Shown: positions 1 to 64,000 of the stretch, one piece after another
Position numbering within the stretch: the first letter of the stretch is position 1
Layout of the letters: every line of letters begins with the position of its first letter
Assembly: GCF_001194135.2 (NCBI RefSeq)
Contig: NC_068990.1
Location: 20,983,792 to 21,047,791 of the forward strand
DNA length: 64,000 nucleotides
Origin: Octopus bimaculoides
Lineage: Eukaryota
Direction: 5' to 3'
Made by a program: the position numbers and the translations under genes
Notes under the pieces: model-generated
Seen by the model: only the letters and a program-made list of their open reading frames with translations
Database searches by the model: none
What the model was told of the DNA's origin: nothing

Positions 1-48
<48 letters not shown>

Positions 49-1070
49 TCATATATTCTGTAAGTCTGTTTTGTGTCTTGTATCCGTGTTGTACGCGTAG
101 CCGTCTACCTATGAGAGATTGAAAGATTGAAAGAAAATGATAGAAAATGATAAACAGAAACCTATCCATTATCCAGTCTCCAGAATTAACGCACTTCAGG
201 AGGGCTGTATTTAGTCCCTCACTTTCCGTGTTAACTTGAGTACGATGTAGAAGCTGTTATCGATATTTTACATAGCCAGAGGTTAGTTAACATTTTTAAT
301 AACGCGTTTTAGAAACTTTCTTCATACAATGTGATGAAAACTGAATGATAAAGTGTCATTAAACAATTCTGAGTTGTCAAGTAAACAAAGAATGCGAAAT
401 CAAATTCATTCCAATACCTACATCTGGGAATATTTTTCCACCCACTAATTACTTATTTATATTTAGTCTTGTCTCAGCCTGTCTGTTCGTATATACGTAT
501 AAATGTATTTCGCTCCTGTTCTCGCTCTCTGTCTCTCAGTATGGAAGTGTGTATGCGCGTGTTTTATATGTCAGCTACGCACGCATATAACAGGCAAGGT
601 GCATCTTATAGAGAGAAATTATCACTAAAAGCGTCTTGCAGTTAATTCCAAATCAGTTAGAAACTGCGGTCAACGTCTGAATGTAATAAACGAATATGAA
701 AATGGAAATTTGAATTTACCCATTAACCTTTTGCTTATCCAAAGCATTTTCATAAGTTTGTCCAAAATGTCAGTGCTTGTTTTCAACCTCTTAGTTGGCC
801 ATGTTTCATTCGTTCTGAGTAATCTACAACTTTCATTTCATAAGCTTTAAGTATTCGGGTGGGTGGAAAAGCATTGGGAATGTATACCATATATGATGAA
901 TGGTCACCAGGGAAATATGTCATACTAGTGTCATATGTCATACAAATGTCGTTGTGTTGACTAAGAATTTACTGATGTATACTATAGCACAGTATATATA
1001 CATTAGCAACAAACATTGTCAGTGCTCTATTAATTTATTAAACTAGCTACCATGATTGCAATATATTTAT

Positions 1071-1112
1071 ACAGTCTGACGAAAGGTAACAGACCGAAAC
1101 TTCGAAGTTACT
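1071..1112 (+). ncRNA. Type I hammerhead ribozyme motif (host copy), interrupted by a SINE insertion; the rest of the helix I 3' strand resumes at 1538-1539
   Basis: ACAGT-CTGACGA-AA-GGT(aacag)ACC-GAA-ACT(tcga)AGT-T-ACT. Removing the insert at the TSD restores ACTGT, giving a 5-bp helix I (ACAGT/ACTGT). Core CUGANGA, GAAA and NUH are all present. Confidence 0.75.
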
Positions 1113-1192
1113 ACAGTTCTATATTTAAGAGATGAGGAATTCTGTACATTATTTACATTTGACGGATATTTGTCCTCATCTTGTTTGTTGTT

Positions 1193-1238
1193 AACACAAC
1201 GTTTCGGCTGATATACCCTGCAGCCTTCATCAGGTGTC
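1193..1238 (-). ncRNA. Minimal type I hammerhead ribozyme motif in the inverted SINE arm
   Basis: Minus strand reads GACAC-CTGATGA-A-GGCTG(cagggtatat)CAGCC-GAA-ACGT-T-GTGTT: helix I 5 bp, helix II 5 bp, palindromic ACGT helix III, GUU triplet. Confidence 0.8.
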
Positions 1239-1323
1239 TTGGGGATAAGGTGTAGTGGTTAAGAGCGCGGGCTACTAACCCCAAGATTCCGAGTTTGATT
1301 CCAGGTCAGTGACNNNNNNNNNN

Positions 1324-1377
<54 letters not shown>

Positions 1378-1426
1378 TCGAAAAATACCTTAGGAATGAG
1401 AACCCAGTTTCGAAATTTCTCCAAAT

Positions 1427-1470
1427 CACCTGATGAAGGCTGGAGGGTATATCAGCCGAAACGTTGTGTT
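1427..1470 (+). ncRNA. Minimal type I hammerhead ribozyme motif in the direct SINE arm (helix I weakened)
   Basis: CAC-CTGATGA-A-GGCTG(gagggtatat)CAGCC-GAA-ACGT-T-GTG. Only 3 clean helix I pairs, because the upstream sequence reads AATCAC rather than AGACAC. Confidence 0.7.
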
Positions 1471-1673
1471 AACAACAAACGAGATGAGGACAAATATCCG
1501 TCAAATGTAAATAATGTAAATAATATTCGAAGTTACTGTCACCCTCATTCTAGTGAAAGTTTAATAAACATGTGTTGGACAAAAAATATTGAGTAATCCT
1601 TCCGTTTTATGTTAAATTGTTTTGTATCTAACCTGTCATAAGAAGCAAACATTAATATAATATATTTGTGTAT

Positions 1674-1887
1674 GGTGGCGAGCTGGCAGAATCGTTAGCA
1701 CGCTGGGCAAAATGCGTAGCGGCATTTCGTCTATTTTTCCGTTCTGAGTTCATGTTCCGCTGATGTCGGTTTTACTTTTAATCCTTTCGAGGTTGATAAA
1801 ATAAGTACCAGTTGGACACTGGGGTCGATGTCATCGACTTATTCCTTCCATATAAATTGTTGATATTGTTTCTAAAATTTGAAACCA
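1674..1887 (+). mobile_element. SINE family 1 (tRNA-like head plus Deu/Nin-like central domain)
   Basis: GGCGAGCTGGCAGAATCGTTAGCACG...GTTCTGAGTTCA...CCTTTCGAGGTTGATAAAATAAGTACCAG...GGGGTCGATG...AAAATTTGAAACCA. More than 20 related copies in the window. The domain name comes from recalled similarity. Confidence 0.8.
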
Positions 1888-3195
1888 ATAAGATATACGT
1901 GTGAGTGTGAGTAAATACACACACACGCATACACACACACAGACGCACGCACGTACGCATACGTGCGAGCGCGCACGAACACACACGCCAAACATGCACA
2001 TATATATATATATATGTCTAGATCTAAGCACGGATGGATGGATGGATAGATGGATGGATTGATAGACGGACGGACGAAACCATAACTATCCGAAACACTT
2101 AAGCTGTTAGGAATGCTTTGCTTATAAATAGTGTCTCTGTGGACATTTCACAAGGCTTATTCGGTCGCTGATGTAACCCCAACAAAGGATTAAAGTCAGT
2201 CTGACCCTTATTGTCTTGCTGATGTCCCTACAACTATACTGTATATCCAGAAGTGTTTACAGCTGTCTATTACGTATGTTATTGGTTAAGATTCTCAAAG
2301 TATATTCTACAGTACAATACAGCTCTGAAACACAACAGTTAACGCGTTACTAAAGCATATCTCTGCGTATGTATGTATAATCATTGTGAATATGTGTGAA
2401 TGCAAGCTTTGATCTACCCGACTAAATGGAAAGTTAGACACGCAAATATTTCGTTTAAGTTTCCATGTCATGTTCCTTGCAAAATAATTAATAGAGTAAT
2501 AGATCTCATTCAGTCAAGAAGCACTTCATTACAGTTCTCAAATGATGTCAGCCACAAAGAAAGTCACAGCAATTGTTATGTAAATGAGCTCGTGTATTTT
2601 TAAAACACCTGGCAGAAATGGCTGCCTCTGTCGTTGTTTCGAAAGTTAAAGCTTATGTTATTGAACCAACGTCACAAACTGCTGCTAACGGTTATTTGAT
2701 ACTTGTTTGAATACACATAGAGAGACAGAGCGTCGCAGCTGGCTGAGAAGATAGGATGTCTGACTACCAGTCGCATGAGTAGTGGTTCATATCCTGTCAC
2801 TGACAGCTGCGCTTCGTCCATAGCCGTGACTCGACATAACTCTTGCTAGTTCATTTCATTTCATTTCACGCGAATTAGCTTAGTAAATAACATCTTATGA
2901 TGCAACTAGTAACAATATTTTAGAAGTGATTTATGTTTTAGGGGAGAGGCCAGAGTTTTGTAACAAGGAAAGTTCATTCTATTGAATAATCCTAGCTAGC
3001 TTACGACTGTTTTAGCAAAGATAACAAGAAAAAACAAGTTGTTAAAATCAACTTGGCATTCACTAGATTTGATTACGTAAGCGGAAAATCGCGAGATTTG
3101 AGGTTAAAAGTAATGAGGAAATTATTATCAAATTTGTTTCTTAGATAACTTGCTATAAAAATAAACATCAATATATATGGTGTGCGGTGAGTGAA

Positions 3196-3228
<33 letters not shown>

Positions 3229-3376
3229 GACATACATATATACAGATACACATATATGTAGAAAGCGTCATCATCCAGGATTGAACCTGGAATGCAAAAT
3301 TACTTCACAAAATATATACCATAGGGAAATTTCATTCAGCGAACCAATGATTGTACTACACGCGACATGTTTTGAA

Positions 3377-3588
3377 GGCGGCGACCTGAGAGAAACATTA
3401 GCAGACCGGGTGAAATGCCAAGAGTTATTTTGTCTGCCATTAAGTTCTGAGTTCAAATTCCGCCGAGGTCAACTTTGCGTTTATCCTTTCGTGGTCGATA
3501 AATTAAGTACCAGTCATGTACTGGGGTCGATCTAATCGACTGTCCCCCCACCCACAAAATTTCGGGCCTTGTTCGTAGAGTAGAAAAG
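3377..3588 (+). mobile_element. SINE family 1 copy
   Basis: Same head, GAGTTCAAATTCCGCCGAGGTCAACTTTG body, tail ...AGAGTAGAAAAG. Confidence 0.8.
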
Positions 3589-4965
3589 TATACACAGCAT
3601 GTTTTATGCGAGCATATGTGTGTCTGAAAGTATATTTAAATACACGTCTGTCGACTTAAGGCTATATGTAATGTTAAAGTCTATAGAAACACCAGAAGCA
3701 TTTTCAAGTGTGCTACAATTGTTATAATCATAGGGGAATGGAATTAATGAACGGTGAATATGCGGAGAAAAATAATGCGTGAAAAACATACTGTCAATTA
3801 TTTAGTAAATGCATTAAAGTTTGTTTATGAACAACAGCTATTTATTTCGACAATTAATTAGCAGATATTTCAACAAAGGCGGATGGAAATGTCAGCTTGG
3901 AGCGACGAAGTAATTTTTACGAATAATCTGTAAAATATTGTGTGAAAGTGCAATATGCTGAAGGCAATTTTCGTCTGTTTATTTCTTCTCATAATATGTT
4001 TGTTTGTTTGCTTAAAGGCGTTTTCTGTACTGAATAATTATTGAAAAACAAATGCGCACACGAAAATGAAAAGAAGATAAAAATGAGAATGGATGTACAC
4101 ACATCTTCAATCCACTTGCATTTTCTAATTGATTGGAAAAGTACTTTTGCTTGCTTCTTGTCAAAATTAAAAAAAGTCATTGCCGTTAGTAGAACGCTGG
4201 AGAAATATCGTAACGGTATTGCAACATCAAACACAGATACATACATTTTTATATATATATATATATATATATATNNNNNNNNNNNNNNNNNNNNNNNNNN
4301 NNNNNNNNNNNNNNNNNNNNNNNNNNNNNNNNNNNNNNNNNNNNNNNNNNNNNNNNNNNNNNNNNNNNNNNNNNNNNNNNNNNNNNNNNNNNNNNNNNNN
4401 NNNNNNNNNNNNNNNNNNNNNNNNNNNNNNNNNNNNNNNNNNNNNNNNNNNNNNNNNNNNNNNNNNNNNNNNNNNNNNNNNNNNNNNNNNNNNNNNNNNN
4501 NNNNNNNNNNNNNNNNNNNNNNNNNNNNNNNNNNNNNNNNNNNNNNNNNNNNNNNNNNNNNNNNNNNNNNNNNNNNNNNNNNNNNNNNNNNNNNNNNNNN
4601 NNNNNNNNNNNNNNNNNNNNNNNNNNNNNNNNNNNNNNNNNNNNNNNNNNNNNNNNNNNNNNNNNNNNNNNNNNNNNNNNNNNNNNNNNNNNNNNNNNNN
4701 NNNNNNNNNNNNNNNNNNNNNNNNNNNNNNNNNNNNNNNNNNNNNNNNNNNNNNNNNNNNNNNNNNNNNNNNNNNNNNNNNNNNNNNNNNNNNNNNNNNN
4801 NNNNNNNNNNNNNNNNNNNNNNNNNNNNNNNNNNNNNNNNNNNNNNNNNNNNNNNNNNNNNNNNNNNNNNNNNNNNNNNNNNNNNNNNNNNNNNNNNNNN
4901 NNNNNNNNNNNNNNNNNNNNNNNNNNNNNNNNNNNNNNNNNNNNNNNNNNNNNNNNNNNNNNNNN

Positions 4966-5254
4966 GTTTTCCTTCTCTGTGCTTCTCTTTCAACAAGGTA
5001 TTAACTTGCAAGTCAATAAGCTCCAGTTGTATTTCAGTTAGCATGTTATCAAGATAACAGCCAAAGGGATTCTCAAACAAAAGAATTTCATTCTCAATTC
5101 TGTCCAACTTTGAAAATCTTTGAGGAAAATATTTATTTAAGACCCGAATAATTTTTTTTCTGAAACTTGAGGTTAAGATGTTCCATATTGTCTGTGCAAA
5201 ACTCTCGAAAACACTGACAATGAGAGAAGTTTCCTCCTTCAAATTGTACTTCAA
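4966..5254 (-). mobile_element. hAT-superfamily (Charlie/SPIN-like) transposase fragment
   Basis: Translation RFSKLDRIENEILLFENPF...IQLELIDLQVNTLLKEK resembles the region preceding the hAT dimerisation domain. Truncated by an N-gap. Confidence 0.65.
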
Positions 5255-5334
5255 ACAATAAGAGCTTCCCCGAAATGCTGTAATAATTCTGTAGAGATCA
5301 CAGACAAGGTTAACCTTTCCCTGCAGTTTCCCAA

Positions 5335-5900
5335 AACCTCCATTGGCTACTATGCTGTAAGTATGGATATGAGGTTACGGGTGCTTGATACCAACATACA
5401 CAGGAAAAGGTAATGGACTAAAAGGGGAAGGCAAAAATCCTCTCGGACTTTGACTTCCAGACAGACAAGGTATTAGAGCACCGAAGGCCGGATATAGTAA
5501 CCTTTTAGGAGGGACAAACAAGAGTGCCTAATAATCGACGTGGCAGTGCCAAGAGATCGATATATCATAAAAGAAAGAGAAAAGGTTGATAAGCATGGAG
5601 ACCTGAGAATTTAGATCGCTAAAATATGGCAGGTACCAGAGTCAAACATAAAGTTTATCCCTATTGTCATTGGAGCATTGAGTTCAAAACGACCCAGTCT
5701 GAAAAAAACATCTGTAAATCATAGAAATACCCTTCAATCTAGACGTATTGCAAAAGGTCGGCATTACTTGGAACTGCACGAATATTTCGTAAAGGACTGT
5801 CTGTCTGAGTTCCTTGTGACTTGACAAACAGTACAAAGCCCCGGTAGACACAATATCTTCAATCAACAATCTCACGATATTGTATACTGTGCTACGTCTA
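5335..5900 (+). mobile_element. R4/Dong-like non-LTR retrotransposon 3' fragment (restriction-like endonuclease region)
   Basis: LHWLLCCKYG, AKILSDFDFQTDKVLEHRRPDIV, CLIIDVAVP and KFIPIVIGAL, with stops and frameshifts; followed by (TAA)n. Confidence 0.85.
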
Positions 5901-5917
5901 TAATAATAATGATGATG

Positions 5918-5991
<74 letters not shown>

Positions 5992-6050
5992 AAGAAGAAG
6001 AAGAAGAAGAAGAAGAAGAAGAAGAAGAAGAAGAAGAAGAAGAAGAAGAA
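5901..6050 (+). repeat. Compound microsatellite (TAA)n-(GAA)n
   Basis: Directly visible. Confidence 0.97.
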
Positions 6051-6097
6051 TTCCGAGTGAGGGGATAAGTCAATACATCGACCCTCAGTGCTCAGCT

Positions 6098-6137
<40 letters not shown>

Positions 6138-6826
6138 CTTCTCTCTCTCAAGTGTCCAAACGCGCAACCATCATTGATTTTTAGTTACACGTGCTTTGCA
6201 CACGCAATAAAATTGATAAACGCATTCATAATTAAATAGCAAATTCATTACAATAATCATAGATCAGAAAAGAAAGTTAACTTTGTATCACCTGTTAGGA
6301 TATACTGTGACAGTTGTTCTAATATACAGGTGCACGCTTCACCTTTCATTGAATCGTGATATGAACTGGGTGGAGTATAAATTATGAGAGAATGATAAAC
6401 ATATGGGACGAAGATGGGTGGCATTGTATCAGTACATAACTCCTTTAATATTCCCTTTTACAACACTTTCTAAATGTATCACTCTTTCTTTTTAACAGTT
6501 CGCACGCCTCCCTAATTAGCTAGCATTCCAATTCACATACCATTTGTATTCATCTAACCCCTCTCCTCCATGTTTGTTTTCTTTTCCATGTATATACAAA
6601 TTGTTGTTTCGTATAAAAGATTTAGTTTTCATTCGCTTTCACACTTCTCTCTCGTAAACAACACGTCTTTGTTACATACGTAAATTAGTTGATTGCTTTT
6701 TTTCTGTTCACATATAAATAATTTTTCGTTTCAAGATAACCATATTAAAGACTATTTCTTTCAGTTTTATAATATACTAGTCGTAAATACATAAAACGTA
6801 GTCATAATTAAATAATAAACCATATC

Positions 6827-6868
<42 letters not shown>

Positions 6869-7125
6869 TAGAAAACTATTTGGCTATACGACAGAAATGA
6901 AACAAGACGTGCGAAAATAACGGTAGTAAGAATGTGATCCTTTCTGTCTTGGAACGCTGATAAAATGCTTTGATAACGTTGTGTTAGCATATGTTTTCGG
7001 ATATTTTAATTTGAATCGTATTTTAGACCATTTTTTCTGTATCTAAACATGCTGGCGCAATATAAACGATCGTCAATAATGCATGATGGAATGAATTTTC
7101 TCAATTCGTGTTCTTATACATGTGT

Positions 7126-7167
<42 letters not shown>

Positions 7168-7386
7168 TTGTGTGTGTGTGTATTTATAAACCGGTTGTCA
7201 AGCGATGATGGGAGAGCAAACACAAACACAGATAACAAATACATGCATATACACAGACATGCAGGAAGTAAATAGACACATCTAGTTTTCAAAAATTCTG
7301 ATCTAAGCGTCTTAATATGTTTTCAGCGGTGTAGAATTTGCAATGTAATTATTCTTTTTCATTCCAGGTGTCATTATATTAAATAC

Positions 7387-7740
7387 TTGGGAAGAGTGAC
7401 CTTGTCACTCATAAAAAATTCAGTAGAACTGTCAGATTTTCAAAGAGGTCGTATTGCTGGGCAATCTGAGGTTGGTCTTAGCCAGCGAAAAATTGCCGAA
7501 AATCTTCAAATTCCTCTTGCTACTGTTAGTAGAATTATATTGCAATTCAAAAGCCAAAGAAAAGAATCAACAGGTTCTCATCCCGGCTGACCTGGGCCCA
7601 CGGAAAGGAAGCTTCGCTGTTTTAAGAGAATCGTGGAAAACAAACCCCATTTGAAGGCTTCTGACATTGCAAAACTGCTAGAAGTTAATCCAAGAACGTG
7701 TGTTACATATCTGCATAAGCTTGGGTATTGTGGACGAAAA
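7387..7740 (+). mobile_element. Tc1-like transposase N-terminal DNA-binding domain fragment
   Basis: [38 protein letters not shown]...HPG*PG...KRIVENKPHLKASDIAKLLEVNPRTCVTYLHKLGYCGRK in one frame, with a single TGA at the G-R-P motif. Confidence 0.85.
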
Positions 7741-7794
7741 CTTTTGCAGCGAATGATAGGAGGAACCAAATACTTATGGATATCTTTCATCTTT

Positions 7795-8150
7795 TATCTT
7801 TTACTTGGTTCAGTCATTAGATTTCGGCCCTGCTGGGGCACAACCCTAAATAATTTCAGTTGGACAAACTTATCCACTACACAGACACAGACACACAGAC
7901 CCCCCCTCACACGTACACACGCATACACACATATACACACGCACACACACAGGCATACACAAACACACACAAACGCACACACACCTATATACGACGGGTG
8001 TTTTTGAGTTTCTGTCTACCTGATCCACTAAAAGTTTTTGGTCGGCCGGGAGTTATTGTAGAAGACACTCGACCAAGATGGCACGGAGTGGGAATGAGTT
8101 TGGAACCATGGGGCTGGGAAGCAAAATTCCTCCCGCGCAAGGGACCACAC
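7795..8150 (-). mobile_element. SINE family 2 (tRNA head, CORE-like ACCTTGGGCAAGT block, internal microsatellite), diverged copy
   Basis: Reverse complement matches the 17783-18196 copy at both ends, with an internal (CA)n tract. Confidence 0.7.
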
Positions 8151-8772
8151 AGACCTTGCTTTCACGGCTAAGTGTAATGTCATTAAATTTTCTTTGAAAC
8201 GTCTATAGGAATTCTAAATCATGATCGTGCCTCAATTTTGAAACCGGTAAAAACAGTAACTCCTCAGCCTTATTGTAGAAAGTTCCACAAAATTCGATCA
8301 GGGTCAACATATAAACTACTTAGATTTTTTAACATGCCCCAGTATTGCTGCAAAGCAATGCATACCCATATTTAATGATGTCTAAGCTTAAATTGCTGAA
8401 ATATGAAGTCTTATAGTGTTCTCCATGTTCAACTGATATTTCACCAAGTGATTATCGGCTTACAAAGATTTGCCCACCTTCATATTCGTAATCAAATGAC
8501 CAATGATAAAGAAGCCATATCTGTTGATGGTAGCGCAGTTGTGGCTGTAAAACGCCTAAAGAATTTTATAGAGATGATATCCAATCATTAGAGATTCGAA
8601 GGAAAAAAGTTGTTTTGTTGAATTCCTTCAGACGTTCATGACGCGATTAAAGCATTTTCGTTATACATAAATTATTCTACTACACAAAACAAGGTATTAC
8701 ATTTAAACATACATAAGCACATGTACACATAATGCTAGTGTGCATTTACGTATGTATATATGTATATAGTGA

Positions 8773-9108
8773 AGATATGTGGCTTAGTGGTTAAGAGCAT
8801 CGAACTTACGATCGTGAGGTTAGGAGTTCGAATCCCGGAACGGGCTGCGTGTTGTATTCTTGAGCAAGATACTTTATTTCACGTTGCTGCAGTTCCCTCA
8901 GCTGTAGAAATGAGTTGCCACGTCACAGGTGCAAAGCTGTATCGGCCTTTGCCTTTCCCTTGGATAACACTGTTGGCGTGGATTGGGGAGGCGGGTATGC
9001 ATGGGCGGACTGATGGTCTTCTATAAACAAACTTGCCCGAACTTGTGCCTCGGAGAGTAACTTTCTAGGTGCAATCCCATGGTCATTCTTAACCGAAGTG
9101 ATCTCCGA
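8773..9108 (+). mobile_element. SINE family 3 (tRNA head plus TGTTGT..CTTGAGCAAGA.ACTTTATTTCAC central domain)
   Basis: TGGCTTAGTGGTTAAG A-box and GGAGTTCGAATCC B-box. Central domain shared with 25805-26107. Ends in (TATG)n/(TG)n. Confidence 0.75.
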
Positions 9109-9142
9109 TGTATTTATGTATTTATGTATGTATGTATGTACG

Positions 9143-9187
<45 letters not shown>

Positions 9188-9899
9188 GTATGTGTGTGTG
9201 CGTGTATATGTATCTATCTATGTATGTATGCATGTTTGTGTGTGGGTATATATATGTATATATGTATGCGTGTATGCTCTGTGTATGCCATTAAATCGCA
9301 TCTAATGATGAGGCTACAAGTCTGGTGTTCTGGAGTTGTGGGTGCATCGAGTCACCCCTTAATTTCCATTGCTACCGTTCTGAATCGGAACGGTAATACC
9401 TGTCAGAGTTTCGTCTATGGGTTAAAAACATTTCCCTATAGTAGAGGAGGCTACCGTTGTTTCTTTCTTTCTTTCTTTCTTTCTTTTTTTTTTCTTTTCT
9501 TTGGCAAAGCCGTGGGGGAAGGTAGCTCTTGTCGGAGAAAGATACTCCCATATGAAACTTGCTGTCCAAATAGTGTTAGTCGTTTTGCAATACTTGTCAT
9601 TGCAAAACTGTGAACCGAGAAATTGGCAAGAGTGTTGTGCAAGCTTTTCTAACTTAAATCCGACGCCGTACATATGTCTTACTCTCATTTATATGAAACG
9701 TCAATCATCTGACAAGAAGAGGCAATCATTACGTATGTATGTATGTACGTACGTACGTACGTACGTATGTATGTATGTATGTATGTATGTATGTATGTGT
9801 GTATTTATTTATATACGTATGCATGCATGTATTTTGCTTGATCACTACTCATTTGTAGCTTGCTAACTGTCACACGCATACATTCCTGTTTCTGTTGCT

Positions 9900-10800
9900 T
9901 CCCTTCTCTTACTGTCCGCTCTTCTCTAAACTGAGACTAAAACAGTCCCCTTCACCATTTTGTCTTCTACGTGACTGACAATACATCTGCAGATATTACA
10001 TATTTCTTACCATCTCCTGTATATTCTACTAAACTCTTTGAACATTTTCCTATTGTTGTTTAATTTTTATCAGTGTCTTTCACAGTATTCATGTATTTTT
10101 TTCTCATTCCAAAAGTTCATACTTTGTCTCTTTCTTAAAAATACTTTCACAATACTTTGCATCCACATCAACCACACCCTTTTCACTGTCCTCCCATAGA
10201 ATATATATCGTTAGTGTATTTAATCCCTTAGAATCGTCCACCGTCACACGTTCTGGCATACACGCTTTCGCACAAAACACCTTAAAAAAATTATGTATAT
10301 ATCAACAGCTCGCACCACTTACATTAACATACGCCACCAAACTTCTTCACTCGCATACCTATATCCTCATTTATTCACCACACTAGCACAATCAATCTCT
10401 CTTATTTCCGCTTCCGAACACAAAGACACTGGTATCTTTACATCTACACAAACACTCCTTCTTTCTTCCTAAATCCACTTCGTAGAACATCAATCCTGTA
10501 ACATTTGACACTTTCTTCCACTGATTATCTTTTTCTTTTCCCCTCGCCTTATGCTTCTTTACTTCTGATGAAGCTTTAACATCCAAAATGTTACGAAACT
10601 TACTCGTTCTATAGAAGCGGTAGCCTAATAATGTATTTATCATTTCTAAAGATGTGACTTGCTGTGTACAAAAACAGTTTAAGACTCTCAGATTTTTAAA
10701 ACGGTAATCAGAAAAAAACAATAGAACATATTTAGAGATAGTAGTTTCTCCATACAAAAGAGGTCTTGACATATAACACCTCTTAATCAAAGAGATATCT
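9900..10800 (-). mobile_element. Heavily decayed LINE-like fragment, possibly an L1/Tx1 ORF2 C-terminus
   Basis: Broken reading frames with coding-like composition and a Cys motif (GRKKECLCRCKD) where L1 elements carry a zinc finger. Family assignment is weak. Confidence 0.35.
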
Positions 10801-10949
10801 GATCATACGATGACTAAATGAAGACTCTTAACACAAGCATTTCCTCAATAACTAAATTCACCTTATTTCCATCGAGCTTCCAAATACATTTGTTTATATC
10901 GATCTACCCGACTTCCATTTCAGAAACTTTAATTTTTTTATTGTATCAA

Positions 10950-11751
10950 TCATGAGACTGGGGCCATAATGGGGCACCGTCTTGAAAATATTTTAGTCAA
11001 ACAAATCGAATCCAGTTCTATTTGTCTTTAAGCCTGGTATTTATTCAATTGGTCTGTTTTGCTGGAAGGCAAAGTTATGGGGCCGTAAACACGCTAACAC
11101 CGGTGTTTGGGCCAGGTGGTGACGGGGTAGAAACACAGCCACGAAGACACACAGAGACACACACGTCTGTGTGTGTCTATGTATATATATATATATATAT
11201 ATATAATAATAATAATATTATTAGGGACAAAATCCAAAATTACAGGTAAAAAACTCAATTAAAATCAATTTATAAAAAATTAAAATTAAATTGAGCCTTA
11301 NNNNNNNNNNNNNNNNNNNNNNNNNNNNNNNNNNNNNNNNNNNNNNNNNNNNNNNNNNNNNNNNNNNNNNNNNNNNNNNNNNNNNNNNNNNNNNNNNNNN
11401 NNNNNNNNNNNNNNNNNNNNNNNNNNNNNNNNNNNNNNNNNNNNNNNNNNNNNNNNNNNNNNNNNNNNNNNNNNNNNNNNNNNNNNNNNNNNNNNNNNNN
11501 NNNNNNNNNNNNNNNNNNNNNNNNNNCAGATCGTAATTAGAACAATAATTAGATATATATCTCAACCAACAATAAGTACCAAATGAATTAATATGAAATA
11601 CTTATTATATAAAGATAGAAAAATTATTTAAAAAATATCATAATATCAAAATAATAACCATTCAATAATCATCCCTTCATCCATAATAATAACATGTATA
11701 TTATATACAAAAAACATCTTACCTAAATTATCATTGTTTTAAATTATCATT

Positions 11752-24655: not shown

Positions 24656-25804
24656 AAAAAAACTGCTGAGTTGAGTTCAATGGCCCAATATGGCGATTGA
24701 TTGGGAAAAAGGAGGTTAAATGAAAGGGAGATAATAAAGAGAAGTTCAATGAAGGGGAGATAATTCCTGGTGATCCCACCTAGAGAAGATGCGCAAGCGT
24801 ATGTGTGCGCATGTGAGAATGGTGTGTGTGTGTGTGTGTGTGTATTAGTGTGTATGTGTGAATGGGGCGAGTGAATTGGACGTGTGTATGTGTGTCTATA
24901 TATATACATATTCACGCACAGAAACAAACATAGTCAGACATACATATATGCATACACGCACACGCTCCTTTACAGACATATGTGTGAATCCGTGTGTGAT
25001 TGAACACCAAATGAAACCGAGTGTTACAAACGTCAATTTTAATTCTATTAGTCTTCAATAATTTACTTATAGAAATGGTATTAGATTTTCTCGTTCCTTC
25101 CGTGATTATTTGGACCTATCTTCTTTATAATCATATAAATATAGTTATGCATATCAACGCATGCAAAAATGCACTAGCAAATGTGTGTGTGTAAGTGTGA
25201 GTGTATGTGAGTGTGTGTACACACACGTGCATGTATATACATAATACATACACACAGACGTACAGACATAAATCTTTGTACACACACACACACACACTCA
25301 CACACACATATAACTCTATATGTATATCTTTCTGCCTGTCTATCTATCTACGTATTCATGTATCTTTGTCTCTCTCACTCTGTTTGTGTATATATATNNN
25401 NNNNNNNTATGTACTGCACACAAACATATGAGTTATGCACTTATGTGTGTGTATATAGTTGTACATTTGTGCTAGTGAAGCTATGTATAAATATATGTAC
25501 GCATGTGAGTGTGTGTGTATGTGTGATGTGTGCGCGCATGTGTGTGTATGTGTGTGTGTGTGTGTGTGTGTGTTTGCAACAAGAATGAGTCACCAATTAG
25601 CTGCAAGTGAGTTGTTCCAATCCACCAAAATATGCTTGTTCCACTTCTCAAGGTCAAATATTTCATAAATATATATTTTGGTCCGACAATATATTATAAC
25701 GACGCAAATCAGATCAAGTTTTATATGTTACTGCTCAACTACGAGTTTGAACTTGCTACACACGCCTTTCTGCTCTTTTCGCTGTTTCCTGTCGAAGTGG
25801 ATGT

Positions 25805-26107
25805 GACACTCCGTCGGTTTCCACGACGCGTGTTCCAGTTGATCCGATCAACGCAACAGCCTGCACGTGAAATTAACGGATAAGTGTCTGAGCATTCCAC
25901 AGACATTGCATACCCTTATCCTATTTCTCACGGAGATTTAGCGTGGCACAGATTGTGACGTGAATGGTTATTTGAGTTACAGGTACTACTCATTTTTGTC
26001 TGGAGCAAAGTGAAATAAAGTGTCTTGCTCAAGGACACAACACGCTGCCGAGAATCGAACTCATGTCATGAACCGATTAGCCTAACTAATAATCCATGCG
26101 CCTACAC
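25805..26107 (-). mobile_element. tRNA-headed SINE with a family-3 central domain and a family-4 tail
   Basis: Minus strand has GAGTTCGATTC, TGTTGTGTCCTTGAGCAAGACACTTTATTTCAC, and the tail GCAGGCTGTTGCGTTGATCGGATCAACTGGAAC...CCGACGGAGTG. Confidence 0.75.
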
Positions 26108-26234
26108 TCCGTTCAAGTAAGTCTGTATAAATTCTTACATCTACTTAAAGCTATATAATTCTTTCTGAGTGAACGCAGCATCTTCCAAATGTAAGTAGTT
26201 TTCGTAACTCATATCCTCCGACGCTACTCTATCT

Positions 26235-26365
26235 CTTTCTCTTTCCTTCCCACCCCCCTCGTTCTTCCTCTGTACTACTACGTATCTCGCTTTACCCCTC
26301 TCGTTCTTCCTCTGTTACTACTACGTATCTCTTTTTCCCCCTCGTTTTTCCTCTCTTTCTCTTTT
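26235..26365. repeat. Short tandem duplication of an about 44-bp pyrimidine-rich unit (2-3 copies)
   Basis: CTCGTTCTTCCTCTGT(T)ACTACTACGTATCTC occurs twice, plus a partial third copy. Confidence 0.7.
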
Positions 26366-27161
26366 CCTCTCGTTGCTCACCTATTCTTCTACTTCCTCCC
26401 TCTGTTTCTCTCTCTTCCCTTTACACCGGCATGGTCACATNNNNNNNNNNNNNNNNNNNNNNNNNNNNNNNNNNNNNNNNNNNNNNNNNNNNNNNNNNNN
26501 NNNNNNNNNNNNNNNNNNNNNNNNNNNNNNNNNNNNNNNNNNNNNNNNNNNNNNNNNNNNNNNNNNNNNNNNNNNNNNNNNNNNNNNNNNNNNNNNNNNN
26601 NNNNNNNNNNNNNNNNNNNNNNNNNNNNNNNNNNNNNNNNNNNNNNNNNNNNNNNNNNNNNNNNNNNNNNNNNNNNNNNNNNNNNNNNNNNNNNNNNNNN
26701 NNNNNNNNNNNNNNNNNNNNNNNNNNNNNNNNNNNNNNNNNNNNNNNNNNNNNNNNNNNNNNNNNNNNNNNNNNNNNNNNNNNNNNNNNNNNNNNNNNNN
26801 NNNNNNNNNNNNNNNNNNNNNNNNNNNNNNNNNNNNNNNNNNNNNNNNNNNNNNNNNNNNNNNNNNNNNNNNNNNNNNNNNNNNNNNNNNNNNNNNNNNN
26901 NNNNNNNNNNNNNNNNNNNNNNNNNNNNNNNNNNNNNNNNNNNNNNNNNNNNNNNNNNNNNNNNNNNNNNNNNNNNNNNNNNNNNNNNNNNNNNNNNNNN
27001 NNNNNNNNNNNNNNNNNNNNNNNNNNNNNNNNNNNNNNNNNNNNNNNNNNNNNNNNNNNNNNNNNNNNNNNNNNNNNNNNNNNNNNNNNNNNNNNNNNNN
27101 NNNNNNNNNNNNNNNNNNNNNNNNNNNNNNNNNNNNNNNNNNNNNNNNNNNNNNNNNNNNN

Positions 27162-27214
<53 letters not shown>

Positions 27215-27842
27215 ACACATGCTAAATCTACCGCACTTGGTTGTCGCTTTTAGCAATTACGTTTGTTGGACCGTCGTAAAATCCGTTGCAAATATCATTC
27301 GTTTATGTTTGAAATCCTACTTGTTTCAGTGAAATGTACTCAATACAGAGAACAAGAATTATATCGAGTACTCAATACAGTAAACAAGAATTACATCGAG
27401 TACTTATCATTAGGTAATTTCGACAATTATACCATAATTGGTGTTATTTCTTTAGAATTACTTAATCAATTACTGTAGTTTTCTGGATTCCAAATACTAG
27501 ACCTTATTGTAAAGCATAAAAAGTGTAAGAGCGTAAATTGGCTAAATGACACCGACTGAATATGTCCCCTTTTATGTGATAACGCTGGAAACCTTTTAAC
27601 GACAGTGACTTTGTCTGCACTGAAAGAAACTGCAACGTATACATCTCTGTTATGAAAGCCACAGCTGGTTTAGTCTTTACTCTGTTGGGCGGCTGAATGT
27701 AAAATCGATGTTCAGTTAAACATCGTCGGTTCTATCAATTCTTATTCTAGATCATTTTGCTATAAAAAAAATATAACAGGCAACAAAACATTTCCTAAAA
27801 GCGTCAATTAAATGACAACTGTTTTGTAGACTTAGCGTATGT

Positions 27843-27877
<35 letters not shown>

Positions 27878-28479
27878 NNNNNNNNNNNNNNNNNNNNNNN
27901 NNNNNNNNNNNNNNNNNNNNNNNNNNNNNNNNNNNNNNNNNNNNNNNNNNNNNNNNNNNNNNNNNNNNNNNNNNNNNNNNNNNNNNNNNNNNNNNNNNNN
28001 NNNNNNNNNNNNNNNNNNNNNNNNNNNNNNNNNNNNNNNNNNNNNNNNNNNNNNNNNNNNNNNNNNNNNNNNNNNNNNNNNNNNNNNNNNNNNNNNNNNN
28101 NNNNNNNNNNNNNNNNNNNNNNNNNNNNNNNNNNNNNNNNNNNNNNNNNNNNNNNNNNNNNNNNNNNNNNNNNNNNNNNNNNNNNNNNNNNNNNNNNNNN
28201 NNNNNNNNNNNNNNNNNNNNNNNNNNNNNNNNNNNNNNNNNNNNNNNNNNNNNNNNNNNNNNNNNNNNTATATATATAAACATACATACATACACACGTA
28301 CTTATATATATATATATGTGTGTATGAGTTTGGTTTGTGTTCTTGTGCGTATGAGTGTGTGCATGTGTGTGTGTATAAATCTATAAATCTTTAACTCTTT
28401 AAATAGTTTCAGCTTTAAGGTTATGATCATGCTGGAGCATCACCGTTGGCTGTGTTACACTATTATTTCAATCCTCCTC

Positions 28480-30060
28480 TGATACGTAGCATTTAGGGAA
28501 TGTGATAGTTTGATGATGCTACCCTCATCTGTGTTTCCTGTCATGAGGTAGGTTCATCTGGAACATTTGAGAGGAGGCGATCCAGTTTTGTTTTGAAGAC
28601 ATTTACACCCACACCATGCATGTCTCTCAGGCACTTTGGAAGGATTTTGAATAGCTGTGGACCCTTGAAAACCAAGCCTTTGCAGTATCATCTGGTCCTG
28701 CATTTTGATGGTTATGCTCGGATCATTGGCACTATGCAGTGGCGTCCCGTTCTGGTGTTTCTGTAATTTCAAGGCCAAGGTTTGGTGCAAGGCCTTCTAG
28801 AATTTTCCACATGTATATCACTGCATATCTTTCCCGCCTTTTTCTTGGGAGAAAATTTTAAATTCTCTCAATCTTTTCCAGTAGCTGATACGTTGCATTG
28901 AGATGATTCTTTTTGTGTAGCTTCGTTGGATTGCTTCGAGTTCCGTCGTTAATTCTATATTTTGGTGACCATAATTTGGTGCGGTAGTCCGAGCGGCTGA
29001 GGATGTCTTCCCTCCAAAGGGCCATCATTATCTCCTTTAGACTTGTTTGGAAACTTCGGAGGATCCATCTATCCAGCCGTCTGAATGTTATCATTAAATT
29101 TTTATTATGCACTTGTAAAGGTGCATCGTCGTACATGTCAATGTCCAGGTCACGCACTAATTTGCATTGAAGAATTGCAATTCATCCCGGGACAGTGTAT
29201 CATGTCTGCATGTCGTTCAGCTTTTCTGCATTTAACTGCATGTTTTTGTTCTCAGTCCACCTGTATATTGCGTCTCACTCCCGTTGCACATGTGCAATAT
29301 TTCTAGGATTTTGTATTGCCTGAGACTTTAGTGTCATCTGCATAGATAGCAAGAATCGCTATCTGAGAAACTGAGGGCATGTCTGAGAGGGCCACTAGGA
29401 ATAGCAGTGACCTTAAGATAAGACCGTGCCCTGTGGAACGCCACTTATTTATTTGTTTCCTTTGAGGTGGCTCCATTGGCCACCACTGCTTGACGTCTAT
29501 CTTTTAGGAAGTCATTTTCCTACTACGTCGAGATCACACAGTTTGTAACACATCATACCAGGTCGACTTTACAAAGTCGATATGTATCACAACCACTTTT
29601 GAGTCATTTAGCAACTGTTTTAACACCCAGTCGTAATGTTGCAAGAGTTGTGTCAGGCAGCTTCTACCTGGTGAAATCCATGCTTGGTGTCAGTCAGCAA
29701 GTTCAAGTCATTTTCTTCGAGGAACGTGATTTCTTATCTGTGGTCTATTCATTCCATGATTGTGCTGAAGTGTGAGGTCAGAGAAATAGGCCTATAATTT
29801 TTAGCATCTGCTCTGCTCCCTCCGTTAAGGATAGGGCATATTATTCCTTCCTTCGGTTCGTCTGGGAGCTTACCACATGCAAGAAAACCCTGCAAAGGTA
29901 GCTACAGTAGTTTGACAAGGACTCATTTGTACGATTTGAGAAGGATTGCTGGGGATCTACCAGCGCCAGCAGCTGAGTTTGTGTCAACCTCAACTATTGC
30001 TAGTGTTACATCTTCTTTAATATTGATGTAAACAATTTTCGCCTCTTTAGTTAGAGATAA
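28480..30060 (-). mobile_element. CR1-group LINE reverse transcriptase fragment (decayed)
   Basis: Minus-strand motifs NYRPISLTSH, SGVPQGTVL, IYADDTKV and RDLDIDM, with many stops and frameshifts. Confidence 0.9.
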
Positions 30061-30654
30061 AATGGCAAAGAATTCATCATCGATAAATTATCACGCAAAA
30101 GTATTTACCGTTAATGTATTTACCGCAAAAGTATTTACCGTTTATTTTAGAGCTATAACCAGTATGATCGAATGAAAAATCATGTTAACTGAAAAGAAAG
30201 TTAGCTTAAATAAAATTCAAGAAATCCTGAAAAAGAATTTGACAAAAATATAACGCTGTTTATTATGTCGTTAATGCTTGATAATAGCAAAATTCTTTAA
30301 AATTATTATATGATAATAGAATGTTCCAAATCCTATACTAAGCGTAGTGTCCGGTGTGGCAAGATGATTACAACAACCTAGTGTTCATCTAGTATTTATT
30401 TTATTGACCTCGGAAGCAGGAAAAGCAAAGTCGCATTCTGTCCAGCTTGCTAACGATTCGTTCAAATCGCCGCCCTATTTTAATAGTTGTAGAATGAATA
30501 CATGTTTACATAGGAATTCGATGACAAACGTCCCGGTGACCTTCACATTGAAATTTTCCTATGATGCCTTCACGAAGTGGCTAGAGCGCTACACAAAGGG
30601 CATTGAAGTCAGAGGATTCTATATGTTTATTCATGTTAATAATTGTTAAGATTA

Positions 30655-30904
30655 GTATCCCGGGCAAAATGCTTAGAAGCATTTGGTATGTCTTTAAGTC
30701 CTGCCAAGTTTGACTTTGCCTGAACAAAATGCTTAGCCGCTTTTCGTCCGTGTTTACGTTCTGAGTTCAAATTCAGCTGAGGCCAACTTTGACTTTTGTT
30801 ATTTCAGGATCGAAAAATTAAGTATCAGTTGGTAATTTGGGTCTGTGTAATTGACTTACCTCCACCCGCGAAATTACCGACCTTGTGCTAAAATTTCAAA
30901 TCAA
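30655..30904 (+). mobile_element. SINE family 1 (partial head followed by a second copy)
   Basis: AAAATGCTTAG occurs twice, then GTTCTGAGTTCAAATTC and the family tail. Confidence 0.7.
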
Positions 30905-31386
30905 TAATTGGTAAAATATCTGCCTCAAACGAAAGACAACGCCGAGACGTAAATGACATTTTAAGGAGTTGTAAGTAGCGTAGCGTAATGAAGGAGCTTC
31001 GTCTTGCATTTGGCAGCAGAAAACGTGGACTAACTAAGATATTGACTTAGAGAGTATTGATACAAAAAAAAAAAGAAATGATTAATCAGTAAGATAGAAA
31101 AAAAAACGGTTAGTTGTGAAGATCCATGTTAGAATACAGTGCTAGTCGTAGATGGGGGAGTGAAGAAGGAAGTGAAGGTAAACCTTTATGTGGAATTTTA
31201 AGAGGGTGTGTCTGGAAGAACATATAGCAGTAGTGCTCTGAGTGTACAGTCTCGTGGTTTTCTTCTTGTCTCTGCAGACGTGTTCACCTTGGAAAGTATA
31301 TTATATAAGTCTGTGGAAATTCAAGGTGTTGGTATGTGTATGTATGCGTGTGTAAAGGAAGGGTGAACGAGAGCAGCAGGCATGTA

Positions 31387-31435
<49 letters not shown>

Positions 31436-31762
31436 NNNNNNNNNNNNNNNNNNNNNNNNNNNNNNNNNNNNNNNNNNNNNNNNNNNNNNNNNNNNNNNNN
31501 NNNNNNNNNNNNNNNNNNNNNNNNNNNNNNNNNNNNNNNNNNNNNNNNNNNNNNNNNNNNNNNNNNNNNNNNNNNNNNNNNNNNNNNNNNNNNNNNNNNN
31601 NNNNNNNNNNNNNNNNNNNNNNNNNNNNNNNNNNNNNNNNNNNNNNNNNNNNNNNNNNNNNNNNNNNNNNNNNNNNNNNNNNNNNNNNNNNNNNNNNNNN
31701 NNNNNNNNNNNNGTATGTGTGTTATATATAATATATCAATCGTACATATCTGGTGTGTGTGG

Positions 31763-31797
<35 letters not shown>

Positions 31798-32654
31798 TTT
31801 ACATACATAAATGTATGTTTATATGTATATATACACACATTCGTTCATATATATACATACATATATATATGTTAGCTATATATATTCTCAAGACGCAAGA
31901 TAACCTTGTGTAAGCTTGTATCTATAAGTGCATTTGGGTGTTTCTCTATCGATCCGATTCTACAAGGTTTGTTTTTTCAGATTTTCTACACACGGCAATA
32001 ATAACCGCGAATTTATTTGTGTATTTAGCGTTACAGTACAATACATAGAAGTCAATAGTTTTTCTTCTTACTTTATTGTCTCTATTTCCAGCTGTTCAGT
32101 TATGTCAGCATTCAATTCTCTAGGCTGATCGATATACAAAATAATACATAATAAAAGTATACAGCTGTCACTCTTCTTTTGTTCTTAAATGAAACAAAAA
32201 GTGAAAACCTAACAAACAATATTATTTTAAATTCAAACTTTATACTGCATTGTTTTTTTATGTGTTTGCGAATTGACACTGCAGTAAAACGTATAGCCAT
32301 TACTGATCACATCTGATCATCTCCTACTTCCTTCATGTATTACGTGCAATTTTCACGTTTCTGTAATAGACTTTCCGGCATCGAGTTTCTTATTCAATGC
32401 GAATGGAGAATAGTGAGTGTGGTTGTAACGCTCTTTAAATATGTTTGTTAATAGTGAATACCTATTCTACGTCCAGTATGGTTAATCTATTTGGATAACA
32501 AGAAGATTGTTTTTAAGTTTAGTTTTCTTGAGCCCCGGGACGCATAAATACATTTAGCGGATTTCCATGGTGTAGAAGTGGCTGAGATCATAACATTCCA
32601 TTGAAAGAGACACCTGTCTACAGCAGGATTCAAGGCTGACGATTTTTGAGGGAA

Positions 32655-32832
32655 AGGGACAACTCAATTCATCGATCTCAGTACGTGAATGGTGATTTAT
32701 TTTTTCGACACAAAAGAGATGAAAGGCAAAATTGAACTGGGCGGGTTTTGAACTCAGAACGTAAAAAAGGGAAATAAATGCCTCTAAGCATTTTTGTCCG
32801 ATCTCCTAACAATTCTGCCATCTTACCGCCTT
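32655..32832 (-). mobile_element. SINE family 1 copy
   Basis: GATGAAAGGCAAAATTGAAC...TTTGAACTCAGAACGTAAA...TTCTGCCATCTTACCGCC is the reverse complement of the family head and body. Confidence 0.75.
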
Positions 32833-33026
32833 CAACATAAACAGTCATGCGTAATCTAACTGCGATAGTATAAAAGTCATAATTGTGTACCTTTCTTTCA
32901 GTCTTTAAAGGGTATTACGTCCTACTTGACTCGGGGCTAAGAATAGACTTTTGTAATTGTGATGATACAAACAAAACATGCGTAACTTAATCTCTGTGGA
33001 TTGATATATGAATATTAATAATGTGT

Positions 33027-33393
33027 AGTGGAGGTGCAATGATCCAGTGGTTAGAGCTCATAGGATCGAGGTTTCGATTCCCAGAGCGGGCGTTGTGAGA
33101 GTTTATTGAACGAAAAAACCTAAAGCTCCACGAAGCTCCAGCAGAGGGTGGTGGCGAAGCCTGCTATATTCTTTCCCCACAACCTTCTTTCACTCTTTCT
33201 TCTTGTTTCTGGTGTACCTGTATTTCAATGGGCAAGCCTTGTCCCACTCTGTGTCACGCTGAATCTCACCGAGAACTACGTTAAGTGTACACGTGTCTGT
33301 GGACTGCTCAATCATTTGCACGTTAATTTCACGAGCAGGCTGTTCCGTTGATCGGATCAACTGGAACCCTCGTCGTCGTAACCGACGGAGTGC
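33027..33393 (+). mobile_element. SINE family 4 (tRNA-like head, distinct body, tail shared with 25805-26107)
   Basis: CCAGTGGTTAGAG, GGTTTCGATTCCC, tail CACGAGCAGGCTGTTCCGTTGATCGGATCAACTGGAACCCTCGTCGTCGTAACCGACGGAGTG. Confidence 0.75.
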
Positions 33394-33604
33394 TGTGGTA
33401 GTATTGTGTACTACAGAGATTAGTCACCATTGTGAATCACCTTGAGACTTGACAGGCATGCGTTGACTGGGCCGCTTCCCACTGATTATTTGCAGAACAA
33501 TGAAATCACGTAGCTGCAATCAATTGATTGAAACTAGCAAAAGATAAGAGATAATATATATATATAGGGAGAATTCACAAAAAAAAAAACAACAACAAAT
33601 GAAG

Positions 33605-33745
33605 ACAGGTGGTATAGACAACAAATGGATGTATTAGTATAACGCTCGGGAATTGGAGAAGTCTTTAACGTTTCGAGCCTACGCTCTTCCACGGAAAGGA
33701 ACACAGAAAGAAACAAGGAGAGAAAAAAATGTGTACAGTGGTTAG
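33605..33745 (-). mobile_element. Short dispersed repeat carrying a core-variant hammerhead-like motif (copy 2)
   Basis: Homologous to 24525-24655; abuts a (TA)n tract. Confidence 0.65.
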
Positions 33746-33791
<46 letters not shown>

Positions 33792-34162
33792 TCACACACT
33801 CACACACTCACACACAGACACAAACTCACACACACATACACAAGTAAGCACATAAATACGAATCAAGGTGGACAAAAGTAGTACTCGAATACCGAGGGTA
33901 GAGTAATATGCTTCGTTTCNNNNNNNNNNNNNNNNNNNNNNNNNNNNNNNNNNNNNNNNNNNNNNNNNNNNNNNNNNNNNNNNNNNNNNNNNNNNNNNNN
34001 NNNNNNNNNNNNNNNNNNNNNNNNNNNNNNNNNNNNNNNNNNNNNNNNNNNNNNNNNNNNNNNNNNNNNNNNNNNNNNNNNNNNNNNNNNNNNNNNNNNN
34101 NNNNNNNNNNNNNNNNNNNNNNNNNNNNNNNNNNNNNNNNNNNNNNNNNNNNNNNNNNNNNN

Positions 34163-34500
34163 CGAGCAAATCGACCCCAGGACTTATTCTTTGTAAGCCT
34201 AGTACTTATTCTATCGGCCTCTTTCGCCGAACCGCTAAGTCACGGAGACGTAAACACACCACCATCGGTTGTCAAGCGATATTGGGGGGACAAACACAGA
34301 CACACAAGCATATACGCACACATACATATACATATATATATACATATATACGACAGGCTTCTTTCAGTTTCCGTCTAACAAATCCACTCACAAGGCTTTG
34401 GTCGGCCCGAGGCTATAGTAGAAGACACTTGCCCAAGATGCCACGCAGTGGGAATGAACCCGGAACCATGTGGTTTGGAAGAAAGCTACTTACCACACAT
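34163..34500 (-). mobile_element. SINE family 2 copy
   Basis: Near-colinear with 19950-20320. Confidence 0.85.
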
Positions 34501-34989
34501 ATAAGGTATATCGTTAAAGAGTTATTTGCATTATATGAAAATGAGGCAACAGAATGAAACTGGGAGTGTTGAATGATATGGATACAGAAAAATGAAGTTT
34601 GATACACGATTATCACAATTACAAGACAGAAGATACTTATTAGCCATTCAAAAAGGCATAAAAAACTATTACGTTCATTAAGTATTGATTATTTGCTAAA
34701 ATTAAGAGTTTCTATGCGTTTATTATGTCCATTATGTGTCTTTCATGCTGTAATTATTTTAGTTTAAACACACGTCCTCAGACCTAATCCTTTCTATCAA
34801 TTATTATAAAAAGACAAATTCTTGTCTATTTCATCTAATCCATATGTCACACCAGTGAAGGCAATCTAGTTTTTGTGCAGTCAAGCTTTGACTATCACTG
34901 TTTTTTTTTGTCGACATGACGCTTTCCGTCCATATTCGTCATCGGCGCTATATTACGTTTCTTTCTGCCACTCTCTGAATCCCTTTTGT

Positions 34990-35089
34990 TCTGTCTGTCT
35001 GTCTGCCGGTCTGTCTGTCTGCCGGTCTGTCTGTCTGCCGGTCTGTCTGTCTGCCGGTCTGTCTGTCTGCCGGTCTGTCTGTCTGCCGG
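34990..35089. repeat. 16-bp tandem repeat (GTCTGTCTGTCTGCCG)n running into an N-gap
   Basis: Directly visible, about 6 units. Confidence 0.9.
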
Positions 35090-35672
35090 NNNNNNNNNNN
35101 NNNNNNNNNNNNNNNNNNNNNNNNNNNNNNNNNNNNNNNNNNNNNNNNNNNNNNNNNNNNNNNNNNNNNNNNNNNNNNNNNNNNNNNNNNNNNNNNNNNN
35201 NNNNNNNNNNNNNNNNNNNNNNNNNNNNNNNNNNNNNNNNNNNNNNNNNNNNNNNNNNNNNNNNNNNNNNNNNNNNNNNNNNNNNNNNNNNNNNNNNNNN
35301 NNNNNNNNNNNNNNNNNNNNNNNNNNNNNNNNNNNNNNNNNNNNNNNNNNNNNNNNNNNNNNNNNNNNNNNNNNNNNNNNNNNNNNNNNNNNNNNNNNNN
35401 NNNNNNNNNNNNNNNNNNNNNNNNNNNNNNNNNNNNNNNNNNNNNNNNNNNNNNNNNNNNNNNNNNNNNNNNNNNNNNNNNNNNNNNNNNNNNNNNNNNN
35501 NNNNNNNNNNNNNNNNNNNNNNNNNNNNNNNNNNNNNNNNNNNNNNNNNNNNNNNNNNNNNNNNNNNNNNNNNNNNNNAAAAATTGTAGTTTATCGTTGA
35601 AAAATTTGTATTAGTGTTCATTTGAATACTTTTGTGAACTGTTTATTGCTGCCTTGAAGCAGCATGTTGCCA

Positions 35673-36878
35673 ATGAGCTTATACGAGGATTACAGCTCTT
35701 CGGGGCTGTCTTCTTCGGAAAAGGAACTCGTAAAAGCAATAGAGAAAATTGATTTTAAAAAATAGCCAAGACGAAAAGTCATTCAAGAGTTACAGAAGTA
35801 GAAAACAAGGAGGTAAATTTAACAAAGTTAAAGAAATATGAGAAGATGTTACACAGAGAAGGTGGCGATGTAAAGTTGTCGATGTAAAGATGTAAAGGTG
35901 GCGATGTAAAGATATCATGAAAGAAATGCAGGAGAAAACAATTACTGATAAAGTATATTCAGTTGAAGAGAGAAAAATTGAAATAATGTCGACAGGGAAA
36001 ATAGAAAAGGCCCTGAAATAAATCTGGTAAGATATTACATATCTACCCACAGGAAATTGATTCGGTACAGTAGAGGTTCACCTCAGAGAGGCAGCCGAGG
36101 CGAAGCAATACTCAGCAACCCCAAGAACGGATATTGTGGTACTTCTACCCACATAACTCGGAAGGAGAGCTTCTAGCGTGAGGGTGGAGGAGATTCCACC
36201 CGAAATCGACGTGGCCTGGGTGGTGGTTGCTATACCCCTGGCTAACGATGATGAAATAGCAGTCCTCCAGGCCACTAAGTCAGAAGCATTAAATTGGAAA
36301 GGCCAAACTTTGGATTTAATGATACAGGGATCGGTGGAAAGCCTGGAAAATATGGTGGAGACGGTGACAGTCTGGGACGCAGTGTTGGGAGTCAGGGTGG
36401 AGGGCAGAATCCTTTGATGCTTTAAATGTGGCCTCAAAGGACACATCAGAGCGGACTGCCCTTCACCAACCGAAAAGAACCAGGAGAAAACCAGCGAAGA
36501 ACCAGTAAGAACGGAGGACTTACCAACAGAAAAATTGAAGGTGGAAGACTAGTCGTGGAAGACGAGTCGTGGAAGACGAGTCGTGGAAGACGAGTCGTGG
36601 AAGACGAGTCGTGGAAGACGAGTCGTGGAAGACGAGTCGTGGAAGACGAGTCGTGGAAGGTTGTGGAGAACAAAAAGCGAAGAAAAAGGAAAAAGGCACG
36701 TTATACAGATTTGAATCCCCAACCCATATCAACCCCACCCACACCTTCTCAGTCCGATCCGCTTCCCATAGACATCAAACCTACCCTTTCTCCTCCGACA
36801 CAAAAACAAAAAAAGGAAACGCTAGCACACAAGAACCCCCAAATTCCCACCTCACAGGAAAAAAATGTACAGTCTTAA
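35673..36878 (+). mobile_element. Decayed gag-like ORF1 of a non-LTR retrotransposon (probably L1/Tx1 group) with a CCHC zinc knuckle
   Basis: CFKCGLKGHIRADC at 36418-36459 (CX2CX4HX4C). Upstream VRVEEIPPEIDVAWVV... is in the same frame; basic and Pro-rich C-terminus; several stops. Confidence 0.7.
36541..36660 (+). repeat. 14-bp minisatellite (GTGGAAGACGAGTC) x8 plus a partial unit, inside ORF1
   Basis: Directly visible; the first unit carries G>T, creating TAG. Confidence 0.95.
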
Positions 36879-39624
36879 TGTATGACGATGCTAATGAGGA
36901 TTTGTGCAGTGAGGTAATAATTTGGAAAGATCCTAAAAAGTAGAAACAAGGGGATTCAATATCATTAAGGGTTGGAACGGTTGCATGTTGCTTTCAAGGG
37001 GACAAGTATTATTTTAGAATGTAACCAATTAACCATTTAGCCATGAATTTACTGCACCTCTGCATTTAGATCGACTAGAAATTAAATCCAACACCACTCG
37101 AAGAGTAGATCGACTGACAAAACGTATTGCTCTATTTAGCTTTGTCCATTTACCTTCTTTGCTGAAATCTTGCTAAATTTGTCATAATTATTCATCTTTC
37201 AGACATTAATAAGGTAAATCTAGTATTATGGTCAATATAACGGATTCAGTCTTTTCTCGAAAACGTCAAACCTTGACCAATTTAAACTTGGTGTATCAGA
37301 AAAAGGAAGAAGGATTTGGTTAATGTTGTTCTAGATTTGTTATGCCTGAGTAAAAGAAGGGCGTACTAAGCTAAAGAAATCTTTTCATCACGGGTCTGCA
37401 CAATCAGGACTACACAACAATATCCTGAATAGCATTCTGGATTCAGGAACGGAAAGTTTCATTGCAAATCATAAGATAAAAACAAAAAAAAAAGAGCAAA
37501 TAAATACAAAAATCCCCATTAATTTATAAAAGGGTTATTATAATATATTGTCATATGAATGTGATTATAGAAAATAGAGTTACAGAGGGAAAATAAATGT
37601 ATTTATAAAAAGAAGAAAGAGGAAACTATGAAGTGTGTGTGAGCAAAACCGGCTGAGACAAACGTGACACCGTATTGGTTTCAATGAAACATAAAGAAAA
37701 GGTCGAGAAGGGAGAAAGATGGAACGAAAATTCTGAACAAAGCCGTAATGGCTTCAGAATATTTTTGTCAAGCGAATTGCTTTGTTGTTTTGTTAAGACT
37801 GACAGCCCGCCCCTCAACACTTTACATTTATTTAGTAGTTATTGTTGTTGTTGTTGTTGTTATCGTTGCCGTTGCTGTTTAACCCCAGATAAACACCGCC
37901 ACTTTTTAATGAGGCTTATTATCAAATGCGTTCCAGCCGTGACAGTCTCATCATTTAGTTGTTTTCGTCCATATGTATTTCAGATAACATTATCTAATAC
38001 TTCCTTCTTTCATAATCCGTTGCTGCTAACTTTCTCTTTATTCATTTAGTTCTGCATTACACGTTCCATATATGCCCACCATAACATTTTTTCAGCCACT
38101 GTAACTATTCAAACTAAACAAACCAACGATAGCTAGTATTAAGAAACGAGGGAGATTTGCCTGTTATATCTGTCAGGTCATTCAAGCACGCAGAGGCTTC
38201 CGCATCGCATTGCTTCGATAAATATCATTTACGGCGTTACCAGGGTACTATTGAAAATACGTCTTTAGATCAAGATTAGCATCGGACGACAACCAATCTC
38301 AAATGAATGCAAAGGAGTTTCCTGATCTCCTTTATTTATTCATTTATTTATTTATTTATGTTATGGCCATTCTTGAGCATTTTAATCCTTTGTTAAGTGT
38401 CGAACGATGATTGTCATTTACCATTCATATTGATCTTGTCGCTCTTTCATTCCTTTGTGAAATCTTTATGTTTATTTATGGTAATTCATTGAGTCATAAA
38501 AACGTTGTCGCTGTCTATTTATGCTCGATTGATTTTTTTTTGTCCATGTCATTCGAAGTATTCACAATGGTATATGTCTTCAGCTTACTAAATCTTAGAT
38601 TGAGTGGAACAATCAATTGCTGTTTCGCTTCTTATCTCTTTTGTGCATTTTACATAAATTTTGTTTCTTTTCTCTTGTTTATTTATCTTCCTTTTTCTTT
38701 CCTTGCTATTTATTTGACCCATCTGCTACGTCTGACAAAAAGATTTCAGTCTTTATTTTGCAAGAGCGAGAGTCGGAGGGTTGGGTTGTGGGAGAAGTAG
38801 AAGAGTAAGCAAGGGAGAGAGAGCCACGCAGTTATTATTATAGGACAAACTCACAAGCGTTAACAAAACGGAACAGCAGCCAACGTAAAATAAAATTAGG
38901 GTGAAGAAGGTAGAAAAAAACAGCAGAAGACAGCGAAATATGGTGCATAATGTCATTTAATTAATTGTATATTGTCTCACCAATGAAATTACAGATTATG
39001 TACGCTGTATAATTGTTAAATTGTTTATCTAAATCCCTATGAGATATATTTAATTTAGGAATGGTGTTTCGCAATCTGTAATCATAGCTGTCACAACCTT
39101 AAGAAATCGTTGTCACTATCGCATAAAATAATTATATCCAGAACAAAAACAATTGCTATTATTATGGTTTCCAACAAGCACAATGTTATCATTTTAAGCA
39201 GATATTTACGGGATCAATTATTCTGTTGGACACCTTTCACAACACTTCATTATCAGATAACATTCACCAAGGTTAGATTTGTAAATACACCAACAGTGAG
39301 CTTGTATTATTTAGAACAGGAGATAAGCACCGGAGCGCAGAAACGTATAAAAATAAATTGACAAAGCAGAAAACAACAAAGAGACAAAAAGAACAGAAAC
39401 TCTTAAGCCGAATTAGTGATGGAGTTTCGAGTCTCATCTGCTGGAGATTTACTCTGCTTACGGTGTAAATGTAATCTGAAATTTGCATGTACAAAAAAAC
39501 CATTTTTTTTGTTGTTGTTTTACAAACCTTTTAAAATTTCAATATCCGTAACTATTCGCGCACTCAAATTCACAAAGATGCTCATTCACAAAAATGTGTA
39601 TACAAGTGCGCATAGACATGTGTT

Positions 39625-39692
<68 letters not shown>

Positions 39693-40384
39693 TGCTTAAA
39701 CTTAATCTCCGAACACCGGCAGAATGTAGGGCAGTGTTTTTGAGAGGCATGTACAAATTCAAGGAGCCATCTTCATACAAAACTAATGGGTTCTATTCTA
39801 AAGGGTTCCATGAAATAGTTCAGGATTTGAAACCTATGACACTGGAAAGGAAATGACATTGGAAATATGTCATTCCACACAAACGAATTATGGTAAATAA
39901 AATTTTCTTTACGGAACTAAGTGTAATTTCGACAATTTGCTTTTTTGTCTACAAGTGAACCACAAAGGGAAGAATAGGCCAGCGAGTTGTAGTAAGCCAG
40001 TTATTATTCTGCGGCCATCGATTGAACGAGAAGAGAGTATGGATCAGTTGTTAAACTGGATCAAGTTTGATAAAATCTCAGGGAAACAATTAAACAACTC
40101 TAAATTATTCATTCGATGTGGTCATAAGTTAACATATACATCTGCGAATTGGTATCGGTAAATATGTATAAATGTGTACGTACAGAAGAAGAGTTTAGAT
40201 CACTGGTAGCCTAAATTAATAGGTATGTGGTCTGATTGCTCCAATGGATAAGCTACTAGAATCCAAATTCAGAGCGGGATCTGGGACTGTGGTAGCCACT
40301 GTCCAGTATGGAGAGAACCGGTGTATTTGTACGTATGTATGAATTTGTGTACAGGTGAGATGAGTTAGAAGCAGGTATAAGTAT

Positions 40385-40512
40385 TCTTCTTCTTCTTCTT
40401 CTTCTTCTTCTTCTTCTTCTTCTTCTTCTTCTTCTTCTCCTCCTCCTCCTCCCCCTCCTCCTCCTCCTCCTTCTTCTTCTTCTTCTTCTTCTTCTTCTTC
40501 ACATTATTATTA

Positions 40513-40603
<91 letters not shown>
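40385..40603. repeat. Compound (TTC/TCC)n-(TTA)n microsatellite at the 3' end of the adjacent R4-like element
   Basis: Directly visible. Confidence 0.95.
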
Positions 40604-42167
40604 GCCTTTGCACAGCTTCTAACGCTGGCGAGGTACTAAAGTCTCAGATGTTCACTACCAGCAGTGAACTAAGGTAACACCTTCCAGAGTATTCGAACGG
40701 TTCCAAGCAATGCTGTTTTCTTGCAAATGCTTCACCCTTATTTCAGCCCCTATTTGTTCCACGTACTTATCGAGATTTTTACTTACTATTCCCAGGACTC
40801 CGACAATTGTTGGTACTACTGCTACCTTTTTCATCGACCACAACTGCTTAACTTCCCAAACTAACCTGTCATATCTCTCAACCTTTCTTTCTTCCTTATC
40901 GCAAACTTTGTTGTCAGCTGGGCATGCTATATCTAAGATCCAGCATAGTTTATTTTCTTTCTCAATTAAGACTTATGTCTGTTTTCCAATTCTCTGTCTC
41001 TTGGTCACACTGAATCATAAAATCCAATAGGATCTTTGCATTTCTATTTTCAATGATGCCTTCAGGAGTGTGGTCGTACCAATTGTTTGCTCTGTCAAGT
41101 CCATACTTGTTGCAAAGTGTCCAATGGACAAGCCTGGCTATATTGTCGTGGCGTCTCTTATATTCCTTTTGGGGTAGTGGCGTACATCGGCTGATAATAT
41201 GCCATACGGTTTCACCGTTTTGTCCACAGATTTTGCACTTATCACTTTCTCCTGTGTTGTCTATTCTGTATTTTATGTAATTTGTTCTTAGTGCTTGCTC
41301 TTGAGCAGTACAGATTAAAGCCTCCGTTTCCGGTTTTAAATCACTTTTAGTCATCCACAGCCATCTTTTTACTCTGCCTGTCTTATCTTCAACATCCCTA
41401 TGAAATTGACCATGCATTCTTATCTTTACCCACCTATTTTCAGTTTCATTCGTTTTCAATTTCTTGTACAGTGCTTTATCTTTGCAATCTTTCATCCTAT
41501 ACAAGCCTGACCTTCTTACTTCTAATAATAGCGGCTCTGTGAAATTGTTTTACATACCATGCTATGTTGTTTTATTCTGCTCTAATACTGTGTTCGCATC
41601 CAATAAGTCATCTTTCCTCTCTTTTTCATGGTACATACAGTCTGTGTCACTTTTTGGGTGGAGTGACCCATATCTAGTTAGCAACTTCCTTGTCTTTCTG
41701 TCTAAGCTGTGTAGTTCGTCTACTGTCCATGCGAGTACCCTTGCTCCATATCTAAGGAGTAAAACCGCCCAGGCGTTGATAGCTTCGATCTTATTCTGTC
41801 CATTTAATTTCGACTTTGGGATCAGTCTCAGTCTGCGCAAGTACTCCACCTTAACTTTTATCCATTTCCAAAATCCCCAAGTACTTATAACCCGTCTCTA
41901 CTATCTGCTTCATAACCTCCAACGACAGTATAGTTAGCCCGTCCATACATTTGATTTTGCCTCTCTTCAAGACTAGCACACCACGCTTTCTCATTTCGAA
42001 CTCCATTCTGATATCAACGAGGGTACTGACCTGGGCTTCATCTTTACCATAAAGTTTGAGGTCATCCATGAACACATACGGCTTTTGAATACATACCCAG
42101 CTTTTGCTTTCCACAGAATCAGTGTTAGTGGTATCAAGCACAGTACAAAGATCAGTGGGGACAGGCA
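40604..42167 (-). mobile_element. R4/Dong-like non-LTR retrotransposon, 5'-truncated (RT core to RLE), decayed
   Basis: GDCLSPLIFVL, FMDDLKLYGK, YKYLGILE, ETEALICTAQEQALRTN, CKICGQNGETVWHIISRC, RRHDNIARLVHW and VPTIVGVLG. Confidence 0.92.
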
Positions 42168-42315
42168 GTCCCGGGGCGAAATGCTTAGCATTATTTCGTG
42201 TCTTAACGTTCTGAGTTCAAATTCCACTGAGGTAGACTTTGCCTGTCATCCTTTCGTGGTCGAGAAATTAAGTACCGGTTACGCACTCGGGTCGATGTAA
42301 TCGACTTAATCCCTT
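42168..42315 (+). mobile_element. SINE family 1 copy at the 5' truncation point of the R4-like element
   Basis: GGGCGAAATGCTTAGC...GTTCTGAGTTCAAATTCC...GGGTCGATGTAATCGAC. Confidence 0.8.
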
Positions 42316-42419
42316 AAAACTTACAGTATGATTGTGCAAGAAATCGTCATAATTATTTAAGAATGTCAGTTTCAAATTTCGGCTCAAGTCTAATTATTGA
42401 AGAATTATTTATGAATATA

Positions 42420-42860
42420 GGCCCAGGTGTGGCTGTATGTTAAGAAGCTTGCTTCTCAACCACATGGTTCTGGGTTCAGTCCCACTGCGTAGCACCTTGG
42501 GCAAATGCTTCTTCTGCTATATANNNNNNNNNNNNNNNNNNNNNNNNNNNNNNNNNNNNNNNNNNNNNNNNNNNNNNNNNNNNNNNNNNNNNNNNNNNNN
42601 NNNNNNNNNNNNNNNNNNNNNNNNNNNNNNNNNNNNNNNNNNNNNNNNNNNNNNNNNNNNNNNNNNNNNNNNNNNNNNNNNNNNNNNNNNNNNNATATAT
42701 ATATATATATATATACGACAGGCTTACACATAGTTTCCGTTTACGCAATTCACATAGAAGGCATTGCTCTGCCCGGGACTGTAGTAGAAGACACTTTACC
42801 AACGTGCAGTGATGTGGGATTGAACCTGAAGACAGGTGGTTTGAAAGCGAGCTTCTTTAT
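42420..42860. mobile_element. Two SINE family 2 heads in opposite orientation around an N-gap
   Basis: Plus-strand head at 42420-42520 and diverged minus-strand head at 42715-42860. Confidence 0.6.
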
Positions 42861-43222
42861 TTATACATTCTTTGCGTTTAGATTTAAATCGCTCCGAAGT
42901 CGAGTTTTCTTCTCATACGTTAGAGATCCTTAAAATGAAATAGCGACCATCCGCTGGCTCAGTATAAGCAACTGTATTGGAATTTTTGTTATAAAATTTC
43001 TGGAAGTGTAGATTGGGCAAAGGACTAATCAAGGTGACTTGCAAGGTTCTCTTGTGATTCTACTTTCTGAGAACTAATTTCGCTGAAGAGAGCTTTGTAT
43101 TTCGTCCTTTACAGATAGATGAAAATAAAATATTAGGTCAATATTAGTCAATTATTTATGTCAATATAATCGTTTAAAAGCTGTCACCTTTCCTTTTTAC
43201 TTCAATATCAAAGAGTATTAAA

Positions 43223-44505
43223 GGCGGCAAGCTTGCAGAAACGTAAGCACGCCGGTCGAAATGCTTAGAGTTATTTCATCTGTCTTTACGTTCTGAGTTC
43301 AAATTCCGCCCAGGTCAACTTTCCCTTTCATCCTTTCGGGGTCGATAAATTAAGTAGTAGTTGCGCACTTTGGTCGATCTAATGGACTGGCCTCCTCTCC
43401 CAAAATTTCGAGTCTTGTGCCTAGAGTAGAAAAGAATATTAAAATGGTATTAGCATTATTATCAATGTTAAGAGTTAAAGAGATAAGCTGGCAGAGTTGT
43501 TAGCACGCCGGGCAGAGCATTTCGTTCGTCTTTACATTCCAGTTTCAAATTTCGCCTGCGTCGACTTTTCTTTTTATCATTTCGGGGTCGATACATTATG
43601 TATTGTTGAGCAGTGGGGGTCGATGTAATCGACTATCCACCACTCTCGAACTTGCAAATCTTTTTCCAAAATCTAAAACCATTATTAATTTTTAAAAGCT
43701 AAGGTATCGAGCGGGCAGAATCGTTAACATGTCTGGCAAGATGCTTAGCGGCTTTTCGTCTGTTTGCACGTTCAGAGTTGAATTTCCACCGAGTTCGACT
43801 TTGTCTTTCATCCACTTCAGTTTCGATAAAATAAGTAACGCTTGACCACTGCAGTCGATGTAATTAACCTGCAACCACCCAAAAATTGCTGGCCTTGTAG
43901 CAAATTTTGAAACCATTAGTGAAAATCGCCAAGCTGGCAGAATCGTTAGCATGCCGGGCAAAAAGCTTAGCGGCATCTCGTCTCGTTTTACCTCCTTAGT
44001 TAAAATACCGTTGAGGTCAACTATAGCTGTTATGCTTTCGGGGTCGATAAAGCAAGTACAAGTGAAGCACTGGGCTCGATGTAATCACCTTCTCTTACCC
44101 CAAATCTGCTGGCCTTGGGCTAAATTTGGAAACCATTATTAAAAGTTAGCACGCCGGGCTAGCGGCATTTCGTCTGTCTTTACTTTCAAATTCTGCTGAA
44201 GTCGTCTTTACATTTTATCCCTAAGGAGATCAGTCGAGCATTGGACCCGATGTTATCGCCTCCACTCAAAACTGCTGGCCTTGTGCTAAAATTAGAAAGA
44301 ATTATTTTTTAAATATTTTATTATGGTAAAAGAGGCTGCAGAAATCCGTGTTACATGCATTGCGGTGTTCAGTTACATCCCTTTACGTTGTAAGACCATA
44401 TGCCTTCAGGGTCGAGACAAAACGTAGCTGTAATACACTGAGGTCAAGTCCATAAATTGAACTGCTGCCTTGCAAATCTATTGCTTTATGTTAATCTAAA
44501 AAATT
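43223..44505 (+). mobile_element. Head-to-tail cluster of about six diverged SINE family 1 copies
   Basis: Heads near 43223, 43480, 43700, 43925, 44144 and 44330 (the last very decayed), separated by short AT-rich spacers. Confidence 0.85.
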
Positions 44506-45901
44506 TACATAATTACAGAAAATATATTTTTACATCTTAATTATTGGTTTGAATATCATTAGATTTATCACTAACACCAACGTCATTGATAAAAAAAGAA
44601 AAAACCACTTGTGTGCTGTAATAAATTACCGCTGCTACTATTACTACTAATACTAAAATTATTGATCTTTTCTACTTCAGTATTTGATGTACCAAGTATC
44701 TACACTACTACAGCTAATGCTACAGCTTATGTCTGCTACAACAAACATTTACTGCTGTTGTCACGTAGTACTGATGTATTATGCTATTCGTTTTTCCCTT
44801 CTCCTTTCTTTCCTGTATCTGTATGAGTGTGTTTTTAAGAAAAAAAAATGTCTTTATTATTTATTTTGTTGTTTTAGATTCTCTTTCACTTTTCTCCTTT
44901 CCTTTATCTCTTTCGTTTTGCTTCTTAGTAGTAGTAAGAAGCAATGTTAAAATGAGTTTTGAAAGACCTCAAATGTCGCTAATTCTTCATCTGGTTCAAC
45001 ATAACCATGCTATCATTTAGTACAACAAGGGAACTATAATGTCAATATAATGCCGGCGCATGACGGAGGAAACCTCAATTCATAGACTACAATACATATG
45101 AAGTGGTTGTTTGAATGGGTGAGAACGGCGTTCAGAATGGTAGGCTTTTGTTCCTGATATAATGGAGGAGCAGAGACAAATACAAGCTATTCATGTGAAA
45201 TCGACGTATGCTGAATTGATATTGTTGTCCAAGGTAATGAAATCAACACGCCGCTATTCAGCCGGTCTTGGCAATTGTTCTGAAGAAAATTGAAAATCAG
45301 TCCCTGCTATTCGACAAAGCGGGAGCTTTGACTGTCGTTGAAAAGCATTGCGTACCAGCCTTTCAACGGGTTCTTTTAAAGATGAATAACTCTTGAAAAA
45401 ATAAATAAAAGAAAAGAGGAAAAGAAGAAAAAAGATAAAGGGGAAAAAATTAACTAACCAAGAAGGAAAAAAGAAAAATATTCCATTGACTACGTATACA
45501 CATACTGGGAGAGGGCGTGCTTCTCGGGCCCTTTAACCTCGCTTACACTGTGTCGTGCCCACCTCAGTGTACTCTGCATCTTGTTTGAAATAAGGCCGCT
45601 TTTTCACAACCACGTATATATATATATATNNNNNNNNNNNNNNNNNNNNNNNNNNNNNNNNNNNNNNNNNNNNNNNNNNNNNNNNNNNNNNNNNNNNNNN
45701 NNNNNNNNNNNNNNNNNNNNNNNNNNNNNNNNNNNNNNNNNNNNNNNNNNNNNNNNNNNNNNNNNNNNNNNNNNNNNNNNNNNNNNNNNNNNNNNNNNNN
45801 NNNNNNNNNNNNNNNNNNNNNNNNNNNNNNNNNNNNNNNNNNNNNNNNNNNNNNNNNNNNNNNNNNNNNNNNNNNNNNNNNNNNNNNNNNNNNNNNNCGT
45901 G

Positions 45902-45958
<57 letters not shown>

Positions 45959-46245
45959 TTCATTCATTGTTGCTAGTATGTTTTGTTGCTTTTTTCTTTC
46001 TTTAAATCTTCTTCTATCTTCTTTTCTTATGAATCACCCCCACCCACACTTCTTTTATGTTACCAGGGATCTGTGCACGCATGTTTAAAACTTCTTTCTA
46101 ATTTCTATGTCTTCTCTTCTTTTCTCTTTCTTTCATTCACTTCAACACACATTCTTAATTTTTTTCCAATATTTTTCTTTCATTTCTTTTTCTTTTTTGG
46201 TTTTTTTCATTCAAAATCATCCTTCTTTGACATCTTTTGTATATA

Positions 46246-46283
<38 letters not shown>

Positions 46284-46870
46284 CTTTCTTTCTCTCTATC
46301 GTTTCCTATTTTACTTTTTGTGTGTCGCTCAGTAAACGACTATCTAATTTTCATGTTATAAATCATCTTCCTTCTTTATATGCAAAATTTCTCACCAGCC
46401 GCCATTGTCAACAAGATCCTTCCCTTTTGTAACCACATTTCCTTTCAGACACGACCACTTTCAGACTGTTTTCTTTTTCTCTTTTCCCACACATTCACCT
46501 TGACAAGTATGCTTTATTTTTCACGTTCCTTTTCATTAAGTCTTTATGTTTTCTCTTCCAACTTTATTTAACAATTTATTTCATTTTTCTCTTTTAAACT
46601 GTTCAATTTATCACCTCTCTGTAAAGACACTCTCAACTGAAGTTTACTCTACCCATCTGCTTGTACTCCCCCTATATTGTACTATTTTTTGCTTCTGTTA
46701 CGCCCTATATCTTCGGCTGCTGCTGCTACTACTACTACTAGATAAATATAACTCTTGCCCCAGCTATATATCCATCTCAATCAACATTACACAACTTCTG
46801 CAGTTACTTTAGGTGTATATATGTGTGTATGTGTGCCTCCTGGCATAATGTACATATATGTTTCTCTTTC

Positions 46871-46949
<79 letters not shown>

Positions 46950-47035
46950 NNNNNNNNNNNNNNNNNNNNNNNNNNNNNNNNNNNNNNNNNNNNNNNNNNN
47001 NNNNNNNNNNNNNNNNNNNNNNNNNNNNNNNNNNN

Positions 47036-47097
<62 letters not shown>

Positions 47098-47109
47098 TGA
47101 TGATGATAA

Positions 47110-48240
47110 GGCGGCGAGCTGGCAGAAACGTTAGCACGCTGGGCTAGATGTTAACCGGTATTTCGTCCGTCTTTACGTTCTGAGTTCAAATTCCGCCGAA
47201 GTCGACTTTGCCTTTCATGCTTTCGGAGTCGATAAATTAAACGCCAGTTACGTACTGGGGTAGATCAAATCAACTGCCCCCCCCCCAACCACCAAATTTC
47301 ATGCCTTGCGCCTAGAGAAGAAAAGAATAATAATAATAACATATATATATTATTTTCATTCGCAGATATGCATGCGTGTATGCATGTATGTTTTCTTTAC
47401 ATGACTATCATAGTTTTCCTACCTTAACAAGCTAATCATCTTACACATCTTTTTCATTCTTCATTCATTTTCTATAATTTATAATTCCAAGTAGCATTGC
47501 TTAATCATTATCCATTGAACACACATCAGAGTAGATTTGTATTATTTGATGCTCTTTCTATCGTTGTGCATTTATGGACTCACACCTTTGCAAATTCTTT
47601 CATATGGTATTGTTATTATCGAGAGCTAGAAGAGGCGGCGATTTGGCAGAATAATTATGTTACCAGACTAAATGCTTAGTAACGTTTCGTCCACCTTTAC
47701 GTTCTAGGTCCAAATTCTTATTTCTTTAGTGCCCACAAGGGGCTACACACAGAGGGGACAAACAAGGACAGACAAACGGATTACGTCGATTATATCGACC
47801 CCAGAGTGTAACTGGTGCTTATTTAATCGACCCCGAAAGGATGAAAGGCAAAGTCGACCTCAGCGGAATTTGAACTCAGAACGTAGCGGCAGACGAAATA
47901 CAGCTAAACATTTTTCCGGGCGTGCTAACGTTTCTGCCAGCTCACCGCCAAATTCTGTCAAGGTCGACTTTGCCTCTCAGCCTTTCAGGGTCGATAAATT
48001 AAGTACCAGTCAAGAATTGTGGTCGTTGTAATGAACTTCTCCTTCCCCTCAACAACTGTTGGTGCTGTGCCAAAATTTGAAACCCTTATCGAGAATTAGA
48101 AGAGGTAGTGTGTTGTCAGATTGTTACTGCACCGGACCAAATGCTTAGTAACGTTTCTTCTGGATTTTTACTTTCTGAGTACAAAGTCTGTCTAGGTTTT
48201 TCGTTTTTCTACAGTCAATAATATAAGTATTAATCAATCG
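47110..48240. mobile_element. Cluster of SINE family 1 copies (+ 47110-47327, + 47630-47720, - 47722-47948, + 47950-48085, + decayed 48100-48240)
   Basis: Family motifs repeated on both strands. Confidence 0.75.
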
Positions 48241-49143
48241 TCAGAATCGTATATAATCAAACTTCACAAGTTTATAATCCTTTATTTTTATTAGAAATCC
48301 TTACAGGTACAATATCGGTTTTCCAGATCATTTTGGTTCTAAAGCCTTTCTGAGTTAATGATTTTCCTAAACTGGAGGTAGTCACCTCGGTCAGTACACT
48401 TTGAATAAGGCAAATAATAAACTTACGTAAATAAATGAAATATAGGTATCTGTACATTAGTGTAAATTACTGCATATTTTAAGCAGTTCTGGACCATCAA
48501 TATCTAGAAACACGGGGCTGTACCTATATAAGATTCTGCAGAAAAGGCGGAGATCAGAGTTACTAGAGTGCTGGTAAAACTACCTGGCACCTCAAAGGGT
48601 TGCGAGTTCGAACTGCGATATGTTTGACTACAACTTTCATCTGTCTGAGGTCAGTAAAAGAAGTGCTTCCCATTGTGTACGATAGCAGATATAAATGATT
48701 ACACCATATCACGGTTCTGTGCTAATATAATAAATCATTATTACATACTACAGTACTGATAAACCAGTAGGGAGTCCCAATACAATTACTTAAAGTATTA
48801 GGTTACTTTCTTTCGTTTTCTGAACTGAAATCAGACCTGGTTTCATTTCACCTTACGGGATGAAAATAGTAAGTGTCAGCTATATAAAGGAGTATATACA
48901 TTCCTACAAAAATGTACAGCATTGTGTTAATGCAGGAAATAATTATTTACCACGGCAATATCAGTTTTCAGGATCGTAGGTAGTTGAGTTCATGTCTTAC
49001 AAGGGTGGAGTTAGTTCATATTCTGGCTCCGACGTAGCAGCTTGCTCATTGCTACAATGATTTACTCAAACTTTACTCATTAACTGAGATTTACTCGACG
49101 TTTCGTACTCCAATAGAAAACCGATTAGAGACCTCCTTTAAAT

Positions 49144-49394
49144 CAGAGGTTCTCACCCGGGGGCCATATCACCCATAGGGCTCCATTTAAGATTTTGTAC
49201 TTAGTATTTAGCTGCACTGAATAGGTTATACTTCGACAATACGCAAAATATTCAAATAATCATTTTTATACAATTCCTAATAAGTTTTAAGTATAAAAAT
49301 GTAATATGACTTTTTAAACATCGAATGTCTTCGAAGGGTTCACCTGAGTAAAATAGGAAGGGGTCCGTAGGAAAAGGATGATTGAGAAGTACTT
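49144..49394. mobile_element. Probable hAT (Charlie-like) MITE, decayed
   Basis: Left end CAGAGGTTCTCACCC, right end GATTGAGAAGTACTT (imperfect inverted repeat). The 8-bp flanks CTTTAAAT and TTTAAAAT match at 6 of 8 positions. Confidence 0.45.
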
Positions 49395-49410
49395 TTTAAA
49401 ATCATAATAT

Positions 49411-49899
49411 GGCACGGGTTTGGCTGTGTGGTAAGAAGCTTGCTTTCCAACTACATGGTACCAGGTTCCATCCCACTGCGTGGTACCTTGGGCTATTGTC
49501 TTCTACTATCGCCTCAGGCTGACTCAAGCCTTATGAGGGAATTTGGTAGACGGAAATTGAAAGAATCCCGTTGTATATATATATATATATATATATATAT
49601 NNNNNNNNNNNNNNNNNNNNNNNNNNNNNNNNNNNNNNNNNNNNNNNNNNNNNNNNNNNNNNNNNNNNNNNNNNNNNNNNNNNNNNNNNNNNNNNNNNNN
49701 NNNNNNNNNNNNNNNNNNNNNNNNNNNNNNNNNNNNNNNNNNNNNNNNNNNNNNNNNNNNNNNNNNNNNNNNNNNNNNNNNNNNNNNNNNNNNNNNNNNN
49801 NNNNNNNNNNNNNNNNNNNNNNNNNNNNNNNNNNNNNNNNNNNNNNNNNNNNNNNNNNNNNNNNNNNNNNNNNNNNNNNNNNNNNNNNNNNNNNNNNNN

Positions 49900-49931
<32 letters not shown>

Positions 49932-50101
49932 TGTGTGTGTATCTATGTCTGTTCCACGTTTGACCACCTATGTTGGTGTGCTTACATCCCCGTAACTTGG
50001 CGGTTCAGCGAGAGAGACTGGTAGAATGCGTCCTGTGTCGATATGTTCGACTAAAGGGGGTGCTCATGGCCGCAGTCAAATGACTGAAACAAATAAAAGA
50101 A
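49411..50101 (+). mobile_element. SINE family 2 with an N-gap in its internal (TA)n
   Basis: Head TGGCTGTGTGGTAAGAAGC...GGTTCCATCCCACTGCGTGGTACCTTGGGC, tail CATGGCCGCAGTCAAATGACTGAAAC. Confidence 0.85.
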
Positions 50102-50389
50102 TATAGAGACGAAGCATTGTGATGAGCACCGCTGAAAACTATCAATGTCTGTAAGCCTGAATTGCTGTATAGACACCTTTAGTAGTCATGGATACAAAAA
50201 TAACAGTACAGTGGTTTATAATACTTAACTTAAATCGACAATTTAAAGAATAATTGCTTATTTATTTATCACTAGAGTGCAGTAAACAGAGACAGTTATG
50301 AGTCATTTCTATGTATAAGATAAATAGATAAATTCTATGTTGATTAAATTAGGTTCGTGGTTGTTTGATAGAATCTTTAAAGCGTCACA

Positions 50390-50720
50390 GAAAATAGCTG
50401 ACATTATTTGCTTCAGCTCTTTACCTCTTGAGTTCAAAACTCAATAAAGTCAACTTTGTTTAGCATTCCTCTAAGGTCGATGTAATAAAGTAGCTGTATA
50501 TCATTTGAGTCGCTGATATCGACTAAATCCTTCTCTCCAAAATTGCTTGCTTTGATCCTAAATTAGTGACAACACAATTAAAAGACGCGGGCTGACAGAA
50601 TCATTCGGTATCGGAAAAACGTTTTATAATATTTGTTCAGGCTGTTTAATTTCTAAGTTCAAATCCCAAGTCTAAATTTGTTATTCCGTCCTTCTGGGAC
50701 CGATAAAATAAACTGAATAA
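50390..50720 (+). mobile_element. Two tandem decayed SINE family 1 copies
   Basis: TTGAGTTCAAAACTC...AAGGTCGATG, then GACAGAATCATT...CTAAGTTCAAATCCC...GACCGATAAAATAA. Confidence 0.55.
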
Positions 50721-51669
50721 TCTCTCCATTGGTTTCAAGAATAGACCTTTTTTTTTACGTTCTAGATATTTCAAAAGAGACGTTCCAGCGTAAATGAAAT
50801 AGTTGTAGTGGTTAATAAATATGGATTGCATATATCGAATGACCGGGGACATGTGTAAATTGATATGTTGCTCAGTGGTATCAATGTAGAAAATATAAAA
50901 GCAACGAGAAAGACACAATTAGTGAATGTATCGATTGATGAAGGAAGAAACAGCAAAATAAATCATAGGACTTCCATTGAACAACGACGGCTATACGAGA
51001 GATACGAATACAAGACGTTCCAGGTGTGACCATCCCACATTTCGTCATATACTGTTCCACTCCGGTACCAATTAGCAAATGTCCCTCTCCTTTGTAAGAT
51101 GGCAGCGTATAAGACTGATTTCGTTCCGCACCGTCCGCTTATTTCTAAAACGATGAACACCCAAGGAGTGTCAACTTGGAGATTTCCTCGTTTGTTATGT
51201 AGAAGTCGAGTGTGTGGCCTCTTATACAACACATTGCTTGTAAAAGAATGCTTACTCTGATGGTGATGACTAATGTTAAATTTATTTACTCGGCCATGTG
51301 CTATTTGACATTTCAACATGACGATATCATATTGTTTGCAATGTCACATACAACGTTCAAGATGTGAAGCATTTACAGAAAACAAGCTATACGAATGAAT
51401 TTCTTATTATGTGAGTAGAAATGTACTCAGACCGAAGTGATATTTTAATATATAAAAGAAAAAGCATCAACTAATGCAATTCATGAATGTTCAATGGATG
51501 ATGATTAAGTAAAACTACATAGAATAGTAGATTATAGCTAACGAATGGATATTGACTAAGGCCATTAAATACGACATAACTTTTTTTTTTGTTGACCAAG
51601 CAAAACCTATAGATACAGTGTGTGCCAAAAGTCACGCACCAAAAGCACATGACATTTTATATATAATCA

Positions 51670-51730
<61 letters not shown>

Positions 51731-51747
51731 AATAATAATAATAATAA

Positions 51748-51961
51748 GGCCAACTGGCAGAATCGTTAGCACGCCGAGCAAAACGCTTAGCGGAATTTCG
51801 CCCGTCGATACGTCCTGAGTTCAAATTCTGCAGAGGTCGACTTCGCCTTTCATCTTTTCGGGAACGATAAATTCAGTACCAGTTGCGTACTGAGGTCGAT
51901 GTAATCGACTTAATCCACCACCCTACCAAATTTGAGTCCTTGAGTTTCCAGTAGAAAGGAT
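51748..51961 (+). mobile_element. SINE family 1 copy following (ATT)n(AAT)n
   Basis: CTGGCAGAATCGTTAGCACGCCG...GAGTTCAAATTC...GAGGTCGATGTAATCGAC...CAGTAGAAAGG. Confidence 0.85.
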
Positions 51962-52001
51962 TATTATTATTGTTGTTATTATCATCATCATCATCATCCT
52001 C

Positions 52002-52040
<39 letters not shown>

Positions 52041-54949
52041 GGTGGTGGTGGTGGTGTGTGTGTGTGTGTGTGTGTGTGGTAGATATACAGACATATAAAA
52101 AAATATCTATTATCCCGTAGATTGTAAAATTATGAGCAACCTTAATCAACTTTCCGTCCTTATGGAGTTTCATCAGCAGTGTCTGCATCGCTTGATCTGG
52201 AGAAGCAATTAACCGATCCGTTTCTATGCACATCATATCCAGTAGCTGCAGTTCTCTGAAGCTACTGATTTGCATATTATATGTATATAACGCTTTATTC
52301 AATACCAGGAGGTTATATGCGTTTTAAGAGCACAAGAAATATGTTCTGTATATTTTATATCATATAAAAATGGGATATTGCCGTAAAATATTGAATACAA
52401 AAGTGATCTATTATTTTGTGAATGTGCGTGAAAATAGACAAGTTGCTACACTCATGATCTCATGGTTGCGATTTCGATTCTCGGACAGGGCGTGCGTTGT
52501 ATTCCAGAACGGATCCCTCCGTTTCATGTTGCTCCAATCCACTCAGATGCGTAACCTTGCGACAAACTGACGACCCATTCAGGAAAAAGTTTACAATCTT
52601 GGTCACTTATTAGATATCACAGAAACTGGACACTGCCCATGTGAGTCTTAAGACTGGAGATAGTAATGTTCAGGAATGGTGATGATAAGGATGATGATGA
52701 TGACGCTGATGATGACGATGAACCGCTTTGAGAACTGCTTTAATTTTGCATCCTATATACAGCAGAACCTTAAATATTCATATTCGGTGCACGTTATCAT
52801 AGTTCGTTTTTTTAGGATTTGAAATGGGTTCATTTAACACCAGTACATGGCGGCGAGATATTATATCAAACCTACAAAATAAGAAATCATCACCAACGAT
52901 ATTTGAATTCACAGCCTAGAATGATGAGACTATTATGAGCACAGAGCATAAACCATCTGGTATGATTCCACTCATTTCCCAGCTCAAAGAGGCGAGCCTC
53001 GTCCTACGCTCGAGGTCATGGCATAGAACGCAATCCATAATATCAGCAGCGGGGCCCGACAGCATCATACTGGTTCAGTACCCCTTTCAGCAACATCAAA
53101 TTTACTCATCCGCCACAAACACTCTCCAAGCTTTCCTATCATTTATAAACTCTCTTGCCTCTCTCAATCCAACACCTCTAACTCAAACCTTTCCTCACTC
53201 CATCCATCCAGACAAACAGATAAACAAAATATGTTTAATGTAGTCCAGATTGTTAAAATCATTGGTGCTGCGCAATTTCCTTAATGTAAGATATGAACTT
53301 CTGAGACGATGGAAAATTCATAACTGTTAAAAAATTGACAGATGTGATTATATAATTAAAACATATCTTAAAAAAACAAGATTTGTGCATTGTCGTAATA
53401 AACAAATATTCCAAAATTCAAACAGAAAACAAACTAGACATTTGAGATTAAACGAAAGAAATGATTTAATTGTATTGTTATTGTTCTACAATAGTACAAT
53501 ATGCAGTATTTCTTCTTTGTTTTTTTTGTTTTGTTTTCATGAGTGTTAATGTGAAGAAGCTATATGAGTTAATAATATATAAACAAACGAAAATGCGAGA
53601 GTTAATATGTAAACGAACGACAAATAGGTAGACATACTTTGTTAGTGACGTCGTCGTCTGAACAATATTCTTACAAAGAAATGTTTGTTTGCCATAAAAG
53701 AAATGTTAAGAATTTGATCAGTGTCAGGCACATAGGAAGTAGCTAGGCCAAATTTAGCGGCGGCAAGTTTGTATTTATTTCATTCTCTCCTTCTTTCTTT
53801 CTGTCCTTTTTCTCTTCTCTACAATTAAATGAACGCATATCATAGTTTTTAAATAGCGTTGAATAGCAGTTATTATTATTCTTTCATTCACACTTATTTC
53901 TATCATCACGACAGCAACTTATCTTTTTCGCAACTATCGCGAAATAAATGAAATACATTTTGTTTTCCATTCTTTATTCCTTCTCTTATTTTTTTTTACA
54001 TCCTTTCTTCTCCCTTCAATAAATCTATGTCAATGATTTGTCAACGCTGAAAAACAAAATCCCGCCCACATTTGTCCAGCAAACGTATAATGTGAACTTT
54101 GACTTTTGAACTTGACAAAAATCACTTCTTAATATAAAAAAAAAAGAGCCAATTGTCACTTCGGAACTTTTTTCTTTCTACTTATTTATATTCTCAATAA
54201 GAATCTTTATTTTTTAAACTTCTTTGTTTTGTTTCTTTTTTCTTTCTCTCTCTCTCTCTCTTTATCGTTTTGTCCTCGTTATCATTTTATTTTTTCTCCT
54301 ATCAAATCTCATTTTCAATCACCTTTTATATTCCTCTTTCCTCCTTTTTCTTGCTGCCTTTAAATACATCGTTGTGAAAATCAACGCACCTGTTATTTTG
54401 ATAGCGATTGATGAGGGTCCTTTTCAGTGATAAGTCTTCATGAAATAAAAGAAAAGAGACCCCACGCCCTTTAGGACATTGAAATGAATAACAATATTTT
54501 TAAAGATTATAAACTAATTCTTTGCTTTAAAAGAAGTTGCTTTTCATTGTGGTTAATAGCGTTGACTATTAGTTGAGAAATATCTTTGCCAGTCTTAATG
54601 GTGTTATCTTTTGTTATTGAAATGTGCTTGGCTCTATTTTAGTATTTGTATAGATATCCATACCTTTTATTTCACTTTATCGATTGGATTCATACATACG
54701 CACACTCACACACACACATAATTGTACCTTATTTATGTTTTCTTTTAGTTGTGACAAGCTTGACACTTTGAAAAAGACTACAATAATTGGCATGTACCCA
54801 CGAAGCTTCGTGTTGTCTTTTAAACAAGAAAATATTTCATTGAAGTCGTATTAAAATAAACATGGTATAATACCATTTTAAAAAGAAGTCCATATTTAAA
54901 CGTTGCCTGAAATACAGTACAACAAATCCAGTCTTTTTACTCTCTCCCT

Positions 54950-55021
<72 letters not shown>

Positions 55022-55329
55022 TTGAAGACTTATTGTCATTGAATGCTTGAAATGAGGAGTAGATAGACAGCCGACAACTGATGAAGGGTCCTTTCACCGT
55101 GTTTACTTGTCCTGTTCTCCATTTTTCCTCGTTGTTTACATATTTCATGTTATTTGAACCGTTGGTGACGTCCTGTACCCATATATGCATGTATCTATAT
55201 ATACTATATATTATTTACTATTTATGATTTAATTGAGCGCCTCGCATCCATTTCCAAGTATATATATATATATAAATATATGATATATGATTTGATAGTA
55301 AATGGTAAGATGTGCCAATGAAAATGTGG

Positions 55330-55690
55330 CTACAATTTACAGGAAATGGCAACCAAATCTCCTGAGATTTTCGTCCTAAAGATTTGAAAATGAAGTGACA
55401 CAGGCTATGCAGTCATAAGTGCCTACATCGTGCAGCCAAGTCTCTCTAAAATTTCACCGTGCAAACGAAGAAATGAAATGGAATGACACAGGCATTGTAG
55501 TTATAAATGTCTAAAACCTGCAGGAAATAGCAGCCAAATGTCCCTTAAATTTCACCATACAAATTTTAAAATGAAACAACACAAGCAATATAGTCTTAGT
55601 TGACGACAACGTACAGAAAACGGAAGCCAAATTTCCGTTATAGTTTCACCGTAGAGACTTTGAAATGAAATGACAGGCAATTATAAATAC
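55330..55690 (+). repeat. Degenerate tandem repeat, unit about 90-95 bp, four copies
   Basis: Recurring CAG(G)AAA..GCAGCCAAAT...TTTCACC...AAATGAAA.GACACAGGC. Confidence 0.6.
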
Positions 55691-55856
55691 AGAGAAGAGA
55701 GAAAAGTCGTAGCTGTAATACCATCGATCGTATGTCTGTTCGGTAAGGCTGACTCGGCTTTACACATCAGTACATCTTACATTTGTCTAGTGGGAAATGT
55801 AATCTCAAAAAGACATTTTAGTTTGTGTGAGTGGATTTATATTTTACAATGTAGCA

Positions 55857-55911
55857 AAGCATTTTAAATCCACCTGAAGTGTATCATTAACGTTAAGACC
55901 GAACATAGAAC
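55857..55911 (+). repeat. 55-bp direct repeat, copy 1
   Basis: AAGCATTTTAAATCCA[C/T]CTGAAGTGTATCATTAACGTTAAGACCGAACATAGAAC; 54/55 identical to 57259-57313. Confidence 0.95.
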
Positions 55912-56119
55912 TAACTTGAAAAGTTTTTAACTGAGTCTCAACAAGAGTGGTCCATGATGGATGAAATAAGTAGCTGCAGGATGATAATTCGCACAGATAT
56001 ATTATTCTTTTATTTATATCCGTCGTTTGACTGCGGCCATGCTGGGGTACCACCTTCAAGAATTTTACTCGAACGGATCGACTCCATACCTTATTTATTT
56101 AATCTGGTATTATCGGTTT

Positions 56120-56170
<51 letters not shown>

Positions 56171-56466
56171 ATGCTGCTGCTGCTGCTGCTACTACTACCA
56201 CTAACACCACTACTATTATTAATACTAATACGCCCACTACTACTACTACAGCCACCACTACCTCTACTGTTACTAATACCGCCATCACCCCCTCCAGTAC
56301 TTCTACTACGGCCGCCACTCCTACTGCCACCATCACCACCACTACTACCACTGCTGCTGCTACTTCAGCTACCACAACTATTGCTACTGCTGCTACCACT
56401 AATACTACTACTAAAACCACCACCACCACCACCACCACCACCACCACCATAACTACTACTATTACA
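56120..56466. repeat. (ACT)n/(GCT)n/(ACC)n mosaic microsatellite
   Basis: Directly visible; source of the Thr-rich and Leu-rich ORFs. Confidence 0.95.
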
Positions 56467-56819
56467 CTGTAATCTAGCAAAAGGACCATTAATTACACAA
56501 TTAGAACAAAGGTGATAGACTTGCATAATACCTGGAGCATCGAGCAAAATGTGCCTTGCGGTATTTATTCTTAGTTAAAATTCCTCCTCGGTCGATTTTG
56601 CCTTTCATCCTTTTGAGGCGCATTAAGAAAAGCATCAGTCAAGCATTTCGGGCGATTTTATCGACTGACCAATTCCCTCAGACTTCAAGCTTTTGTGTCT
56701 ATGCAACAAAGAACGCTTATCATATGCGAGAGACAATTAATGTTATAATTAAAGCGTTTAGCCGAAACGCTTTCCATTCTCTCTTAGAATTTTGAATCTT
56801 AGAATCATGTAGTTTTTAT

Positions 56820-57260
56820 CCCTCAAGGAATTTGAGAATGATACCTGGCTTACCATCCATGCAGGAAGTGTAAAGGATTGTCTTAACAGATACGTCACAT
56901 GCATTGAGAAGAGCATTGTTGCTGTGAATTATTTTCTTTCCCCCAATTATTTTCTTTGTTTTCTTTCTTTGCCTTCTTTTCGCTTTTCCTTCTTTACTTT
57001 TTTTCTTTGTTTGATCTCCCTTCTTTCTCTACCATATGATTGTAAATGAACAATGTGGTGTGTTTATTTTGATAGCCTACCGATGCATGCAATGAGTTTC
57101 TTTGCCCTAGATGTTGGGAAGACACTCGGCAAGAAATGGAAACAAAATTGAATGAAGAGAAGAAGAAGAAGAAGAAGAAGAAGAAGAAGAAGAAGAAGAA
57201 GAAGAAGAAGAAGAAGAAGAAGAAGAAGAAGAAGAAGAAGAAGAAGAAGAAGAAGAAGAA
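56820..57260 (+). mobile_element. R4/Dong-like 3' end with a (GAA)n tail
   Basis: MIPGLPSMQEV...VLTDTSHALRRAL plus a 3' UTR homologous to 59750-60050 on the opposite strand; ends in (GAA)n. Confidence 0.85.
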
Positions 57261-57313
57261 GCATTTTAAATCCATCTGAAGTGTATCATTAACGTTAAGA
57301 CCGAACATAGAAC
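57259..57313 (+). repeat. 55-bp direct repeat, copy 2
   Basis: See copy 1; begins exactly at the end of the (GAA)n tail. Confidence 0.95.
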
Positions 57314-57465
57314 ATAAGTTTCACGCGTGTACGGAGTTCGATGTAATTACTTGTATCCTGCCATAAAATATGTAACCTTGAGCTAAATTTCGAAAGTAAT
57401 GTTGCAGGACTTCAATAATTTACTGAAAATGTTTGTTCGCTTGTTGTGGTATTTATATCGAACAT

Positions 57466-57820
57466 ACAACCATGGTGGTGTGGTTAAGATAATCGCTATG
57501 CCACCATGTCGCTTGGGTTCTGTCCCACTGCGCAGCACCTTTGGCAGATGTCTTATGCTGTACCTTCGGATCGACCAGTGCTTTATTTGTGAAACCGTGT
57601 GAAAGCCTGTCGTATATGTTTGTGTTGTGTGTGTTTGCGTTTGTACCTACATTGATTGAAGACTGGTGTTGGTTTATTTACGTCCCTGTAAGTTAGTGCT
57701 GCGGCAAAGGAGAAAAAACTATAAATAAATACTGGGGTCAATTTGATAGGCTAAACCTTTCAAAGCGATGCCCCAGCATGGCCGCAGTTCAATGACTGAA
57801 ACAAGTAGAAGGTAAAAGAT
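57466..57820 (+). mobile_element. SINE family 2 copy (diverged)
   Basis: GTGTGGTTAAG...GTCCCACTGCGCAGCACCTTTGGCAGATGTC...CCCCAGCATGGCCGCAGTTCAATGACTGAAAC. Confidence 0.8.
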
Positions 57821-58503
57821 GGGCGATACCCATAGCTTGGCTGTGGACAGTCACATCGTAGAAGAGATCGCATTGTAAAATCTATCCATTATACTCGGTT
57901 AAACCTCCATTGCACTGTCTCCGTCGGCTCAGCAAACAACTCGCAAAAAACCAAAACAGTGAGCGTAATAGTTATACTGTTCGGGTCTGTCATCGGACTA
58001 CACCATTGCCATACGGTCTCAACGACTGTAAATATTATGAACATTATTATTTCTTGTTCCAAATATACACCCCTGATTTTACAGATTATACTGTATTTAC
58101 AAATTATACATGTTCTTCGTGCAGTTTTAATGTTCAAATTATACACTTTTACAAAAGAATGACTTTGTATCTATTTCATTTATTTATTTATTTTTTTATT
58201 TAAATCTTTTATTGAATTCTTTAACAAGGAAATGGTTTGACTATTTATTAGTCTGCTGTCATGAAATTAGAATGATATATATTTCCTATAGAAATTAACT
58301 AATAATAAGTGACAATGGAAACAATTCCACTCCATTGTTTTCTTAGCTACCAAGACGTGACACTTCTTTTCTGCCATATGCTTATCAAACTTGTCAGTTT
58401 AACAATGGCTTTTAATGATCTTCACTGCTTCAGCATTGAATCGATAACAATGGATCCACTGCTATTGCTTCTCATACGATTGTTGTTGTTGTTATTATTA
58501 TTA

Positions 58504-58609
<106 letters not shown>

Positions 58610-58859
58610 AAGAGTGGTGGAATAGTAGTAACAGTAGACCATCAGTAGTTTGTTTAGCAATAATCTTGGCTGCGTGTTTTTTAAGTTCTTATTTCAAATT
58701 ACTCCGCAGTCGGTTTAGCTTTGAGTCCGTCTGCTACGTTTAAGACAGAATACCAGTTTCATACTGAGTCCCATTTTAGTAGCTGCTTCCTACCATCCGA
58801 TATTTATGGGTTTGTCATAAAAAGGTATTATCATCACCATCGTTATAATTATTATTATT

Positions 58860-59667
58860 TCACATACGCACAACAGATTAGACTGATGGAAAGGAAAGTC
58901 TTAACATCGGAATACAACAAGTAACCTTAGATGCTAAGAACCCTCCTAAATATTCTAGCTGTCCCTAATAACACTGTTTTCTGGAGCTGTACTATCTTCT
59001 CTATCCATCTGTTCAAATCTTTAGGGATAGTGCCTAATGCATCTATAATTACAGGGATAGCTTTTACCCGCACTTTCCATAGTCTCTGCAATTCAATGAC
59101 TAGGTCCTGGTACTTTGCTATTCTTTCTATACCTCTCATATTGATTTTTTTTTCACCTTTTGGGACTGTAAAGTCAATTATCTGACACTTTCTATTCTCT
59201 CTATCTACTTACTACCAAATCAGGCCTTCTAGCTTCTATTACTCTGTCAGTCTGAATTTTAAAGTCCCACAACATCTTATATTTCTTACATTCTAGTACT
59301 TTGCTGTGTTCATGTTCATACCATTAATCAGTAAGATAGCTTCTACATAATTCCCAGTGGATTACTCTCCCTAGGTTGTCTTGTCTTGTATTCTTTCTGT
59401 GCCATTATGCTATATTCACTTACTATATGAGGAACATTTACCTCTCTTGATTTACAGAACCTACACTGGGAATCCACTCACTTTTTTTTTTATGTTGGCT
59501 TTTATCCAATTAGTTCTCAATGCTTAATCTTGTGCTGCTAGTAACAAACTTTCTCTGTCTCCCTCTTCAGTTACCTTTCTGCAACTAGGACCATGTCTCA
59601 CTACTACTATTTCTTGCAATTATCTTTGGGAATCTAACACGCAAAGCCTTCTCATGACAGTCAGACT
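58860..59667 (-). mobile_element. R4/Dong-like 3' fragment (zinc finger to RLE C-terminus)
   Basis: KYQDLVIELQRLWKVRVKAIPVIIDALG...LQKTVLLGTARIFRRVLSI*. 3' end in short (AAT)n; 5' end abuts (GAA)n. Confidence 0.9.
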
Positions 59668-61543
59668 TTCTTCTTCTTCTTCTTCTTCTTCTTCTTCTTC
59701 TTCTTCTTCTTCTTCTTCTTCTTCTTCTTCTTCTTCTTCTTCTTCTTTCAATTTTTGTTTCCAAAAAACTCATTACTTGTATTGGTAGGCTATCAGAATA
59801 AACACACCACATTGTTCATTTACAATAATAAGGTAGATAAAGAAGGGAGATCAAACAAACAAAAAAGTAAAGAAGGAAAAGCAAAGAGAATGGAAAAAAG
59901 AAAACAAAGAAAAAAATGGGGAAAAGAAAATAATTCACAGCGACAATGCTCTTCTCAATGCATGTGACGTACCAGTTAAGACAATCTTTTACACTTCCTG
60001 CATGGATGGTAAACCAGGTATCATTCTCCAATAATCTTCAGTTCCTTTTCTGATCATTCCAAGTCCTCCTATAATCAATGGTATTGTAACCGTCTGGAGA
60101 TGCCACATTTTCCCAATTTCAATCAGCATAGTTTTATATTTTCTGAGCTTATCAGATTCTTTTGCCGAGATATTGTCATCACAATCTTTGCTCATGTCAA
60201 TCAATAAACAGATTGTATTGTTTTGGTCTTTCACAATAATATCTGGTTTACTAGCTTTGATTGTTCGATCTGCACATACTGGAAACTCCAAAAAACATCG
60301 TTTGATTTTTTCTTTCTTGTACGATTTTTCAGCAGTTTTGATTTTATGACGCCGACATATTATCCAGTGTAAATACTGGCCAAATCATGTCTTGATGTAT
60401 ATTCTACAGGTGCTAAACCTTACACCCAGAGATTAGGTGATTCACTGTTTCAATATCATCGTTATAGTATCGGCACTTTGGATCTACTCTGGTTTTCTTC
60501 ACATTGGCTTGATAGTTCCGGGTCCTTTAGCCCTGAGCTCCGTAGCCACTAATGGTTGTGCTTCTGGTCTACATTAGGTTGTTTGCTACGGGTGATATAT
60601 TTGTCATGCAGACGCCCTATCATCCAATTGTTCAAACGCATTTTGCTTTGCTCTTTATTTCACCTTCTTTGCAACTACAATTGCCGCACTTCAGTCATGC
60701 TGTTCATCCTGGGTATTGTGCATAAACTCACTTGAATCTTGTTTTTATTCCCCTTCATAAAAAAAGTAAAGCTTCTTACGACTTTTATGGTTTTCAACGA
60801 GCTTTAGTATCCAGTCGTTAGATGTTTCAAGATATTTGGCCAGTCCAATTCTGGTGGCTTTGTAAGTGATTTCAAATTGGAGCGAGCTTCGACCTTCTTG
60901 GACTGTGGGAAGGTAAAGAGGATCTGCGTCTGCCTTTGTATGGTGCATCTTATTGCCAGCCAGCCGCCTATAGATTTTCCTGTCAATCTTCCTTATTTCA
61001 CTGATATTCAAGTGCAACATATTGAAACTGTAAATAACAACCGGAGCTGCTAAGGAATGTATGGCTAACACTTTCCTACGGGCATTAAACTCAAATTTAA
61101 GGACTGCTCGAACTCTCCTGTAACATTCCTTCCTGATCTTCTCTTTCATGCTTGCATGCTGAATGCCAGAGCCCTCATTTATTCCGAGATATTTGTAAGT
61201 TTGTTCCTGCTCGAGTTCTTTTATGACTGTGCCAACATCTAGCACCACTGAATGTGAGATCTCCAATTTCCCTTTCTGGAAATTCGCCTTGGTACATTTT
61301 TTATCAAGACTAAATTCCATCCCGGTGTCATCACTGAATGCTTTCATAATATGTAACAGACCTTCAAGCTCATTATCGTCTTTGCCATGGTGCTTTAAGT
61401 CAACCATCCGAAATAGATGGTTTATTTTTCTTGTCGTCAATTTTATACCCATACCCTGTTCTGATAAGTTCAATTGTAAGTGGTATTAGAGTTATGCAAG
61501 AAATCAGAGGTGAAAGTGAGTCACCTTTGAAACTGCCACAGTA
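59668..61543 (-). mobile_element. R4/Dong-like element, 5'-truncated (RT core to RLE), with a (GAA)n tail
   Basis: FKGDSLSPLI, KINHLF, YKYLGINE, DRTIKASKPDIIV, LLIDMS and TVTIPLIIGGLG. Tail (TTC)n on the plus strand at 59668-59748; 5' end abuts (AAT)n at 61545-61605. Confidence 0.92.
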
Positions 61544-61606
<63 letters not shown>

Positions 61607-62789
61607 TCTAAGATGGAATCTATGCTCTCTATTTTGTTGGCCAGCAAGAAATGAAAATGGGAAGTGATCATGAACGTGAAATTGATGTTCATAATGAAAT
61701 CCTCCCATTACACAAATCCAAAGCCATTGTAATGAACAGCAACTGTAAAAGCGACAATTGCAGAAAGAGTAGCAGCAACGATGTGTTAAATAGAATAGCA
61801 GATAAGAAGAAAACACTGCACCATCATCAGCAAAATTAAGAGCGGAAAAGAAGGAAGTCATTCCCAGCACTACCACTGCGTTAGCAACAAACTGTAATAA
61901 TAGCAATGGAGCGAATGCCTCTACAGAGTAATAAGAAACGACAGCAAAAGCAATAAAAAAAGTAACTGTTGCAGTAGAAGAACGGCAAGGTTTCACTCCT
62001 TTGCGGTTTACTGCAAACACATTTGATTTACTCCCATTCGACTAAAATGACCAGTGCTTGGAACAAGTTGCTAACAAGTTGCATAAACAGCTTCCGTAGT
62101 AAAGTTAGACTCACCGTAACACCTCAGCTTCTAGAGTAAATAGCTAGAAGGCTGAATACTGTTTTTTTTTACCCTAACCTAGCTCTGAACAACAAATCTT
62201 TGATCAAATACATTCCACCTGGCTCTACTTACAAGAAGGCAAAATGTAACTTAGACTAAATTAGTTGCAATTTCTTGCAAGTCGATTAACTACCAAGTGT
62301 CTCCTGATAATAAAGTAATAATCAAATACTGGTGCTTGATTTTGTCCACTAGACTACGACTGTGGTCTGCCATTAATATTTGGCTTTATGACTATGTTAA
62401 ACGAAGCTGGATATGTAGAGTGGTCCTCATATGCCTGGGTAACTTTTTCGCTCGTCCATTCGAGGAAGTGAGTAGAATAAATACTAGAATAAGTTACTAA
62501 TATTTCTTTGACCGTCAGTATTAAGCGTTAAAAAATTTGCTCAACTTTATAGAATAAGCAACTTAGTTCCGTCCCTCCTACTACAAAATAGGATTGGTAT
62601 TTCAAATCTGAAGAAATTGAATTATAAAAAATTACTCAAATTTCAGCAACACCAAACCCAGAAGCACTATTTGTGTTAAACTTTTAAACAGCAAATGCAC
62701 GGTCGGCGTACATTAATTTGAACAACGATGTTAATAAATAACAAAAGCGTTAGCTATATGAAGAGGCCATTAGTACATATCTAACTTTA

Positions 62790-63440
62790 CAGGGTGTTCT
62801 GGATAAATTTCCATAAAAGAAAAAGGAAACAGCATCTCATTCAAAAATAAAAATATTATTAATTTGTCAAAAAGGAGTTCAACTACATTATGACTGGGAG
62901 ATAACAGTTGACTCAAAGTGACAGCCTTTAGCTTCCACCATGGCCTCGAGACGACTCCTCAACCTAGTGCATGCGTTCCTCACTGTATCCCTGAGAAGAT
63001 CTTCGAACACCTTGATCTTAGTCACCGGCTCGGCCTTGCTGTTGCAACAAAACGGTTGGTGTTTTTCTCAACTGCGCCCCACACAGTAATCCATGTGATT
63101 ACAAAAGAGAGAATTAAGAGTCAAGAAAATGGTGTTGGAGAAGCCGAAAAAATTCTCTGGCAACAACATTTGACTGTTTCTGGAAATATGACAAGGAGCT
63201 AAATTCGACTATCACGCATATGGCCTCGGAGTAGCAATCCCCTCCAGTTAGGGAGTGACCACAGTTTCCAACAGCTTCACATAATCGCGTGAATTTAGCC
63301 TTAGCCTCTGTTCAAAGTTGTGGAGTGACATGACGTCACTCTCACTAGAGAAACGCCCAAAGACCACCACATTTTGGAGCAACTTGGTTTTAATGATGAC
63401 GATCCTAAGTTTTACCACCTTTACAGTGTTCTCAGAGCTT
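62790..63440 (-). mobile_element. maT/mariner-like (Tc1/mariner superfamily) transposon, 3' part with terminal inverted repeat
   Basis: VVVFGRFSSESDVM...YVKLLETVVTP, MDY/VWGAVEKNTNR and DTVRNACTRLRSRLEAMVEAKG. Terminus TA|CAGGGTGTTCTGGATAAATT at 62788-62809. Confidence 0.8.
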
Positions 63441-63715
63441 TGAGCTGTCATCATTTTCAAACCCGGTGTAAATCATTATTACCCAGGTAACTCTTTTTCA
63501 ATATTCAAATGTCTTCCAGTCCTCCATGTCAGTTAACCTTTTCTCTACTATAACTTTATAATCTTATTGCTCTCCAACTCCGTTGACGGATCACTAATAT
63601 ATCTATTCCCGAATAACGAGCCCTAAAAGTCGCCATATATAACCCGACCACGCTGTATTTGCACAAAACCAACGGCTGTGTAAAATATGTATTATAGAAA
63701 TGTTTTAACAATGAT

Positions 63716-64000
63716 CTTTTTCTTTTACTTGTTTCAGTCATTAGATTGCGGTCATGCTGTGGCACCACCTTCAAGAATTTTTAGTCGAACGAATCGACTC
63801 AGAACTTATGTTTTGTAAAGATTGATGCTTATTCTGTCGGTCTCTTTTGCCGAAGCGATAAGTAAGGGAACCGAAAACACACCAACACCGGTTGTCAAGC
63901 GGTGTTGGGGACAAACACTGACACGATGACACACACACAAGAACACACCTATATATACATATGTGATAAGCTTCTATCAGTTTCCGTCTACGAAAGCTAC
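63716..64000 (-). mobile_element. SINE family 2 copy running off the window end
   Basis: TTTCAGTCATTAGATTGCGGTCATGCTG...CCGGTTGTCAAGCG...CAGTTTCCGTCTAC. Confidence 0.8.

What the first reader, a model, noticed from the sequence alone, without database searches (positions are those of the whole stretch)
1101..1537. Ribozyme-tailed tRNA-SINE with an inverted arm, inserted across the cleavage site of another hammerhead
Seen in sequence: a perfect 12-bp direct repeat TTCGAAGTTACT (1101-1112 and 1526-1537) brackets a 413-bp insert. The insert comprises an inverted copy of the element's 3' part (1113-1245), a tRNA-like head with A/B boxes, (TAA)n, and the direct 3' part. Both arms carry the motif CTGATGA-A-GGCTG..CAGCC-GAA-ACGT-T. 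The duplicated 12 bp are the helix III palindrome, cleavage triplet and start of helix I of a different hammerhead. Established: minimal type I hammerheads with a palindromic helix III and 5'-inverted terminal copies are hallmarks of Penelope-like elements, while SINEs are normally mobilised by LINEs. Inference: this is a Pol III SINE mobilised by a Penelope-like element, using a ribozyme-defined end, and it may prefer other ribozyme loci as targets.
Basis: partly seen in the sequence, partly recalled or inferred. Interest (0 to 1): 0.9.

Follow-up and report, generated by a model that had tools for sequence, protein, structure and literature searches.

The report
Hammerhead-tailed SINE inserted Penelope-style
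A short mobile element carries a promoter head like those of tRNA-derived SINEs and a tail with a minimal hammerhead ribozyme, and its insertion scars match those left by Penelope-like retrotransposons rather than LINEs, but it is one copy of a broadly known kind.

Summary
A perfect 12-bp duplication (1101-1112 / 1526-1537) brackets an insert made of an inverted partial copy (1113-1240), a head with Pol III A/B boxes (1241-1313), a 10-N gap, (TAA)n and a direct 3' part (1378-1525). Both arms carry a minimal hammerhead. Joining the flanks rebuilds a third, different one.

New here: the inverted arm runs 26-32 nt further than the direct arm. That extra "tail" completes a 9-10-bp stem with the arm interior. 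The two arm ends lie 53-59 and 85 nt after the ribozyme cut site.

This is the published signature of Penelope-like elements (PLEs). The same ribozyme in metagenome PLEs (RT plus GIY-YIG ORFs) sits 83 nt from their 3' ends.

So PLE-type mobilisation is well supported. The ends are not ribozyme-defined, because the cut site lies uncleaved inside both arms. That head and tail form one SINE is inferred across the gap. No second copy and no partner PLE could be obtained. Preference for ribozyme targets rests on one case.

Verdict: a new member of a known kind (hammerhead-bearing non-autonomous PLE partners). Moderate interest.

The parts
1071..1112 (+). Target (flank) minimal hammerhead, left part. 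Helix I 5' strand ACAGT 1071-1075; core CTGACGA 1076-1082; bulge AA; helix II GGT/ACC 1085-1095; GAAA 1096-1099; palindrome ACTTCGAAGT 1099-1108; position 17 = T1109; RNA cut site 1109|1110.
   Evidence: Descriptor hit. No hits in 300 shuffles. Sequence read.
1101..1112 (.). Left copy of the 12-bp target-site duplication TTCGAAGTTACT.
   Evidence: D7, 100% identical.
1113..1144 (-). Tail: 32 nt present only on the inverted arm. In RNA sense it reads CAGAATTCCTCATCTCTTAAATATAGAACTGT. Its TCCTCATCTC pairs with GAGATGAGGA in the arm interior.
   Evidence: Alignment A1; fold; direct repeat D15.
1145..1240 (-). Inverted 5'-truncated copy of the element's 3' part, including a complete minimal hammerhead (1193-1238 on the minus strand). 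The inner boundary is uncertain, between 1236 and 1245.
   Evidence: (I1).
1241..1313 (+). SINE-type head. A-box-like AGGTGTAGTGG at 1248-1258 and B-box-like AGTTTGATTCC at 1292-1302, spaced 44 nt. Cut off by the gap.
   Evidence: 12 box pairs in the window against 3.0 in shuffles. Alignment with other SINE heads in the window. No tRNA call.
1314..1323 (.). Assembly gap (10 N, true length unknown) between the head and (TAA)n.
1324..1377 (+). (TAA)n microsatellite, about 18 units. It is either internal to the element or its junction with a nested element.
1378..1426 (+). Unique body segment upstream of the ribozyme, present only in the direct copy.
1427..1468 (+). Minimal hammerhead of the direct copy. 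CAC / CTGATGA 1430-1436 / A / GGCTG-loop-CAGCC / GAAA / CG / T / T17 / cut 1465|1466 / GTG.
   Evidence: Helix I register and covariation with 13 external sequences.
1469..1518 (+). Post-ribozyme segment of the direct arm. It holds the 5' half of the stem (GAGATGAGGA, 1481-1490) and most of its loop. Clear homology with the inverted arm ends at 1518, 53 nt after the cut.
1519..1525 (+). AATAATA at the end of the direct arm. It is either a short terminal reiteration of AAATAAT or weakly aligned tail sequence (4 of 7 bases match).
   Evidence: A comparable 9-nt terminal duplication occurs in PLE locus L007.
1526..1537 (.). Right copy of the target-site duplication.
   Evidence: D7.
1535..1539 (+). 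ACTGT, the helix I 3' strand of the target hammerhead. It is completed only when the flanks are rejoined.
   Evidence: empty-site reconstruction: 5 bp against 3 bp.

Best explanation
This is a single retrotransposition product of a short non-autonomous element. The element has a SINE-type head with Pol III A/B boxes, a (TAA)n stretch, a short body, and a 3' module made of a Penelope-type minimal hammerhead followed by a stem-loop.

Proposed mechanism:
1. A master copy is transcribed from the internal boxes through the whole element (inferred).
2. A Penelope-like RT/GIY-YIG protein supplied in trans binds the 3' module (inferred by analogy with the anole PLE).
3. The endonuclease nicks both target strands 12 bp apart.
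4. Each 3'-OH primes reverse transcription at an internal site of the RNA.
   - On the bottom strand, priming is inside the stem-loop, 53-59 nt after the ribozyme cut site. This gives the full-length direct copy back to the head.
   - On the top strand, priming is 85 nt after the cut site. This gives a cDNA that stopped after about 128 nt and became the inverted arm with its extra tail.
5. Joining the two cDNAs and filling in produced the 12-bp duplication.

The structure is shown in the sequence; the steps are inferred. The hammerhead is part of the recognised 3' module. It does not define either end of the insert. The target was a pre-existing, unrelated minimal hammerhead sequence.
For: **Structure in the window**
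- 12-bp duplication abutting both arm ends.
- Arms 97.8% identical over 92 nt, in inverted orientation.
- The inverted arm carries 26-32 extra nt that complete a 9-10-bp stem with the arm interior. It therefore cannot have been copied from the direct arm of this locus. It must come from a template that extends further 3'.

**Published PLE hallmarks**
- An inverted 5'-truncated copy plus a 30-40-bp tail at one end only (PMC8557442).
- The anole PLE protein cuts and extends both strands and starts reverse transcription at two internal sites in a stem-loop, 85-92 nt after the hammerhead cut. The tail is the sequence between those sites, and cleavage is dispensable (PMC11167929).

**Ribozyme traits of PLE minimal hammerheads** (PMC4209133), all present
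- An extra nucleotide after position 9.
- A G10.1-C11.1 pair.
- A 5-bp helix II.
- A palindromic ACGU helix III.

**The same ribozyme elsewhere**
- The same core and helix II occur in 21 metagenome loci.
- L002 and L012 encode RVT_1 and/or GIY-YIG next to it. The L002 ORF is homologous to insect PLE proteins.
- Helix I covaries in the register that the window's arms use: covariation score 0.306 against 0.09 in shuffles, 0 of 500 shuffles reaching it.
- Terminal copies of that PLE family end 83 nt after the cut.

**Head**
- A/B boxes spaced 44 nt, with the A box 7 nt from the junction, as for a transcript starting at 1241.
- It aligns with other SINE heads in the window.
- There is no TTTT on the sense strand (weak evidence).
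- No duplication flanks head..(TAA)n on its own.
- Both the head family and the tail family are singletons among about 28 SINE loci in the window. This argues against a chance nested insertion.
Against: - Only one copy exists.
- Head and tail are joined only across a gap of unknown length.
- The head is not recognised as tRNA-like by ARAGORN or Rfam.
- No Rfam hammerhead model matches the ribozymes. Rfam's gathering thresholds also give no hit at the metagenome loci, PLE-linked ones included.
- Helix I of the direct copy is only 3 bp, and ribozyme activity is untested.
- The locus has no tandem (pseudo-LTR) arrangement.
- The assignment of the window to an octopus, where PLEs are reported as recently active, rests on my recollection of its common SINE. 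No tool result confirms it.
Confidence: 0.55

Rival explanations
1. Nested elements. The two arms are an ordinary heavily 5'-truncated inverted-plus-direct insertion of a headless Penelope-like element, either an autonomous PLE terminus or a retrozyme-like non-autonomous one. The head plus (TAA)n is a separate LINE-dependent tRNA-SINE, for example one with a (TAA)n tail, that later landed between them. PLE-type insertion would still be true. Only the 'SINE' part would be wrong.
For: - The gap (1314-1323) hides the sequence between the head and (TAA)n.
- (TAA)n arrays are common in the window and abut other SINE copies.
- Dong-R4 LINEs are reported as very active in octopus. That they are (TAA)n-associated is from my memory.
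- PLE insertions are typically strongly 5'-truncated.
Against: - The nested SINE would have had to land exactly at the junction of the two arms. No direct-copy sequence lies left of the head.
- It shows no target duplication of its own, and there is no (TAA)n on its left side.
- It would belong to a family with no other copy in a window holding about 28 SINE loci, dominated by two families.
Confidence: 0.2
2. A LINE-dependent SINE. The stem-loop plus short 3' reiteration (AAATAATGT AAATAATA) is a stringent LINE-type 3' tail. The hammerhead-like motif is incidental. The inverted arm arose by twin priming or by a second independent insertion.
For: - Stringent LINE 3' ends also combine a stem-loop with short tandem repeats (established knowledge).
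- LINE RT fragments are present in the window.
- No PLE ORF is present in the window.
Against: - Twin priming inverts an upstream part of the same RNA. Here the inverted arm duplicates the 3' end and extends further 3' than the direct copy, which requires internal priming on a template that continues downstream.
- The extra 32 nt pair with the arm interior, so they belong to the element and are not transduced flank.
- The motif meets every minimal-hammerhead criterion and occurs nowhere by chance.
- The same ribozyme lies 83 nt from the ends of RT+GIY-YIG elements.
- Two independent insertions would not share a single 12-bp duplication.
Confidence: 0.08
3. A DNA transposon or foldback (MITE-like) element with roughly 110-nt terminal inverted repeats and a 12-bp target duplication.
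For: Inverted repeats near both ends, flanked by a direct duplication.
Against: - The outermost termini do not match: 32 nt on the left against 7 nt on the right. Transposase-bound termini are normally the best-conserved part.
- A 12-bp duplication is unusual for known superfamilies (established knowledge).
- The arms carry a retroelement-type ribozyme module.
Confidence: 0.03
4. An assembly artefact. The inverted arm, or the join across the gap, is a mis-assembly of separate SINE copies.
For: - This is a gap-rich short-read-style assembly, with 19 gaps in 64 kb.
- PLE inverted structures are known to trouble shotgun assemblies.
Against: - Both junctions of the inverted arm lie inside one contig (1-1313).
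- The arm differs from the direct arm at two positions and carries a unique tail.
- The flanks on the two contigs share the duplication and together rebuild one hammerhead.
Confidence: 0.05

Closest known systems
Penelope-like elements (Penelope/Poseidon-type, RT plus C-terminal GIY-YIG) and their insertion products
   Same: - Minimal type I hammerhead with a bulged nucleotide after position 9, a G10.1-C11.1 pair, a long helix II and a palindromic helix III.
- An inverted 5'-truncated copy next to the full copy.
- A one-sided tail of about 30 nt.
- Priming on both DNA strands at internal RNA sites about 85 nt after the ribozyme cut, in a stem-loop.
- A target duplication of non-fixed length.
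   Different: - No ORF.
- No tandem or pseudo-LTR arrangement at this locus.
- A 5' end formed by a Pol III-type head.
- The partner PLE is not identified.
SMalpha / Sjalpha of schistosomes (SINE-like retroposons with a type I hammerhead; Ferbeyre 1998, cited in PMC8490949 and PMC6155905)
   Same: A short non-autonomous, SINE-like element that carries a hammerhead. From memory, it also has Pol III boxes.
   Different: - SMalpha has a full, fast-cleaving hammerhead with loop-loop contacts. Here the ribozyme is the minimal PLE type, predicted to need dimers or protein.
- A different phylum.
- No sequence similarity was tested, because SMalpha was not available to the tools.
Animal non-LTR retrozymes (Cervera & de la Pena 2020; bioRxiv 10.64898/2026.07.22.740005)
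   Same: Non-coding, hammerhead-bearing elements proposed to borrow PLE machinery. Dispersed monomers exist.
   Different: - Retrozymes are tandem repeats processed into circular RNAs by cleavage at each unit.
- Here there is one head-to-tail unit plus an inverted fragment, the ribozyme site is uncleaved, and a Pol III head is present.
LINE-dependent tRNA-derived SINEs (for example the two abundant families in this window)
   Same: Head with A/B boxes at tRNA-like spacing, overall length of about 300 nt, and a flanking duplication.
   Different: - The 3' module is a PLE-type ribozyme plus stem-loop, not a LINE tail or an A-rich tail.
- An inverted 3'-end duplicate with a tail is not a LINE/SINE feature.

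Membership tests
PLE-type minimal hammerhead (Cervera & de la Pena 2014) | Conserved core CUGANGA ... GAA, an A15.1-U16.1 pair, and a non-G base at position 17. | tested here: met
   Both arms have CUGAUGA..GAAACGU-U. The flank has CUGACGA..GAAAC..GU-U.
PLE-type minimal hammerhead (Cervera & de la Pena 2014) | [quoted passage not shown] | tested here: met
   The arms have bulge A and GGCUG/CAGCC, 5 bp (6 bp in the direct arm). The flank motif is weaker: 2-nt bulge and a 3-bp helix II.
PLE-type minimal hammerhead (Cervera & de la Pena 2014) | Helix III reduced to a palindrome, so that only dimers can form it. | tested here: met
   ACGU in the arms. ACUUCGAAGU in the flank, where a co-fold forms a 12-bp intermolecular helix.
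PLE-type minimal hammerhead (Cervera & de la Pena 2014) | Helix I complementarity in the correct register, with covariation between families. | tested here: met
   Counted on 15 sequences. The three core-proximal pairs form in 11-13 of 15, with 3-4 pair types. Covariation score 0.306 against 0.09 in shuffles (0 of 500 reach it), and 0.05-0.11 when slid. The direct arm has only 3 bp.
PLE-type minimal hammerhead (Cervera & de la Pena 2014) | Located in an element that encodes RT plus GIY-YIG. | tested here: inconclusive
   Met for the same motif in metagenome loci L002 and L012. There is no PLE ORF in the window, and the host genome was not searchable.
PLE-type minimal hammerhead (Cervera & de la Pena 2014) | Self-cleavage, as a dimer or with protein assistance. 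| not testable with these tools
   Needs in vitro transcription of dimeric constructs.
Rfam hammerhead families | A match to a curated covariance model. | tested here: not met
   No hit at gathering score or at E<=10. The 20 metagenome loci scanned, L002 and L012 among them, also give no hit at gathering score. These models do not appear to cover minimal hammerheads that lack a helix III.
Penelope-like insertion product | An inverted 5'-truncated copy abutting the 5' end of the main copy. | tested here: met
   1113-1240 against 1423-1518.
Penelope-like insertion product | A 30-40-bp tail present at one end only, reflecting two internal RT start sites. | tested here: met
   26-32 nt are present only on the inverted arm. 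The ends lie 53-59 and 85 nt after the cut. This compares with 83 nt in PLE loci L003, L007 and L008 and 85-92 nt in the anole PLE.
Penelope-like insertion product | A partial tandem (pseudo-LTR) arrangement. | tested here: not met
   No direct tandem copy at or near the locus.
Penelope-like insertion product | An autonomous partner that shares the 3' module. | not testable with these tools
   The host genome is not in any searchable collection.
tRNA-derived SINE | Internal Pol III A and B boxes at tRNA-like spacing. | tested here: met
   1248 and 1292, spaced 44 nt, with 2 mismatches each. There are 12 such pairs in the window against 3.0 in shuffles, most of them at other SINEs.
tRNA-derived SINE | Recognisable tRNA homology or cloverleaf. 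| tested here: not met
   ARAGORN and the Rfam tRNA model give no hit, even on 82 nt at E<=10. The 3' part of the head may lie in the gap.
tRNA-derived SINE | Many dispersed copies with one collinear structure. | tested here: inconclusive
   It is a singleton in 64 kb. The genome is not searchable, and head-tail continuity crosses a gap.
Animal non-LTR retrozyme | Tandem units, each with a type I hammerhead, processed to circular RNA. | tested here: not met
   One direct unit plus an inverted fragment, with the ribozyme site retained uncleaved in both.
L1-type twin priming | The inverted segment derives from RNA upstream of the direct segment, and nothing lies 3' of the direct copy's start. 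| tested here: not met
   The inverted arm duplicates the 3' end and extends 26-32 nt beyond it.

The most novel reading that the evidence does not exclude
A family of Pol III-transcribed SINEs has swapped the usual LINE-derived tail for a Penelope-like 3' module (minimal hammerhead plus stem-loop). It is mobilised by PLE RT/GIY-YIG. In addition, this machinery homes preferentially into DNA that itself encodes minimal hammerheads, that is, other PLE-derived sequences. That would explain how PLE tandems and clusters of ribozyme loci grow.
Probability: 0.15. Interest if true: 0.7.

Novelty: new member of a known kind. Interest (0 to 1): 0.5.

Why it matters
SINEs are defined by their dependence on LINEs. 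A SINE-type head fused to a Penelope-like 3' module would extend the SINE concept to the third class of retroelements.

It would also give a small natural template of about 300 nt for studying PLE retrotransposition. The locus itself is an unusually clean natural record of the PLE mechanism proposed from in vitro work:
- priming on both strands at two internal sites;
- a one-sided tail;
- a ribozyme that is not used for end formation.

If the family is abundant in a cephalopod genome, part of the many "unclassified SINE" families reported there may be PLE-dependent.

Tried and rejected
- **Other copies in the window.** BLAST of head, body, arm and flank against the window found nothing but (TAA)n arrays.
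- **Copies elsewhere through translated ORFs.** The element's open frame had no homologue among 5.8 billion proteins. Twenty exact ORF look-ups around the locus and across the window were absent from the collection.
- **Exact 23-mer of the element.** Absent from the metagenome, prokaryote-genome and viral collections.
- **Generic ribozyme pattern.** Absent from prokaryote genomes. Present in 21 metagenome loci, which I used as outgroup PLEs.
- **Reaching the host genome through LINE RT homologues.** The hits come from other organisms: 66-76% nucleotide identity and none of the window's SINEs.
- **PLE ORF in the window.** tblastn with the metagenome PLE ORFs found none.
- **Rfam and ARAGORN.** No match to the ribozymes or the head. 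Rfam (at gathering score) and ARAGORN also found nothing at the metagenome loci.
- **Thermodynamic folding of whole arms.** z-scores are not significant. Only the 9-10-bp stem is notable.
- **Weak matches judged to be chance.** The flank at 950-961 and 1003-1014 against the arm (D10 and D11), and TTCGAA inside the element.
- **Absence of TTTT on the sense strand.** Weak evidence only, because 19-24% of random windows of the same length also lack it.
- **Literature.** I found no paper describing a tRNA-headed SINE with a PLE tail, or hammerheads in cephalopod repeats. Two papers (Lunse 2017, Ferbeyre 1998) were not held.
Full report
**Observation**

- A perfect 12-bp direct repeat, TTCGAAGTTACT, lies at 1101-1112 and 1526-1537 (D7).
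- Between the copies lie, in order:
  - an inverted arm, 1113-1245;
  - a head with A/B-box-like motifs, 1241-1313;
  - ten N, 1314-1323;
  - (TAA)n, 1324-1377;
  - a direct 3' part, 1378-1525.
- The arms pair over 107 nt at 93%. The core of 92 nt is 97.8% identical.

A perfect 12-mer repeat somewhere in this 1.6-kb region is not rare in itself: about 10% of shuffles contain one. Here, though, the right copy starts at the base after the right arm ends, and the left copy abuts the left arm.

**The gap**

The 10-N gap separates only the head from (TAA)n. The flank/arm, arm/head and arm/flank junctions all lie inside contigs. Nothing here is coding, so frame does not matter.

Three things support the view that both sides belong to one insertion:
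- the duplication;
- the matching arms;
- the two flanks, which sit on different contigs, rebuild one hammerhead when joined, and its helix I grows from 3 to 5 bp.

How many bases are missing is unknown. I could obtain no independent assembly.

**The ribozymes**

I wrote a descriptor for minimal hammerheads. It requires:
- CUGANGA;
- a bulge of 0-2 nt;
- a helix II starting G...C;
- GAAA;
- a palindromic helix III;
- a non-G base at position 17;
- a helix I of at least 3 bp.

It hits three places in 64 kb on both strands: the two arms and the flank motif. It hits nothing in 300 dinucleotide-preserving shuffles. The descriptor was tuned after I had seen the motifs, so the estimate is somewhat generous. 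A zero in 300 shuffles is still clear.

The arm ribozyme shows each trait listed for PLE minimal hammerheads (PMC4209133):
- a G10.1-C11.1 pair;
- a 5-bp helix II;
- a palindromic ACGU in place of helix III, which implies action as a dimer.

Rfam finds no hammerhead here. At gathering score it also finds none at the metagenome loci described next, L002 and L012 included. The negative result therefore says little.

**The same ribozyme in real PLEs**

The pattern CTGATGAAGGCTG-N6-16-CAGCCGAAACGT occurs in 21 metagenome contigs.
- In L002 an ORF on the same strand carries RVT_1 and GIY-YIG.
- In L012 a GIY-YIG ORF ends about 105 nt before the ribozyme, and the next open stretch follows it, which is the PLE tandem layout.
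- The L002 ORF is homologous to insect PLE proteins.

Across 13 distinct external sequences plus the two arms, helix I covaries in the register that the arms use. The covariation score is 0.306 against 0.09 in shuffles, with 0 of 500 shuffles reaching it. Slid registers give 0.05-0.11.

In the L003/L007/L008 family, terminal copies end 83 nt after the ribozyme cut, next to (TA)n. L007 has a 9-nt terminal duplication.

Aligned in RNA sense, the two arms are the same from CACCTGATGA to AATAATGTA. The direct arm then has AATAATA before the duplication. The inverted arm continues with CAGAATTCCTCATCTCTTAAATATAGAACTGT.

This extra stretch contains TCCTCATCTC, the complement of GAGATGAGGA inside the arm. 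Together they form a 9-10-bp stem that appears in both the minimum-energy and the centroid structures.

Two conclusions follow:
- The extra 26-32 nt belong to the element, not to its flank.
- The inverted arm cannot have been copied from the direct arm of this locus.

Measured from the ribozyme cut (1465|1466), the direct copy ends 53-59 nt downstream, inside the loop. The inverted copy ends 85 nt downstream, just past the stem.

**Comparison with known PLE behaviour**

- PLE insertions often carry an inverted 5'-truncated copy and a 30-40-bp tail at one end only (PMC8557442).
- In vitro, the anole PLE protein cuts and extends both DNA strands. It starts reverse transcription at two internal sites in a stem-loop, 85-92 nt after the hammerhead cut. 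The tail is the sequence between them.
- In the same system ribozyme cleavage is not needed, and uncleaved RNA is the substrate (PMC11167929).

The locus matches this point for point: priming on both strands, two start sites about 30 nt apart, the same distance from the ribozyme, and an uncleaved ribozyme site inside both arms.

LINE twin priming does not fit. It inverts an upstream part of the RNA and leaves nothing 3' of the direct copy's start.

**What is not supported**

The claim of a ribozyme-defined end fails. Neither end coincides with the cut site. Cleavage would detach the head and body from the priming region.

**Is it a SINE?**

For:
- The head has A- and B-box-like motifs spaced 44 nt. 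The A box lies 7 nt from the junction, as expected for a transcript that starts at 1241.
- Such box pairs occur 12 times in the window against 3.0 in shuffles, mostly at other SINEs. The head aligns with those other heads.
- The sense strand has no TTTT. This is weak evidence, since 19-24% of random windows of the same length also lack it.

Against:
- There is no tRNA fold.
- The head meets the tail only across the gap.
- The window holds no second copy.

The main rival is a headless PLE fragment pair with a separate SINE nested between the arms. That rival needs an insertion exactly at the arm junction, with no duplication of its own, by a family that has no other copy among about 28 SINE loci in the window. 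I rate it at about 0.2, against 0.55 for a single SINE-like element.

**The target**

The duplicated 12 bp do cover the helix III 3' half, position 17 and the start of helix I of the flank hammerhead. The flank motif is the only other descriptor hit in the window. A uniform insertion would therefore land there about once in 1000 tries.

This is one post-hoc case. PLE endonucleases are reported to recognise PLE sequence, so homing into PLE-derived DNA is plausible. It is not shown here.

**Context and novelty**

I believe the window is from an octopus, because I recall its commonest SINE. No tool confirmed this. In *Octopus vulgaris*, 30 Penelope families and 893 unclassified SINE families are reported as recently active (PMC13282606).

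Already known:
- hammerhead-bearing non-autonomous partners of PLEs (retrozymes; PMC7229834; bioRxiv 10.64898/2026.07.22.740005);
- the SINE-like SMalpha of schistosomes.

I found no paper that describes a tRNA-type head on a PLE 3' module, or hammerheads in cephalopod repeats.

**Verdict**

- PLE-type mobilisation is well supported, at about 0.8.
- The single-SINE reading is probable, at about 0.55 overall.
- The ribozyme-defined-end claim is rejected.
- Target preference remains open.
- It is a new member of a known kind, of moderate interest.

Noticed in passing
window 47038-47094 with 47113-47265 (+); 51672-51728 with 51748-51916 (-): (TAA)n arrays abut the 5' ends of two copies of the window's commonest SINE family (13 loci). 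This suggests a partner that targets (TAA)n microsatellites.
   Followed up: partly
window 1034-1044 and 1558-1568: A perfect 11-bp inverted repeat brackets the flank hammerhead once the insert is removed. It forms a closing stem in the predicted fold of the empty site.
   Followed up: partly
L007 (about 83-92 nt after the ribozyme cut); window 1510-1525: A bona fide PLE copy ends with a 9-nt terminal duplication (TTTTGAATA twice). This resembles AAATAATGT/AAATAATA at the end of the window's direct arm. It may reflect re-initiation or slippage at the RT start.
   Followed up: partly
L004, L005, L009, L017 (ribozyme position 17): Several metagenome minimal hammerheads have G at position 17, or a helix I shifted by one base. 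Canonical rules would make them non-cleavable.
   Followed up: no
window 40962-41504 (-) and 60745-61473 (-): LINE reverse-transcriptase fragments. The closest protein (71% identity) comes from a short contig of an ENA metagenome sample (ERZ22666216). Other relatives lie on megabase contigs of unrelated ENA assemblies.
   Followed up: partly
window 1409-1414 and 1526-1531: The palindrome TTCGAA occurs inside the element body and also begins the target duplication. Probably chance.
   Followed up: no
window, whole: There are 19 assembly gaps in 64 kb, many next to (TA)n or (TC)n runs. About 28 SINE loci from two dominant families are present.
   Followed up: partly
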